Positions 1 through 64,000 of a stretch of 64,000 nt of DNA are shown here, one piece after another. The notes below the pieces were generated by a model. That model saw only the letters and a list, made by a program, of their open reading frames with translations, was not told the origin of the DNA and ran no database searches. Source of the stretch: an uncultured Prochlorococcus sp. (GTDB lineage: Bacteria; Cyanobacteriota; Cyanobacteriia; PCC-6307; Cyanobiaceae); the NCBI RefSeq assembly GCF_902622435.1, contig NZ_CACNQB010000003.1; one strand, given 5' to 3'. The position numbers and the translations under genes are program-made. Every line of letters begins with the position of its first letter. Positions within the stretch are counted from its first letter, which is position 1.

Positions 1-130
1 AGATTCTGCATTAATCTTCACCAATAATTAAAACTTTAAAATTAAAGTTTCTACAAAAAACTTTTTCCGTCTAATACTTAATAAAAAAAAGATAAACTTA
101 TTGAATTGTTACTTACTGATTTATTACTTA

Positions 131-1375
131 TTAATTTATTATTGATTGATTTAACTTTGAGACTGCCATCCCAGCGATCCATCCACTTGTCCAACAATGT
201 TGAAAATTAAATCCACCAGTGATCCCATCAACATCCAAAACTTCTCCAGAAAAAAATAACCCTGGACAAATTAAGCTCTCCATATTTTTAAAATTAACCT
301 CATTAATTTTTACGCCTCCGGAAGTAACAAATTCCTCTCCAAATGGACCTTTACCCGAAATTATATATTTATCACTCATTAGGATATTTATCATTTTCTC
401 TCTTTCATCCGCCAGTAAATCAGCCCACTTTTTCTCTTTATCAATACCTATTTTCTTTAATAAAAAAATCCATAATCTTTTTGTTAATAGTGGAACAGGT
501 CTACTATTAATGAGATTCACCTTGCCTTTATTTAATCTTAAATAATTAATTTTTTCTTTTAACTCCTCGTAACTTAAAGAAGACCATTTAATGATTAAAT
601 TAAATTTATATTTTTGGCTATAAAGTTCCCTTGCTGCAATTGATGAAAGTTTTAATACTGCTGGCCCACTAAACCCCCAATGAGTTATTAGTAAATCACC
701 TCTATTTTGAAAATTCTTATTGTTTAAATTAATTTCTATATCTATGCCCCTTATCGATACCCCAGTACATTCATCCAAATTTGGTTCTTTTGTGGAAAAA
801 GTAAAAAGCGATGGTACAGGTTTAACAATGTTGTGTCCAAGATTTTGAGCTAATTTATATCCGCTTGGATTACCTCCAGTTGAAACAATAATATTTTTTG
901 CAGTTACCTTTGCTTTTTTAAGACTAAAAATATTGAATATATTATCTGGAGTTTTTGCAATTTCTTTTACAAAAAATTTTGTTAGTATCTCTACGTTTTT
1001 TGATAAAGCACTTTTTCTCAAACAATCAATGACATCTGAAGAAGAATTAGACACTGGGAATACTCTTAGATCTTCCTCAATTTTTAATTTTAAACCTTTT
1101 TTCTCAAACCAATCGTATACATCTCCAGCAGCAAAACGATTAAATGATTCCAAGAGCTGAATTCCACCTCTGGGGTAATTCTCAATTAGTTCATTCGGTA
1201 TCCATGTTGCATTAGTGACGTTACATCTTCCCCCTCCACTAATCCTTACTTTCTCCATAAGTTTTGAAGTTCCTTCAAGAATTATTATTCTTTTTACTCC
1301 ATTTTCAGCAGCAGTTATTGCCGCCATAAAACCGGCTGCACCGCCTCCAACAACTGCTAAATCAAAAGGTTCCAA
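131..1375 (-). CDS. HI0933/BaiN family NAD(P)/FAD-dependent oxidoreductase
   Basis: GGGAAG dinucleotide-binding motif, ISGGGRCNVTN, and the C-terminal GEVLDVDGITGGFNFQ signature. Confidence 0.92.
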   Translation of the reverse strand: MEPFDLAVVGGGAAGFMAAITAAENGVKRIIILEGTSKLMEKVRISGGGRCNVTNATWIPNELIENYPRGGIQLLESFNRFAAGDVYDWFEKKGLKLKIEEDLRVFPVSNSSSDVIDCLRKSALSKNVEILTKFFVKEIAKTPDNIFNIFSLKKAKVTAKNIIVSTGGNPSGYKLAQNLGHNIVKPVPSLFTFSTKEPNLDECTGVSIRGIDIEINLNNKNFQNRGDLLITHWGFSGPAVLKLSSIAARELYSQKYKFNLIIKWSSLSYEELKEKINYLRLNKGKVNLINSRPVPLLTKRLWIFLLKKIGIDKEKKWADLLADEREKMINILMSDKYIISGKGPFGEEFVTSGGVKINEVNFKNMESLICPGLFFSGEVLDVDGITGGFNFQHCWTSGWIAGMAVSKLNQSIIN

Positions 1376-1608
1376 AAACTTATTATTTAATATGCTTCAA
1401 TATGATAATAGCAAGTAGTTATAAAGAAAAATTACTCCAAAAACCATAAAAAAATAAATATAAAACCTTAAAACTACATAATAAGTAGCTACCATTCGCT
1501 AATTTTTAAATTTCTAGAAAAATCAACACAGTCGTTATTTTTATGCTTTAAGTTAATTAAATGAGTCTATTGTTTTCTTACGTTAAATATTCTGAGGCCA
1601 GTTTTCCT

Positions 1609-1797
1609 ATGACTGGTCAATATACAGCTCTTCTTTTAATAACTTCTGTTATTTGGGTTCTACTTTGGTTTGGATATAGACAAAATAAGATAAATGATGA
1701 GATCAAGAAAAAAGAAAAAGAAGAAAGAATTAATGCGAAAGTTCAAAGAAGAAAGAAGTTAGAGAGTTTGTACCCTACTAATAAAAAAACTGTTTAG
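1609..1797 (+). CDS. Small single-TM protein with charged tail (62 aa)
   Basis: ORF-track ORF 1561-1797; in-frame ATG at 1609 gives MTGQYTALLLITSVIWVLLWFGYRQNK. Confidence 0.7.
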   Translation: MTGQYTALLLITSVIWVLLWFGYRQNKINDEIKKKEKEERINAKVQRRKKLESLYPTNKKTV

Positions 1798-1815
1798 GTA
1801 AAATATTTTAGAAAC

Positions 1816-1914
1816 ATGAAAAAAAATAATTTCAAATCACTTATTCAGTACTTACCGGGGATTTTGATTCTTATTTATGTATTGTTTTTAGCATTTACTC
1901 AATTTATAAAATAA
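1816..1914 (+). CDS. 32-aa single-TM microprotein
   Basis: Hand translation MKKNNFKSLIQYLPGILILIYVLFLAFTQFIK. Confidence 0.5.
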   Translation: MKKNNFKSLIQYLPGILILIYVLFLAFTQFIK

Positions 1915-1935
1915 AATTTCAAAAAATTATTCGTT

Positions 1936-2808
1936 TTGATTGGAATCCTTTCTGCTTTTGGAGCTGCTACATCTTGGACATATGCGTGCTTTATTTGGCG
2001 CTCGCAAACTCAAAAATATAAATCAATAGATATTAATTTAATAAAAAATATAATAGCTTTTTTAATTTTTATACCTGCTTTTATCAATCTAAGTTCTACA
2101 ACTGAATTAAAAAACATATTTATCCTACTAATTAGTGGAATAATAGGTATTGGTTTAGGTGATACTTTCTATTTAAAGTCACTACAAACAATTGGCACAA
2201 GAAAAACTTTATCTATAGAAACTCTTTCTCCGTTAATGGCAGCTTTATCAGGGGAATTTTTTATTAATGAAAATTTAACAACTAAATCATGGGTTGGAAT
2301 AATTATAGTAACGATTTCGCTATTCATAATTCTCAGAAAAGGTAACGATTTTAAAGAGGAAAAATCCTCTTTCTCAGAAAAAAATAACTTTAAGATTTTT
2401 GCTTTTCCTCTTTTATCAGTTTTATGTGCTGTTCTTGGAGGTCTTTTATCAAGGATGGTTTTCCTTCAAAGCAATTTATCTCCTTTCCTTACAACTGAAA
2501 TAAGATTATTAGGTGCAATAATTTTTTTAATTAGTCTAAAAGGATTTAAGATTAATTTTTTATTAAAAAACATAGACAAAAAACAACAAAAAAGATTTTT
2601 TATTTCAATACTTCTTGGAACAAATGTAGGAATATTTCTACAACAAGTTGTGTTTAAAACCCTTCCCATAGGATTAGGGTGGGCTTTATTAAGCATATCG
2701 CCAGTAATTTCCTTATTTTTTGCTAAGACTGAGGAAAGAGAAATTACCCAAAAAATAATATTTTTTACTTGTTTTTTATTTTTTGGCTTGACATTAATAA
2801 TCCTTTAA
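1936..2808 (+). CDS. DMT/EamA family transporter
   Basis: About 10 hydrophobic segments, two-repeat architecture, GIIGIGLGDTFY motif. Confidence 0.88.
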   Translation: MIGILSAFGAATSWTYACFIWRSQTQKYKSIDINLIKNIIAFLIFIPAFINLSSTTELKNIFILLISGIIGIGLGDTFYLKSLQTIGTRKTLSIETLSPLMAALSGEFFINENLTTKSWVGIIIVTISLFIILRKGNDFKEEKSSFSEKNNFKIFAFPLLSVLCAVLGGLLSRMVFLQSNLSPFLTTEIRLLGAIIFLISLKGFKINFLLKNIDKKQQKRFFISILLGTNVGIFLQQVVFKTLPIGLGWALLSISPVISLFFAKTEEREITQKIIFFTCFLFFGLTLIIL

Positions 2809-2885
2809 TCTCTGAGTTAATGTAAAAAATACTCATGTTAACAAAAATCAAATTAAATAAAATTACCTTATTAACACTAAAAACA

Positions 2886-3008
2886 ATGAAAAAATTAAAG
2901 AAAAAAAGACTCGACACATTGGAAGTTTATGTTATTTTTTTAAGCTGCATTTATGCAGGCTTTATAGGTTATAAATCTCTATTAAATGTTTTATTTACTT
3001 GGAATTAA
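2886..3008 (+). CDS. 40-aa single-TM microprotein
   Basis: Hand translation MKKLKKKRLDTLEVYVIFLSCIYAGFIGYKSLLNVLFTWN. Confidence 0.55.
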   Translation: MKKLKKKRLDTLEVYVIFLSCIYAGFIGYKSLLNVLFTWN

Positions 3009-3139
3009 TTAATTCTTTCTAATGATTTAATCAACTTACCTCCATCTTGGTCATCATCATCATTTGAAGCGAAAAATAAAAAAAATATTCCTAAAGAGGC
3101 TATAGATAGCGAAATTGACAATACAGAAAGCTCATCCAT
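3005..3139 (-). CDS. 44-aa TM microprotein with DDDDQDGG acidic motif
   Basis: Hand translation MDELSVLSISLSIASLGIFFLFFASNDDDDQDGGKLIKSLERIN; motif shared with 4276-4458. Confidence 0.7.
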   Translation of the reverse strand: MDELSVLSISLSIASLGIFFLFFASNDDDDQDGGKLIKSLERIN

Positions 3140-3257
3140 AAATTAAAATTTTTTTTATGATAAACGAAAAAAAATAAAAGACAGTAAAGAAATACACATT
3201 CTCGAAAATAAATATTTCTTTTATTTGTAAAATGAAAAAACACAATCGAACTATTTC

Positions 3258-3533
3258 GTGAAAGTTCTAATAACTTCCCCCTGTAGTGCAAGCGTAATAA
3301 TTCAGTATGGAATGAAAAGTTGGCCTATTTGGGAATGTGAGCCAAGCAAATTTCAATGGAATTACGATGATAAGGAAATTTGCTTAATTATTGAAGGTCA
3401 AGCGAAAATAAGTACCCAAAACGGTGGCATTTACGTGATTAAAGCTGGAGATCTAGTTGAGTTTCCTGCTGGACTTAACTGCGAATGGGAAGTAACCAAA
3501 AGTATTAAAAAACATTATCGATTGGGTAACTAA
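3258..3533 (+). CDS. Cupin_3 (DUF861) family protein
   Basis: WPIWECEPSKFQWNYDDKEICLIIEG and IKAGDLVEFPAG cupin motifs. Confidence 0.88.
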   Translation: MKVLITSPCSASVIIQYGMKSWPIWECEPSKFQWNYDDKEICLIIEGQAKISTQNGGIYVIKAGDLVEFPAGLNCEWEVTKSIKKHYRLGN

Positions 3534-3624
3534 ACTTAAAAAAAAAGATTTTTTCTTCTTTACTGTTAAGTCAATGTGGATAAAATATGGTTAATAAATA
3601 ATTTTCAAGAAGGAAACTAATATT

Positions 3625-3795
3625 ATGCCTTTTACTGATCAAGAATATTTTGAGGTTATTGAAAAAAACGAAATAGTAAAAAAGGCCTTTAAAAATATTA
3701 AGGAAATTTGCATTGATTTACAAAAACAAACAAATTGTCCTGAAGAGGATCTAAAAGATTTTCTTGAATTTATTTCTAAACAATGGAATAAATAA
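3625..3795 (+). CDS. 56-aa hypothetical protein
   Basis: Hand translation MPFTDQEYFEVIEKNEIVKKAFKNIKEICIDLQKQTNCPEEDLKDFLEFISKQWNK; AGGA upstream. Confidence 0.7.
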   Translation: MPFTDQEYFEVIEKNEIVKKAFKNIKEICIDLQKQTNCPEEDLKDFLEFISKQWNK

Positions 3796-3859
3796 TAATT
3801 AAAAAGCCTTTTAAATACAAAATTTAAAATTTCAATTTAGTTTTCTGTGACAATAAGTT

Positions 3860-3991
3860 CTAATCTAATTCCTTTTTTGGTTTTGTATTGATACTGGAAG
3901 TCCCCTTAGCAGCAGAAACGAAGAAAAAGAAGCCTACAATTCCCGACATACCAAATATCGCAGCCAAAGGATCAAAAGTGAAAGAAAACAT
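3860..3991 (-). CDS. 43-aa single-TM microprotein
   Basis: Internal ATG of the track ORF gives MFSFTFDPLAAIFGMSGIVGFFFFVSAAKGTSSINTKPKKELD. Confidence 0.6.
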   Translation of the reverse strand: MFSFTFDPLAAIFGMSGIVGFFFFVSAAKGTSSINTKPKKELD

Positions 3992-4275
3992 AGAATTTAT
4001 AAAATCAAGATAAATAATAGTTTTTGAATCAAAATTGTACAATTATTGTTAAGTATAAAAAATAACAATCGTGCGATTCATTATGTCATTATTAGTTTCT
4101 CAGTAGGTTCAAAAAAATTATTAATCAAATTGGTTTTAAGAATAAAAATATCAATACATACCAAAGATCTATTAGTGCTAAAGAGAAAAGTTTTTAAAAA
4201 ATATTTATAGAAATATTGAATAAAACAGTGCCCAGAGGATCCACAATTATTGTTTCTTTAGATTAAGATCGATTT

Positions 4276-4458
4276 ATGACAGAATTATACTCAACTTCTT
4301 CCTCGGTAAGTCCTTTTACAGCGATATTATGGTGCTTTTATCCAATAGCTATACTTGTAATTATTGAATTACTTCTCGGGGGTGGGTTTGATGATGACAA
4401 CAATGACGATCAAGATGGTGGAATGCTAATACCTGCTTACTCAAGATCAGACGGTTGA
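4276..4458 (+). CDS. 60-aa TM microprotein with DDDNNDDQDGGMLIPAY motif
   Basis: ORF track; TM helix followed by acidic stretch and GGMLIP. Confidence 0.8.
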   Translation: MTELYSTSSSVSPFTAILWCFYPIAILVIIELLLGGGFDDDNNDDQDGGMLIPAYSRSDG

Positions 4459-4495
4459 ATTTTCTGAATTAGAGACTCATAAGGAATTTATTAAA

Positions 4496-4636
4496 TTGTC
4501 GAACAATATTGATACAACTCATATTTCTCTAATTACACTTATCATCCTTATAATTGCCTCACTAACCTGGTTCGTCTTAAGAACCCTTAAGGAAGGTAGA
4601 AAAGCTCTAACAGAAATAAATGAGGATAGATCATGA
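4496..4636 (+). CDS. 46-aa single-TM microprotein (TTG start)
   Basis: AAGGA upstream; MSNNIDTTHISLITLIILIIASLTWFVLRTLKEGRKALTEINEDRS. Confidence 0.6.
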   Translation: MSNNIDTTHISLITLIILIIASLTWFVLRTLKEGRKALTEINEDRS

Positions 4637-4881
4637 ATTTCAATAACATTCAAAAATGTAGAATTTGATTAGATTTATAAAACTCTTAGATTTATAAGTT
4701 TTACTAACTAAACAGATACATTACAAAAATTTAAAAACTTTTCCTTCTCAAAGTTTGGGAAAAGCATAAAAAACTTAAATAAATACTAGAATTTGTTAGA
4801 TTGCTAAGTCAAAAAATTACCAATCTATTGAAATCCCATTTTTATGAAAGGACTTCTTTGTTATTACTTTAATAAATAAAA

Positions 4882-4977
4882 ATGCATCTAAATTCTTTAC
4901 TTTATATTTGTTCTTTATCTTTATTCATTTATATTATGGCGCTGTTTTGGAGAGACTTGCCAAATCAAAAAAAGTAA
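4882..4977 (+). CDS. 31-aa TM microprotein (WRDL family)
   Basis: MHLNSLLYICSLSLFIYIMALFWRDLPNQKK; similar to 29481-29573. Confidence 0.6.
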   Translation: MHLNSLLYICSLSLFIYIMALFWRDLPNQKK

Positions 4978-5059
4978 ATAAATAATTAATATTAATTTTG
5001 TTGCTTATAAAAAAAAATTGAGTTATTAATTTAATATTGGATTTAATTTTTTTATATAA

Positions 5060-5224
5060 ATGCTGAAAAAATCTTCAAATAACAATAACAAAAACATATT
5101 CTCAAAAACTAACGGTATTGCAAAAGAAAAGATGATTTGCAAAGACGGATTCTGTTCATTACCAAATCAAGATGAGATTTCAAAACAAGATTCAAATGAT
5201 ATGAATTTATTTGATCCTATTTAG
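5060..5224 (+). CDS. 54-aa hypothetical protein with CKDGFC motif
   Basis: Hand translation ending KMICKDGFCSLPNQDEISKQDSNDMNLFDPI. Confidence 0.6.
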   Translation: MLKKSSNNNNKNIFSKTNGIAKEKMICKDGFCSLPNQDEISKQDSNDMNLFDPI

Positions 5225-5292
5225 TAAATAAATAATATTTTGATAAATTAAAGATTAAATTGATAATGTTAGATTCTTTGAATTTTTAACTT

Positions 5293-5634
5293 ATGTTTAA
5301 TGACTTTTTAAACGCATATAAAGAGTTTTGGATTAAAGCTACAGACTTCAAAGGATTCACATCTCGATCGGACTGGTGGTTAGTTCAACTAGCAAATCTT
5401 ATAATTTCATTCCTAACTATCCCAATATTTTTAAAGACTTTTGGTTTCAATGTTTATGGCATAGTTTGTATCATTCCTCAAATAGCTATTGATGTAAGAA
5501 GAATCAAAGATTTTGGAAAAGATTGGAAATGGATCTTTATTAATTTAATACCTATCTTAGGATGGATCTTGTGGTTCATCTGGCTAGGCTTTGGTAAGAC
5601 TGGTAATGGGAAAATAAACTTATATAGAAATTAA
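5293..5634 (+). CDS. DUF805 family membrane protein
   Basis: DFKGFTSRSDWW and IAIDVRRIKDFGKDWKW motifs. Confidence 0.85.
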   Translation: MFNDFLNAYKEFWIKATDFKGFTSRSDWWLVQLANLIISFLTIPIFLKTFGFNVYGIVCIIPQIAIDVRRIKDFGKDWKWIFINLIPILGWILWFIWLGFGKTGNGKINLYRN

Positions 5635-5638
5635 CTCC

Positions 5639-5956
5639 TCAATTTTTTCTTTTTTTAAAATCTACAAATCTTACCTTTTTTCTTAACTCTATTTGTTTTT
5701 CAAGAATCTTAAACACAAGCATCTCGCATTCGGTTAATTTAAGAAACTGATCGAGGGTATCTTTATCTTCTTCATCAAAATCTTCGAAAACTTCTGAAAT
5801 AGTAATACTATTTCTAGAAATAAAATCCTCTGCAACATCTTGTGGATTCTTTCCTGATTCGAAATACTGAAAAGCTTCATAAGAATTAAGTTCTCTCGTT
5901 AACCATTTAAACCATGGTTCATTTTTATTATTTTTTTTATTTATGATTTTCTTCAT
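5639..5956 (-). CDS. Hypothetical protein
   Basis: 105-aa acidic, helical ORF with no competing ORF. Confidence 0.75.
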   Translation of the reverse strand: MKKIINKKNNKNEPWFKWLTRELNSYEAFQYFESGKNPQDVAEDFISRNSITISEVFEDFDEEDKDTLDQFLKLTECEMLVFKILEKQIELRKKVRFVDFKKRKN

Positions 5957-6161
5957 GAAAAAATTTTTACTATTTTAATCATTATTAGTTATTTATTCTT
6001 TGACAGCTGTACAAATACTTATTTTAAAAAACCAATTAAAGATTATACTTATTTTTTTACAAAATAACTAACATAATTACCATAAAGTTTTTAAAGAATA
6101 AGTATTTATTACTTATTTTTTTGTTTATGGGATAGCTAGAATTTATTTTTAGTAAAGAACA

Positions 6162-6380
6162 TTGTCAATTCCATTTTACGACTTTCCTTCATCCCCAATT
6201 TTAATAATTGGTGCTCTTGGCATTGCAGTAGCGATAGCAGTTTTTTTTGTCTCTTACCAAAAATATTTCAATTCTCCTTTAAACAAAGAGCTTGCAGAAA
6301 AGAAAAAAGCCTTAATTAAGGAAAAAAAAGAATTAAATGAAAGATTAGAAAAAATAGAACAAGATTTAAAAAATTTATAA
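6162..6380 (+). CDS. TM plus coiled-coil small protein
   Basis: Hydrophobic N-terminal helix followed by a K/E-rich heptad tail. Confidence 0.75.
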   Translation: MSIPFYDFPSSPILIIGALGIAVAIAVFFVSYQKYFNSPLNKELAEKKKALIKEKKELNERLEKIEQDLKNL

Positions 6381-6465
6381 AAAATTACTTTAAATTGAGA
6401 TGAGTTAATGATCTCGAATTCAAGACCTTAATTTCTTTAACAGGAATTTTGGTCTATAAGGAGAT

Positions 6466-6621
6466 ATGGATAAAGATCATCTTATTGATTTAATTTCTAA
6501 TAGTCTTCTTTACGAGAGTAAAAATTCTGACACTAATAGGTATCTTAGTGACTTTAAAAATTACTTAGAAAGATTAAATCTTGATCAATTGAGAACTATG
6601 TCTAAAGAATTTATTCTTTAG
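6466..6621 (+). CDS. 51-aa hypothetical protein (MDKxHLIDLIS family)
   Basis: AAGGAG Shine-Dalgarno; paralog at 30089-30244. Confidence 0.75.
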   Translation: MDKDHLIDLISNSLLYESKNSDTNRYLSDFKNYLERLNLDQLRTMSKEFIL

Positions 6622-6702
6622 TATGATTTTTAAAATATTTCATTGTTTATTACATAATGAATACTTTTTAAAAATTGTTAGTATCACAAAAATAAAGGAA
6701 AT

Positions 6703-7809
6703 ATGCTCAAAGTAAATAGAAGTGATTTTTTAATAAAGCCATTTTTAAAAAGAAGTAATATGAGAGCTTCTTATCAAATTATTTCTACCATTTTCCCAAT
6801 AATTTCTATTTGGTTAATCGTCCACCAAATAATAAATCAACCTCTTTCATTATTGATTAAAGGATTTCTATTGGTACCTTTTATAGTCCTTCTAACTCTC
6901 TTATCTTCTCGTACATTCTCATTAATGCATGATTGCGGTCATAATTCTCTTTTTGCAAAACGAAAATTAAATCGTTTTTTTGGATTTTTACTTGGCTTGG
7001 TTAATGGTATACCCCAGAAGTCATGGTCAATTGATCATGCTTTTCATCATAGAAACAATGGAAATTGGGAAATTTACAAAGGGCCTATTGATGTTTTAAG
7101 TCTTGAAGATTATCAATCCCTTACAAAAAGAGATCAAATATTTTATAAAGTAAGTCGAAACTGGATGATGCTTTTCCCTGGCGGTTTTTTTTACTTAGTT
7201 TTAAAACCTAGATTAGGACTAGTTATTATTATTTTTAATTTCATTAAAGATATATTGGAAGAGACATTTATCAAAATAAAAAACAGAGATATTTCTCAAC
7301 TATTAGCTATTAATTCAAGATTCAAACCACCTTTTTCTGATTATGGAGATAATTTTAGTGAACTATGTGAATTAATAATCAACAACATAGTAGTAATAAT
7401 AGGGTGGATTTTTATGTGTAAATGGTTGGGGTTAGTTTTTTTCGTATCATTTTATTCCATTGTATTAACCTTATCAGCAGCAATTTTAATATGTGTTTTT
7501 TTCGTACAACATAACTACGAAAATGCATATGCTAAAAATACAAAAAATTGGGATCTCATCGATGGAGCTATTTTAGGGAGTAGCAATTTAGATATTCCTA
7601 ATTGGCTAAATTGGTTTTTAGCAGACATATCCTTCCACAGTATTCACCATCTCTCTGAGAGAATACCAAATTACAACTTAAGAGCTTGTCATAAAGCAAA
7701 CATTCATTTACTCCAACAATCAAAGTTCTTAAAATTAAGAGAATTTTCAAACTGTTTTAAATATATTATTTGGGATAATAAAAATGAAAAATTAATTCCT
7801 ATCAGTTAA
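6703..7809 (+). CDS. Membrane fatty acid desaturase
   Basis: Three His boxes: HDCGH, HAFHH, HSIHH. Confidence 0.92.
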   Translation: MLKVNRSDFLIKPFLKRSNMRASYQIISTIFPIISIWLIVHQIINQPLSLLIKGFLLVPFIVLLTLLSSRTFSLMHDCGHNSLFAKRKLNRFFGFLLGLVNGIPQKSWSIDHAFHHRNNGNWEIYKGPIDVLSLEDYQSLTKRDQIFYKVSRNWMMLFPGGFFYLVLKPRLGLVIIIFNFIKDILEETFIKIKNRDISQLLAINSRFKPPFSDYGDNFSELCELIINNIVVIIGWIFMCKWLGLVFFVSFYSIVLTLSAAILICVFFVQHNYENAYAKNTKNWDLIDGAILGSSNLDIPNWLNWFLADISFHSIHHLSERIPNYNLRACHKANIHLLQQSKFLKLREFSNCFKYIIWDNKNEKLIPIS

Positions 7810-7812
7810 TAC

Positions 7813-7965
7813 CTAATTCAACCTTCTTCTCAATTTTCTTTTTAGAGGAATACTGCTATAGGAATGAGTACCAATAGATGGAGGTAAGTCATTCTTTAAA
7901 GGATGCATAAAAGCATTTGCCATACTCTCTAACATTTTAGAAAGCCAATTAATTACTGATTTCAT
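7813..7965 (-). CDS. 50-aa hypothetical protein
   Basis: MKSVINWLSKMLESMANAFMHPLKNDLPPSIGTHSYSSIPLKRKLRRRLN. Confidence 0.65.
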   Translation of the reverse strand: MKSVINWLSKMLESMANAFMHPLKNDLPPSIGTHSYSSIPLKRKLRRRLN

Positions 7966-8253
7966 TTGAAAATTTAAAAGTGTACTTTTTTATCTTCTAA
8001 CTAAATTACTGAGAAGTAAATCAGTCTTTATGCTGATTTTTTTTGGAAGATTACCTTATAAATTAATATTAAATAATCAAAATCATTGTTTACTTTTTGT
8101 TTTAAAAGAAGGATATTACTATCTTTTTCAAGATAAACCAGTTGCAAAAAAAATTTAGTAAATAATACTTATTTCTTCTAATTAGCTTAATAAATTAAAT
8201 TATTGAGCATAATTTCATGCTATATCTCTATTTCAAATAAATCTAACAATATT

Positions 8254-8412
8254 ATGAATGATTCATTTCTTTCTACAAACCAGAATACAGAAATAGATTC
8301 TATTAATTCATATTTCGAGTGTATTACTGAATGCAGTATTGTGGATGGTCATCAAGAATGTATTACTCGTTGTTTAGAAGTTCATTTAAAGGGGGGTGAT
8401 CAAAATGAATAA
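8254..8412 (+). CDS. 52-aa twin CX3C microprotein
   Basis: Internal ATG of the track ORF; FECITEC...QECITRC. Confidence 0.75.
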   Translation: MNDSFLSTNQNTEIDSINSYFECITECSIVDGHQECITRCLEVHLKGGDQNE

Positions 8413-8557
8413 AAAAAATTCACCTCAAAGGAAAACAACTTTAAAATGGAACTCGAATGGAGAGCTTTCCGAAATTGATATGTTAAGAATTTTAGAAAAG
8501 ATATCATCACATGATCTTAATCAATGTGAATTAACATGCGATTCTGATACAAATTAA
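8405..8557 (+). CDS. 50-aa hypothetical protein
   Basis: Overlaps the previous stop, GGGGGTG SD upstream; MNKKNSPQRKTTLKWNSNGELSEIDMLRILEKISSHDLNQCELTCDSDTN. Confidence 0.7.
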   Translation: MNKKNSPQRKTTLKWNSNGELSEIDMLRILEKISSHDLNQCELTCDSDTN

Positions 8558-8695
8558 GATATTTTTTTCAATATATTTCTAATAGTGTTGATAAAAAAAG
8601 CAGCTTATAAGATTTTTTAAAATTTTATTTTAATTAATCAGATTTAAATAAAGATTAAGAACATTTTCATAAATTCTATAGTTTTATTTTAAAAA

Positions 8696-8836
8696 TTAAT
8701 TTTTAGAACTCCTACCTTTTTTTAAGAATGTTTTACTAATTTCTTTTTTTGTTAATTGAATCGGTTTTACTAATCCTGAATCACCATGAGTTGGACAATA
8801 ATAAGTCATAAGCATCCAATTTTTTTCTTGATCCAT
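8696..8836 (-). CDS. 46-aa hypothetical protein
   Basis: GGTGA SD; MDQEKNWMLMTYYCPTHGDSGLVKPIQLTKKEISKTFLKKGRSSKN. Confidence 0.5.
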   Translation of the reverse strand: MDQEKNWMLMTYYCPTHGDSGLVKPIQLTKKEISKTFLKKGRSSKN

Positions 8837-9025
8837 AACTAATCACCATTTAAATAATGTTTAATTAGATAGGATGGATTTTGAAAAAATTGCTTTTTTT
8901 TAAGCTTTTTTTCTTTTTTACTTAATAATTTATAAAAATTTTGAATCTATTCTCACAAAATAGATATAAATACGCATGACTTTAAAAAAAATTCCTGCTA
9001 TTTATTAATAAATTCAAAATTATTC

Positions 9026-9157
9026 ATGTCTCTAGAATCTATATTGATGGTAGTTGCTCCAATCTGTCTTTTTACGGTAGGAGTTATAGTTTTACCTATC
9101 CTAGTAAAGCCACGTAAACAATCTGGTTTACCTAAGAGATATATACGAGGTCTTTAA
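9026..9157 (+). CDS. 43-aa single-TM microprotein
   Basis: MSLESILMVVAPICLFTVGVIVLPILVKPRKQSGLPKRYIRGL. Confidence 0.6.
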   Translation: MSLESILMVVAPICLFTVGVIVLPILVKPRKQSGLPKRYIRGL

Positions 9158-9393
9158 ATTACTCAAGCGTTAAAGAAAAGCAAAGACAATCAGCATAAAT
9201 AATAAATAAATAGATAAATAAAAAGATTGCGATCAAAGAATATTGGGCAAAATAATCTTATTTGGAGATGAAATTAAATAATGAAAGCTTTATCAAAAAA
9301 AATTTATAAATTCTTTTCATTATGAGATCCTGTGATGGATAATAGAGTAAATAAATTCATTTTAATTTAACAAAATTCTTAACTAACAAAAAT

Positions 9394-10560
9394 TTGAGTA
9401 ATATAAAATTTTCTGGTCTCCAAGGCCAAGCGCTTGTAATAGAGGATAAAGATATTCCAAGCATAAAAGAATTTCAGGATGTTATCCCAGATCACTACTT
9501 TAAGTGCATTACCAAAACTTCTTTGAGGTATCTTTTACAATCAGCTTTAATTCAATCATTAGTAGTTGCAATAGGGTTATCTATTCCATTTACTCCAAAA
9601 ATGATCCCAATTTGGATTATTTACGCATTAATATCAGGCACCACTGCTATGGGGTTCTGGGTAATTGCCCATGAATGTGGGCATGGAGCATTCTCTAAAA
9701 ATAAAACATTGGAATCTGTAACTGGTTATTTACTTCATTCATTACTTCTAGTACCTTATTTTTCTTGGCAGCGTTCTCATGCAGTTCATCATCGATTCAC
9801 AAATAACATAACTAATGGAGAAACTCACGTTCCTTTAGTAATTAAAGGGAACGGAGTTTCAGAAAAAGTTGGCGGAGAAAAAGAATTACATTTTTCAGAT
9901 TCCTTAGGTAAGAAAAATTATGGAATTCTTCAACTTTTTTTACATCTAATATTTGGCTGGCCTGCTTATTTACTTACGGGAAGTACAGGAGGTGTAAGAT
10001 ATGGAACTTCAAATCATTTTTGGCCAATTAAACCATTTTCTAAAGCATTATGGCCATCACACTGGGCCAAGAAGGTTTGGATATCAGATATTGGTGTAGG
10101 TTTGACATTATTAGGCATTGTTTATTTAGTTCTCAAGTGTGGAATATTTCCAGTAATTGCTATGTATTTTGGTCCTTTATTAGTGGTTAATTGTTGGCTA
10201 GTAGTTTATACATGGCTTCATCATACAGATTCTGATGTACCTCATCTTTCAAATACTGAATTTTCCTTTATGAGAGGGGCATTTCTTTCTATTGACAGAC
10301 CTTACGGTAAAGTCCTTAATTTTCTTCACCACAATATAGGTTCTAGCCATGTCGTTCATCATGTATGTCCAACGATCCCTCATTATCATGCAAAAAAGGC
10401 AACTGTCTTAATTAAAAAATCCTTTAAAAAAGCATATCTTTTTAATCCTGATCCAATACACAAAGCTCTATGGAATATTTCTTGCAATTGCGTTGCTGTT
10501 AAGTCAGATATCAAGAGAGGAAGATATGTATGGCAATCTTCATACAAAATGGTGGATTAA
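9394..10560 (+). CDS. desA: Delta-12 (omega-6) fatty acid desaturase, FAD2-like
   Basis: AHECGH, PYFSWQRSHAVHH and HNIGSSHVVHH boxes with the spacing typical of delta-12 desaturases. Confidence 0.88.
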   Translation: MSNIKFSGLQGQALVIEDKDIPSIKEFQDVIPDHYFKCITKTSLRYLLQSALIQSLVVAIGLSIPFTPKMIPIWIIYALISGTTAMGFWVIAHECGHGAFSKNKTLESVTGYLLHSLLLVPYFSWQRSHAVHHRFTNNITNGETHVPLVIKGNGVSEKVGGEKELHFSDSLGKKNYGILQLFLHLIFGWPAYLLTGSTGGVRYGTSNHFWPIKPFSKALWPSHWAKKVWISDIGVGLTLLGIVYLVLKCGIFPVIAMYFGPLLVVNCWLVVYTWLHHTDSDVPHLSNTEFSFMRGAFLSIDRPYGKVLNFLHHNIGSSHVVHHVCPTIPHYHAKKATVLIKKSFKKAYLFNPDPIHKALWNISCNCVAVKSDIKRGRYVWQSSYKMVD

Positions 10561-10675
10561 AAATATAATAAGCATCAATTCTTTATCACATTAATTTACG
10601 CAAATCTGAAAAGAATATAAAAGAATTAGCAAAAACAAATTTTTCATCTTAAAAATAACAAAACAAAATAGTTCT

Positions 10676-10837
10676 ATGAGTGGTGACAATTTGCATGGTA
10701 AGCAACCTATTAAATTTTATTCGGAAAAAATAACACTTACAAAAGTTGAATTATTAGAAAGACAGTTGAGTTTAGGCGAAAAAATTTCAGATTTAGATCA
10801 AAAGCATAAAGAATGGAGCAAAAAACTATCAGGTTGA
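10676..10837 (+). CDS. 53-aa hypothetical protein
   Basis: MSGDNLHGKQPIKFYSEKITLTKVELLERQLSLGEKISDLDQKHKEWSKKLSG. Confidence 0.65.
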   Translation: MSGDNLHGKQPIKFYSEKITLTKVELLERQLSLGEKISDLDQKHKEWSKKLSG

Positions 10838-10899
10838 TCATCAAATATGATGAATTTTAATTACTTTTTGATATTTCTACTTGCCTTATCAAGAAATTT

Positions 10900-11377
10900 T
10901 TCTGTGAATTATTGAAAAAACAATTACTTTCAATTGTATACTAATTACAAATTTTAAATGGCCACTACAAAATCCAAAATTGTCCCTTACTGAGTAATTT
11001 TCCTGACTCTATAAAGAGTGCCACAAGACTAGACCACTCTGCAACATGAATCATATTTATAGAGACTATTTCTTGCAAAGAATTAGCTAATACCAATGGA
11101 ATTTACCAAGGAATTTTTTTTACATCAATCTCAAGAGGCTGAGGCATTTTCCTAGTTAGGTCTTCATACTCAATCCAAGAACTTTTACTTTTCTATGCAC
11201 TAACTCTGGGTCACTTGTTTGCCAAATTATTTCAGGAAATCGTTTTTGAAAAAACACTCCATGTTCACCACTGCCACTACCGATTTCCAATACTGAACTT
11301 TTTTATATAATTCGGGATAGTGCATCACCAATGCAGTCTCTATTTCTTTGAGTTGCAGAAGAAAGGCTACTATCCAA
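10900..11377 (-). pseudogene. DUF938 family SAM-dependent methyltransferase pseudogene
   Basis: ATQRNRDCIGD, VLEIGSGSGEHG, WQTSDPE and SINMIHVAEW motifs are recognisable; TAA at 11303-11305, a 1-nt frameshift near 11189 and further in-frame stops. Confidence 0.85.
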
Positions 11378-11428
11378 AATTAAAAAAATTGGGCGCTTCA
11401 GTAAAAATAATAATTCTAAAATCCTTGA

Positions 11429-11539
11429 TTATTTAACCTTTCTCAATTTAGGAGTCTTGAAAAACATTATTTTAAGGCTAAAGAATAATATTGAAATTGT
11501 AAGAGCAGGCAAGATATAAAGTATTAAATCAGAACTCAT
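11429..11539 (-). CDS. 36-aa single-TM microprotein
   Basis: MSSDLILYILPALTISILFFSLKIMFFKTPKLRKVK; GGAAGGA upstream. Confidence 0.5.
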   Translation of the reverse strand: MSSDLILYILPALTISILFFSLKIMFFKTPKLRKVK

Positions 11540-11673
11540 TAGAGAAGGAATCCTTCCAAAAATTAAATGCATGTAGTAGCTCGCGAATGACATAAATTCA
11601 TATATATCTAATTTATTAATAGCAATTATTTAAATTCCTAAAAACTACTTTTAGTCAAAAACTAATAATTTAC

Positions 11674-11713
11674 AAAAAAAAGAGCCAGCCTGTATCCCTA
11701 CTAGCTGACTCTT
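11674..11713 (-). terminator. Intrinsic terminator
   Basis: AGAGTCAGC..GCTGGCTCT hairpin followed by an 8-T run on the minus strand. Confidence 0.6.
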
Positions 11714-11924
11714 ATAATATAGTAATTTAATTTACCTATAAATGAGGATATACCTCTAAAAAAACAAGGTGAAAAAGCTTATTTTTTTTTAGAATTTAAA
11801 AAATCAGACAAAAAAATAAATCCGCCAAAAAGGTATATTTCGACACATATATGTAGCATTATTAAAATTTTTCTGGCGAACCAAGGAATAATACCTCAAT
11901 TTCTTTACATTATTAAATAAATAT

Positions 11925-11942
11925 GTTATATTTGTTTACAAA
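11925..11942 (+). promoter_or_regulatory. HLR1-like (RpaB-type) direct repeat upstream of the hli pair
   Basis: GTTATATT-TG-TTTACAAA versus the consensus (G/T)TTACA(T/A)(T/A)-N2 repeat; one mismatch. Confidence 0.65.
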
Positions 11943-11955
11943 TTCACTTATCAAA

Positions 11956-12063
11956 ATGACTCCAGAAGCAGAACGTTTTAACGGTTGGGCAGCAATGTTA
12001 GGTTTCGTTGCAGCAGTTGGCGCCTATGTCACAACAGGCCAAATCATTCCAGGCTGGTTCTAA
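11956..12063 (+). CDS. hli: High-light inducible protein (35 aa)
   Basis: MTPEAERFNGWAAMLGFVAAVGAYVTTGQIIPGWF: ExxNGxxAMxG chlorophyll-binding motif plus TGQIIPG tail. Confidence 0.95.
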   Translation: MTPEAERFNGWAAMLGFVAAVGAYVTTGQIIPGWF

Positions 12064-12203
12064 TGAAAAATAACGAACCAAAAATAGTTGAAAAAGAAAA
12101 AATAGTTGCTGAAAAGCTTAACGGCAGATTTGCAATGATAGGTTTTGTAGCTTTAGTTGGAGCATACTTAACTACAGGTCAAATCATTCCTGGTTTTATC
12201 TAA
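12063..12203 (+). CDS. hli: High-light inducible protein (46 aa)
   Basis: TAATG overlap with the previous hli; AEKLNGRFAMIG...TTGQIIPGFI; the track start at 11985 is an overextension. Confidence 0.95.
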   Translation: MKNNEPKIVEKEKIVAEKLNGRFAMIGFVALVGAYLTTGQIIPGFI

Positions 12204-12222
12204 TATAAATTTTTGATCTTTT

Positions 12223-12255
12223 AAAAAGCCTAATCTAAATTTAGGCTTTTTTTTT
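12223..12255 (+). terminator. Intrinsic terminator after the hli pair
   Basis: AAAAAGCCTAA-loop-TTAGGC followed by a T run. Confidence 0.85.
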
Positions 12256-12646
12256 CGGAATTTTTTTTGATAATAAATAGTCTTTTTAATGGAGGATTGA
12301 ATAATCCTATTTCGAACAAAAAATATGTTAAAAACAGTATAAAAATACATTCTTATTTCTAAAGATTAGTTTCAAGGTTTTTTATTTAAAATATTTTGTT
12401 GCAGGTTGGTTTGAAAAGATTTTTTTAGTTAATTTTAAAATATATAGTGGGAAACGAATTAAGCTAAAAAGATTTATAAATAAGGATGCTAAAGAAAATA
12501 ATTTTTCCTAGTAAAAATTTGAGGAATAAAAATGATTAATGCAAAAAATGTTTTAAAAGAAATATTAATTTGTTTATTCATCTTCTATAAGAATTAAATT
12601 TATTCGTTAATAGATGCTATCTTTATCCAGATAATTCTAAGATTAA

Positions 12647-12781
12647 ATGAGAGTAAAGCTTGAACCGGAGACAGCATTTATTGGCAAAAAGTTTGCATAT
12701 ATATTTCTAGGGATAATATTTAGCCTAAATGCCATAACTTTTATTTGGTTTTTCTTATTTTCAAATTTAGATAAAACCTAA
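12647..12781 (+). CDS. 44-aa single-TM microprotein
   Basis: MRVKLEPETAFIGKKFAYIFLGIIFSLNAITFIWFFLFSNLDKT. Confidence 0.7.
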   Translation: MRVKLEPETAFIGKKFAYIFLGIIFSLNAITFIWFFLFSNLDKT

Positions 12782-12836
12782 ATCTTTCGATCAAAATAGT
12801 TAAATAATATACCTTAAATTAAAATTTATTTTGATA

Positions 12837-13043
12837 CTAAAAAATTCCTGGAATGATCTGACCTGTTGTTACATAAGCACCTAATAGTGCAACGAAGCCA
12901 ACCATAGCCCATCTACCATTTACTTTTTCTGCATTTTGAGGATATCCATCGTAAGACACAGTTTCATCAATATAAGGTCTAGTTTCTGATGGGAACATAT
13001 TCTGTCTTCCACCTGACTCTGTTGTAACTCCTGATTTAGTCAT
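12837..13043 (-). CDS. hli: High-light inducible protein (68 aa)
   Basis: AEKVNGRWAMVG...TTGQIIPGIF. Confidence 0.95.
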   Translation of the reverse strand: MTKSGVTTESGGRQNMFPSETRPYIDETVSYDGYPQNAEKVNGRWAMVGFVALLGAYVTTGQIIPGIF

Positions 13044-13276
13044 TAAAGAAATAATAATTGTTAACTAAAATAACATAAATATTAACTTATGTAAACTAAA
13101 ACCATTAAAAATTTTGCTCATAGTATTTATACAATGGATCAATGTGTGTCATTTCTGTCCAAAAAATTAATATCCCATATTTTTTAACCAAATCATCCTT
13201 TTTGTAAAATTTGAAGATAAATAATTAAAATAAGCATTTATACTCACAGTAAGTAAAATTACTCAGTAAAATATTC

Positions 13277-13375
13277 ATAGCATTTAGGAAGTGCTTAGCT
13301 GGTTAAATCGGTAATCTGAATTAACTAGTTCGTCATGAGCTTGCCTGTGGGATACTTGCAGGCTCTTTCAATTTT
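13277..13375 (+). ncRNA. Candidate ~95-nt sRNA with three hairpins
   Basis: TAAAAT -10 box at 13267; stems AGCATTT/AAGTGCT, AGCTGGTTAA/TTAACTAGTT and GAGCTTGC/GCAGGCTC followed by T-rich sequence. Confidence 0.55.
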
Positions 13376-13493
13376 GAAACAGGTTCAAATACTAAACATC
13401 TAGATAATTTTTGACTTATTAAATTTTAAAGAAAACTTAAAATGTCAAATATTTTTTTATTTGCTAAATAGAAATTAGACTTAAAAAAAATGT

Positions 13494-13595
13494 ATGTCTC
13501 TAGATTTTATCCTCATTCCATCTTGTATTTTGATTATCCTTTTTCTGTTAAATCGAGAAAATCTAATCTACAAAAAAAATCAAAAGGTTAAGTAA
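13494..13595 (+). CDS. 33-aa single-TM microprotein
   Basis: MSLDFILIPSCILIILFLLNRENLIYKKNQKVK. Confidence 0.45.
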   Translation: MSLDFILIPSCILIILFLLNRENLIYKKNQKVK

Positions 13596-14020
13596 GATAA
13601 TTATCCTAAAAAAGGGTTTATACTAAATGTCGTACGACATTATTTTTCATAAATAATAGTTTTTTTAGAAAACTACTTTGAAAAAAGTTTTAAAAACTTA
13701 AAAGATTTAGTAGAAAAACTATACCAACTTTTTACTTAAAATTAATTTATTCCAATAAAGTTTTGAATTATTAATTTGACTTAGTTTTTGTTGGCAGTGT
13801 ATGCAATTGCATTTGTATATTAAAGTTTTATTTTTCATGCTTTAAGTCTTTTTTTAAAGAAAACAAATTTCTTTTTTTTTTGCAAGCATTAATTAATTAT
13901 TTATATGATTTATTGTTTTTATAATAAAATACTCTTCTTAAGTATCATTTTTATATTGGTTTCTAAATCATTGATATTTTATAATGTTAAAAAATACAGT
14001 AAAAAACAAATAAATTTCTT

Positions 14021-15226
14021 TTGAAACTTTCAAATCAACCACTAATTAAAAAAACTATTAATAAAATAATTTCTCCTTGGTATTTACTTCCCTTAATAGA
14101 TAGATGGGTATTAGGGCAAATAATACCTCCCATGATATTTGCAATTTCTGCTTTTACTGTAATTTCATTATCTGTTGGAGTAATGTTTGATCTTATAAGG
14201 AAAATAGTTGAATTTGGTTTACCTTTATTTTTAGCTTTAAAAGTTCTTTTTTTTAGTTTACCCAGTTTTTTAGTTTTATCATTCCCAATGGCAGTTTTAC
14301 TTTCAACATTATTAGCCTATGGAAAATTATCAAGCAATTCTGAATTGTTGGCATTGAAATCTTTGGGTATTAAAACCTCAAGAATTATTTCTCCAGCTAT
14401 TGCTCTTTCAATATTTATGACAGGATTGACCTTTTACTTTAACGATAATTTAGTCCCTGCGAGCAATAAATTAGCTGAAACGACATTAAGAGCAGGAATA
14501 GGAAGTTCTTTTAGCGCCGAACAAAGGAAAGATAATATTATGTTTTCAAGATACGGATCTAGGATCAATGCATTAAATAAAAAACCAACAAAGACAAACA
14601 CTTATCTTACTCATATATTTTATGCTTCATGGTATGAAAACAATATTATGGAGGGAGTTACAGTTTTAGATTTTTCCAGGGAAGATTTTCAACAAATTTT
14701 AAAGGCAAAGAATGGAAGATTTGACAAAACAAGTTCTTCTTGGATATTTTCTGACGGTAGTATTGTATCTATTGATCCAAGCGGACAAACTACAAATATT
14801 CAATTTAAAGAATATATATATCCATTTGTTGAAGGTCCCATGGAGCTAGCAAAGGTGCCTAAAGATGCAAATGAAATGACTTTAAAGCAGGCTATACAAG
14901 CAGAAAAGATTTATATGAAAACTGGAAACTTGAAGGAGGTAAGAAGAATTAAAGTCCGCATTCAAGAAAAATTCACTCTACCTTTTGCCTGTTTGGTCTT
15001 TGGTTTAATAGGAAGCAGTCTGGGATCTAAATCTAATTTAAGATCTTCAAAAAGTCAGGGATTTGGATTGAGCGTAATACTGATATTAATTTATTACGTT
15101 ATATCATTTTTATTTAGTTCGTTCGGAGTAAAAGGTATTTTACCTCCAATTTTTGCTGCATGGTTACCTGTCTTAATTTCTCTTGGAGGTGGAATTTATT
15201 TATTAAGAAAATCAAGTTCTTTTTAA
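14021..15226 (+). CDS. LptF/LptG (YjgP/YjgQ) family permease
   Basis: LSFPMAVLLSTLLAYGKLSSNSELLALKSLG motif; 3 TM, periplasmic domain, 3 TM. Confidence 0.9.
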   Translation: MKLSNQPLIKKTINKIISPWYLLPLIDRWVLGQIIPPMIFAISAFTVISLSVGVMFDLIRKIVEFGLPLFLALKVLFFSLPSFLVLSFPMAVLLSTLLAYGKLSSNSELLALKSLGIKTSRIISPAIALSIFMTGLTFYFNDNLVPASNKLAETTLRAGIGSSFSAEQRKDNIMFSRYGSRINALNKKPTKTNTYLTHIFYASWYENNIMEGVTVLDFSREDFQQILKAKNGRFDKTSSSWIFSDGSIVSIDPSGQTTNIQFKEYIYPFVEGPMELAKVPKDANEMTLKQAIQAEKIYMKTGNLKEVRRIKVRIQEKFTLPFACLVFGLIGSSLGSKSNLRSSKSQGFGLSVILILIYYVISFLFSSFGVKGILPPIFAAWLPVLISLGGGIYLLRKSSSF

Positions 15227-15281
15227 TGTTTTAAGTACATAAATAACAAAATTCTTCTGCAAGTAATAGATTCTTAAATCT

Positions 15282-15866
15282 TTATTTCTCGTCTATTTTT
15301 TGATAACCATACCAATCAGGATAGTTGTTTTCTCGAATAAAGTTATTATCTGGAATTAATTCTATTTCCCAATTACCTATCTTTTTTATTTGTTCACAAT
15401 CATCGAAACTAATTAACATTTCTAAAGAAGCAAGATCATCATTATGCTTTTCTTTACACCCAATAAGCCATTTAGACTTAGCTAAATTTTTTGCCTCTAA
15501 TTTATTTGAAGCTATAACTAATCCAAACTCATGTTTTTCCATCATAGAAGTTGGATTATAGCCTCCAATATTGACAAACCATAAATATTTTTTGGAGTTA
15601 TTTTCTTTTAATAATTGCTTTTTTCCTATTTTATGCTTTTCAACATTTTTTAAATTAATCTTATGACCATCTATATATTGTATTTTTTTATAGCTATCTA
15701 TATGCAAACCTTTTGAGAATCCAAACCAATCCTTTCTTAAAGTATTGAATGTGTCTTCAATCTTAGATCCAACAACCCATCTAACATCATGAAGTTCAAT
15801 ATTAGCTTTTTCTGCTCTACCTCCAAGTACAACTAAATAAAGAAAATTATTTTCTAATTTTTTCAC
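15282..15866 (-). CDS. DUF1543 family protein
   Basis: LYLVVLGG..NIELHDVRWVVG..LHIDSY and the second-repeat VNIGGY..EKHEF. Confidence 0.85.
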   Translation of the reverse strand: MKKLENNFLYLVVLGGRAEKANIELHDVRWVVGSKIEDTFNTLRKDWFGFSKGLHIDSYKKIQYIDGHKINLKNVEKHKIGKKQLLKENNSKKYLWFVNIGGYNPTSMMEKHEFGLVIASNKLEAKNLAKSKWLIGCKEKHNDDLASLEMLISFDDCEQIKKIGNWEIELIPDNNFIRENNYPDWYGYQKIDEK

Positions 15867-15950
15867 TTTTAATAAATAAATTTTATTTAAACTTTAATTT
15901 AAATTATAAAAATTTAGCTTATACACAATTTTTCTAATTCATAGTTTCTG

Positions 15951-16094
15951 TTAATTAAACCAACCTTTTTTCTTATCTTTAATCTTTGGTGAAGTCTGAA
16001 TCTTAGGCTCCTCATCTACTCTCCCTTTAATAATCATTAAAGGAACTATTGCCCATAGAGCTAAAAATAATATCCAGAATAGGTAAATGTTCAT
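15951..16094 (-). CDS. 47-aa single-TM microprotein
   Basis: MNIYLFWILFLALWAIVPLMIIKGRVDEEPKIQTSPKIKDKKKGWFN. Confidence 0.7.
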   Translation of the reverse strand: MNIYLFWILFLALWAIVPLMIIKGRVDEEPKIQTSPKIKDKKKGWFN

Positions 16095-16431
16095 ACTATT
16101 AAATTGAATGAATATATAATAAAATTAATTAAATATGAGTCGCGAGTTTCTTTTTAAAGTTCCAATTTTGATGTATGATCGATAATTTATTTTAATGAAA
16201 TTTGTATAAGATGTCTAATAAATTTTATGTAAATGTTGAAGTTGCCAAAATATTAAAAAGTAAAAATTTGAAATTTTTATCCGGTAATTAAAATAATTGC
16301 ACTCATCAAAACCACTGCTTTGCTATGGGATGTATAGGATACATTTATATAACGACACGATAAAATTTTTTTCGTGGATCTTTTAAATCATACTTTTGCA
16401 TATCTAAAATAAATAAAAAATTAATAGATAA

Positions 16432-16587
16432 ATGAAAAAATGTGATTTATGTCATGAGCCAGATAAAACCCATTACAGGGTTAAATCCATAATTCATACC
16501 AACTGGATTTTTTGTTGTAAAGAATGTTGAAATCTAATTTCTACACATAAAAATTATTCCTATGGCGGAACTAGAAAGTCAAAATAA
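16432..16587 (+). pseudogene. Small Cys-rich (CxxC...CxxC) protein interrupted by one TGA
   Basis: MKKCDLCHEP...WIFCCKEC*NLISTHKNYSYGGTRKSK; TGA at 16528-16530, with the frame staying open for 18 more codons. Confidence 0.6.
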
Positions 16588-16618
16588 ATTAATTTTATTA
16601 GAAAAAAATTTTGACTTT

Positions 16619-17140
16619 CTAAAAAAAATCATTAATTTCTTTTTTTATAGATTTATATTCTAAATTAATTCCTTTAATAAATTCACCTAATTCTTTTTTT
16701 GTATTCTTATATTCATTTATTTTTTGTTTGGTTTTCTCATAGAAAATGGATTCAAATTTTCCTGGACTTACCTCCTCAATCCAATATCCTGCTAAACAAT
16801 AAATTTGATTTGGAACAAAATTTATAATAAATAATTTTTTGGAATTTTTATATTGATCAATGATCTTATTAGCAAAAGTACCTTTAGTTTTGTTAATCCC
16901 GAATAGAGTAATATCTCTTGCTAGAGGCTTAAAATTCTTCGATAGATTCTTACTTTTTTCTAACGTATTTCTAGAAATTATTTTTTCTAGGGAATAACAA
17001 TAATCGAAAAAATTAGTATTTTCTTTTTTTGAAGGATATATAGTTACGAGAGAGCTTAAAAGTAAAAAAGAAGTTAAAAGAAATTTTTTAAACATTTTTA
17101 TTTTAATTAGATTTATCATTTCATAAATATAAAAAGACAA
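16619..17140 (-). CDS. Hypothetical exported protein
   Basis: Signal-like MFKKFLLTSFLLLSSL; start probably at the internal Met. Confidence 0.75.
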   Translation of the reverse strand: MSFYIYEMINLIKIKMFKKFLLTSFLLLSSLVTIYPSKKENTNFFDYCYSLEKIISRNTLEKSKNLSKNFKPLARDITLFGINKTKGTFANKIIDQYKNSKKLFIINFVPNQIYCLAGYWIEEVSPGKFESIFYEKTKQKINEYKNTKKELGEFIKGINLEYKSIKKEINDFF

Positions 17141-17293
17141 TTCATAAATTACTATTAATTACCTTAAGAAGATTCACATTAATTAAAAAGATTTCTATTA
17201 ATTGAGCTAAACCTCTTTGTAAAAATTTTAAAAGTATTTAGGACTAATTAAGTATTTATCAAAAGCATATAATTTTTTTCTTATAATAAGTGT

Positions 17294-17674
17294 ATGAATA
17301 ATCTTTTTTTAAAAAATAAAAGTATCAAATCTTTTTTAGATTTTTTTTCAAGATTATCAATTTCAGCAATATTTATCTCAGCCATACCAGGTAAAATAAA
17401 TAATTTTGAAAGAACAGTTGAATATATTTCTTCAAAAGGGATTCCTGAACCAATTTCATCTATCCTTCTAGTAGGAGCAATTATATGTCTTATCTTAGGT
17501 TCTGGATTTTTTATATTTGGAGAAAATCAAAAAATAGGTTCAGTCTTTTTATTACTATTTCTTATTCCAACAACAATAATTTTTCATGTATTCCCTTTCC
17601 ATCAAAGAGCAGTATTCATTAATCTTGGATTGATAGGTGGATTAATAATTGCTGCAATAAGGAAACCAAAATAA
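17294..17674 (+). CDS. DoxX family membrane protein
   Basis: Four TM segments; RLSISAIFISA..K and FLIPTTIIFH..NLGLIGGL. Confidence 0.85.
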   Translation: MNNLFLKNKSIKSFLDFFSRLSISAIFISAIPGKINNFERTVEYISSKGIPEPISSILLVGAIICLILGSGFFIFGENQKIGSVFLLLFLIPTTIIFHVFPFHQRAVFINLGLIGGLIIAAIRKPK

Positions 17675-17701
17675 TTAAATTAAAGAAACCTAAATATCGT
17701 T

Positions 17702-17896
17702 TTATTTTTTCTCTCTTAATTCAGGAAAGCAATTCGCAATATGAATTAATTCATAAACTTCTTTGATGTCATATTTTTTATTAGGAATTCCACTTCCTAC
17801 CTCTATGCCTCTCTCTTTCATCTTCTTTAATATCAATTCTTGTCTTTGCATACTTGACATAGACTTAAATCTTTTTATTCGTTCTTCTTTATTCAC
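17702..17896 (-). CDS. 64-aa hypothetical protein
   Basis: ORF track; no competing ORF. Confidence 0.6.
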   Translation of the reverse strand: MNKEERIKRFKSMSSMQRQELILKKMKERGIEVGSGIPNKKYDIKEVYELIHIANCFPELREKK

Positions 17897-18185
17897 TATA
17901 TCTTAATTAATTTAAAATTTATTTTTTAAGGTTTTTATCAATTAGCGATTCATTAAATAAGTAAGAAAGCCAGTAAATGTAAGCAATTTGAATCCAATAA
18001 AGAAAGGCAAATATTTTTTGACCTTTTTGCCAACGGGCAATAATTTGTTTAATGAATTGATCATAATTTACATTTCAAGTTTTATTCTTTAAATATCCTA
18101 ACGAATTTTTTTTTAAATTATTACAGCTACTAATTGTTCATTTTTAATAATCGTTCTAAGATTGTAATAATAATTTTATTTTTTT

Positions 18186-18572
18186 ATGAATGATGAAGAA
18201 ACAATAACTACATTATTAAATGAGTTTGCTAATCCAGAAAAAATGGCTTCATTTTTTGTTGACAATTCAACTCCTGATTTTTTATTCATAAGGCCGAGTG
18301 GTAATCCTATAGATGCAAAAGGATTCGAACAAATGATTACTGGTGATATAGTTCAAGAAAAGGCAGAAATAACCAAAATTCACCGATTCGAATTTTTAAG
18401 CGAGAATATAGTAATGTGCATTTTTACACTAGGTTCAAAATTTACTTATAAAGGGACACCTAATGATGACTTACCCACAGTTACGTCAATTTTTAAAAAA
18501 GTAAATAATGTTTGGAAAATTCACTGGATGCAAAGATCTACAGGAAATTCGGATTTATCTTTATGGGATTAG
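18186..18572 (+). CDS. DUF3804 / SnoaL-NTF2-like protein
   Basis: FIRPSGNP and WMQRS motifs; paralog at 26584. Confidence 0.85.
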   Translation: MNDEETITTLLNEFANPEKMASFFVDNSTPDFLFIRPSGNPIDAKGFEQMITGDIVQEKAEITKIHRFEFLSENIVMCIFTLGSKFTYKGTPNDDLPTVTSIFKKVNNVWKIHWMQRSTGNSDLSLWD

Positions 18573-19156
18573 CAAAGTTAATAGCTCTTTTGATGACGCT
18601 ACTACTTGTAGGTAGTTCTTTTATTGGTTTAATTTTGTATTTTATAAAATAAATAAATCAAATAAAAAATGCCCAGTAAATATTTCTTTTTTTAGAAAAC
18701 AATTGCTTCTTTTATGCTAAGTAATTTGATTTTCAGGTAAAAATAAAAACTTTAGACAAACCAACTCCTATATCTAAAGCCAATAAAGCAATTAGTAATT
18801 TACTCATTTTTTAGAACTCTCAACTATTTTTTTGTAAAGTTCCTCAGAAATAGGTTGCATAACCCTTTAAAAATCTAATTACAAATTAATTATTTTAAAA
18901 TTAATTTCTAGTTACTAAATATACGAATATATAAATTTTTAAATAGGCAAAAAATATATTTACTATAAGTTCCTCTTATAAAGTATTAATAAATACTTAA
19001 TCCAAAAACGTCAATAAATGTCCAAACTTTTTTAAAAAAGAAACTATAAATCTTATTTCAAGTAAATAGATCCTCTATAAGTAAGCTTTATAATCTTTTC
19101 TTCTTGTTTTTTACAATATACGAATGACTTTCCATTGAAATACATGTTTACCATGA

Positions 19157-19256
19157 TGCAGCTCCTTAACTTGCTCAAGTCCCCGTCCTATGGCTTGAGT
19201 CGTACTGCGGTCTATCAGATGGTAGATCGGACGATTTTGTAGTATTCACTACAATC
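19157..19256. ncRNA. Candidate structured RNA (~100 nt)
   Basis: About 47% GC by hand count, within AT-rich flanks; stems GCAG/CTGC, CTCAAG/CTTGAG, TCTATC/GGTAGA, TTGTAGT/ACTACAA. Confidence 0.5.
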
Positions 19257-19290
19257 TATTTATAAAGTATTTATACTTAGATGTCAACAA

Positions 19291-19437
19291 TTAATAGAAA
19301 CTAAGCTTCAATTTAAAATTAGATTCTGCTCCCAGAAACTCCCTAAAAAGAATATAGAACATATAACTACGAGTAACTCCCATAAAAACTGAAACAAATG
19401 CTAGAACTACACAAATAGGGCAATGTGGGAATCCCAT
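19291..19437 (-). CDS. 48-aa TM microprotein with CPIC motif
   Basis: MGFPHCPICVVLAFVSVFMGVTRSYMFYILFREFLGAESNFKLKLSFY; TAATG-coupled to the upstream ORF. Confidence 0.65.
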   Translation of the reverse strand: MGFPHCPICVVLAFVSVFMGVTRSYMFYILFREFLGAESNFKLKLSFY

Positions 19438-19610
19438 TATTTATTTTCCAATATAAATTTTAATTCAGCCTCTGCATTAAGAATGTCAATTCTTCTCTTA
19501 AGTAGTTTAAGAAATTTGATTATTTTTTTCAAAATTAAACCTTGTTTAGGCATCAATAATAATATTATTATTAGAATTAATAAAGCAATAAGCAAAAATA
19601 CTGAATCCAT
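19437..19610 (-). CDS. 57-aa single-TM microprotein
   Basis: MDSVFLLIALLILIIILLLMPKQGLILKKIIKFLKLLKRRIDILNAEAELKFILENK. Confidence 0.6.
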   Translation of the reverse strand: MDSVFLLIALLILIIILLLMPKQGLILKKIIKFLKLLKRRIDILNAEAELKFILENK

Positions 19611-20222
19611 TGATATAACTAATTTTTTGTAGCATATTTATACAATAAACAACCCCAACATATGCTCAGATACTTTTGATCAATTAACCCATAAATGCTT
19701 ATTCAGAATAAATAGAATAATTGGTAATCTAGTTACCTTGCATTGCTTTTTTTCTTTTGCTAAAAAAATAAAGCGGGCTAAAGTCCAATACTCCATGAGG
19801 ATTTAGTCCGCTTCCTAAAGCCTGAGAGTGCAAATTTTTCTCTACTAATATAAATCTATGCTTTATGAGAAAAATATCTTGATTGCTTAATAAATTTATT
19901 TTGTATATTGCTATTACAAAAATAATGAGTTTATTTAAATTAGTTACTAAATCCTCGTGGAGAAAGCTTTAGTAAATTTCTTTTACTGGTTACTGATAAG
20001 ATCAGCCGAATCTCATTATGGAGAATCATTTATATCTGTAGAAATTCCATCTAATTCAATCAAAAGTTTTTCTTGATCTTAGAAAGTTTTTAAATACTTA
20101 AATTCATAGCTTTCTGAAAATTGAATAACTAATTTGAGTTAAGTTGGTTAATTATCTCTATTGCAAATAAAGATAGGGTTGTTAATCTTGCATTTAAAGA
20201 AGAAACTTAATTTCTTAAACTG

Positions 20223-20432
20223 ATGCAATTTGATCATTTAAATTCCAATGAAGATGATGGCCTCATGTCCATAGAAGATTTAAGGGCTTTACGTCTTAGA
20301 AAAAAGAAAATTGAAAGTGATAAGAAAGCTAGAAAGTATATCCTGGATATAAATCAAAGATATAGAAAAATGAGTACCCGCAATAGTAATAACTTTTTAA
20401 GGAATATGAACCCTTTTAAAAAGGCCTCATAA
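20223..20432 (+). CDS. 69-aa basic hypothetical protein
   Basis: ORF track. Confidence 0.65.
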   Translation: MQFDHLNSNEDDGLMSIEDLRALRLRKKKIESDKKARKYILDINQRYRKMSTRNSNNFLRNMNPFKKAS

Positions 20433-20519
20433 ATTGTTAATTTTGATTTTGTTAATTTGTTTAACTTTACAACTTTCAGAGTAAGATTTTAATGGTGTTT
20501 CTTTGGAAGAGTTTCACCT

Positions 20520-20550
20520 AGAGGGGCCAATTTTTGGCCTCTTCTTTGCA
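20520..20550 (+). terminator. Strong hairpin, probable terminator
   Basis: GAGGGGCCAA-TTT-TTGGCCTCTT, a 10-bp stem followed by CTTT. Confidence 0.6.
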
Positions 20551-20756
20551 AAGATATTTTTCAATTGAAACTCGTTATAAAATTAAAGTAATACTTTCCT
20601 ATAAGGCGAAAGTGATGTAAATCTTTTGTTTAAAGTTTTTTCTTACCACTTAATGAAAACTCTATATCTTCAACTAAATCCTCTTATTAAAAAAACAAAA
20701 GTTTTAGCTTATGGATCATTTCCCATAATTTATTGATTTTTTATTTGCGATTTTTA

Positions 20757-20960
20757 ATGGCTTCACCTACAAGTTGGGAATTCTACAAAGAAGTTGGAAC
20801 TAAAATTATATGGGTCAATATTTGTACCCAAAATTTAGAAGGAGTAGCTATTTCGATCAATAAATGGTGGAAGACAAGATATCCAGCATACAAAATCAGA
20901 ATAGTTTCTAAAAAAGAATTTGAGCTAGTAAAAATGCAAGCTGAGAAAAAGGAGCAATAA
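20757..20960 (+). CDS. 67-aa hypothetical protein
   Basis: Internal ATG of the track ORF (MASPTSWEFY...KWWKTRYPAYKIRIVSKKEF). Confidence 0.75.
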   Translation: MASPTSWEFYKEVGTKIIWVNICTQNLEGVAISINKWWKTRYPAYKIRIVSKKEFELVKMQAEKKEQ

Positions 20961-21036
20961 AATTATTTTTTGGTAAATATTGATGCTGAATATTTAATTT
21001 TTGCAGCTATTATAAAATCAATAAATTAAAGAACAA

Positions 21037-21192
21037 ATGAACTCTGCATTTGCAAAAGTCTCAAATTTGAAAGTTAACAGGGCTTCTAAAATAGCTATTA
21101 CTCTCGCATCATCAACTTTCTTTTTGTATGCCTTAGGTCAAGCACCAATTTTTAAAAATATTCTTGCAGGTGCCTTCTCTTGCTCTGGCTAA
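21037..21192 (+). CDS. 51-aa hypothetical protein
   Basis: MNSAFAKVSNLKVNRASKIAITLASSTFFLYALGQAPIFKNILAGAFSCSG. Confidence 0.65.
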   Translation: MNSAFAKVSNLKVNRASKIAITLASSTFFLYALGQAPIFKNILAGAFSCSG

Positions 21193-21237
21193 ATAGAATA
21201 CTGTTTTTTTTGAGAAGCTAAAAAGCTAAAATAGACT

Positions 21238-21288
21238 GTGATTGACAGTCGATCTAAACTTAGAGGGATAAACCCCTCTTTTTTAATG
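21238..21288 (+). repeat. Island repeat module, copy 1
   Basis: GTGATTGACAGTCGATC-TAAACT-TAGAGGGATAAACCCCTCT-T tract-AATG. Confidence 0.9.
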
Positions 21289-21345
21289 TTTAATAGATTT
21301 TTTGCTGTAAAGATAATGACTCTTCTTATTTCTCTTTTTAGCTGA
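21286..21345 (+). CDS. 19-aa hydrophobic micro-ORF
   Basis: MFNRFFAVKIMTLLISLFS; TGATG overlap with the next ORF. Confidence 0.35.
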   Translation: MFNRFFAVKIMTLLISLFS

Positions 21346-21461
21346 TGAATATTTCCCCGCACCTATTAATTGATGCTGTGATATTAAGCGCTGCCCTTAC
21401 GATAACATTGGTATTAAGAGCAAAAGGTAATGCTGCCAGAAAAGAAAAAGAAAATAAATGA
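21345..21461 (+). CDS. 38-aa single-TM microprotein
   Basis: MNISPHLLIDAVILSAALTITLVLRAKGNAARKEKENK. Confidence 0.6.
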   Translation: MNISPHLLIDAVILSAALTITLVLRAKGNAARKEKENK

Positions 21462-21598
21462 TTACTAAAGAAGAAGAAAAAGAATTTAAAAAACCTAAAT
21501 TATATAGATTTTGGAACTTTCTTATTTATGGAAGTTCCATAGCTATTGGAGTTTTCTTAGTTTATTTATATTCTGCTTATATTTTTATAAATAAATGA
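21458..21598 (+). CDS. 46-aa single-TM microprotein
   Basis: ATGA overlap; MITKEEEKEFKKPKLYRFWNFLIYGSSIAIGVFLVYLYSAYIFINK. Confidence 0.6.
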   Translation: MITKEEEKEFKKPKLYRFWNFLIYGSSIAIGVFLVYLYSAYIFINK

Positions 21599-21690
21599 CT
21601 TATATCTACGGTATAGCGATTACTTATGGGGTTGTGAGTCTTTTATTGCTTGGTGGGTTTGCATACTTTACTTTTAAAATGAGACGCTAA
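21595..21690 (+). CDS. 31-aa single-TM microprotein
   Basis: ATGA overlap; MTYIYGIAITYGVVSLLLLGGFAYFTFKMRR. Confidence 0.6.
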   Translation: MTYIYGIAITYGVVSLLLLGGFAYFTFKMRR

Positions 21691-22057
21691 TTTTTATATC
21701 TTCTTCAATAAAGATTTATTAGATAAAATTTTTGATTTTTGTAGAGAATATCAACAAGAAATTCCACCTCAAAGGATGGCTGAGATTTTAAGAGGATATA
21801 GAGATAGATTAGATTAATGATAGATAATAGCAGACCTAAGAAGGTATTAAGAGAATAAAATTTCTAGCAAAATTTATACAAATTTTTTTAAATTTGGAAT
21901 AAATTTTTTGAAGATATTTTCCTCGCAATTATTCATAATTTGAGATTTTTTTTTGATCCTTAATCCGTACAATTTTGTTCCTCTTACCGCACACATAAAA
22001 CTTGAAACTTACTATTCAAATGAATTAGAACATAATTGTAGTCAAGGGGTAAGTCTT

Positions 22058-22210
22058 ATGGCACTAAATGACACATTTACTATCCAAGAAATTAATTTGG
22101 ATAAAAAATATCTTTCATATGACAATAAGCTAAAAGAAATTGAAGCTTATTGGAATAACGAATGTGAAGAACATCCAAGTCACAACCATTGCAAGATTTT
22201 TTGTGATTGA
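22058..22210 (+). CDS. 50-aa CP12-C-terminal-like microprotein
   Basis: AAGGGG SD; C-terminal WNNECEEHPSHNHCKIFCD (CX8C with Pro at position 5). Confidence 0.7.
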   Translation: MALNDTFTIQEINLDKKYLSYDNKLKEIEAYWNNECEEHPSHNHCKIFCD

Positions 22211-22295
22211 AACTTTAACTTTTAGGTATTCTTACGCTTGATTTTTACATAATCGCCGTACTAAAGAATAATCAGATAGAAAGGAGGCCAAGCAA

Positions 22296-22397
22296 ATGAC
22301 TAATTTAGGTATAGAAATTTTATTTTGGACAATTTTAATTTCTTATCTGGGATTAAGGTTTTCTCAAACTTGGAATGGATTCAAAAAACAGTATTAA
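22296..22397 (+). CDS. 33-aa TM microprotein (MTNLxIE family)
   Basis: Perfect AAGGAGG SD; MTNLGIEILFWTILISYLGLRFSQTWNGFKKQY. Confidence 0.75.
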   Translation: MTNLGIEILFWTILISYLGLRFSQTWNGFKKQY

Positions 22398-22412
22398 TTA
22401 GGAGAATAGAAA

Positions 22413-22559
22413 ATGAAACTACAAACTCAGTTCACGGTTCCAAAAAAAGAATTAAATGATCTTGATTATGTTAAGAAAGTAGATTTTTTAGAAGAAACTT
22501 TAAATAAAGAATGTATAGATTATCCAAATCAAGAAGATTGCTTGGTTTGTTGCAATTAA
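22413..22559 (+). CDS. 48-aa CP12-C-terminal-like microprotein
   Basis: AGGAG SD; C-terminal LNKECIDYPNQEDCLVCCN (CX8C with Pro at position 5). Confidence 0.7.
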   Translation: MKLQTQFTVPKKELNDLDYVKKVDFLEETLNKECIDYPNQEDCLVCCN

Positions 22560-22624
22560 AAATAATAAAATAGGTATTTTTTAAAAGAAAATAAAATTTT
22601 TATTAGTATTTATAAATTTTCTAA

Positions 22625-23158
22625 ATGGGAGTTAGCACTATGGAATTAAGATTCTTCCCAATAAATGTTTTTAGAGAGACTCCAAAAGTAACATTCTTCG
22701 ATGCAGGCATAGATACTTCTAATGGTTCTGATGTTGTGATCCATTCTGGGGAAGCTATATCTCCTCCAGATGATTTAGAAGATGAGCAATATTACGTTCA
22801 CAATCATCAAATTGACCACAATTTAGTTATCACCGGAGAAAGGAAATTTATTTTAATAAACCCTTTCTGGGATGAACCACATCATGTGATTTATTTAAAT
22901 AGATCTATGGGAGCATTAGAAATTCCTATAGGAACATATCACAGATCTATCTCAGGGAAAGAAGGTAGTATTGTTTTAAACCAACCCAAAAGAGATAAAT
23001 TTTTTGATCCTTCTAAAGAATTTATCCCTCAAAAATTAGACAAAATTAATTTAATTAAGGCAAGAAAAAGTCCACCTGTTTATTGGGTTTACGAAAATAA
23101 CAAAATCAAAAGAGTCTATTTTAATCCTCCAGAAAAAAAAGTTAAAACTCTTGTTTGA
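22625..23158 (+). CDS. Hypothetical protein with cupin-like His motifs
   Basis: YYVHNHQIDHNLVITG and LEIPIGTYHRS resemble cupin motifs 1 and 2. Confidence 0.7.
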   Translation: MGVSTMELRFFPINVFRETPKVTFFDAGIDTSNGSDVVIHSGEAISPPDDLEDEQYYVHNHQIDHNLVITGERKFILINPFWDEPHHVIYLNRSMGALEIPIGTYHRSISGKEGSIVLNQPKRDKFFDPSKEFIPQKLDKINLIKARKSPPVYWVYENNKIKRVYFNPPEKKVKTLV

Positions 23159-24014
23159 AATGAAAAAACATATATCCCCTAGTAATAATTTAAAAAACCT
23201 GAATTTAATTATTAATTCTGATTCTTATAAATTAGCTCACGAAGATATTGGTCTACTAAGACGAAATGAAATGCGTGGAGTCAGAATGCTTCTTGAAATT
23301 ACTAAACCAGATTTAATCCTTGAAGAAAATAAAATTCTTTCAACAATAATTATTTTTGGAGGCGCAAGCATTAAAGAAGAATCAAATATAAAAAAGAGAC
23401 TTGAAAATATAGAAGAGTTGATTAAAAAAAATCCTAAATCGATACTTTTAAAACGAAATTTAAATAGATTAGAAAATTTGCTTCTAATGAGTCATTACTA
23501 TCAATCCGCAAGGGAGTTTTCTAAACTTGCTTCAATTAGTAATCAAAATAAGAACTGTAATTCTCATGTGATTGTGACAGGTGGGGGGCCAGGAATTATG
23601 GAAGCTGCTAATAGAGGTGCATTTGAAGCAAATTGTAAATCTATAGGGTTAAATATCAGTCTCCCTAATGAACAAATCCCAAATGCTTTTATAACTCCCG
23701 ATCTTTGCTTTAAGTTTAATTATTTTGCATTAAGAAAGATCCATTTTGTCATGCGATCAGTAGCTGCTGTATTTTTCCCTGGAGGTTTTGGAACACTAGA
23801 TGAATTATTTGAACTATTGACACTTTGTCAAACAGGAATGAAAACTAAAATTCCAATCATACTTTTTGGTAGAGAGTATTGGAATAAGTTAATTAACTTT
23901 AAATATTTAGCTGATCTTGGATTAATTGAAGATGAACATTTAAATCTTTTCCAATATGCAGACTCTGCATCAGAAGCATGGAAAATTATCAAATCGTCAA
24001 AAAAGTCAGCCTAG
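23151..24014 (+). CDS. LOG family (TIGR00730-type) nucleotide-binding protein
   Basis: VTGGGPGIMEAANRGA, FALRK and PGGFGTLDELFE. Confidence 0.92.
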   Translation: MFEMKKHISPSNNLKNLNLIINSDSYKLAHEDIGLLRRNEMRGVRMLLEITKPDLILEENKILSTIIIFGGASIKEESNIKKRLENIEELIKKNPKSILLKRNLNRLENLLLMSHYYQSAREFSKLASISNQNKNCNSHVIVTGGGPGIMEAANRGAFEANCKSIGLNISLPNEQIPNAFITPDLCFKFNYFALRKIHFVMRSVAAVFFPGGFGTLDELFELLTLCQTGMKTKIPIILFGREYWNKLINFKYLADLGLIEDEHLNLFQYADSASEAWKIIKSSKKSA

Positions 24015-24051
24015 AAAACTACAAGCTGACTTGATAACAAATGAAGAATGA

Positions 24052-24168
24052 TTAATAAGTATTTGATATTTTGTTTTTCATGTTTTCAATCTTATTGATT
24101 AATTCATCTAACCATTCTGTATTATTTTGCTCTTTACTTTTATGGCTTTGGCTTTTTTGAGTACTCAT
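24052..24168 (-). CDS. 38-aa microprotein (NNTxWLDxLIN family)
   Basis: MSTQKSQSHKSKEQNNTEWLDELINKIENMKNKISNTY. Confidence 0.6.
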   Translation of the reverse strand: MSTQKSQSHKSKEQNNTEWLDELINKIENMKNKISNTY

Positions 24169-24564
24169 AAATTTCTTACTTTTATGGTTTATTTAATATA
24201 TCTTCAGAAATTAAAGGAATCAATAAGCAATATTACCAAATCGATTGATAAAACAAGCTTTAGTAGCATTTCATACAAACCTAACCATCACAAATTAACT
24301 AAGAAAATCTAAATCTCTTCAGTTAAGTATTTTCTACGATGTTTTTATTTTAAATTCTGATTTGAATTAGGAAAGGTATAAATGTTTCTATGGAAAAATC
24401 ATTTCTAAATTTCATTTATTGGATCTTGGTAAAGTCAGCTGAAAGTTATTACGGAGATTCATTAAAAACAGAAGTACCTTATACTCCTTATTTTTAGTTT
24501 TGGTGGACTTTAACTTTTAATATTAGATCTCTATTTTGAGAGTTATTAGTTTGGAATTAATTTA

Positions 24565-24723
24565 TTAAAAAACACAATATGGGTTACTTATAGATTCACT
24601 ACAAAATAATTGCTTACGTTGAATTTCTTTTACTGATTGTGAATAAATTTTAGCGGTAAGGATCGCGCCAAAATTAACTAAAACTACAATTAAAAGTAGT
24701 AGCTCAATTGCGAGGTTGGTCAT
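24565..24723 (-). CDS. 52-aa TM microprotein (MTNLxIE family) with C-terminal CX8C
   Basis: AAGGAGG SD; MTNLAIELLLLIVVLVNFGAILTAKIYSQSVKEIQRKQLFCSESISNPYCVF. Confidence 0.7.
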   Translation of the reverse strand: MTNLAIELLLLIVVLVNFGAILTAKIYSQSVKEIQRKQLFCSESISNPYCVF

Positions 24724-24800
24724 AAGATTACCCTCCTTAAATCTATATAAAAACTCTATAAGGTCAAAATAGGTATTGAATAGAGTTTAAATTCCTATTT

Positions 24801-24965
24801 TTAGCCATCGAGATTCTCTGGTAATAATCTAGGTTCACAATTTACGACGCATTCTTCTAGAGACTTTTCAGTATTACTCTTAATTTCGCAACTACGAAGA
24901 CAATCATAGAAGGCATACTTGGGATCTAATTCATTTTTGAATTGTTTATTTCTAAATGTATTCAT
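24801..24965 (-). CDS. 54-aa twin CX3C microprotein
   Basis: AAAGGGAG SD; YDCLRSC...EECVVNC. Confidence 0.7.
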   Translation of the reverse strand: MNTFRNKQFKNELDPKYAFYDCLRSCEIKSNTEKSLEECVVNCEPRLLPENLDG

Positions 24966-24967
24966 GA

Positions 24968-25075
24968 TCAAACTCCCTTTGATTTTTTTTCAAGTTGATT
25001 AATTAATTTATCCAACCAAAGAGTGTTATTGATCTTTTTTATGTTTTTAAAGTATTTCGTTTTGTAAGTACTCAT
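24968..25075 (-). CDS. 35-aa microprotein (NNTxWLDxLIN family)
   Basis: GGAGG SD; MSTYKTKYFKNIKKINNTLWLDKLINQLEKKSKGV. Confidence 0.7.
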   Translation of the reverse strand: MSTYKTKYFKNIKKINNTLWLDKLINQLEKKSKGV

Positions 25076-25266
25076 GAAGTAAAACCTCCAATCAGTGGAT
25101 CTAATTTAAAGGTGATGATTCAAATTTGCTAGAGCAAAAATACTGATTATGAATTTAGTGAAATATTTTAAAAACGATTAATTTATAGTTTGTATTTTAG
25201 GTATTAAAACTCTTGATTCTTATATATAACTAATACTAAATAACTTCTAAAGAAAGGGGGTTAATT

Positions 25267-25437
25267 ATGACTTACGGAAATCTAATTAAAAATAAAATTC
25301 AACATGCATTTGTTGGTCTGTTTGATACGTTATCAATTGAGAGAAAACTAACTGATGCTCAAAAAGAATGTATGCAATTCGGAATTTGTGCGTACTCTCC
25401 AAGACAAGTTAAGGAAGTTCCCTTTTTTCATTATTAA
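25267..25437 (+). CDS. 56-aa hypothetical protein
   Basis: AAGGGGG SD; MTYGNLIKNKIQHAFVGLFDTLSIERKLTDAQKECMQFGICAYSPRQVKEVPFFHY. Confidence 0.65.
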   Translation: MTYGNLIKNKIQHAFVGLFDTLSIERKLTDAQKECMQFGICAYSPRQVKEVPFFHY

Positions 25438-25464
25438 TTTTAATTTATTTTAAACGAAGAGCAA

Positions 25465-25779
25465 TTAGCTCCTCCTCACCCAATCAGGCGATCCACTAAA
25501 CCAATCAGCAAGATCATCATTTTTGGGATCGAAATGATTTTCAGCTTCTAGACCATCAAGGCCAAGATTCTGGATAAGTCCATTTATTCCATCTGATTTT
25601 TGCTTGCCATATCTCCTCAAACTATTTGCTTTCTTAAGCCATGTCCATATAGTTGAATTATGTTTTGCAAACTTTTCTACATAAATTCTTTCTTCCAATG
25701 CCACAGGTTCATCTAGTGAAATCCTATTTACAATATCCTTGATTTTTAAACGAGTTTTGTTGGTTAGAAACATATTCAT
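25465..25779 (-). CDS. Hypothetical protein
   Basis: 104-aa ORF with conserved-looking C-terminus DDLADWFSGSPDWVRRS. Confidence 0.8.
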   Translation of the reverse strand: MNMFLTNKTRLKIKDIVNRISLDEPVALEERIYVEKFAKHNSTIWTWLKKANSLRRYGKQKSDGINGLIQNLGLDGLEAENHFDPKNDDLADWFSGSPDWVRRS

Positions 25780-26060
25780 AAAAGAAGTTAATGATTTATA
25801 AAAGTTTTTTTTATGAATGTCTTGTCAATCTTTATTTCAAGAAAAAGTATTTTTTAATGGCTTTTCAAGGACAAATATATTTATTTAACAACAGGTATAT
25901 TGAATTGGTAAAAAAGACTACTTAATTTGATTTATATAACTTATATAAAAAAGACTTCTATATAAGTTTCTCTACATAATTTAAGATTTAATTTATAAAA
26001 TTTAATAAGGAAAATATACATTGACAAACAATCTAAAATAATGGGCAATTAGCTCTTTTT

Positions 26061-26438
26061 TTAATAGCAAAGTACGCTATCCGCTTTAATTGATTCTTCA
26101 ACTAGAACATCTGGCATAACAAACTCTGCAGTATATCCATCTAGAAGCTTTTCATCGTAACCCCTAGATTTAGCAGACATTCCTGAGACATATATGGTAA
26201 TTTTTGAATTCTTTAAATTTTGAAGATGTTCGTATAAATCTCCAGTACCTTGACCAACTATTTCACCAGCTTTTTTGCAATTTAATATTTGTACTCCGTC
26301 TCCTGCTAGAAAAAGTGTTACTTTATGGTCGTTTTTTTCTGCAGTAAGGGCAACCAATAAACCTAAAGTTATTTTATTTTTGGATTCTAAACCGCTGTAA
26401 ATATGTACTAACACTGTATTGTCGGTAATGATAGACAT
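26061..26438 (-). CDS. DsrE family protein
   Basis: VTLFLAGDGV motif, GGAGG SD; the usual catalytic Cys position reads VSGMSAKSRG. Confidence 0.82.
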   Translation of the reverse strand: MSIITDNTVLVHIYSGLESKNKITLGLLVALTAEKNDHKVTLFLAGDGVQILNCKKAGEIVGQGTGDLYEHLQNLKNSKITIYVSGMSAKSRGYDEKLLDGYTAEFVMPDVLVEESIKADSVLCY

Positions 26439-26539
26439 TTAATCCTCCCTAAATTTTGTTTTTATATCTTAAATAAAATCTATTTTCATTAGATGTTTTT
26501 TTATGAAACGCTTACTACTTGTACCTCTATATTAATTAC

Positions 26540-26586
26540 GATTGACAGTCGATCTAAAATAAGGGGCATTAGCTCCTTTTTTAATG
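26540..26586 (+). repeat. Island repeat module, copy 2
   Basis: GATTGACAGTCGATC-TAAAAT-AAGGGGCATTAGCTCCTT-T tract-AATG (start of the DUF3804 gene). Confidence 0.85.
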
Positions 26587-26967
26587 TCAAACACTAAAGC
26601 CATAGAAGATTTAATTAATGGTTATGCAACCAGTGAAGATTCTTCTTTTCTAATACCAAACGTAACTGAGGATTTTTTAGCTGTAAGACCAAGTGGAAAT
26701 CCAATATCTGCTAAGGGATTAGTGGGAATGTTTGATAGTAAAGACTTAATTGCAGAATCATCAGAACTAATCAAAACCCACAAAATTGAAATTTACGGTG
26801 AGATAGCTTACGCAGTTTTTACTTTAAATGAAATCTTCAGTTATAAAGGAAATCAAAATAAAGATCTTTCAACTTATACTTGCATTTTTAAAAATGTAAA
26901 TGGTATTTGGAAGTATTCTTGGATGCAAAGATCTCAAGGCACTACTGATATGACCACATGGGAATAA
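26584..26967 (+). CDS. DUF3804 / SnoaL-NTF2-like protein
   Basis: AVRPSGNP and WMQRS motifs; paralog of 18186. Confidence 0.85.
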   Translation: MSNTKAIEDLINGYATSEDSSFLIPNVTEDFLAVRPSGNPISAKGLVGMFDSKDLIAESSELIKTHKIEIYGEIAYAVFTLNEIFSYKGNQNKDLSTYTCIFKNVNGIWKYSWMQRSQGTTDMTTWE

Positions 26968-27117
26968 ATGAAACGATTACTACTCCCACCACTGTTCAAA
27001 CTATTCAACAAAAGCACCTTCTTTTCGTCACTAAATCAAAATACCTGCCCTGTCTTGGATGCTGAAGAGATAAAAAAGCAAGAACAAAATGAAGCTATTA
27101 AAAAGTTATATCCATAA
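26968..27117 (+). CDS. 49-aa microprotein, duplicate A
   Basis: MKRLLLPPLFKLFNKSTFFSSLNQNTCPVLDAEEIKKQEQNEAIKKLYP; paralog at 30513. Confidence 0.75.
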   Translation: MKRLLLPPLFKLFNKSTFFSSLNQNTCPVLDAEEIKKQEQNEAIKKLYP

Positions 27118-27296
27118 AATTTAAACAGAAATTTCTTAGGTCATATTAAAAGCTTTTGAACGATCGTATATTCCCCATACCATCCATCACTTTCCTAAAT
27201 AGGAACTTTGCATGATAATTAATATATAAAAGCGAATAGTATGCTGATACATTCACGATTCGTTCACGATTTGCAATTTACTCCAAATCCTTTGAT

Positions 27297-27341
27297 ATGA
27301 CTAAAGAAAATTTTTGGATAATGAACCATGTACCAGCTTGA
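27297..27341 (+). pseudogene. 5' remnant of the EVE-domain gene
   Basis: MTKENFWIMNHVPA* versus MTEKNFWLMKSEP at 30830; upstream CCTTTGATATG versus CCCTTGATATG. Confidence 0.7.
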
Positions 27342-27442
27342 TATAACTAGGTTTTTTGAAATTTATAAATTTTATTCTAGCAAAATTCTAGCAACACTAA
27401 TAAATATAAAGCATCCATTGAGGTAAAGATTTAGGATAATTT

Positions 27443-27495
27443 GTGATTGACATTCGATCTAAACTTAGAGGGATAAAACCCTCTTTTTTTTGATG
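27443..27495 (+). repeat. Island repeat module, copy 3
   Basis: GTGATTGACATTCGATC-TAAACT-TAGAGGGATAAAACCCTCT-T tract-GATG. Confidence 0.9.
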
Positions 27496-27666
27496 AGAAA
27501 CAAATTTAAAAGATCAGCTTTTTTTGATATGTCTGATGACCTTTTCTATCGAATATCATTAATAGGATTTTTAGTTGTTTTTAGCTCAATGGTATTTTTC
27601 CTAACGAAATATAGAGAAAAAAAAGTTAATAATATAAGCCAGATTTCCATAACTGAACAAATTTAA
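27493..27666 (+). CDS. 57-aa single-TM microprotein
   Basis: MRNKFKRSAFFDMSDDLFYRISLIGFLVVFSSMVFFLTKYREKKVNNISQISITEQI. Confidence 0.6.
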   Translation: MRNKFKRSAFFDMSDDLFYRISLIGFLVVFSSMVFFLTKYREKKVNNISQISITEQI

Positions 27667-27680
27667 TTTATAAAGCAGTA

Positions 27681-28037
27681 ATGCAAAGATTTATAATTTC
27701 ACCGTTATTTGCTTTATCTAGGTTTTTTATAAATATTTACGGAATATTTTTAAAGTTTTTTCTTCAATTAAATGGTGGTTATTGGTCAAGAATTGGTTTA
27801 GCCGAAAATATTACAGAGGAAAGAATTAAAAAAAGAAGATTTTATATCCTGCCTTTTTATATTCTTCTAGCTTTATTGTTTGGATTACTATCTGCTCTAT
27901 ATTGGTATTTTGTTATTCTTCATGTGCCACTTTCAATAGAAAGATATTTAAGTCCATTGAATAACAATATTGCTTTAATAATTGCTTTTGCTACTTTCTT
28001 TGGTTGGCTTTATATTCTTTGTAAAACAAACAAATAA
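27681..28037 (+). CDS. Hypothetical membrane protein
   Basis: 118 aa with two or three hydrophobic segments. Confidence 0.75.
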   Translation: MQRFIISPLFALSRFFINIYGIFLKFFLQLNGGYWSRIGLAENITEERIKKRRFYILPFYILLALLFGLLSALYWYFVILHVPLSIERYLSPLNNNIALIIAFATFFGWLYILCKTNK

Positions 28038-28139
28038 AATGCTTACTGAGAGATGATGTGGTCCGCGGATTAAAGATTTAATTAATCATGATTAAATCAT
28101 TCTTAAGGATTCATGCAAAATATTTATGACCGATTAATT

Positions 28140-28452
28140 TGTATTTACGACAGTTCTGGTGATCGACTCGACCAAGGTTGACCAACTAGATCTTCACTAA
28201 TCCATGGTCTGCAACACCAAGGTAAATTAACTTATCTAACCTTTACGGTAAGAAAGTTAAGTGATCAGAAATTAATCTTTCGGGATTAATTCTGAACTAT
28301 CTTAAAAATAAAGTCGTTTGTAAAGCATGAAGAAGTGAGTAATCACTTTTACATTCAAAACTAATTTCTAAGAAAATTCTTAATCTGATTATTAAATAGA
28401 TCTCCTTTCTGTCGTCACCATTTAAAAAAGACCTGTAAAAGGGTCTTTTTTT
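28140..28452 (+). ncRNA. Candidate ~300-nt structured RNA
   Basis: GC-rich 5' part; hairpins at 28228-28259, 28266-28294 (UUCG loop) and 28333-28348 (GUAA loop); CTCCTTT at 28402; terminator; no ORF over 25 aa seen. Confidence 0.55.
28424..28452. terminator. Bidirectional intrinsic terminator
   Basis: AAAAAAGACCT-GTAAAA-GGGTCTTTTTTT. Confidence 0.85.
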
Positions 28453-28503
28453 ATGTCTTAAATTTTATTTATTTACTGTTAATCCACAAATAATTAAATA
28501 TTT

Positions 28504-28635
28504 TTATCTCGCTCTTTCGCGATCAGTTAATGCTTTTTCAAAAGTAAAAAAGAAAGTACAAATGCTATTCAATGCAACCAACAAAAGAACTACTGATCTT
28601 CCATGTTGATTTAATTGAAGTGATCTTTGAGTCAT
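28504..28635 (-). CDS. 43-aa single-TM microprotein
   Basis: Starts 4 nt after the previous stop; MTQRSLQLNQHGRSVVLLLVALNSICTFFFTFEKALTDRERAR. Confidence 0.6.
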   Translation of the reverse strand: MTQRSLQLNQHGRSVVLLLVALNSICTFFFTFEKALTDRERAR

Positions 28636-28639
28636 ACTT

Positions 28640-28822
28640 TTAATAATCTTCATTGTAATCGGATGGACTACCAGTTAAAGAACAAACAACTGATTCCTCT
28701 TTTTTCATTTCTTTTATTTCCATTATTGGTCTGCCCATTTTCTTAAGAACATCTATATCTTCTTTAGTCTGACAGCGTGCAATTATATTTCCTTTTTGAT
28801 CAAAGCAACTGTAGTAAGTCAT
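28640..28822 (-). CDS. 60-aa hypothetical protein
   Basis: ORF track; MTYYSCFDQKG...VVCSLTGSPSDYNEDY. Confidence 0.8.
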   Translation of the reverse strand: MTYYSCFDQKGNIIARCQTKEDIDVLKKMGRPIMEIKEMKKEESVVCSLTGSPSDYNEDY

Positions 28823-28846
28823 TTTATTAAATGCAATTTAACGTTC

Positions 28847-28892
28847 ATGGTTGATTTCAGTTGCAGCAACGCAACCGACTCATGACAACCAT
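28847..28892 (-). promoter_or_regulatory. Structured 5' leader candidate
   Basis: Outer stem ATGGTTG/CAACCAT enclosing inner stem TCGGTTGC/GCAACTGA, 25 nt upstream of the ATG at 28822. Confidence 0.5.
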
Positions 28893-29049
28893 ATTTCTAA
28901 TTTAGGTCAGCCATAGATTTAAATGGCTAAAAAAACATACCTCTTTCCGTACCTAAATGTTCCTCAAACCGCACACATTAGATACGCAGTGTTTTAGTCA
29001 AATCAATTAGAAAAAAGAGGTAGTTAAACGAATATACAAAGGAGAATTT

Positions 29050-29187
29050 ATGAGTGGAGATTTTGAGACTCTTGAAATTAATCAACCAAAAATTAAATAT
29101 TTAAAACCAGAAGATAATACAAAATGGTTAGACAAATTAATTAATAATATTAAGGACATGAAGAGGAAGATATCAAAAGATTCTTAG
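29050..29187 (+). CDS. 45-aa microprotein (NNTxWLDxLIN family)
   Basis: GGAG SD; MSGDFETLEINQPKIKYLKPEDNTKWLDKLINNIKDMKRKISKDS. Confidence 0.7.
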   Translation: MSGDFETLEINQPKIKYLKPEDNTKWLDKLINNIKDMKRKISKDS

Positions 29188-29321
29188 AAATTTAAGAAAG
29201 AAACATTTTTATTTGACCTTTAGTTTGAATGAAAAGAAATTCAAAAAAGAATTTAAATTTTGTATTTAAGGTAACCGCTTTTTTGTGAGCATTATTCAGA
29301 ATAAGAGTCCGACTATTTTTT

Positions 29322-29465
29322 ATGCAAAAAAATTTAGATGAAAATTCTTATGAAAAAAGAATTGAAAATATAGAAAAAGGAAAATCTTATTTAAAAAGTA
29401 ATGGATTTTTCAAATCAAAATCTAATCTTTTCGAAGACATACAAAGATTTATCTATAAAAGGTAA
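29322..29465 (+). CDS. 47-aa hypothetical protein
   Basis: MQKNLDENSYEKRIENIEKGKSYLKSNGFFKSKSNLFEDIQRFIYKR. Confidence 0.5.
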   Translation: MQKNLDENSYEKRIENIEKGKSYLKSNGFFKSKSNLFEDIQRFIYKR

Positions 29466-29480
29466 TTTAAAAAATATTTT

Positions 29481-29573
29481 TTACTTTTGATTAATTAAAT
29501 CTCTCCATAAGCAAGCCATCACATAAAAGAAAGAAAGACTTGAAAAGGTAAAGAGAAAAAAAGAATGGGTCAA
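29481..29573 (-). CDS. 30-aa TM microprotein (WRDL family, TTG start)
   Basis: MTHSFFLFTFSSLSFFYVMACLWRDLINQK; similar to 4882-4977. Confidence 0.55.
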   Translation of the reverse strand: MTHSFFLFTFSSLSFFYVMACLWRDLINQK

Positions 29574-29583
29574 TTTTCTATAA

Positions 29584-29688
29584 CTAAATTAGACCAAATA
29601 ATCCTGCAGTAAAACCAACAGCCGAAAAGAATGTGAACTCAATCAAATCTCTTGGGGCAGAGTTCATAAATAAACCAATTTGAGTCAT
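29584..29688 (-). CDS. 34-aa TM microprotein
   Basis: MTQIGLFMNSAPRDLIEFTFFSAVGFTAGLFGLI; starts 4 nt after the previous stop. Confidence 0.65.
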   Translation of the reverse strand: MTQIGLFMNSAPRDLIEFTFFSAVGFTAGLFGLI

Positions 29689-29692
29689 GATT

Positions 29693-29887
29693 TTATGACT
29701 TGAGAGAATCTTTTAAATCAAACTTTTCAGCTTTTTCAATTTGACACTCAGTATCATCTTCAGCACATTTGATTTCAGCTTTTTTGTTCATGTGGCTACT
29801 ACAACCGCCTGCTATAACTGGTAAACCGGTCGTAGCCGTAAAACCAGTTAAACATGCAAAAGCTATATAAGGAAAAAGTCTTTTCAT
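29693..29887 (-). CDS. 64-aa exported Cys-containing protein
   Basis: Signal-like MKRLFPYIAFACLTGFTA followed by GGCSSH..CAEDDTEC. Confidence 0.8.
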   Translation of the reverse strand: MKRLFPYIAFACLTGFTATTGLPVIAGGCSSHMNKKAEIKCAEDDTECQIEKAEKFDLKDSLKS

Positions 29888-29890
29888 TTA

Positions 29891-29908
29891 ATTGTTACTT
29901 TATGTAAA
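29891..29908 (-). promoter_or_regulatory. HLR1-like direct repeat
   Basis: TTTACATA-AA-GTAACAAT (one mismatch) just upstream of the ATG at 29887. Confidence 0.55.
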
Positions 29909-30088
29909 TTTATTATGTTACATAAAAAGCTCAAGTGTGAGTAGCTGATAATTCGCGTGCACCCTATACCAATCATCTAAAGTGATTTAGCAAACCTATG
30001 AGTTTTATATTTATCTGAGTATTTTTACTTATATGTTGAGTTGAAGACTTTAAATAATTAATGTTTGTTTTGGGTTTATATATAAGTA

Positions 30089-30244
30089 ATGGATAAAGAA
30101 CATTTAATTGATTTAATATCTAGCAGCATTATTTCTGAGATTAAAGATCTCCAAATTAATGAGCAAAAATTGATTGCAAATAATTATTTAAATAATCTGA
30201 ATTTAAATCAGCTTAGAATAATTTCTAAAGAATTTATTTTGTAA
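30089..30244 (+). CDS. 51-aa hypothetical protein (MDKxHLIDLIS family)
   Basis: Same length and termini as 6466-6621. Confidence 0.75.
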   Translation: MDKEHLIDLISSSIISEIKDLQINEQKLIANNYLNNLNLNQLRIISKEFIL

Positions 30245-30326
30245 TTTTTATTGAATATTTATTTAAATAAATGAGATTTTCTTTACTATCATTTGAATTT
30301 GAATAAGTTAATACCTTTTAATTAAT

Positions 30327-30512
30327 ATGAATGATTCAGAAGAATTTAAACCTAGCCTTAAACAAATAAATGAGGATATCAGACCTACATGGGAAGATAT
30401 CAAAAAACAATCAGAAGTTTTAGTTAACAAACTTGGTTGCCCTAGATCATTTGTAGGAGGGATGCTTCATGCAATAGCAAGCGACTTCTCTGATATGAAA
30501 ACTTGGGAATAA
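30327..30512 (+). CDS. 61-aa hypothetical protein ending in a DUF3804-like DMKTWE tail
   Basis: ORF track; last six codons match the end of the 26584 gene. Confidence 0.75.
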   Translation: MNDSEEFKPSLKQINEDIRPTWEDIKKQSEVLVNKLGCPRSFVGGMLHAIASDFSDMKTWE

Positions 30513-30662
30513 ATGAAAAACTTGTTACTTACACCACTTTTCAAACTATTCAAAAAAAGCACTTTTCTCTTATCACTAAATCAAAACTCGTGCCCTGTTT
30601 TATATGCTGAAGACATAAAAAAGCAAGAACAGAAAGAAGCTATTGAAAGGTTGTACCCGTAA
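30513..30662 (+). CDS. 49-aa microprotein, duplicate B
   Basis: MKNLLLTPLFKLFKKSTFLLSLNQNSCPVLYAEDIKKQEQKEAIERLYP. Confidence 0.75.
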   Translation: MKNLLLTPLFKLFKKSTFLLSLNQNSCPVLYAEDIKKQEQKEAIERLYP

Positions 30663-30666
30663 ACTT

Positions 30667-30732
30667 TTAACAGAAATGTATCAGATCATATATACGATGC
30701 AGCACGGTCCTATGCACCCCCATGCCACCCAT
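30667..30732 (-). CDS. Candidate 21-aa peptide
   Basis: AGGAAAG SD; MGGMGVHRTVLHRIYDLIHFC; a homologous frame exists in duplicate A. Confidence 0.4.
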   Translation of the reverse strand: MGGMGVHRTVLHRIYDLIHFC

Positions 30733-30829
30733 TACTTTCCTAAATTGTGACTTTGATGGATAATAAACATATAAAAAAAATCTGATTCTAGCAAAATTCT
30801 AGCAGATAAATTCCTTCAATTCCCTTGAT

Positions 30830-31288
30830 ATGACTGAAAAAAATTTTTGGCTAATGAAAAGTGAGCCTGATGCTTACAGCATAGATACTTTAAAAAATGA
30901 CGGTGTAACTTTATGGGATGGAATAAGAAATTATCAGGCTCGAAATTTTATGAGAAAAATGAATAAAGGAGATAAAGTTTTTTTCTATCATTCGAATTGT
31001 AAACCCCCTGGTATTGTGGGACTTATGGAGGTAATAGATCTAAATATTGTTGATCCTACTCAATTTGATCAAGATTCAAAATATTTTGATCCAAAATCGA
31101 AACCTGATAATCCTAGATGGGATTGCGTAAAAGTAAAATACATTTCTAAATCAAATAAGATTTTAAGTTTACCTGAATTGAAGATTTTATTTAATGAAGA
31201 CGAGTTATTAGTTGTAAAAAAAGGAAATAGGTTGTCTATATTACCTGTCAGAAATGATATTGCAAAAGTACTACTAGAAAAAATATAA
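30830..31288 (+). CDS. EVE domain protein
   Basis: FWLMKSEP, WDGIRNYQARNFMRKM..GD..FFYHSNCKPPGIVG. Confidence 0.95.
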   Translation: MTEKNFWLMKSEPDAYSIDTLKNDGVTLWDGIRNYQARNFMRKMNKGDKVFFYHSNCKPPGIVGLMEVIDLNIVDPTQFDQDSKYFDPKSKPDNPRWDCVKVKYISKSNKILSLPELKILFNEDELLVVKKGNRLSILPVRNDIAKVLLEKI

Positions 31289-31294
31289 AAAAAT

Positions 31295-31546
31295 CTAATC
31301 CTTAAAACTCATTGAAAACATATTGCCAATATAAAGCCTTGTTAAATCCCTGTTTTGAAATCCTTTTTGCATCAAAAATCCTGCAATAGCAGCTTGTAAT
31401 ATCCTGTATTGATCCCAGTTAGGATGGGCCTCAACAAATTCATTCATAGCCTTTTGAAGATTTTCTTGAAGTTCACATTTGAAACTTATTACTTCATCAT
31501 TATGATTTGATACTTTTGAATTTTCGTCGTCATTTAACTCTTGCAT
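31295..31546 (-). CDS. DUF2811 family protein
   Basis: AMNEFVEAHPNWDQYRILQAAIAGFLMQKG. Confidence 0.88.
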   Translation of the reverse strand: MQELNDDENSKVSNHNDEVISFKCELQENLQKAMNEFVEAHPNWDQYRILQAAIAGFLMQKGFQNRDLTRLYIGNMFSMSFKD

Positions 31547-31742
31547 ATTGAAAACTTTATTGGAATTTAAATCTACAAGATGTAGTTTTCTCCAAAATTA
31601 CTAAATCGTCAACAAGCATTATTTAGATACAGTCTCATGTAATAGAATAATGAGAATTCAGTCATAATTTGGGGAGTCATGGAAATGAATTTCGTAAATT
31701 TAAATCTTACTCAAATATAAAATATTTATATAAAATCAGAAG

Positions 31743-31806
31743 TTTTCCACATGCTTTAGATCACAAGATGTTTTTTTTTTAAATACTGTGGAAAAGTTGT
31801 GAAAAA
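31743..31806. promoter_or_regulatory. Cluster of three DnaA boxes
   Basis: TTTTCCACA (+, 31743), TTTTCCACA (-, 31787-31795) and TTTTTCACA (-, 31798-31806), all matching TTWTNCACA. Confidence 0.6.
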
Positions 31807-31858
31807 TTTTTTTTTGGAAGGGGAAATATTTTCTAAAATTTCCAATTTTATTTATCTT

Positions 31859-32230
31859 TTAATCCATTGATTCCCACATTTTTTTTATTTCATAAAATAA
31901 ATTTTGTGCTATTGGTATAGGCCAATACATTTCGAAGGATCTAGTTTGGTCTTGACTTTCAAAAACAAATCTTAAACTCCACTCATTCTTTTTCCCCTCT
32001 AAGTGAATATACCAAGGTAATTGTTCTAATTCTAAAGTAATAGATTCTTCATCCATTAGTTCATCCTTGATAACTAATAGTTGTTCATTAATTCTTAAGA
32101 GTAGAAGGCAGAGTGAATTAAATTCACCTTTTTGTAACTCGATTGACCAATTGTCTACAGCAATCAAATAGCAAAATTTGCCTTTTTTTGAATCTTTAAG
32201 TAATCTCCATCTTTTTTGGTCTTTTACCAA
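31859..32230 (-). CDS. DUF1818 family protein
   Basis: WRLLKD..F.YLIA..NWSIEL and LEQLPWYIHLEG....WSLR. Confidence 0.85.
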   Translation of the reverse strand: MVKDQKRWRLLKDSKKGKFCYLIAVDNWSIELQKGEFNSLCLLLLRINEQLLVIKDELMDEESITLELEQLPWYIHLEGKKNEWSLRFVFESQDQTRSFEMYWPIPIAQNLFYEIKKMWESMD

Positions 32231-32232
32231 AA

Positions 32233-32469
32233 TTAGCCTGGAAGTAAATCTGGTTGATCTTGCTCATCACTTAATTCAATAATTGACCTTTGAACGGGTT
32301 TAATAGTTGATTCTTCTAATAAGCCATCAAAATCATCAAAACGTCTTTGTTTAGCTCTAAAAGCAATTTTCACTGTAGTTAAATATCTATTAGTTGATTT
32401 TCTTATCAAGCTCTCACCTCTCTTTGCAAGATCATTAGAATCAACTCCTGCATTGTTAGATATGTTCAT
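32233..32469 (-). CDS. rpoZ: RNA polymerase omega subunit
   Basis: [32 protein letters not shown]. Confidence 0.93.
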
Positions 32470-32566
32470 TAAAAAAATTTTTTACTATAAAATGTATTTT
32501 ACAATTTATTCGACCATTTCAAAACATAAATTACAAAAAGAACTTAATTGATTTAAATAATTTCAT

Positions 32567-34135
32567 ATGGAAGAAAGTTTATCTGGAACACTTGCTATCG
32601 ATTTAGGGAACACTAATACTGTTGTGGCTTTTCAAGATCAAAAAGATATAAATTCTGTTTTAGTTGAAATACCCAATATTACATCATCTCCAGGAGTTAT
32701 TCCTTCAGCAGTTTGGTTCGAGGAACCTTCAAAGATTACTAAAATTGGTATTAGTGCTTTAAAGATGAGGGATAACTCAAATTCTGATTTATTTTTTCAT
32801 TCGAATTTTAAAAGACTAATTGGGAATTCTATTGAAAAAACTAACCAAAAAAATATTTTAACCCCTAATGAATGTGGCGAAAAATTTTTTCAAATATTGT
32901 GGGCGAACATTCCGCACAATTATGAGATCAAAAGACTTGTTTTAACTGCTCCTATTGATACATACAAGGGTTACAGAGAATGGTTAGTTAACCTTTGCGA
33001 GGAGATATCTGTAGATGAAATAGCTCTTGTTGATGAGCCTACTGCAGCAAGTTTAGGAATAAATGTACCATTTGGCTCAAAAATTATGACATTAGATATT
33101 GGAGGAAGTACAGTCGATATGAATATAGTCAAAATAGAAGGGGGAGAAGGAAAGTCTGTTCCAATAGCTGAACTATTAAAATTTAAAGGTAATAATGTAA
33201 GCTCAATTTCAAAACAAAAAATAAGGTGTGCTGAAATAATTGGAAAAACAGGCTCAAAAATTGGTGGGAAAGATATTGATCAATGGATAGTTGATTATTT
33301 TATTCCAGGTAATAATTATATTTATAATCTTTTAAAGGCAGAAAAAATAAAATGTAAACTCAGCTCATCTCTAATCAAATACGAAAATAAATATCCAATA
33401 AAATTATTTACTGAACAAAATAACGAAAGTGATTTTTACCTTAGTAAAGAAATATTTGAGAAAATACTCATTGACAATAATCTTCTTAATCATCTCAACT
33501 CTTTACTAAAAGATTTATTAAATCAAGCAAGAGGTAAATTTTGCACAGTTGATGACTTAAATGCAATTGTTTTGGTTGGTGGAGGAACTCAAATACCATT
33601 GATTAAAGAATGGATAACAAAAAAAATTCCAAAAATTCAAATAAAGTCGCCACCACCTATTGAATCAATAGCTTTAGGAGCTTTAGCAATGACCCCGGGG
33701 GTAAAAATAAAAGACATATTAAACAAAGGATTATCTATAAGATTATTTAATAAAAGAGAGCGAAAACACTTTTGGCATCCTATTTTTTGCAAAGGTCAAA
33801 CATGGCCAACTGAAACGCCCTTTAAACTAATCCTTCAAGCCAGTAAAAAGAATCAAAAAATAATCGAAATAATAATTGGAGAGACGCAAAAAGAAAGATC
33901 ATATGATGTTATTTTTGAAAATGGATTACCAAAGTTATCAGAGATTCAAAATGAAGAAGAAATTATAAAATGGGACCAAAAAACTCTCAAAATAGAATTA
34001 AAAAATAAATCCAATGTTGGAGAAGACACCTTAAAACTTTTTTTTAAAATTACGGAAAATGCTGATTTATTGGTTAAGTGTTTTGATATTAAAGATGAAT
34101 TTTTTGGAGAATATAATTTAGGAAATATCTTCTGA
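32567..34135 (+). CDS. Hsp70 family protein (DnaK-like)
   Basis: AIDLGNTNT, DEPTAA, LDIGGST and LVGGGTQIP actin-like ATPase motifs. Confidence 0.9.
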   Translation: MEESLSGTLAIDLGNTNTVVAFQDQKDINSVLVEIPNITSSPGVIPSAVWFEEPSKITKIGISALKMRDNSNSDLFFHSNFKRLIGNSIEKTNQKNILTPNECGEKFFQILWANIPHNYEIKRLVLTAPIDTYKGYREWLVNLCEEISVDEIALVDEPTAASLGINVPFGSKIMTLDIGGSTVDMNIVKIEGGEGKSVPIAELLKFKGNNVSSISKQKIRCAEIIGKTGSKIGGKDIDQWIVDYFIPGNNYIYNLLKAEKIKCKLSSSLIKYENKYPIKLFTEQNNESDFYLSKEIFEKILIDNNLLNHLNSLLKDLLNQARGKFCTVDDLNAIVLVGGGTQIPLIKEWITKKIPKIQIKSPPPIESIALGALAMTPGVKIKDILNKGLSIRLFNKRERKHFWHPIFCKGQTWPTETPFKLILQASKKNQKIIEIIIGETQKERSYDVIFENGLPKLSEIQNEEEIIKWDQKTLKIELKNKSNVGEDTLKLFFKITENADLLVKCFDIKDEFFGEYNLGNIF

Positions 34136-34140
34136 GAGAG

Positions 34141-34689
34141 CTATTCAAGAAAAACTCCTTCTTCATTATCAACATTATTTAAACGTAAACTAATACTTTC
34201 AATTTTACTAGTTGGCACTTTTTTACCACAAAAATCTGGTTGAATAGGTAATTCTCTATGACCTCTATCTACCATTACTAATAACATTACTCTTTGAGGT
34301 CTGCCCCATGAATATAAAGCATCCATTGCAGCTCTAATTGTTCTGCCTGTGTAAATTACATCATCTATTAAAAGAATTTCTTGTTTCTCAATAGGAGTTG
34401 GAATATCTGCAGCTTGTATTAGGCGAGTTCCAACTCTATTTTGGTCATCTCTATAAAAAGTTGGATCAATTGTTCCTTTTCTAACTCTTAAACCTGTTCT
34501 AGAGAATAATTCCTTTTCTAGTACTTCGGTCAGCTCAATTCCTCTAGTAGGGATGCCAACCAATAGAAGGTTATCAAGTTTTTTTACTTTTTCGATTATT
34601 TCGCAAGTTAAACGCGAAATAGTTTTTCTAAGCTCAACTTCAGTAAGTATTACGATCTTTTTTGTCTTCTTGGACATGTGATTTATCAA
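34141..34689 (-). CDS. pyrR: PyrR / uracil phosphoribosyltransferase
   Basis: GIPTRG, TFYRDD, LIDDVIYTGRTIRAA and DRGHRELPIQPDF. Confidence 0.96.
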   Translation of the reverse strand: MINHMSKKTKKIVILTEVELRKTISRLTCEIIEKVKKLDNLLLVGIPTRGIELTEVLEKELFSRTGLRVRKGTIDPTFYRDDQNRVGTRLIQAADIPTPIEKQEILLIDDVIYTGRTIRAAMDALYSWGRPQRVMLLVMVDRGHRELPIQPDFCGKKVPTSKIESISLRLNNVDNEEGVFLE

Positions 34690-34759
34690 GAAATAAAATT
34701 AATCTAATATTTTCATAAATTAGCAAAAGCTAACTATGTTAAATATAAATTGTTAAAGA

Positions 34760-36439
34760 GTGACGTTTGAAGCTAAATTTAAGGTTGGATCAGTTAACAA
34801 TGAATTTGATCTAAATATGTCAAAGATTAGCAGCAAAAATATAAAAAGATTAAGTGTTCCTCAGAGCCCTGTAGTTCTTGCAATATTAGATGGATGGGGA
34901 TATCGAAAAGAAAAATCACATAATGCTATAAAAAGTGCCAGTACACCAATCATGGACTCATTGTGGCATGCTTACCCCCACACCCTCATAAGTGCTAGTG
35001 GATCTGATGTAGGCCTCCCAGATGGTCAAATGGGCAATTCAGAGGTAGGACATCTTACCATTGGTTCGGGAAGAATAATACAACAAGAACTTGTAAGGAT
35101 CTCAAATGTTGTAAAAAATAATCAATTAGGCTTGGTTAATGAGTTAAAAGAGATGGCTGATTCATTAAAGAAAAATAATTCTACTTTGCATATCACGGGA
35201 TTATGTTCCGATGGAGGAGTTCATAGTCATATAGATCATTTATTAGGTTTAATAAAATGGGCGTCTGATAATAAAATTAAAAAAGTTGCAATCCATATTA
35301 TTACTGATGGAAGAGACACGCCTGCAAAAAGTGCCTTGAAATATCTAAATCAAATAGAAGCATGTATAAAACAATTTAACGTCGGCGAAATATCTTCCAT
35401 ATGCGGAAGATACTGGATAATGGATAGAAATCTTTTATGGGATAGAACAGAAAAAGCATACTCTAATTTGACTGATCCAGATATTCAAATAACAAATATT
35501 TCTCCCAAGGATTACATAGAAAAAAGTTATTCCAAAAACATAACCGATGAATTTATAGAGCCCATACGAATGTCTGAAAACTATCTTAAAGATGGGGATA
35601 GTTTGATTTGCTTTAACTTTCGTCCAGACAGAGCAAGACAAATAGTCAAATCCCTTTCAGTCAGTGAATTCTCAGACTTTGAAAGAAAAAATTATCCAAC
35701 TCTAAATTTCCTTACTTTTACTCAATATGATCCAAACTTTCCCGTAAAAGTTGCATTTCCTCCTGAATCACTAAATAATTTTATAGGTCAGGTAGTATCA
35801 GAAAACGGACTTAAACAATACAGAACCGCGGAAACTGAAAAATATCCTCACGTAACATACTTTTTCAATGGAGGAGTTGAAATTCCTTTACCTGGAGAGG
35901 AGAGACATTTGATTCCATCTCCTAGAGTCGCAACTTATGATATGGAACCCGAAATGTCTGCGGAGGAATTAACTATTAGTTGCTCTAAAGCAATTAAAAG
36001 CGGAAATTATGCTTTTGTTGTAATCAATTTTGCCAATCCTGATATGGTTGGTCATACAGGCAACATGGATGCAACAATTAAAGCAATAGAAAAAGTAGAT
36101 AAATGTGTAGGTCAAATAGTTAATGCTACTGGAGAAATGGGCGGAAGCATTGTTATTACAGCCGATCATGGCAACGCAGAATTAATGAAAGGATCTGAAG
36201 GAGAGCCATGGACAGCACACACAATAAATAAAGTTCCATTAATATTGATTGAAGGTGAAAAAAGAAAAATACCAAATATGGGAAATGAAATAAATTTGAG
36301 AGAAAACGCAGGATTAGCAGATATTGCTCCTACTTTATTGCAATTGTTGAAATTACCTATACCAAGAGAAATGACCGGCAAATCGCTTATTCAAGAAATT
36401 GAATTAAAGGGTTATAATAAAGTAGTTCAACACGTTTAA
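34760..36439 (+). CDS. gpmI: 2,3-bisphosphoglycerate-independent phosphoglycerate mutase
   Basis: [18 protein letters not shown] and [16 protein letters not shown]; the true start may be the internal ATG near 34817. Confidence 0.97.
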
Positions 36440-36460
36440 AGTCAATAAAAATTTTTAGCA

Positions 36461-36688
36461 ATGATTCAAATTATTAGTTGGGTTTGGGTATTTTCTGGAA
36501 TTCTTCTAATTCTCTTAGTTTTACTTCATAGTCCCAAAGGTGATGGAATGGGAGGAATAGCCGCTAGTGGAAGCTCTATGTTCAACAGCGCAAGTAGTGC
36601 AGAAGCATCTCTAAACAAAATAACTTGGACTTTTTTAGTGATATTTTTGTCTCTCGCAATAATTCTTAGCGCTGGTTGGATTTCATAA
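36461..36688 (+). CDS. secG: Preprotein translocase subunit SecG
   Basis: LVLLHSPKGDGMGG..SAEASLNKITW. Confidence 0.95.
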   Translation: MIQIISWVWVFSGILLILLVLLHSPKGDGMGGIAASGSSMFNSASSAEASLNKITWTFLVIFLSLAIILSAGWIS

Positions 36689-36696
36689 AGTTCGAA

Positions 36697-36735
36697 TAAA
36701 AAAGAGGGACCATTTTGAACGATCCCTTTTAAAAA
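36697..36735. terminator. Probable bidirectional terminator between secG and groEL
   Basis: A-run, GAGGGA..TCCCTTTT hairpin between convergent genes. Confidence 0.6.
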
Positions 36736-36759
36736 ATTTATTGAAAAACTATTTTTTAG

Positions 36760-38424
<1,665 letters not shown>

Positions 38425-38448
38425 TTAATAATTTTTGAAACAAATAAT

Positions 38449-38760
38449 TTAGCTTACTACAGCTAAAATATCCTTTTCTGAGAGCAAGACATATTCATCT
38501 CCTCCCAATTTAATGTCTGTACCAGCATATTTGCTGTACAAAACTTTATCGCCAATACTCACTTCTGGAGTTTGTCGAGAACCATCGTCATTAAGTTTGC
38601 CAGGGCCTACCTGAGCAACTTCTCCAACCTGGGGTTTTTCTTTAGCTGAATCAGGCAAAAGAATGCCTCCAGCAGTTTTTTCCTCAGATGCGGAAACTTT
38701 AATAAATATTCTATCTCCCAGTGGTTTTACTGTAGAGACTGTAAGTGAAACAGCTGCCAT
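38449..38760 (-). CDS. groES: Co-chaperonin GroES
   Basis: [25 protein letters not shown] and YSKYAGT. Confidence 0.99.
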
Positions 38761-38877
38761 AGATTAATGGAGGATCATGATTGAGACGCTTTGCGTCATA
38801 AAAGTGGAAAGAGAAATTCTCCATCCGTATCATCAACAACATAATCTGCAAAGCGGCAATTAAACCATACTTAAACT

Positions 38878-38893
38878 GTGCGGGTGGCCGAAC
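38878..38893 (-). promoter_or_regulatory. K-box upstream of groESL
   Basis: GTTCGG-CCAC-CCGCAC matches the cyanobacterial K-box GTTCGG-NNAN-CCNNAC exactly. Confidence 0.8.
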
Positions 38894-38970
38894 CCATTTA
38901 ACGAATCTACCCATAAGATGGTAGTATTTTCGGATTATGAGCTGTTCAATCAGCTAATTTTCACCAATAA

Positions 38971-40437
<1,467 letters not shown>

Positions 40438-40477
40438 ATACTCAAATATATATATAACCTTCAATAATTTTAAATTA

Positions 40478-40882
40478 ATGGCAATTTCTCTAAAAGTTTT
40501 AGCTCCAAATAAAAATGTTTATCAAGGTGAAGCTGAAGAAGTAATCCTTCCTAGTACAACCGGTCAACTTGGGATACTACCAGGACACATTTCTTTAGTT
40601 ACTGCTATAGATATTGGCGTTTTAAGGCTAAGAATGAATTCCCAGTGGAAATCAATAGCACTTATGGGAGGCTTCGCTGAAATTGAATCAGATGAAGTTA
40701 TAGTTTTAGTAAATAATGCTGAAATAGGTTCTGAAATTAATGTTCAAAATGCTGAACAAGATCTCAAAGAAGCAAAATTAAAAATAAGTAAATTTTCTGA
40801 AAATGAAAAAAATCCAGAAAAAATTAAAGCCTTGAAAGAGGTTTCAAAGGCTGAGGCTTGGATTCAAGCTGCAAAGAACTAA
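40478..40882 (+). CDS. atpC: ATP synthase F1 epsilon subunit
   Basis: [14 protein letters not shown] and ALMGGFAE; follows beta. Confidence 0.97.
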
Positions 40883-40885
40883 TAT

Positions 40886-41362
40886 TTAAGCGGTTCCACA
40901 AAAAGTTACTTCAGGAAACTTTAATTTGGCTTCTTCTAATTTTTTTGTTTTACCCTCTTCTTGCCAATAATTTATCACTTCAGTAGCTTTATTCAATATC
41001 TCTACTCTCTCGTTATCTGTAATCCAACCTTTATTCTCAAGTTCACTTTTTAATTTTTCCCAAGCATCATCTCTTGGCCAAAAATAATAGGCAGTTAAAG
41101 GGCTTGGGCCTCCACCTACTATTTGATCCACTGCTAAAGCAACATTATCAGGTAACCACAATACTTTTATTATGAATCTTCCTTCATCGGGTTTGGGAGT
41201 ATAACCAGTAGGTACCCCATCTTCATCAATTGTGGCAGCTGCCAATACAGCTGTGGCACCCATCATTCCTGAATTAGGAGAAGAATTTATAGAGTTTGGT
41301 GCATCACTGTTTTTTCCCTTTTTTTCTGTTGAATTTTGATTTAACTTATCTGATGAGGTCAT
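40886..41362 (-). CDS. ycf65: 30S ribosomal protein PSRP-3 / Ycf65
   Basis: [32 protein letters not shown]; start may be at the internal MMGAT. Confidence 0.88.
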
Positions 41363-41467
41363 TCACTTATTTGTATTTAATAAATAATTTATCAGTTTAT
41401 GGTCACATTTTGATTGATTTATTCAAAATTTCTTGATTTTAGTAATTGATAACTTCTAAACAGGATT

Positions 41468-41626
41468 TTATCTATCATTAGTTACTTCATAAAAATCATA
41501 AATAGTGGCTTCCAATGAATCCCAAAGATCTTTGGGGATATCGTTTTCTTCTGCGAACATGCCAAGCTGACTAGCTAAGCCTCTTGCTTGAGAAAGTTTC
41601 GAATCATATGAATCAGACTTATTCAT
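41468..41626 (-). CDS. 52-aa hypothetical protein
   Basis: MNKSDSYDSKLSQARGLASQLGMFAEENDIPKDLWDSLEATIYDFYEVTNDR. Confidence 0.8.
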   Translation of the reverse strand: MNKSDSYDSKLSQARGLASQLGMFAEENDIPKDLWDSLEATIYDFYEVTNDR

Positions 41627-41680
41627 TTTTAAGTTTTAAACTTAATAAAAAATAAATCTATTAACTAGATAAGTCAAATT

Positions 41681-43006
41681 TCAAAACTCTAAATCAGAAA
41701 TTTCTTTAAGTGCAGCAATACTTAAAACATCTGGGTTTGTATCTTTGACCAGGACATCATCTTCAATTCTTATCCCTATTCCTTTCCATCTCTCATCTAT
41801 AGGGGGTTGTCCCTCAGGGACTGGGATCCTATCACTTATATAGATCCCAGGTTCTACCGTAAGAATCATTCCATTCTGTAATGGCACTTCATAGTCACCC
41901 ATTCTGTATGCTCCAACATCATGAACATCTAAGCCGAGCCAATGTCCAGTTCTATGCATGTAAAGATGTTTATAAGATTGATTTTCAATTATCTCCTCAG
42001 TACTGCCCGACAATAATCCAATTTCCTTTAAACCTTCTATAAGAATTGTTAACGCAACATTATGAACAGCATTAGAATTCGACCCTTTTACAGCACTTTT
42101 AATTGCATTTTTCTGCGCACTCAATACAATTTCATAGATAACTTTTTGCTCATTAGAAAATTTACCACCTATTGGAATAGTTCTTGTTATATCTCCATTG
42201 TAATAATCAATTAGTGAGCAACCAGCATCCACCAACAATAAATCTTCCTTCTTTAAGGGTGAGTTATTTGAGGTGTAATGCAAAATACAAGCATTGTCTC
42301 CTGATGCAACAATTGAGTTATAAGCTGGTCCTCTAGCCCCTTTTTCCAAAAAGAATCCCTCAAGAAGACCCTGAATTTGTCTTTCATTTTTCTTTGATGC
42401 GATAGATTCTCTAACTAGTTCATGAGCTTCGGCTGAAATTTGTATTGCCTCTCTCATTCTCTTAATCTCAAATTCACTTTTAATTAATCTCATCTCATTT
42501 AAATAAATTTCTGGAGATTTTATAGAATTTGCACCAATCCCTGATCTTGAGCGATTTTCAAGTTGTTGTGAAAATATCTCTAGTACTATTTTCTCTATTT
42601 TTGGATGCTTTCCAATTGAAAAAACAAGTTCATCAGAACCATTTATGTAATTTGGGAGTAAATCTCTTAATTCATTTATTGAGTGAGCCTTATCAGCCTT
42701 AAACTCTTTTTCAGCGCCTTCTAAACCCCATCTAAAGCCATGCCAGACTTCGCTTATAACATCTTTAGGAGCGACAAACATAATAAATCTCTCTCCCTTT
42801 GGCTTATGCGGTAAGAAAAGAGCGATTGCATCTGGCTCATCGAAACCTGTTAAATACCAAAAATTACTATCTTGCCTAAAAGGATATTCACAATCAGCAT
42901 GATGCTTTACAAGATTAGCCCCTGGGATAATAGCAGTTTTCCCTCCTAATTTATTTAGGAATATTTCTCTTCTTTCTTCAAAAACTTTATGATCAGTTTC
43001 AAACAT
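41681..43006 (-). CDS. pepP: Xaa-Pro aminopeptidase
   Basis: LLVDAGC, YNGDITRT, HRTGHWLGLDVHD, TVEPGIY and GIRIEDD. Confidence 0.96.
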   Translation of the reverse strand: MFETDHKVFEERREIFLNKLGGKTAIIPGANLVKHHADCEYPFRQDSNFWYLTGFDEPDAIALFLPHKPKGERFIMFVAPKDVISEVWHGFRWGLEGAEKEFKADKAHSINELRDLLPNYINGSDELVFSIGKHPKIEKIVLEIFSQQLENRSRSGIGANSIKSPEIYLNEMRLIKSEFEIKRMREAIQISAEAHELVRESIASKKNERQIQGLLEGFFLEKGARGPAYNSIVASGDNACILHYTSNNSPLKKEDLLLVDAGCSLIDYYNGDITRTIPIGGKFSNEQKVIYEIVLSAQKNAIKSAVKGSNSNAVHNVALTILIEGLKEIGLLSGSTEEIIENQSYKHLYMHRTGHWLGLDVHDVGAYRMGDYEVPLQNGMILTVEPGIYISDRIPVPEGQPPIDERWKGIGIRIEDDVLVKDTNPDVLSIAALKEISDLEF

Positions 43007-43080
43007 AAATTGTGTATTGGCGTGTTTAAAAAAAAAATGGAAGAATGAATTAAAACAGATTTAGTACCTAATCTACTTTA

Positions 43081-44064
43081 ATGGAACCAAGTGTTTACGG
43101 TTTATTTTTACTAATAATAATTATTTTAATTGGATCAGCATGTTGTTCGGGAGTAGAAGCAGCTTTTTTAGCCGTAAATTCAATAAGAATTTTAGAAATT
43201 GCCTCTAGACAAAAGCCAAAAAATTCTGCAAATCAACTTCTAAAACTCAGGAAACATCTTGGGAGAACGCTAACTGTAATTACTATTACAAATAATGGAT
43301 TTAATATAATTGGCAGTCTTATTTTAGGAGTATACGGTGCATTGGTAATTAATAGCAGTTTTGGTTTAACCCTTTTTTCAATAGCTTTTTACATACTAGT
43401 TGTTTTAGTAGGAGAAGTACTACCAAAAGCTCTTGGCACAAGATTTTCAATTCAAATAGCACTATTATCTGTTCCTATCTTGCGAATATTAAATACTTTA
43501 ATGAGGCCATTCTTAATATTAATAGAACAGATATTTCCGGTTATTACAGCAGAAAACGAAATTGCAACTGATGAAGAAGAAATTAGACAAATGGCAAAAA
43601 TTGGAAGTCAAAAAGGTTTTATAGAGGCTGATGAGGCAGCAATGATATTTAAGGTTTTTCAATTAAATGACTTAAAAGCAAAAGACTTAATGACCCCTAG
43701 GGTATCGGCACCTTGTCTTGATGGGTCTTCAAATATTGATGAAATTTCAAAACTTATAATGTCTGACAGCTCTCCATGGTGGGTTATTTTGGGAGATAAA
43801 GTTGACAAAATACAAGGGGTAGTTAAGCGTGAAAAAATGTTGGAAAAGTTAATAAATGGGCAAAATAAAAAATTATTATCAGAAATTTGCGAACCTGTGG
43901 ACTACATTCCCGAAATGATTAAAGCAGATCAATTATTAACTAAATTTGACAAGGATCATAAAGGAGTGAAAGTAGTAGTAGATGAATTCGGGGGATTCGT
44001 GGGAATTATTGGTGCAGAAGCTGTGTTATCAGTGTTAGCTGGTTGGTGGAAGAATAAATTATGA
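43081..44064 (+). CDS. CNNM (DUF21) plus CBS domain protein
   Basis: CSGVEAAFLAV, GEVLPK, DLMTPR and VVVDEFGG. Confidence 0.92.
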   Translation: MEPSVYGLFLLIIIILIGSACCSGVEAAFLAVNSIRILEIASRQKPKNSANQLLKLRKHLGRTLTVITITNNGFNIIGSLILGVYGALVINSSFGLTLFSIAFYILVVLVGEVLPKALGTRFSIQIALLSVPILRILNTLMRPFLILIEQIFPVITAENEIATDEEEIRQMAKIGSQKGFIEADEAAMIFKVFQLNDLKAKDLMTPRVSAPCLDGSSNIDEISKLIMSDSSPWWVILGDKVDKIQGVVKREKMLEKLINGQNKKLLSEICEPVDYIPEMIKADQLLTKFDKDHKGVKVVVDEFGGFVGIIGAEAVLSVLAGWWKNKL

Positions 44065-45302
44065 AACAATTTAAAATTAAAGAAAATTATTTACTTTTAA
44101 AAAAATGGTGGGAGACTATTGATCTTACCAATTATGAAAAAAGTTTTTTTAATAGAGAAATAATTTCTTTTAATCAACAACTTTTAAGGCTCAAAGAAAA
44201 AAAAATAAGAATTGGCGCATATGGTAAATCAGGTGTAGGAAAATCCTCTGTTTTGAATTCTTTATTAAAAAAAGACATATTCAAAACAGATATTATTAAT
44301 GGGACCACAAAAGAAATAGAATCGGAAATTTGTAATCTTAAAGATCAAACACTCAATAGTTTAGAGTTGCTAGATTCTCCAGGATTTGATTTCTGCAATA
44401 TTAAATCTCCAGATAAAGTTTACTCTTACATAAATCATTCAGATCTTATTCTTTTTATAGTTTCGGGAGATTTAAATAGAAATGAGTTAAACGAAATCAA
44501 CTCTTTTATAAAAGATGGGAAAAAAATTATTTTAATTTTAAACAAAATCGATCTATTTAATAAAAATGAATTAAAAGAAATAATTGAAAATATAAAGTTT
44601 AAGCTTCCAAAAGATTTAAATATTCCAATAATTATTAATAATGGAAACAATCTTAAAAATTACATAGCAAAATTAATCAATCAATATGGTGAGATACTAT
44701 TAACACTAAATTCTATTCAATTAGCTGACAAATTTTTTCTGCGATTAAAAGAACAAAGATTGAAAAGAAGGCAGAAATTAGCTCAATCAACTATCGGTAA
44801 ATTTTCTACTATAAAGGCATCCGCAGTAGCTCTTAATCCTTTTATTTTTTTTGATGTTGCTGGTAGTTTTGCACTAGATACTGCATTGATTAACGAATTA
44901 AGTAAGATTTATGGCTTAAAGTTGAAAGGTGAATCTACAAGAAAAATATTTAAAAATATATCCATTAATAATTTATATTTGGGAGTCACTCAAGTCGGCG
45001 TCAATACCTCTTTCAACCTAATTAAGAAAGTAATTCTATTAACAGCACCTTTTACTAACGGGCTTTCATTATTACCCTATGGACCCATAGCAATTACTCA
45101 AGCAGCAATCGCGGTGTATTCAACAAAAATACTTGGGAAATTAGCAGCAAAAGAGATATTTATAAGAAGCAAAGCTTCTTTTATAGAGCCTGCTGTTATG
45201 ATCCAGAATATGAATTTTAATGACTCAGAAATTTTTAACCATATAAATATTTATTTTTCAAATAGAAATTTTAATAATAATTTTGTTAGCATTCTGCCTT
45301 GA
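44061..45302 (+). CDS. Era-like GTPase with DUF697-type C-terminus
   Basis: GKSGVGKSS, DSPG and NKID GTPase motifs. Confidence 0.88.
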   Translation: MKQFKIKENYLLLKKWWETIDLTNYEKSFFNREIISFNQQLLRLKEKKIRIGAYGKSGVGKSSVLNSLLKKDIFKTDIINGTTKEIESEICNLKDQTLNSLELLDSPGFDFCNIKSPDKVYSYINHSDLILFIVSGDLNRNELNEINSFIKDGKKIILILNKIDLFNKNELKEIIENIKFKLPKDLNIPIIINNGNNLKNYIAKLINQYGEILLTLNSIQLADKFFLRLKEQRLKRRQKLAQSTIGKFSTIKASAVALNPFIFFDVAGSFALDTALINELSKIYGLKLKGESTRKIFKNISINNLYLGVTQVGVNTSFNLIKKVILLTAPFTNGLSLLPYGPIAITQAAIAVYSTKILGKLAAKEIFIRSKASFIEPAVMIQNMNFNDSEIFNHINIYFSNRNFNNNFVSILP

Positions 45303-45309
45303 AACTTAA

Positions 45310-45879
45310 ATGGAAAAAAGCATTGCATTATTTGGTACCAGTGCAGATCCACCTACCATTGGACATGAGAAAATATTAGAAGAATTATCCAAAATATATG
45401 CTCATACCATTTGTTATGTAAGTAACAATCCGAAAAAAAAGCATAAAGAGGATATCGCAATCCGTAGCCAATTATTAAAAACTCTTATTGAAGATTTAGA
45501 TGATTATAAAATATTATTTAATCAAAGTATCACTAGCAAATGGGCAGTAGAGTCGATTAAAAAATGTAAAAAAATTTACGAAATTGATAATTTAGATTTC
45601 GTTATTGGGAGTGATTTAATTCAAGATATTTTTTGCTGGAAAAATTTTGAAAAAATTATTAAAGAGGTAAGTTTTTTTATAATTTTAAGAGAGGGTTATC
45701 CTGTTGAATCAAATACTCTTAAGATGTTAGAAACTTATAAAGTGAAATTTAAGATTTCATCCATAAAAATCCCAAACATTTCAAGTTCTAAGTTCAGATT
45801 AAACTTTAATTATTCTAATTTACCACCGTCTTTAATAGATTTTGTTAAAAAGAATAATTTATATGAATCCACAAATTAG
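45310..45879 (+). CDS. nadD: Nicotinate-nucleotide adenylyltransferase
   Basis: FGTSADPPTIGH, VIGSDL and ISSS; adjacent to nadE. Confidence 0.93.
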   Translation: MEKSIALFGTSADPPTIGHEKILEELSKIYAHTICYVSNNPKKKHKEDIAIRSQLLKTLIEDLDDYKILFNQSITSKWAVESIKKCKKIYEIDNLDFVIGSDLIQDIFCWKNFEKIIKEVSFFIILREGYPVESNTLKMLETYKVKFKISSIKIPNISSSKFRLNFNYSNLPPSLIDFVKKNNLYESTN

Positions 45880-45883
45880 TTGA

Positions 45884-47581
45884 ATGAAGTTTTTACTTGC
45901 TCAAATTAATCCGATTGTTGGAGATTTAGAGGGTAATGCAAAAAAAATTCTTAATGCTGCTTCGAAAGCTAGCTCAAATTCTACTGATTTAGTTCTTACT
46001 CCAGAATTATCATTATGGGGATATCCAGCAAATGACTTACTTCTAAAAAATAATTTAATCAGAAATCAATATCAAATTCTTGACCAATTAGCTTTAGTTA
46101 TTAATAAAAAATATGGAAACTTGAGTATTACAGTTGGGATAGCTGAGATAATAAATGATTCTTTTTTCCCAAATCTTTATAATTCTATTGCATTGCTTGA
46201 GCGCGGAGAGTGGAAAATAATTGCTCGAAAAATTATTCTTCCCACATATGAAGTATTTGATGAAAAAAGATACTTTAGATCAGAGGAAAAAGTTTCCGTC
46301 TTAACAAAAGAAATACATAATAAAACTTGGCGAATTGGCTTTACTATATGTGAGGATTTATGGGTTAACAAAAATATAGAAGGTAGAGGAATTCATAAAG
46401 AAAATCCTATTTCTGATTTAAAGAAAAAAAAAGTTGATATCTTAGTGAATCTATCAGCCTCCCCATATACCTTCAAAAAGTTAGAGCTAAGATCCAAAGT
46501 TTCCAGTTTTGCTGCTAAATATCTTCAAGTACCGCTTATATATGTAAACCAGATTGGTGCAAATGATAATTTAATTTTTGATGGAAATAGTTTTATTCTT
46601 AATAAATATGGATCTAAAATTAAGCAATTGAAATCTTTTTCAGAAGATCTCTCAAGTTGGCATATTAAGCAAACAATACCCGAGAAAAAAGAATTTGAAC
46701 AATCTGAAATATCATCAATTTTTGATGCATTAGTCCTTGGGGTTAGGGATTATGCTCAAAAATGCGGTTTTAAAACAGCTTTAATCGGACTAAGTGGTGG
46801 CATTGATTCAGCACTAGTTTCAGCAATTGCGACAGCTGCTCTTGGCAGCAATAATATTTATTGCGTCTCAATGCCCTCCAAATGGAGTTCATCCCATTCA
46901 AAAAGTGATGCAAAAGATTTAGCAAGGAGATTAAAAATAAATTTCAATAGTATACCAATTGAAAACCTAATGAATTCTTTTGAAGAATCTTTTATAAAAA
47001 CCATATCTTTCGAGATGGCCGAAATAACAAATCAAAATATTCAATCAAGGATCAGAGGAACTCTTCTGATGGCTTTAGCAAATCAAGAGAAGCATTTATT
47101 ACTTTCAACAGGAAATAAATCAGAGCTAGCTGTAGGATATTGCACACTTTATGGTGATATGAATGGGGGATTATCGGTAATTGGGGATTTATATAAAACT
47201 AATGTTTTTAAATTATGCAATTGGCTTGATAGTGAAGAATCAATAAATCATAGAAAGTCATATATGTTAGATACTAATGAAAATATAATTGGAGAAAAGA
47301 TCCGCACGAAAGCTCCAAGTGCCGAATTAGGTCCTGATCAATTAGATACTGATTCTCTCCCGCCTTATTCTATTTTAGATAATATTCTTAAAGGAATTAT
47401 TGAAGAGAAAAAAGATTTACTACAGCTAGAAGAAGATGGTTATAAAAAAGATTTAATTTTAAAAATTATCACACTCATAAAAAAAGCGGAATTCAAAAGA
47501 AAGCAGGCTCCTCCAATCCTAAAACTGAGTAGCCAATCATTAGGAAGTGACTGGAGAATTCCCATAGCAATATCTTATTAA
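45884..47581 (+). CDS. nadE: Glutamine-dependent NAD+ synthetase
   Basis: N-terminal nitrilase domain (PEL, FDEKRYF, ICED); SGGIDS and TGNKSE. Confidence 0.97.
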   Translation: MKFLLAQINPIVGDLEGNAKKILNAASKASSNSTDLVLTPELSLWGYPANDLLLKNNLIRNQYQILDQLALVINKKYGNLSITVGIAEIINDSFFPNLYNSIALLERGEWKIIARKIILPTYEVFDEKRYFRSEEKVSVLTKEIHNKTWRIGFTICEDLWVNKNIEGRGIHKENPISDLKKKKVDILVNLSASPYTFKKLELRSKVSSFAAKYLQVPLIYVNQIGANDNLIFDGNSFILNKYGSKIKQLKSFSEDLSSWHIKQTIPEKKEFEQSEISSIFDALVLGVRDYAQKCGFKTALIGLSGGIDSALVSAIATAALGSNNIYCVSMPSKWSSSHSKSDAKDLARRLKINFNSIPIENLMNSFEESFIKTISFEMAEITNQNIQSRIRGTLLMALANQEKHLLLSTGNKSELAVGYCTLYGDMNGGLSVIGDLYKTNVFKLCNWLDSEESINHRKSYMLDTNENIIGEKIRTKAPSAELGPDQLDTDSLPPYSILDNILKGIIEEKKDLLQLEEDGYKKDLILKIITLIKKAEFKRKQAPPILKLSSQSLGSDWRIPIAISY

Positions 47582-48639
47582 TCACCATAAAAACACTGTT
47601 GGATTTTTTTTAAAGGCCGTTTAACTGAATCAAGATTGATACCTTTTTTGATAGCAAGAATTATGCCTGCAGCTTCTAAATAATTATCCACTTCAAAAAG
47701 ATTGGGATATTCATAAAACTCATTTGTTATTTTTAATGAATTTTGATTTTTTACAGAGATAATATTTAAACCTTTCTCAATCCCTGCTAGTACTGCTTCT
47801 CCACCTAGTGCTCCATTAGGAACAACAATAGATTCAATCTGATCAGGGTGTAGTGAGATTGATTCATTTTTAGCGGGCAATTCAACAATGTCAGGTGCAT
47901 TGCTTAAACCAATCAGTACAGATGGTAAAAAAGTGTATCCTATTTCTTCTGCAGCTGCACGAGGATCTAAATTTTCATTCAATTCAATTGGATTTAAAGC
48001 AGGTGCGTGAGCACAGGGAACTTTAAAAAATTTGCTTATTAAATGACTTATAACTGCTTCGACTCCAGCAATAGGATCAACCCCTTTTCCCTCTCGATAG
48101 ATATTTGTTTCTAAAGAATCTGGATTATCTGGAAATTTTGCCACAATTGCTATTGCTGTAACTCCTTTTTCTATTAAACATTTTCCAGCATCAATTAGAG
48201 TATCAGGATTTTCAATTGTGCCACCACTGATTTTTGAAGAATCAGAATCGATAACTATGTTTAATGGCTTTTTTGTAATCACATAAGAATGAACATTAAT
48301 CCCTAAAGTAGAAACACATGCATCAGCAACTTGTAAATGTCTTACTAATATTTCTTTTTCAATGGCTAAATCAAAAATTATCCCAATTTTCTGTTGCTTT
48401 ACTCTCTTTAAAGCGATTTCTCCTTTAGCAAGTCGGTCTAAACTATAACCCTCAACATAAAAAATATTTTTATCTTTTTCAGAAAGAGTACCGCCATTCA
48501 TAACATTTGGATGAGTAATTAAACATCCACTTGCGGATGCTAATAATTTAGCGGTAGGAAGTGCATCTCCAGCAAAACCTCCTACTTCACAACCAATACC
48601 AGTTGGAACAATGAATATTGTTGGTGAATTTTCCATCAT
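47578..48639 (-). CDS. DUF3326 family protein
   Basis: IVPTGIGCEVGGFAGDA, HPNVMNG and GVDPIAGVEAVISH. Confidence 0.9.
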   Translation of the reverse strand: MMENSPTIFIVPTGIGCEVGGFAGDALPTAKLLASASGCLITHPNVMNGGTLSEKDKNIFYVEGYSLDRLAKGEIALKRVKQQKIGIIFDLAIEKEILVRHLQVADACVSTLGINVHSYVITKKPLNIVIDSDSSKISGGTIENPDTLIDAGKCLIEKGVTAIAIVAKFPDNPDSLETNIYREGKGVDPIAGVEAVISHLISKFFKVPCAHAPALNPIELNENLDPRAAAEEIGYTFLPSVLIGLSNAPDIVELPAKNESISLHPDQIESIVVPNGALGGEAVLAGIEKGLNIISVKNQNSLKITNEFYEYPNLFEVDNYLEAAGIILAIKKGINLDSVKRPLKKIQQCFYGD

Positions 48640-48662
48640 TAAAGATATTTGAATTTATATTT

Positions 48663-48854
48663 TTAATAAGCTATGACAGCTTTAATTTTAAGTTTTTTTG
48701 TTCCAAAAGAGTCAATAGAATTTTGAATATCAACAATTGACCATCGAATTAAATCTCCTTTTTTTTCTAAATTTGTAATGATGAATTCCCTTAAATTTTT
48801 TAATTTTATTGAAACCGGCCAATCTAAATAATAATCAACTGAACTTAATTTCAT
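48663..48854 (-). CDS. 63-aa hypothetical protein
   Basis: Coupled to ferredoxin by overlap; GDLIRWSI motif. Confidence 0.7.
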   Translation of the reverse strand: MKLSSVDYYLDWPVSIKLKNLREFIITNLEKKGDLIRWSIVDIQNSIDSFGTKKLKIKAVIAY

Positions 48855-49177
48855 TTTTGATATTTACCAAATTGATCATTATACAAATCATCTTCGACTT
48901 CTTTACCAATAACAATATTCAAATCTGACTTGGGGTATGCTACACACAAAAGTGCAAAGCCCTTTTCCCGTAAATCATCATTTAATCCCATGGCATCTTC
49001 CTGATCTACTGATCCTTCCAATATCATGGATGCACAATCTGTACAAACTCCTGAACAACAACTACTTGGTAAATCTATTCCGTTCATTTTTGCCGCTGAA
49101 ATAATATCTTGATCTTCAGAACATAAAAAACTAAAAGTCTTTTGCTCAAATTGAACTTTGATATTGTATTCAGGCAT
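48851..49177 (-). CDS. 2Fe-2S plant-type ferredoxin
   Basis: LPSSCCSGVCTDCA and ALLCVAYP. Confidence 0.95.
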   Translation of the reverse strand: MPEYNIKVQFEQKTFSFLCSEDQDIISAAKMNGIDLPSSCCSGVCTDCASMILEGSVDQEDAMGLNDDLREKGFALLCVAYPKSDLNIVIGKEVEDDLYNDQFGKYQK

Positions 49178-49193
49178 ATCCTAAATCTTATTG

Positions 49194-50144
49194 CTAAACT
49201 GCTGAACCTCCTACAACTTCTAATATTTCTTGTGTAATAGCTGCTTGTCTGGCTTTGTTATAGGTTAGATTCAAAGTACTTGCTAATTCTTTAGCATTAT
49301 CACTTGCATTATTCATAGCAGTCATCCTGCAAGCTAATTCAGAAGCTGCCGACTCTTGAAGAGCTCTTAGTACCTGATTCTGTAAATATAAAGGTAATAA
49401 GGAATCTAATAGTTGATCAGGACTTTGTTCAAAAACAATATCTGATGGCAACTTCTCTGAATCACTTTTTTCAATATTTGATTTTTCAACAAGTAACTTA
49501 CTATCTTTTGTAGTCAACCTAAAAATTTCATCGTTTTCCTCAGCGATTCCTTGAGGGTCAAGTGGCAATAGTGTTTGAACGACAGGGGCACAGCTAACTA
49601 AAGTGATGAATTTCGTATAAATAATTTCCACCCTATCAGAATTTTCTGAAAGAAATTCGGCTAAAATCTCATTTGTAACTCCTTCAGAATCCTTGACTGT
49701 GGGCACCTGTTCTAATTCTTTGAAAGTACTTTTAATTACATATCTATCCTTTCTATTTTGAAAATATCCAATAGCTTTCTTCCCTACCAAAATTAAATTT
49801 GGCTGGTACCCTTGTTTGACTAATTCTGCGTATCTTATTTCTACCTTTTTTATAATATTTGTATTGTAACCACCGCATAAACCTCTATCAGCAGTTATAC
49901 ATACCAAGGAGATACTCTTTACTTCTCTCTTAGATAATAGAGGAGAGTCGACAGCCTCAAATTGTACTCTAGATTGAATATTTTCTAAGACTCGCGCAAG
50001 TTTATCTGCAAAAGGTCTACTCTTAAGAACTTGATCTTGAGCTCTCCTAACTTTTGCAGCTGCAACAAGTCTCATGGCCTCCGTTATTTTTCTCGTATTT
50101 TTAACGGAAACGATTCGATCTCTAATCTCTTTAAGATTTGCCAT
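49194..50144 (-). CDS. atpG: ATP synthase F1 gamma subunit
   Basis: [26 protein letters not shown] and [11 protein letters not shown]. Confidence 0.99.
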
Positions 50145-50162
50145 TGTATCTCCTTAATAAAT

Positions 50163-51692
<1,530 letters not shown>

Positions 51693-51710
51693 TTAAGGTT
51701 GATTTAAAAA

Positions 51711-52253
51711 TTACTTGGAAAGGGATAAGCCAAGTTTTCTTATTTGTGAAGCAAGAGAAGCATCAATTACTTTTGATCCTACACTGGCGACGAAACCACC
51801 AATAAGAGATGGATCGATTTTAGTTACAAGTTCTAATTTTTCAGTTCCAGCAATATTGATGATCTTTTTGGTAATTAAACCTTTCTGTTCATCAGTAAGC
51901 TCGACTGCAGAAGTAACAGTTGCCAAAGCAATATTACTATTTTCTCGGTAAATCTCTAAAAACCTATCAAGAATTGAAGTAAGGATTCCAATTCTTTGCC
52001 TATCGGCCAATAATTTTAAGAAATTCAATAAAGAAGAATTAACCTTTTTTGAAAAAATTTCATTAATGATTTTCTTCTTAGCATCTGTCTCTAAAATGGG
52101 AGAGGATAGTGCCTTCTCCAGTTCAGGGGAATCATTTATTAATTCCAAGAGTTGTTTAACTTCAGAAACCATCTCTTCAGTTTGCGAATTTTCATTCACA
52201 ACTTGAAGTAATGCCTCTGCGTATGGTGTAGTAACTGAATTTAAAAGTGGCAT
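51711..52253 (-). CDS. atpH: ATP synthase delta subunit
   Basis: PYAEAL, IDPSLIGG and DASL; operon position. Confidence 0.97.
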   Translation of the reverse strand: MPLLNSVTTPYAEALLQVVNENSQTEEMVSEVKQLLELINDSPELEKALSSPILETDAKKKIINEIFSKKVNSSLLNFLKLLADRQRIGILTSILDRFLEIYRENSNIALATVTSAVELTDEQKGLITKKIINIAGTEKLELVTKIDPSLIGGFVASVGSKVIDASLASQIRKLGLSLSK

Positions 52254-52765
52254 TAGTTCACCTCAATATTGTTAATTGATTGAGTTACCAAATTTTCTTG
52301 AGTTGTTTTATCAAGTCTATTTGGAAGAGAATCTAAAGCTTTCTTAATTGCCATTTCTACAGCTTCTTTTCGAAGTTGAGAAATTGCTCTGGATGCTTCA
52401 GAGCTCTCATCAGAGATTGCACTTTGTTTAATTCGTGCCATCTCCTCTATCGCTTTTTTCTCACTTTCCATTCTGATTGATTCAGATCTTTTAAGGGAAT
52501 CTGCTTTTATTTGAGAAGCTTTTTCTTCTGCTGAAGATAAATCTTTTTTCGCCTTTTCTAAAGCTTGAGTTGCATTTAGAAGTCGATCTTCAGCATCTTT
52601 TAATTCAAGAAGGATTCCTTCTCTCCTTTTTTGAAGCATTTTACCTAGGAAACCAGGCAAAAATTTATAAAGACCGAAAACTACTACAGCCCAATTAAGG
52701 ATATTGGTTTCGAATAAATTGAAGTTCAATCCAAAACCTTCTGTAGCTAAAAGAGTTAAATTCAT
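52253..52765 (-). CDS. atpF: ATP synthase F0 subunit b
   Basis: [13 protein letters not shown] plus coiled coil. Confidence 0.96.
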
Positions 52766-53223
52766 TTTTCTAGAATCAATCTATTAACAATAAGTTCGCT
52801 TAGATCATCAGCCTGTTTAGAAAGTTGATCACGAGCAGCAGACGTCTGACTTTCAATTTCTAGTCTTGCTTTTTCTTTTGAAGCATTTGCTTCATTGTTG
52901 GCAAGTTCTAGTGCTTCTTTATAAAGCTTGTCAGACTCATTCTCAGCTTCGCTCACAATTCTTTGGGCTTCTGAACGAGCACTTTGAAGCTGAGTTAATA
53001 AATCAGCTTCTAATTTTTTAACCTCAGAAAGTTTATTTTTGGCCTCAATAATATTATTACTTACAAACTTTTCTCTTTTTTCTACAACATTGCCAACAGG
53101 CTTAAAAAAGAGAGAATTTAATATGTAAGTAAGCGCAACTACTTGTATCGCCATAAGTGGCAAAGTGGCATTTATATCAAATAATCCACCTTCTGTAGCA
53201 CCAAAAAAATTAAAGGCCAACAT
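52762..53223 (-). CDS. atpF2: ATP synthase F0 subunit b'
   Basis: [20 protein letters not shown]. Confidence 0.95.
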
Positions 53224-53291
53224 ATGATTCAGTTGAAGTTAAAAAATTAAATTTAAATATTGCTAATAAGGATTAGAAGCAATATTAACTT

Positions 53292-53555
<264 letters not shown>

Positions 53556-53582
53556 TTAATACTTGTGATAATCTTTGTTGTC

Positions 53583-53645
53583 ATTCACGCTTGGACATCC
53601 TTTCTTTTAAGAATGGGTCTGATATATTCAGACCTACGCGATTAG
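53583..53645 (-). ncRNA. ATPC-type cis-regulatory RNA between subunit a and c genes
   Basis: Perfect GGTCTGA/TCAGACC stem plus CATTC/GGATG and CGC/GCG stems; this position is where the ATPC RNA motif is described in Prochlorococcus. Confidence 0.75.
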
Positions 53646-53701
53646 ATATTTTGCCAGATTACAGACTCTTTGTAAAAGCGTCTGAATGTATTAGAAGACG
53701 G

Positions 53702-54427
53702 CTAATGATGTTCTTCAACAGCTTCTCCAATGTAGTAGGCGGCTAAAGTTGCGAAAATCAATGCCTGAATTGCACTAGTAAATAATCCTAGGAACATAAC
53801 AGGTATTGGAAGAATTAGCGGAACTAAAAAGACCAGAACACCAACTACAAGTTCATCAGCCAAAATGTTTCCAAATAGCCTGAAAGAAAGTGATAAAGGT
53901 TTCGTAAAGTCCTCTAGAATTTTGAAAGGAAGCATAATAGGAGTTGGGTGAACGTAATATTCGAAGTATCTCCAACCCTTATTGCTTAAACCTGCGTAGA
54001 AATAAGAAAGTGAAACCAACAAAGCCAAGGCTATAGTTGTATTGATATCTGCAGTAGGTGCTCCTAATTCTCCACTTGGTAACTTAATCAATCTCCAAGG
54101 AATTAAAGCTCCCCCCCAATTACTAATAAAGACGAATAAAAATAAAGTACCTATAAATGGCATCCAATCTCTATATACTTTTTCACCTATTTGCGTCCTA
54201 GCAAGATCTCTTATGTAATCCCAGAGGAACTCAAGCAAATTTTGAAGGCCTTTAGGATCATTTTCCATTTTTTTAGTTCCTAAAGAAATAAAAACTAATA
54301 ACGCTCCTAATAAAATCCAAGATGTTAAAAATACCTGCCCATGAAGTCTGATATTTCCAATTTGCCAATAAAGATGTTGACCAACTTCTAATGCTGCAAA
54401 ATTTGTTAGCAAGGAATTAAAAAACAT
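53702..54427 (-). CDS. atpB: ATP synthase F0 subunit a
   Basis: APTADINTT and [14 protein letters not shown]. Confidence 0.98.
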
Positions 54428-54449
54428 TTGTTTTGAATAAAAAATTTAC

Positions 54450-54926
54450 TTAAGAACGTGAAAAATAGAGAATGAGTGAAGGCTTATAAATGAAAAAACC
54501 TATCATCGCAGGAAGAATATCCAAATATCCTAGCTTGCTCGCAAAAATAAAGAGGCAAACTGGAACTAATAGTTGCAATTTTGATACACCTGATGATTCT
54601 TTACCAAGTTTCCCTATACTTTTGGCAAGCAAACGTAGATAAAAAATGCCGGCAATTGCACCTATAAAAATACTAAAACCAAAAGTAAAGCCTAGAAAAA
54701 TTCCAGTTATTGATGCTAATAAAATAGAAACAATAAAAGTAATTCCAAAAATTGTTAATTGCAATTTTGTGTATTCATCATTTTGGGAAAGCAAATGATC
54801 TATTTGATTGGCAATGCCAGATTTACTTTCTTTGATGATCGAATTATTCAAGGATTGAGGAAATTGAACATTCTTATTAGAAGGATGCTCAAGTTTTTTT
54901 CTATTTGAGTCCACTGATGTGAACAT
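54450..54926 (-). CDS. atpI: ATP synthase protein I (Atp1)
   Basis: First gene of the operon; GAIAGIFYLRLLAKSI. Confidence 0.88.
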   Translation of the reverse strand: MFTSVDSNRKKLEHPSNKNVQFPQSLNNSIIKESKSGIANQIDHLLSQNDEYTKLQLTIFGITFIVSILLASITGIFLGFTFGFSIFIGAIAGIFYLRLLAKSIGKLGKESSGVSKLQLLVPVCLFIFASKLGYLDILPAMIGFFIYKPSLILYFSRS

Positions 54927-55192
54927 AGTTTAGAAACCCCTCTGAATGGTTTGAAATAAGTATATAAACTCACGGAATCTATCATGGAGAGGTGCCTTTT
55001 AGCTAGTTTTTTTTTATAAAAAATTAATTCTTAAGATTTATGATGAATCTGTAGTCCATTTTTTACTTGATTCATCAAAAATAAAATTTATGAAAAGTCA
55101 TCTTTTTAATTTCTTTAACACTTTAAAACTTTAATAAAAGACTTGGCAAAATCTCAATTAAACGTCTCAATAGTACATATACATCAAAAAAA

Positions 55193-56419
55193 TTGGAGAT
55201 AAGTCAAGAACAAATAAAATATAAAAGAATTTCTAAAAGAAAAAAAGCCTTTAATCTTAATTACAAAAAAGATTTAACAGAGTCTATATTTCCCTTAGCT
55301 TGGACGATATGGCCTTATGAGGCAAAAATCCTAATTATCCTTATTGGAATTTGGTCAATATTAGGAATATCCATACTTGGATCATCAAGTTGGTGGGTAG
55401 CAAGTAGGGAAATGGGAAATTGGGCTTATTTCTTAAAAAAACAAATTATCTGGACAATTCCAGGCATTGCTCTTTTTTATTTCGTTCTTAATACGGATAT
55501 TAGAAGTCTTTTAAAGTGTTCAAGAATCATTTTTTATATTTTATTTTTTTTAATTTTTCTAACCAACATTACTGGAATTACAGTGAATGGCTCTTCAAGA
55601 TGGCTAGCAATAGGGTTTTTACGTCTTCAACCATCTGAATTGATAAAACCTTTTCTAATTCTTGAAGCTTCTAACCTTTTTTCTCATTGGAATTTGATAA
55701 GGAATGATAAAAAATTAATTTCAATATTCTCTTTTTGTTTATTAATTTTATTAATACTTAAACAACCTAATTTAAGCACTGCATCATTAACTGGAATTCT
55801 TTTTTGGGTAATGGGTTTTTGTGGAGGCGTAAAATTTAGCTCTCTTTGCTCATTTGCTTCATTAGGATTCATAACAGGATGCATTAGTATCCTCAACAAC
55901 GAATATCAAAAACTTCGAGTTACTTCATTTATTAATCCTTGGAAAGATCAACAGGAAAGTGGATTTCAATTAGTTCAGAGTTTATTAGCTATAGGTTCAG
56001 GTGGTTTATTTGGTCAAGGTTTTGGGCTGTCTATGCAAAAATTACAGTATCTACCGTTCATGTATACAGATTTTATTTTTGCCATTTTTGCAGAAGAATT
56101 TGGTTTGTTGGGTTGTACTTTATTCTTAGGATTTTTAGCAGTTTTCTCTTTAATATGCTTAAGAATTAGTCTTAAGTGCAGGAACAACTATACAAAATTA
56201 GTTGCTATCGGATGTGGAGTATTGTTAACAGGTCAGTCGATAATGCATATTGCTGTAGCAACAGGATCCATGCCTACTACAGGCTTACCACTTCCTTTCA
56301 TTAGTTATGGTGGAAATTCTTTAATAGCATCTTTTTTTATTGCAGGAATGTTACTGAGATGTTCATTAGAATCAACAGGATTCATAGGTATGATTAATAC
56401 ACGAAAGACTCTTGATTAG
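55193..56419 (+). CDS. ftsW: FtsW/RodA/SpoVE family protein
   Basis: VNGSSRW, LQPSELIK, QPNLST and LPFISYGG. Confidence 0.93.
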   Translation: MEISQEQIKYKRISKRKKAFNLNYKKDLTESIFPLAWTIWPYEAKILIILIGIWSILGISILGSSSWWVASREMGNWAYFLKKQIIWTIPGIALFYFVLNTDIRSLLKCSRIIFYILFFLIFLTNITGITVNGSSRWLAIGFLRLQPSELIKPFLILEASNLFSHWNLIRNDKKLISIFSFCLLILLILKQPNLSTASLTGILFWVMGFCGGVKFSSLCSFASLGFITGCISILNNEYQKLRVTSFINPWKDQQESGFQLVQSLLAIGSGGLFGQGFGLSMQKLQYLPFMYTDFIFAIFAEEFGLLGCTLFLGFLAVFSLICLRISLKCRNNYTKLVAIGCGVLLTGQSIMHIAVATGSMPTTGLPLPFISYGGNSLIASFFIAGMLLRCSLESTGFIGMINTRKTLD

Positions 56420-56502
56420 TTAGAATTTGAATTGAGTTAACGCATGCTATCGAATCATTTAATTTAGTTATTTCAGAATTATCTCAAAAGAGCAATCTGC
56501 TT

Positions 56503-57159
56503 ATGCAGAATGGTCTTAATAATCCTGGCCCATTTACTATATTTTTGGTTTTCAGCGCAGGACTTTTAACGAGTCTTGGTCCATGTTCATTATCATTACT
56601 ACCAATCACAATTGCTTATATAGGAGGAACAGAGAAAAATAAATTTAAACTTATTAGTTTTTCAGGAGGAGTCGTTTTTGCACTCGTTGCGCTTGGTGCT
56701 GCTAGTGGATTCTTAGGTAGAATATATGGGCAAATCCCATCTTATTACACTTCGGTCGTTGCCTTGATAGCAATAATAATGGGTTTAAATTTACTAGGAG
56801 TTTTAAAGTTTCAGTTCCCGAATGGACCTGATATAAAAATAATTGAAGATAAAATACCAACGTTTATAGCCCCTTTCGCGATAGGGACTACTTTTGGATT
56901 AGCTTCTTCACCTTGCATTACTCCAGTTTTAGCAACTCTTCTAGCTTGGGTATCGCAAGCCAAAAACCCAACAATATCAATTACTTTTTTATTTTTCTTT
57001 GGGATAGGCCAAGTAACACCGCTAATCATTGCAGGAGCTACTGCAGAAAACTTAAAACAATTTTTAGAGCTTAGAAAATTTAGTCAAATAATTCCCACTT
57101 TAAGTGGGATATTTTTAGTTTCCTTAGGGTTATTAAACTTATTTTCAAATTGGATTTAA
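56503..57159 (+). CDS. ccdA: Cytochrome c biogenesis protein CcdA
   Basis: SLGPCSLSLLP and SSPCITPVL conserved Cys motifs. Confidence 0.93.
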   Translation: MQNGLNNPGPFTIFLVFSAGLLTSLGPCSLSLLPITIAYIGGTEKNKFKLISFSGGVVFALVALGAASGFLGRIYGQIPSYYTSVVALIAIIMGLNLLGVLKFQFPNGPDIKIIEDKIPTFIAPFAIGTTFGLASSPCITPVLATLLAWVSQAKNPTISITFLFFFGIGQVTPLIIAGATAENLKQFLELRKFSQIIPTLSGIFLVSLGLLNLFSNWI

Positions 57160-58446
57160 ATGATTATTTTTAAGAATCTAATTTTAAAAATATCAAGTTT
57201 AAGATTCGCCATATCACTTATAATCTTCATAGCTATTACAAGCGGCATAGGTACTTTTATACCTCAAGGTAGTAGTAGTAAATTTTATATTGATAATTTC
57301 GATAGTGCTCCCATTTTTGGATTTTTAGATGGAGAAAAAGTCTTAAAACTCCAATTAGATCATGTTTATACAAGCTTTTGGTTTTTATTCACATTAATTC
57401 TTCTTTGCATTTCTCTGGCAGCTTGTAGTTTCAGGAGGCAAATCCCTTCATTAAAAGCTTCATTAAAATGGATTGAATACAACAGCGAAAAAAAATTTAA
57501 CAGACTGCAACTAACTACAAGTCATCCAATCAATCAAGATGGAGAACATATATCAAAAGTAGATTTATTACTTAAAAAAAAAGGATGGAAAACATACAAA
57601 TTTAATAGTCATATTTCTGCAAGAAAGGGTTTAATTGGAAAAATCGGTCCTTTAGTTGTACACATCGGATTAATAGTCTTACTTATAGGTTCAGCATATG
57701 GAAGTTTTACAAATCAATCAAAAGAACAATATTTACTGCTTGGAGAAACTTTAGATCTTGTTAATGAGAGCACAAACTCAAAAGCCAACGTGAAATTACT
57801 CGATTTTTCTATAGAACGTGAAAGTGATGGTATACCCAAACAGTTTATTTCAAAATTAAATTTTTCTTCTGAAGATACAAATTTAAATGAAATAAAAACA
57901 ACTAAAGTTAATCACCCAATCAGGTTTAAAGGATTAACTATTTATCAAGCAGATTGGGCAATATCAAATGTTGTTTTAGAAATAGATAATATCCTTTATC
58001 AATTGCAATTAAAGGAGATTCCAGAAATAGGTAATCAAGTTTGGGGAGTTTTAATTGAATTAGGATCGGAGACTAAAAAAAATTTCCTTTTAACAATAGA
58101 TAATGAAAATGGTCCACTCAAAATTTCGAATATAGAAAATTTTTCCGGGAATAATCTCTATATCAATGACGATCCTTTAGAAGTTAACTCTTCAAAAGTA
58201 TCTCTGAAACAAATAATCCCTAGCAGTGGATTAATAATTAAAAATGATCCGTCTATACCATTTATTTACTTTTCTTTTATCTTAATAATTTTTGGAACAA
58301 TAATAAGTCTTATACCAACTAATCAATTATGGATTCTGGTAAATAAAGAATCATTAAAGTTAACTATTGGAGGCCTTAGTAATAAAAATCTAGTTGGTTT
58401 TAAAAAAGAATTTTTTAAATTATCAGACGAAATAAAAAATTTTTAA
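57160..58446 (+). CDS. ccsB: Cytochrome c biogenesis protein Ccs1/CcsB
   Basis: [23 protein letters not shown] and [15 protein letters not shown]. Confidence 0.93.
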
Positions 58447-58853
58447 TTTCTTTTCTGCCCACTAAAAATATCTAATTGCATAGAAACATTCCCTCTGGGG
58501 TTAAATGCAGCATTTAAATGTATCCAGTGAGGTGAGCCTTCATTCACTAAATCATCCATAATTCTATTCACAACTTCCTCATGTGATATTTTTATATCCC
58601 TAAAATTATTTATATAAAGCTTTAAAGACTTCAACTCATAGACTTTCAAATTAGGTTGATAAATAATATTTAGCTTTGCAAAATCTGGATAACCCGAAAA
58701 GGGGCACTTACATGTAAATTCAGGTAACTGAATAGAAATTTCATAAATTCTTTTCTTATTTGGATTATCGAAACAAATTATTTTTGATTCTTCAATAATT
58801 CTCTCACCATATAGCGGTCTTTGAGTCGAATCTTCTAATTTAGCTGTACTCAT
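58443..58853 (-). CDS. queF: preQ0 reductase
   Basis: [16 protein letters not shown] and [10 protein letters not shown]...ISHEE. Confidence 0.96.
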
Positions 58854-58976
58854 TTTTAGTAGAACTTTTTTACTAAACCTATTTAAAAACTATATATAAA
58901 GATAAAAATTCGCAAAAGTATCAACAAATCTAAGTATTACAATTGACTAAGCCAAAAGCTGTTAAATCTTATTTTT

Positions 58977-58990
58977 GTATCAATAATAAC
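58977..58990 (+). promoter_or_regulatory. NtcA-like site upstream of the hypothetical-glnB unit
   Basis: TGTATCAATAATAACA: GTA-N8-AAC with one mismatch, flanked TGT-N10-ACA. Confidence 0.45.
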
Positions 58991-59042
58991 ATTCATAATG
59001 TCCACCGAAAGGGTTATATGTGTTTAGTTCAATAAAAAATTA

Positions 59043-59288
59043 ATGGACATTTGTTTGATAACTATCGATAAAAATTTAAATAAATCTCTTCAACCAAAAA
59101 CTGCAATTGGAATGTTATGGCTTCAAACACACTTTGAGAATGATCAGTGGGAAGCGTTGTCAAATAGTACAGTAATAATTTCCGAAGAAAACTCCCTATT
59201 ATTAATTGAAGACGCCAAGAATGCAGGCCTTAATGTTGAATGTTTTTCTGATATTTCAATGTTGGATGTTTTCCCAAAAAACGATTAA
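59043..59288 (+). CDS. 81-aa conserved-looking protein upstream of glnB
   Basis: LQPKTAIGMLWLQTHFENDQW..DAKNAGL. Confidence 0.8.
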   Translation: MDICLITIDKNLNKSLQPKTAIGMLWLQTHFENDQWEALSNSTVIISEENSLLLIEDAKNAGLNVECFSDISMLDVFPKND

Positions 59289-59651
<363 letters not shown>

Positions 59652-59652
59652 T

Positions 59653-60465
59653 TCAAAGAGTTTCTTTTACTAAATTTTGTATATATTCACTATTAATCCT
59701 CTTATTTGATTGACTTCCTAAGGTCATCCAAGCTAGATATTCATGATTTCCAGCAGGACCTACCAGCGGTGAAGCTATCAAATTCTTTATGTTCCATTGG
59801 AAATTCTTAGCAGCATAAACAACAGACTCTATAGCCTCAGTATGGAATTTAGGATTGCGAACAACACCACCTTTACTGACTTTATCTTTACCTACCTCAA
59901 ATTGGGGTTTAATTAAAAATATTCCCTCAATACAATCACCTTCTAATAAATTACCAATAGATTTAAAAACTAACTTTAATGAAATAAAAGACAAATCAGC
60001 AACAACAAAATTTGGTAATTCATTACTTCTAGATAAAAGATCATTAGGTTTTAAATTTCGAATATTAGTTCGTTCAAAAAGTATAACTTTTGGGTTATTT
60101 CTAATCTTCCATGCAGTTTGTCCATAACCAACATCTATCCCATAAACTAACTTAGCTCCTTGTTGCAATAAGCAATCAGTAAATCCCCCAGTTGAGATTC
60201 CTGCGTCAATACATATTTTGTCTTTTACTTTAATTTCAAGTTTTTTAAATGCCTCCAATAATTTTTCGCCGCCCCTTGATACAAACATAGGCTCAGAATC
60301 AATAAAAAATTCAGATCCTATTAATACTTGTTGTCCAGGTTTATCCAATACTTTTCCATTGATATCTCTAACCTTGCCCGCAAGAATTAAACCTTGGGCT
60401 TTTTGACGAGTTTCACATAAACCTTTATTTAGAAGATAAAGGTCTAATCTACTTTTTTTAATCAT
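59653..60465 (-). CDS. tlyA: TlyA family rRNA methyltransferase
   Basis: S4 domain, FVSRGGEKL, DAGISTGGFTD and DLSFISL. Confidence 0.95.
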   Translation of the reverse strand: MIKKSRLDLYLLNKGLCETRQKAQGLILAGKVRDINGKVLDKPGQQVLIGSEFFIDSEPMFVSRGGEKLLEAFKKLEIKVKDKICIDAGISTGGFTDCLLQQGAKLVYGIDVGYGQTAWKIRNNPKVILFERTNIRNLKPNDLLSRSNELPNFVVADLSFISLKLVFKSIGNLLEGDCIEGIFLIKPQFEVGKDKVSKGGVVRNPKFHTEAIESVVYAAKNFQWNIKNLIASPLVGPAGNHEYLAWMTLGSQSNKRINSEYIQNLVKETL

Positions 60466-60746
60466 CTATTAACCAATAAAAAAAGGCTGAATAATGAACT
60501 TCTATAAGATTAAGATCCAAATTCTTTAATACCTTTTAATTTTAAATAAAAACTAAAAAATTACCCATCATTAACGAAGGCATTTATGCAAACATTTTTA
60601 TATTTAATCTTTCTTTATTAGCCAGAAAAATGTTACATAAGAAAATAATAATCATGCAAATATGTTCAATGGCAAGTACATCTTTAAAGGTATAGGGCAA
60701 TAATTCGATTTTGTTATACAGTTTAAATTGATAATAAATAAAAATT

Positions 60747-62042
60747 GTGATCGAGCGTTACACATTACCCGAAATGGGGAAAATCTGGACTGATAGCGCA
60801 AAATTCCAGACTTGGCTTAAGGTTGAAATAGCTGCATGTGAAGCAAATTTTTCCTTGGGAAAAATTCCTGAAAATGCCATGAAAGAGATACGTTCAAATG
60901 CAAAGTTTGATGAATCTAGAATTACAGAAATCGAGAAAGAAGTTAAACATGATGTCATAGCATTTCTTACGAGCGTTAATGAATTTGTAGGAGATTCTGG
61001 AAGATACATACATGTTGGTATGACCAGCAGTGACGTACTTGATACTGGCTTATCTCTTCAGTTAAAAGACTCTTGCGAATTGTTATTAGAAGAAATTGAG
61101 AAATTAGAAAATGAAGTCAGATTATTAGCAAGGAAGCATAAAAATACATTAATGATTGGCAGATCTCATGCCATTCATGGGGAGCCAATTTCCTTCGGTT
61201 TTAAACTTGCTGGATGGTTAGCAGAAATAATAAGGAACAAAAAAAGATTGTTAACGTTGAGAGAATCTGTAGCAATTGGACAAATCAGTGGTGCAATGGG
61301 AACTTACGCTAATACGAATCCCAAAGTAGAACAAATAACTTGTGATTTACTCGGCTTAAAACCTGATACAGCGAGTACTCAAGTTATATCGAGAGACAGA
61401 CATGCAGAATATGTGCAAACTATAGCCCTAGTTGGCGCTTCTTTAGATAGATTTGCAACTGAAATAAGAAATTTACAAAGAACTGATGTTTTAGAAGTTG
61501 AGGAGGGATTTACAACAGGGCAAAAAGGAAGTTCTGCCATGCCTCATAAAAGAAATCCTATTCGAAGTGAAAGAGTAAGCGGTTTAGCAAGAATTTTGAG
61601 GAGTTACGTCCTAACAGCACTGGAAAATGTTCCACTTTGGCACGAAAGAGATATAAGCCATAGTTCAAATGAACGTATTATGTTACCTGACGTATCAATC
61701 TGTTTGCATTTTATGCTCAGGGAAATGAAAGATATAGTAAGCAATTTGGAAGTTTATCCAAAAAATATGCTCAAAAATTTAAATATATATGGTGGTGTAA
61801 TTTTTAGTCAGAAAGTTTTACTTTTGCTTGTAGAGAAAGGCTTTTCTAGAGAAAAAGCTTATAGATTAGTTCAAAAAAATGCTCATCAAGCTTGGAATAC
61901 TCAGAATGGGAATTTCAAACAAAATATAGAGAGAGATAATGAAATAATGGATCTTATTGATCCAAGTGACTTAGAAGAATGTTTTAATCCTTCAATTCAT
62001 CTCAATAATTTAAGTGTAATATGGGAGAAGTTAGGTATCTAG
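60747..62042 (+). CDS. purB: Adenylosuccinate lyase
   Basis: HVGMTSSD, GSSAMPHKRNP and LWHERDISHSS. Confidence 0.98.
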   Translation: MIERYTLPEMGKIWTDSAKFQTWLKVEIAACEANFSLGKIPENAMKEIRSNAKFDESRITEIEKEVKHDVIAFLTSVNEFVGDSGRYIHVGMTSSDVLDTGLSLQLKDSCELLLEEIEKLENEVRLLARKHKNTLMIGRSHAIHGEPISFGFKLAGWLAEIIRNKKRLLTLRESVAIGQISGAMGTYANTNPKVEQITCDLLGLKPDTASTQVISRDRHAEYVQTIALVGASLDRFATEIRNLQRTDVLEVEEGFTTGQKGSSAMPHKRNPIRSERVSGLARILRSYVLTALENVPLWHERDISHSSNERIMLPDVSICLHFMLREMKDIVSNLEVYPKNMLKNLNIYGGVIFSQKVLLLLVEKGFSREKAYRLVQKNAHQAWNTQNGNFKQNIERDNEIMDLIDPSDLEECFNPSIHLNNLSVIWEKLGI

Positions 62043-62090
62043 GATTACTGAAAACCTTATCTAAGTTAAACCAGTGTTTTCAGAGGAATA

Positions 62091-63476
62091 ATGACAAAAA
62101 ACTTTAGGATTGAAAAAGATAGTATGGGAACAATAGAGGTTCCCATGGAAGCTTTGTGGGGCGCTCAAACACAAAGATCGATAATAAATTTTTCTATTGG
62201 AGAAGAATTAATTCCAATTGAGTTAATTTATTCAATCACCCTTATAAAAAAAGCTGCTTCAATTGCGAATTTCAATTTAGGTTTAATAGATAAAAGGAAA
62301 AAAGATTTGATTGTAGAGGCATGTACAGAAATACTTGATGGGCTTCACGATTCACAATTTCCCCTAAAGGTTTGGCAAACAGGTAGTGGCACTCAAACAA
62401 ATATGAACGTAAATGAGGTAATTTCAAATATTGCAGCTTTAAAAACCAATTCAGAGCTTGGTAGTCATCAACCAATTCACCCGAATGATGATGTAAATAA
62501 ATCTCAGTCAACTAATGACACTTTTCCTGCTGCTATTCAAATATCTGTCGTTAATGAAATAATCAAAAATTTAGTTCCAACGATAAGAGAACTTACTCAG
62601 ATCCTTGATAAAAAAAGTGAAGAATGGAAAGACCTTATAAAGATAGGAAGAACCCATTTTCAAGATGCAGTTCCACTTACTTTTGGGCAAGAAATATCAG
62701 GATGGTCAGAGCAACTTAAAGATGCTGAGAATGCAATTATTATTAGTATGAATGAATTGTATTTCTTACCTTTAGGAGGAACTGCAGTTGGAACAGGGAT
62801 TAATTGTCCAAAAGGATTTTGTGAAGAGTCTCTAAGATCAATTTCCGATGATACTAATCTAATGTTCTATAAATCAAAAAATAATTTTTCTATCATGGCC
62901 TCTCATGATCGTCTAGCTCAAGTAATGAGTCAGATAAAAATATTAGCAAGTGCATTATTTAAAATTTCAAATGATATAAAAATTCTATCTTCTGGTCCAA
63001 GATCAGGAATATATGAACTAATTATTCCTCAAAATGAACCTGGAAGTTCTATCATGCCGGGTAAAGTGAATCCAACTCAATGCGAAGCCTTATCAATGGT
63101 TTGCACTCAGATAATGGGTCTTGAATATGCAGTCTCAATGGCCAATTCTAGCGGCACTTTACAGATGAATGAATATAAGCCTCTTATTGGGTTTAATATT
63201 CTCACAAGTTTAAAATTACTAAAAAATGTAATAGAAAATTTCAGAGAAAAATTAGTTGATGGGATGGAACCTAATCAAAAGAAAATGAAGTTAAATTTAG
63301 AAAATTCACTAATGTTGGTTACAGCCATAGTGCCAAAAGTTGGTTATGAAAAAGCAGCTGAAATTGCAAACCTTGCCTTCAAAGAATCATTAAATTTAAA
63401 AGAGGCAACACTTAAATTAGGTTATTTAAACGAAGATGAATTTGATGAAGCAATGAATATCAATTCAATGATTTGA
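62091..63476 (+). CDS. fumC: Class II fumarate hydratase
   Basis: WQTGSGTQTNMN, GRTHFQDA and GSSIMPGKVNPTQCE. Confidence 0.98.
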   Translation: MTKNFRIEKDSMGTIEVPMEALWGAQTQRSIINFSIGEELIPIELIYSITLIKKAASIANFNLGLIDKRKKDLIVEACTEILDGLHDSQFPLKVWQTGSGTQTNMNVNEVISNIAALKTNSELGSHQPIHPNDDVNKSQSTNDTFPAAIQISVVNEIIKNLVPTIRELTQILDKKSEEWKDLIKIGRTHFQDAVPLTFGQEISGWSEQLKDAENAIIISMNELYFLPLGGTAVGTGINCPKGFCEESLRSISDDTNLMFYKSKNNFSIMASHDRLAQVMSQIKILASALFKISNDIKILSSGPRSGIYELIIPQNEPGSSIMPGKVNPTQCEALSMVCTQIMGLEYAVSMANSSGTLQMNEYKPLIGFNILTSLKLLKNVIENFREKLVDGMEPNQKKMKLNLENSLMLVTAIVPKVGYEKAAEIANLAFKESLNLKEATLKLGYLNEDEFDEAMNINSMI

Positions 63477-63486
63477 TTAAAAAAAT

Positions 63487-64000
63487 TTAAGAATTATTGT
63501 CAATTCTTTTTGTTGCAGGATTAATATCTTCAGAGACTTTTATAAGATCATTAGATTCAGAAACGGGAAAACGATTAATAGCTTTTAATGCTAGCTTTGC
63601 TTTGCTTTTTAATTTATTACTGACACCAATACAGTATTGCACTTGAGAAAGGACATCAATTGATCTTCTAATAATCCTCACTACATCACCTTCGTCTAAT
63701 GAAGTATTAAAAACCAAATCTTTCCATTTTTTTCCTCTTGCCCATTCAGAAATAATTCCAGTTAACTCTGTTTCTAAATAAATAGGGATTTCAATATGAA
63801 ACTTATTTTGTTGAGAAGCGACTAATTTTCTTAAACCATCTAACTCATTAAAAACATCTATTACCTTTAAAGAAGACTTGAAATTACACCAAAGATTAGG
63901 CCTCCTTATATCAACACATATAGCTTGAATAATTGCAGCTAATTCAGGAGGATCTAAATCATCTAAATAACCACTAACTAAAACCAGACCAATCCATAAT
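63487..64000 (-). CDS. Ski2/HelY-like DEAD/DEAH helicase, C-terminal part (runs off the window)
   Basis: Open frame to the window edge: LWIGLVL..LDPPELAA..EWARG..W..LVFNTSLDEGDVVRIIRR (DSHCT-like). Confidence 0.88.
   Translation of the reverse strand, partial: LWIGLVLVSGYLDDLDPPELAAIIQAICVDIRRPNLWCNFKSSLKVIDVFNELDGLRKLVASQQNKFHIEIPIYLETELTGIISEWARGKKWKDLVFNTSLDEGDVVRIIRRSIDVLSQVQYCIGVSNKLKSKAKLALKAINRFPVSESNDLIKVSEDINPATKRIDNNS

Follow-up and report, generated by a model that had tools for sequence, protein, structure and literature searches.

Protein regulators are very few in Prochlorococcus, which is believed to depend heavily on small RNAs; almost all of those known were first defined in MED4 and a small number of other early genomes. 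In Firmicutes, small RNAs of the RNAIII and RsaE type mask Shine-Dalgarno sequences with a C/U-rich seed; in Prochlorococcus, few strong Shine-Dalgarno sites are in use. The RNAs closest in kind to the element described here are the island-associated, clade-specific Yfr RNAs of MED4 (PMC2518516, PMC7368042). Among them, Yfr8 and Yfr9 form an overlapping pair of 290 nt in island 1, with a 44-aa frame, and have homologs in MIT9301, MIT9515, MIT9312, AS9601, and MIT9215 (PMC2518516). Among the non-coding RNAs of marine Synechococcus and low-light Prochlorococcus, Yfr103 (290-328 nt) is the most abundant; it has a conserved imperfect palindrome at −29 to −58 from its start site; its function is not known, and a role as a protein-binding or scaffold RNA has been proposed (PMC5069720). 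The published list of strains with Yfr103 homologs includes no high-light clade (PMC5069720).

The DNA analyzed here, referred to as the window, is a stretch of 64,000 nucleotides whose source is a high-light Prochlorococcus genome of 30% G+C. An earlier note on this DNA had proposed that positions 28140-28452, lying in a gene-free gap, encode a large structured non-coding RNA. The gap is borne out by the ends of the flanking ORFs at 28037 (+) and 28504 (−), between which there is no ORF of 30 aa or more. BLAST comparison with relatives delimited a conserved block, at ~28062-28460, that starts 5′ of the stretch proposed. With moderate confidence, based on sequence comparison, we regard the part at ~28100-28458 as an independent plus-strand gene for an undescribed non-coding RNA of ~310 nt. 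The features of the locus are as follows.

28055..28106, plus strand: left edge of the conserved block, with the 3′-end remnant of a small gene (...DDVVRGLKI-stop) and a palindrome.
28073-28106: the 34-bp imperfect palindrome, AT-rich, with its center CATG at 28089/90, found as a self-match.
28113..28121, plus strand: ATGCAAAAT, putative −35 region of the promoter, each position kept in 32-37 of 37 diverse homologs, the divergent group included.
28135..28140, plus strand: putative −10 box TAATTT (pattern TAnTTT), from homolog conservation.
28147, plus strand: putative transcription start, A in 34 of 37 homologs, at a drop in variability.
28147..28225, plus strand: G+C-rich 5′ domain, the least variable part of the RNA, with helices in predicted folds.
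28157-28161 with 28215-28219, plus strand: UGGUG/CACCA helix of the 5′ domain, in predicted folds.
28168-28181, plus strand: UCGAC-CAAG-GUUGA hairpin of the 5′ domain, in predicted folds.
28188-28192 with 28206-28210, plus strand: AGAUC/GGUCU helix of the 5′ domain, in predicted folds.
28228..28259, plus strand: imperfect hairpin UUAACUU...AAGUUAA, in the minimum-energy and centroid folds.
28266..28297, plus strand: long hairpin with a UUCG cap, 12 pairs, 96.7% of cells paired.
28318..28351, plus strand: hairpin GUAAA...GUGA-GUAA-UCAC...UUUAC, with near-invariant stems and a variable loop.
28376..28420, plus strand: conserved 3′ module UCUUAAUCUGAUUAUUAAAUAGAUCUCCUUUCUGUCGUCACC, with CUCCUUU at 28402-28408, the proposed pairing (seed) region, kept in short relatives.
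28424..28458, plus strand: intrinsic terminator, stem GACC.../...GGUC followed by a U run, detected by scan and showing compensatory changes.

The individual motifs were found where the earlier note had placed them: TGGTG at 28157-28161 and CACCA at 28215-28219, CTCCTTT at 28402-28408, and a terminator on the plus strand at 28424-28451. The hairpin claimed for 28228-28259 is present in the minimum-energy fold, and the two capped stems, AUUAAUCU-UUCG-GGAUUAAU (8 bp, 28272-28291) and AAGUGA-GUAA-UCACUU (~28328-28343), are both there. The 5′ domain is G+C-rich as described, with 46.8% G+C at 28147-28225 vs. 30.1% for the whole window, which places it in the top 1.4% of 79-nt windows. The two tetraloops do read as UUCG and GUAA solely on the plus strand, but both loops vary among homologs. 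Of the overall proposal, a large plus-strand non-coding RNA, the parts that stood are a discrete cassette, the lack of a conserved ORF, a −10-like box, a sharp start boundary, and the terminator, whereas its structure fared less well, as detailed below.

The suggestion that the RNA belongs to a described Rfam or Yfr family was not upheld. In a search of Rfam 15 that covered Cyano-1, Cyano-2 (RF01702), which we take to be Yfr103, the Yfr families, wcaG, manA, 6S, tmRNA, and RNase P, no family reached its gathering score at the locus. The weak matches obtained between 27950 and 28600 at E ≤ 10 scored 25.4 bits or less, compared to gathering scores of 45-70, and came from unrelated sRNA, snoRNA, and lncRNA families; the best-scoring of them fell on the terminator region. 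Over the whole window, the only matches at gathering score were Yfr20 at 13278-13364 (+), a glutamine-II riboswitch at 19174-19236 (−), and ATPC at 53586-53676 (−). ARAGORN detected no tRNA or tmRNA, and a text search of the open-access literature found neither a paper describing an RNA of this block nor a published transcriptome of a strain that carries it.

Yfr103 was considered and rejected as the identity of the element. The RF01702 model matched one Synechococcus-type genus among 64 genera and gave no match in the source genome or in two other same-genus genomes of that sample; it finds Synechococcus copies only, and one copy compared by eye showed no similarity. The element is like Yfr103 in its length, its upstream imperfect palindrome, and its lack of a known function, but Yfr103 is usually multi-copy and the element is single-copy and confined to one genus. 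The palindromes also differ in position, −74 to −41 from the putative start here vs. −58 to −29 in Yfr103, and the one found here belongs to an upstream gene remnant, occurs without the RNA, and is absent from divergent homologs.

Yfr8/9 resemble the element in length and in lying in an island, and they too are highly conserved in sequence over their full extent; the folding z-score reported for them (~−4.6; PMC2518516) is similar to that obtained here, −4.2. They were nevertheless rejected by their published distribution, since none of the strains with their homologs came up in the motif scan described below, and by their 44-aa frame; the element is without an ORF of 30 aa or more on either strand. 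The likeness to the island Yfr RNAs in general is that of a free-standing unit with its own terminator, lying in a hypervariable island among hli and micro-gene neighbors and present in part of the genus only. Yfr20, one of the MED4-type Yfr set, lies within the same 64-kb window. Unlike the Yfr families in Rfam, to which it has no match, the element, at ~310 nt, is longer than most, and a motif scan did not return it from the classical high-light genomes that define the Yfr RNAs. With RNAIII and RsaE-type RNAs it shares a CUCCUUU, predicted to be unpaired, just 5′ of the terminator, in the most widely conserved part of the family; the candidate RNA is, however, several times longer than typical members.

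The 5′ end of the putative RNA is marked by a change in variability. Across 116 unique homologs, positions 28125-28146 are hypervariable, and variability drops abruptly at 28147. In 37 diverse homologs, T28135 and A28136 of the −10 box are each kept in 36 and T28138-28140 in 30-35, position 28137 being free (A in 20, T in 7, C in 5, G in 2); the six bases that follow the box, 28141-28146, are the most variable of the block. We infer that TAnTTT is a −10 box, the variable 6-nt spacer a discriminator, and the conserved A28147 the +1 base. The sequence ATGCAA, 16 nt upstream of the −10 box, agrees with TTGACA at 3 of 6 positions and would act as a −35 element, with no consensus hit; the sigma-70 consensus scan missed the putative promoter, whose consensus match is weak. 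From this promoter of its own, the element would be transcribed into an RNA reaching from about A28147 to the terminator at 28424-28458.

The terminator (28424-28451, plus strand) is the sole terminator-like site in 27600-29000, where 0.4 would be expected by chance. Its hairpin, 11 pairs long, leads into a T run. Two of the stem pairs show compensatory changes (C-G to U-A in three sequences and A-U to U-A in one), a further pair is split 15:14 between U-G and C-G, and the loop is hypervariable. An A run lies 5′ of the stem, so that the terminator could also stop convergent minus-strand genes.

The 313-nt stretch folds with −75.2 kcal/mol (z −4.2), an energy that none of 100 shuffles reached. 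Folding energy alone cannot pick the strand, since the complement folds equally well (z −4.5). The plus strand was chosen because the body of the element lies upstream of the terminator in the plus direction only, because the consensus fold reaches −28.7 kcal/mol on the plus strand vs. −11.6 on the minus strand, and because a number of conserved pairs take the G-U form when read on the plus strand.

The block is single-copy in the source genome. BLAST, run on 285 species-level genomes of the genus, found it in 136, with identities of 75-100%. A covariance model built from the 3′ 138 nt found essentially the same set (139 of 285), and in none of the 63 other genera of the family was there a match to it. 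Named hosts in public records are the HLII strains MIT9107, MIT9201, SB, SS51, and MIT9314, along with many single-cell genomes; MED4, MIT9515, MIT9312, AS9601, MIT9301, and MIT9215 are absent from the 98 species-representative genomes in which the motif scan found the 3′ motif. A phage-borne element was considered and rejected: blastn returned no match to the block in phage genomes, and two conserved motifs of the block had no match in IMG/VR viral contigs.

At several loci (L019, L058, L059, L062-L070, and L074b), both flanks are unrelated to those in the window (~30% identity), and the RNA is still 77-92% identical. In many genomes, the left flank diverges outward from ~28050. The neighbors across genomes are changing micro-genes, including hli genes, and such changing neighborhoods are typical of Prochlorococcus islands. 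As judged from the alignments, the block is shown to be a discrete unit kept in at least four unrelated neighborhoods; it would be a cassette residing in hypervariable genomic islands of some high-light lineages (HLII-type, with some deeper ones).

These changes of neighborhood bear on the reading of the element as a cis-acting leader, a riboswitch, or the 3′ UTR of a neighboring gene. Long structured stretches that end in a terminator are found in attenuators, and the downstream 49-aa and 60-aa ORFs are linked to the element in many genomes. Both neighbors nevertheless change between genomes while the element stays, the ORFs that come after the terminator (28504-28653 and 28640-28822) are on the opposite strand, the next non-overlapped plus-strand ORF starts only at 29050, and no riboswitch family matches. 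We consider a cis-acting role highly improbable.

Several observations were made on the surroundings of the element. Locus L074 (G146:C5) holds two copies in opposite orientation ~5.3 kb apart, at 2001-2401 (−) and 7691-8082 (+); they are 93% and 89% identical to the window, and the second has entirely different flanks. The ORFs of 49, 60, 45, and 47 aa at 28504-28822 (−) and 29050-29465 (+) move together as a block, which in L063 and L065 lies upstream of the RNA, not downstream. The 49-, 60-, and 45-aa ORFs, the three scanned, had no Pfam match.

The left edge of the block (28055-28106) behaves differently from the rest. In L225 and L226, these 50 bases are the genuine 3′ end of an intact gene of 64-92 aa together with the DNA downstream of it; a TPR-repeat gene comes next. 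The left edge is replaced in L066-L070, the most divergent homologs. As it sits behind another gene in the former and is replaced in the latter, it is probably outside the control region of the RNA gene itself. The comparison makes it a recombination scar, not necessarily an operator, and the conserved part specific to the RNA begins near 28100. A shared island promoter box or regulon operator was rejected as the identity of the palindrome, which is unique in the source genome and lies behind another gene elsewhere.

A hidden small protein was also rejected. A 22-aa ORF at 28113-28181 and the minus-strand frames are shifted by indels; homologs differ by indels of 1, 2, 4, and 16 nt, their longest stop-free frames are not the same, and there is no open frame common to them. 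In L058 (G273:C12, ~1198-1628), the 16-nt unit GTCGTTTGTAAAGCAT, which is single in the window at 28313-28328, stands three times in tandem within the RNA; the extra length, not divisible by three, is evidently tolerated.

As to whether selection conserves the element, the evidence is mixed. At loci with homologous flanks, the RNA (identity 0.90-0.97) is about as conserved as the third codon positions and intergenic DNA of the neighbors, so that recent sharing of island DNA may explain much of the conservation; the whole island segment is young or was recently exchanged. Core genes of the same genomes have diverged far more (ruvA region 72-89%, ppx region 71-97%), and the element is often better conserved than they are. 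It is 93% identical in genome G031, vs. 72-81% for the ruvA and ppx regions, and 88% identical in G300, vs. 73%. Several distant lineages keep the element at 81-93%, above the identity of their coding DNA.

The same data must be weighed against the possibility that the block is non-functional island DNA, the decayed remnant of one or more genes, kept by recent sharing, with a terminator maintained for convergent minus-strand genes. The agreement in identity with neighboring silent sites and intergenic DNA where flanks are common speaks for this explanation. The left edge is demonstrably a gene remnant, an A run lies 5′ of the terminator, a minus-strand gene comes next in most contexts, and the G+C-rich domain has a minus-strand frame free of stops for 28 codons. 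Recent sharing accounts less well for 77-92% identity in many unrelated contexts and in lineages whose core genes are at 71-81%; there is no conserved frame; and in L062 and L066 the downstream gene is not convergent. Two further points, the fate of the stems and the non-uniform variability, fall on opposite sides and are taken up with the fold. All in all, we consider it unlikely that the block is non-functional.

The fold is plausible but not established. RNAalifold retains the UUCG hairpin, the GUAA hairpin, a small 5′ hairpin, some long-range pairs, and the terminator. The GUAA hairpin has almost invariant stems, with GAAGAAGUG invariant, and four loop bases that vary: homologs have GCAA and GAAA, and also UUAA, GUUA, and AUAA. 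The UUCG loop is sometimes UCCG, and its loop-closing pair, which is U-G in 16, U-A in 13, and C-G in 3 sequences, is the best single covarying pair. In the hairpin at 28228-28259, only the basal stem is general, the apical part being different in most homologs (GGU to GGA).

Quantitative tests gave little covariation. In 33 diverse sequences, 97.2% of cells were paired, vs. 96.8% in shuffles. Changes on both sides were found in 4 of 59 pairs, two of them in the terminator, a number reached by 40 of 500 shuffles. The covariation score was 0.070, vs. 0.060 in shuffles, with sequences too similar for a decisive test. Variants break pairs of helices H1-H4 at about the rate expected without selection, and in the 116 unique sequences breaking variants are about as frequent as preserving ones in the UCGAC/GUUGA and AGAUC/GGUCU helices. 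Two helices that are complementary in the window were rejected on the same grounds, each being broken about as often as kept: a 5′-3′ closing helix, ACGACAG/CUGUCGU, and the TGGTG/CACCA helix. Variability, in contrast, was 0.034 at paired and 0.066 at unpaired positions, a difference reached by none of 302 circular shifts (Spearman rho −0.25, p = 7e-6). Thus, of the claim that the element is structured, what stands is that paired positions vary half as much; few pairs covary, and several stems are broken about as often as kept.

Stems broken about as often as kept, and the scarcity of covarying pairs, speak for non-functional DNA. The non-uniform distribution of variability argues the other way, with its boundary at 28147, its fixed stems and variable loops, and a paired-unpaired gap beyond that of circular shifts.

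A transcribed RNA could also work through its fold, as a protein-binding or scaffold RNA like that proposed for Yfr103, and not through pairing with mRNAs. A length of ~310 nt is unusual for a pairing sRNA and near that of Yfr103 (PMC5069720), the predicted RNA has a G+C-rich domain and a number of stable hairpins capped by tetraloop-type loops, and high conservation with little covariation fits protein or ligand contacts. The high-light clades, for which no Yfr103 homologs are listed (PMC5069720), are where the element occurs. Against this, there is no Cyano-2/Yfr103 similarity; the element is single-copy, accessory, and located in an island, and half of the close relatives lack it, which is not what one expects of a central housekeeping RNA; and the short relatives described next keep only the 3′ module, which suggests a linear pairing motif. 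Action through the fold appears distinctly unlikely to us.

Returning to the reading that we prefer, a trans-acting non-coding RNA, the part that recurs most widely is its 3′ end. Four loci (L071, L072, L073, and L206) share with the element only UCUUAAUCUGAUUAUCAAAUAGAUCUCCUU..CUGUC.UCAC and the terminator. These short relatives (L071 1942-2100, L072 1977-2112, L073 1983-2088, and L206 501-600) keep only AAUCUGAUUAUCAAAUAGAUCUCCUU and the terminator, and one of them is ~100 nt long. Their sequences suggest a wider RNA family with one common seed and different 5′ parts. The mean pairing probability of CUCCUUU is 0.30, i.e., it is predicted to be mostly unpaired. In sRNAs, pairing usually resides in the piece that divergent family members have in common, and GAUCUCCUUU resembles the 3′ end of 16S rRNA.

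We propose that the RNA would act in trans by base-pairing. Its working part would be the conserved, mostly unpaired, CU-rich 3′ module (...AUAGAUCUCCUUUCUGUC...), which would imitate the anti-Shine-Dalgarno end of 16S rRNA and cover ribosome-binding sites with a strong GGAG. A scaffold function, or further pairing sites, would then fall to the stable 5′ hairpins and the G+C-rich 5′ domain. Among 1486 start regions of the source genome, the best predicted partners of the 3′ module are ribosome-binding sites of the GGAAAGGAGAUUUAU type in front of a metA-like and a CYTH-like gene (z −4.3 to −4.4), and the L23 gene, these genes being named by eye from their N-termini. As single-genome extremes of a noisy score, these predicted targets are leads only.

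The 5′ domain contains two long antisense matches. Positions 28183-28204 are complementary to codons 4-10 of the ruvA mRNA at 21 of 22 positions plus one G-U pair (BLAST E 0.003), and among 1486 start regions that of ruvA forms the most stable predicted duplex with the 5′ domain (−48.8 kcal/mol, compared to a mean of −17.1 with sd 4.9). Positions 28213-28230 are an 18/18 complement of the ppx/gppA mRNA. Pfam confirms the identities of ruvA and ppx, and only 1 of 400 dinucleotide shuffles yields two matches as strong. On these grounds, the element could be a trans antisense RNA made of captured core-gene fragments, whose 5′ domain would pair with the ruvA start and the ppx/gppA mRNA and thereby tune recombination repair and polyphosphate/(p)ppGpp metabolism.

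Comparison across genomes did not support ruvA and ppx as conserved targets, and they were rejected as such. The ruvA match falls to 12-18 of 22 in 29 other genomes, and with G-U pairs counted it averages 17.6 of 22 in carriers of the RNA vs. 18.0 in non-carriers. There is no co-variation with the ppx site, which is far from the ends of the coding region and falls on a conserved protein motif, and similarity to ruvA past the 22-nt core is not significant. We give this antisense role little credence and treat the two matches as a lead, whether they are captured gene fragments, lineage-specific targeting, or chance. The ruvA gene itself, at C8:31020-31050 outside the window, apparently starts at a TTG right after the upstream stop (TAATTG), and its first ten codons are highly variable between genomes of the genus.

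The two ends of the RNA can be combined in one speculative picture, to which we assign an equally low probability: a patchwork island regulator in which a 5′ domain of inverted snippets from ruvA (codons 4-10) and a ppx/gppA motif would be joined to an older, widely shared anti-Shine-Dalgarno 3′ module. If that were true, a mobile cassette could silence recombination-repair and polyphosphate/alarmone genes in any host that receives it, with a strength set by the alleles of that host.

Should the RNA prove not to be expressed, the locus would be an example of how recently shared island DNA can mimic a conserved structured RNA. If it is expressed, its conserved 3′ module would provide a defined handle for target finding, and the 116 sequence variants gathered here would support comparative target prediction. 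The element is present in about half of the sampled high-light lineages, which are dominant in the surface ocean. It could thus be a widespread, overlooked regulator that moves with island cassettes.
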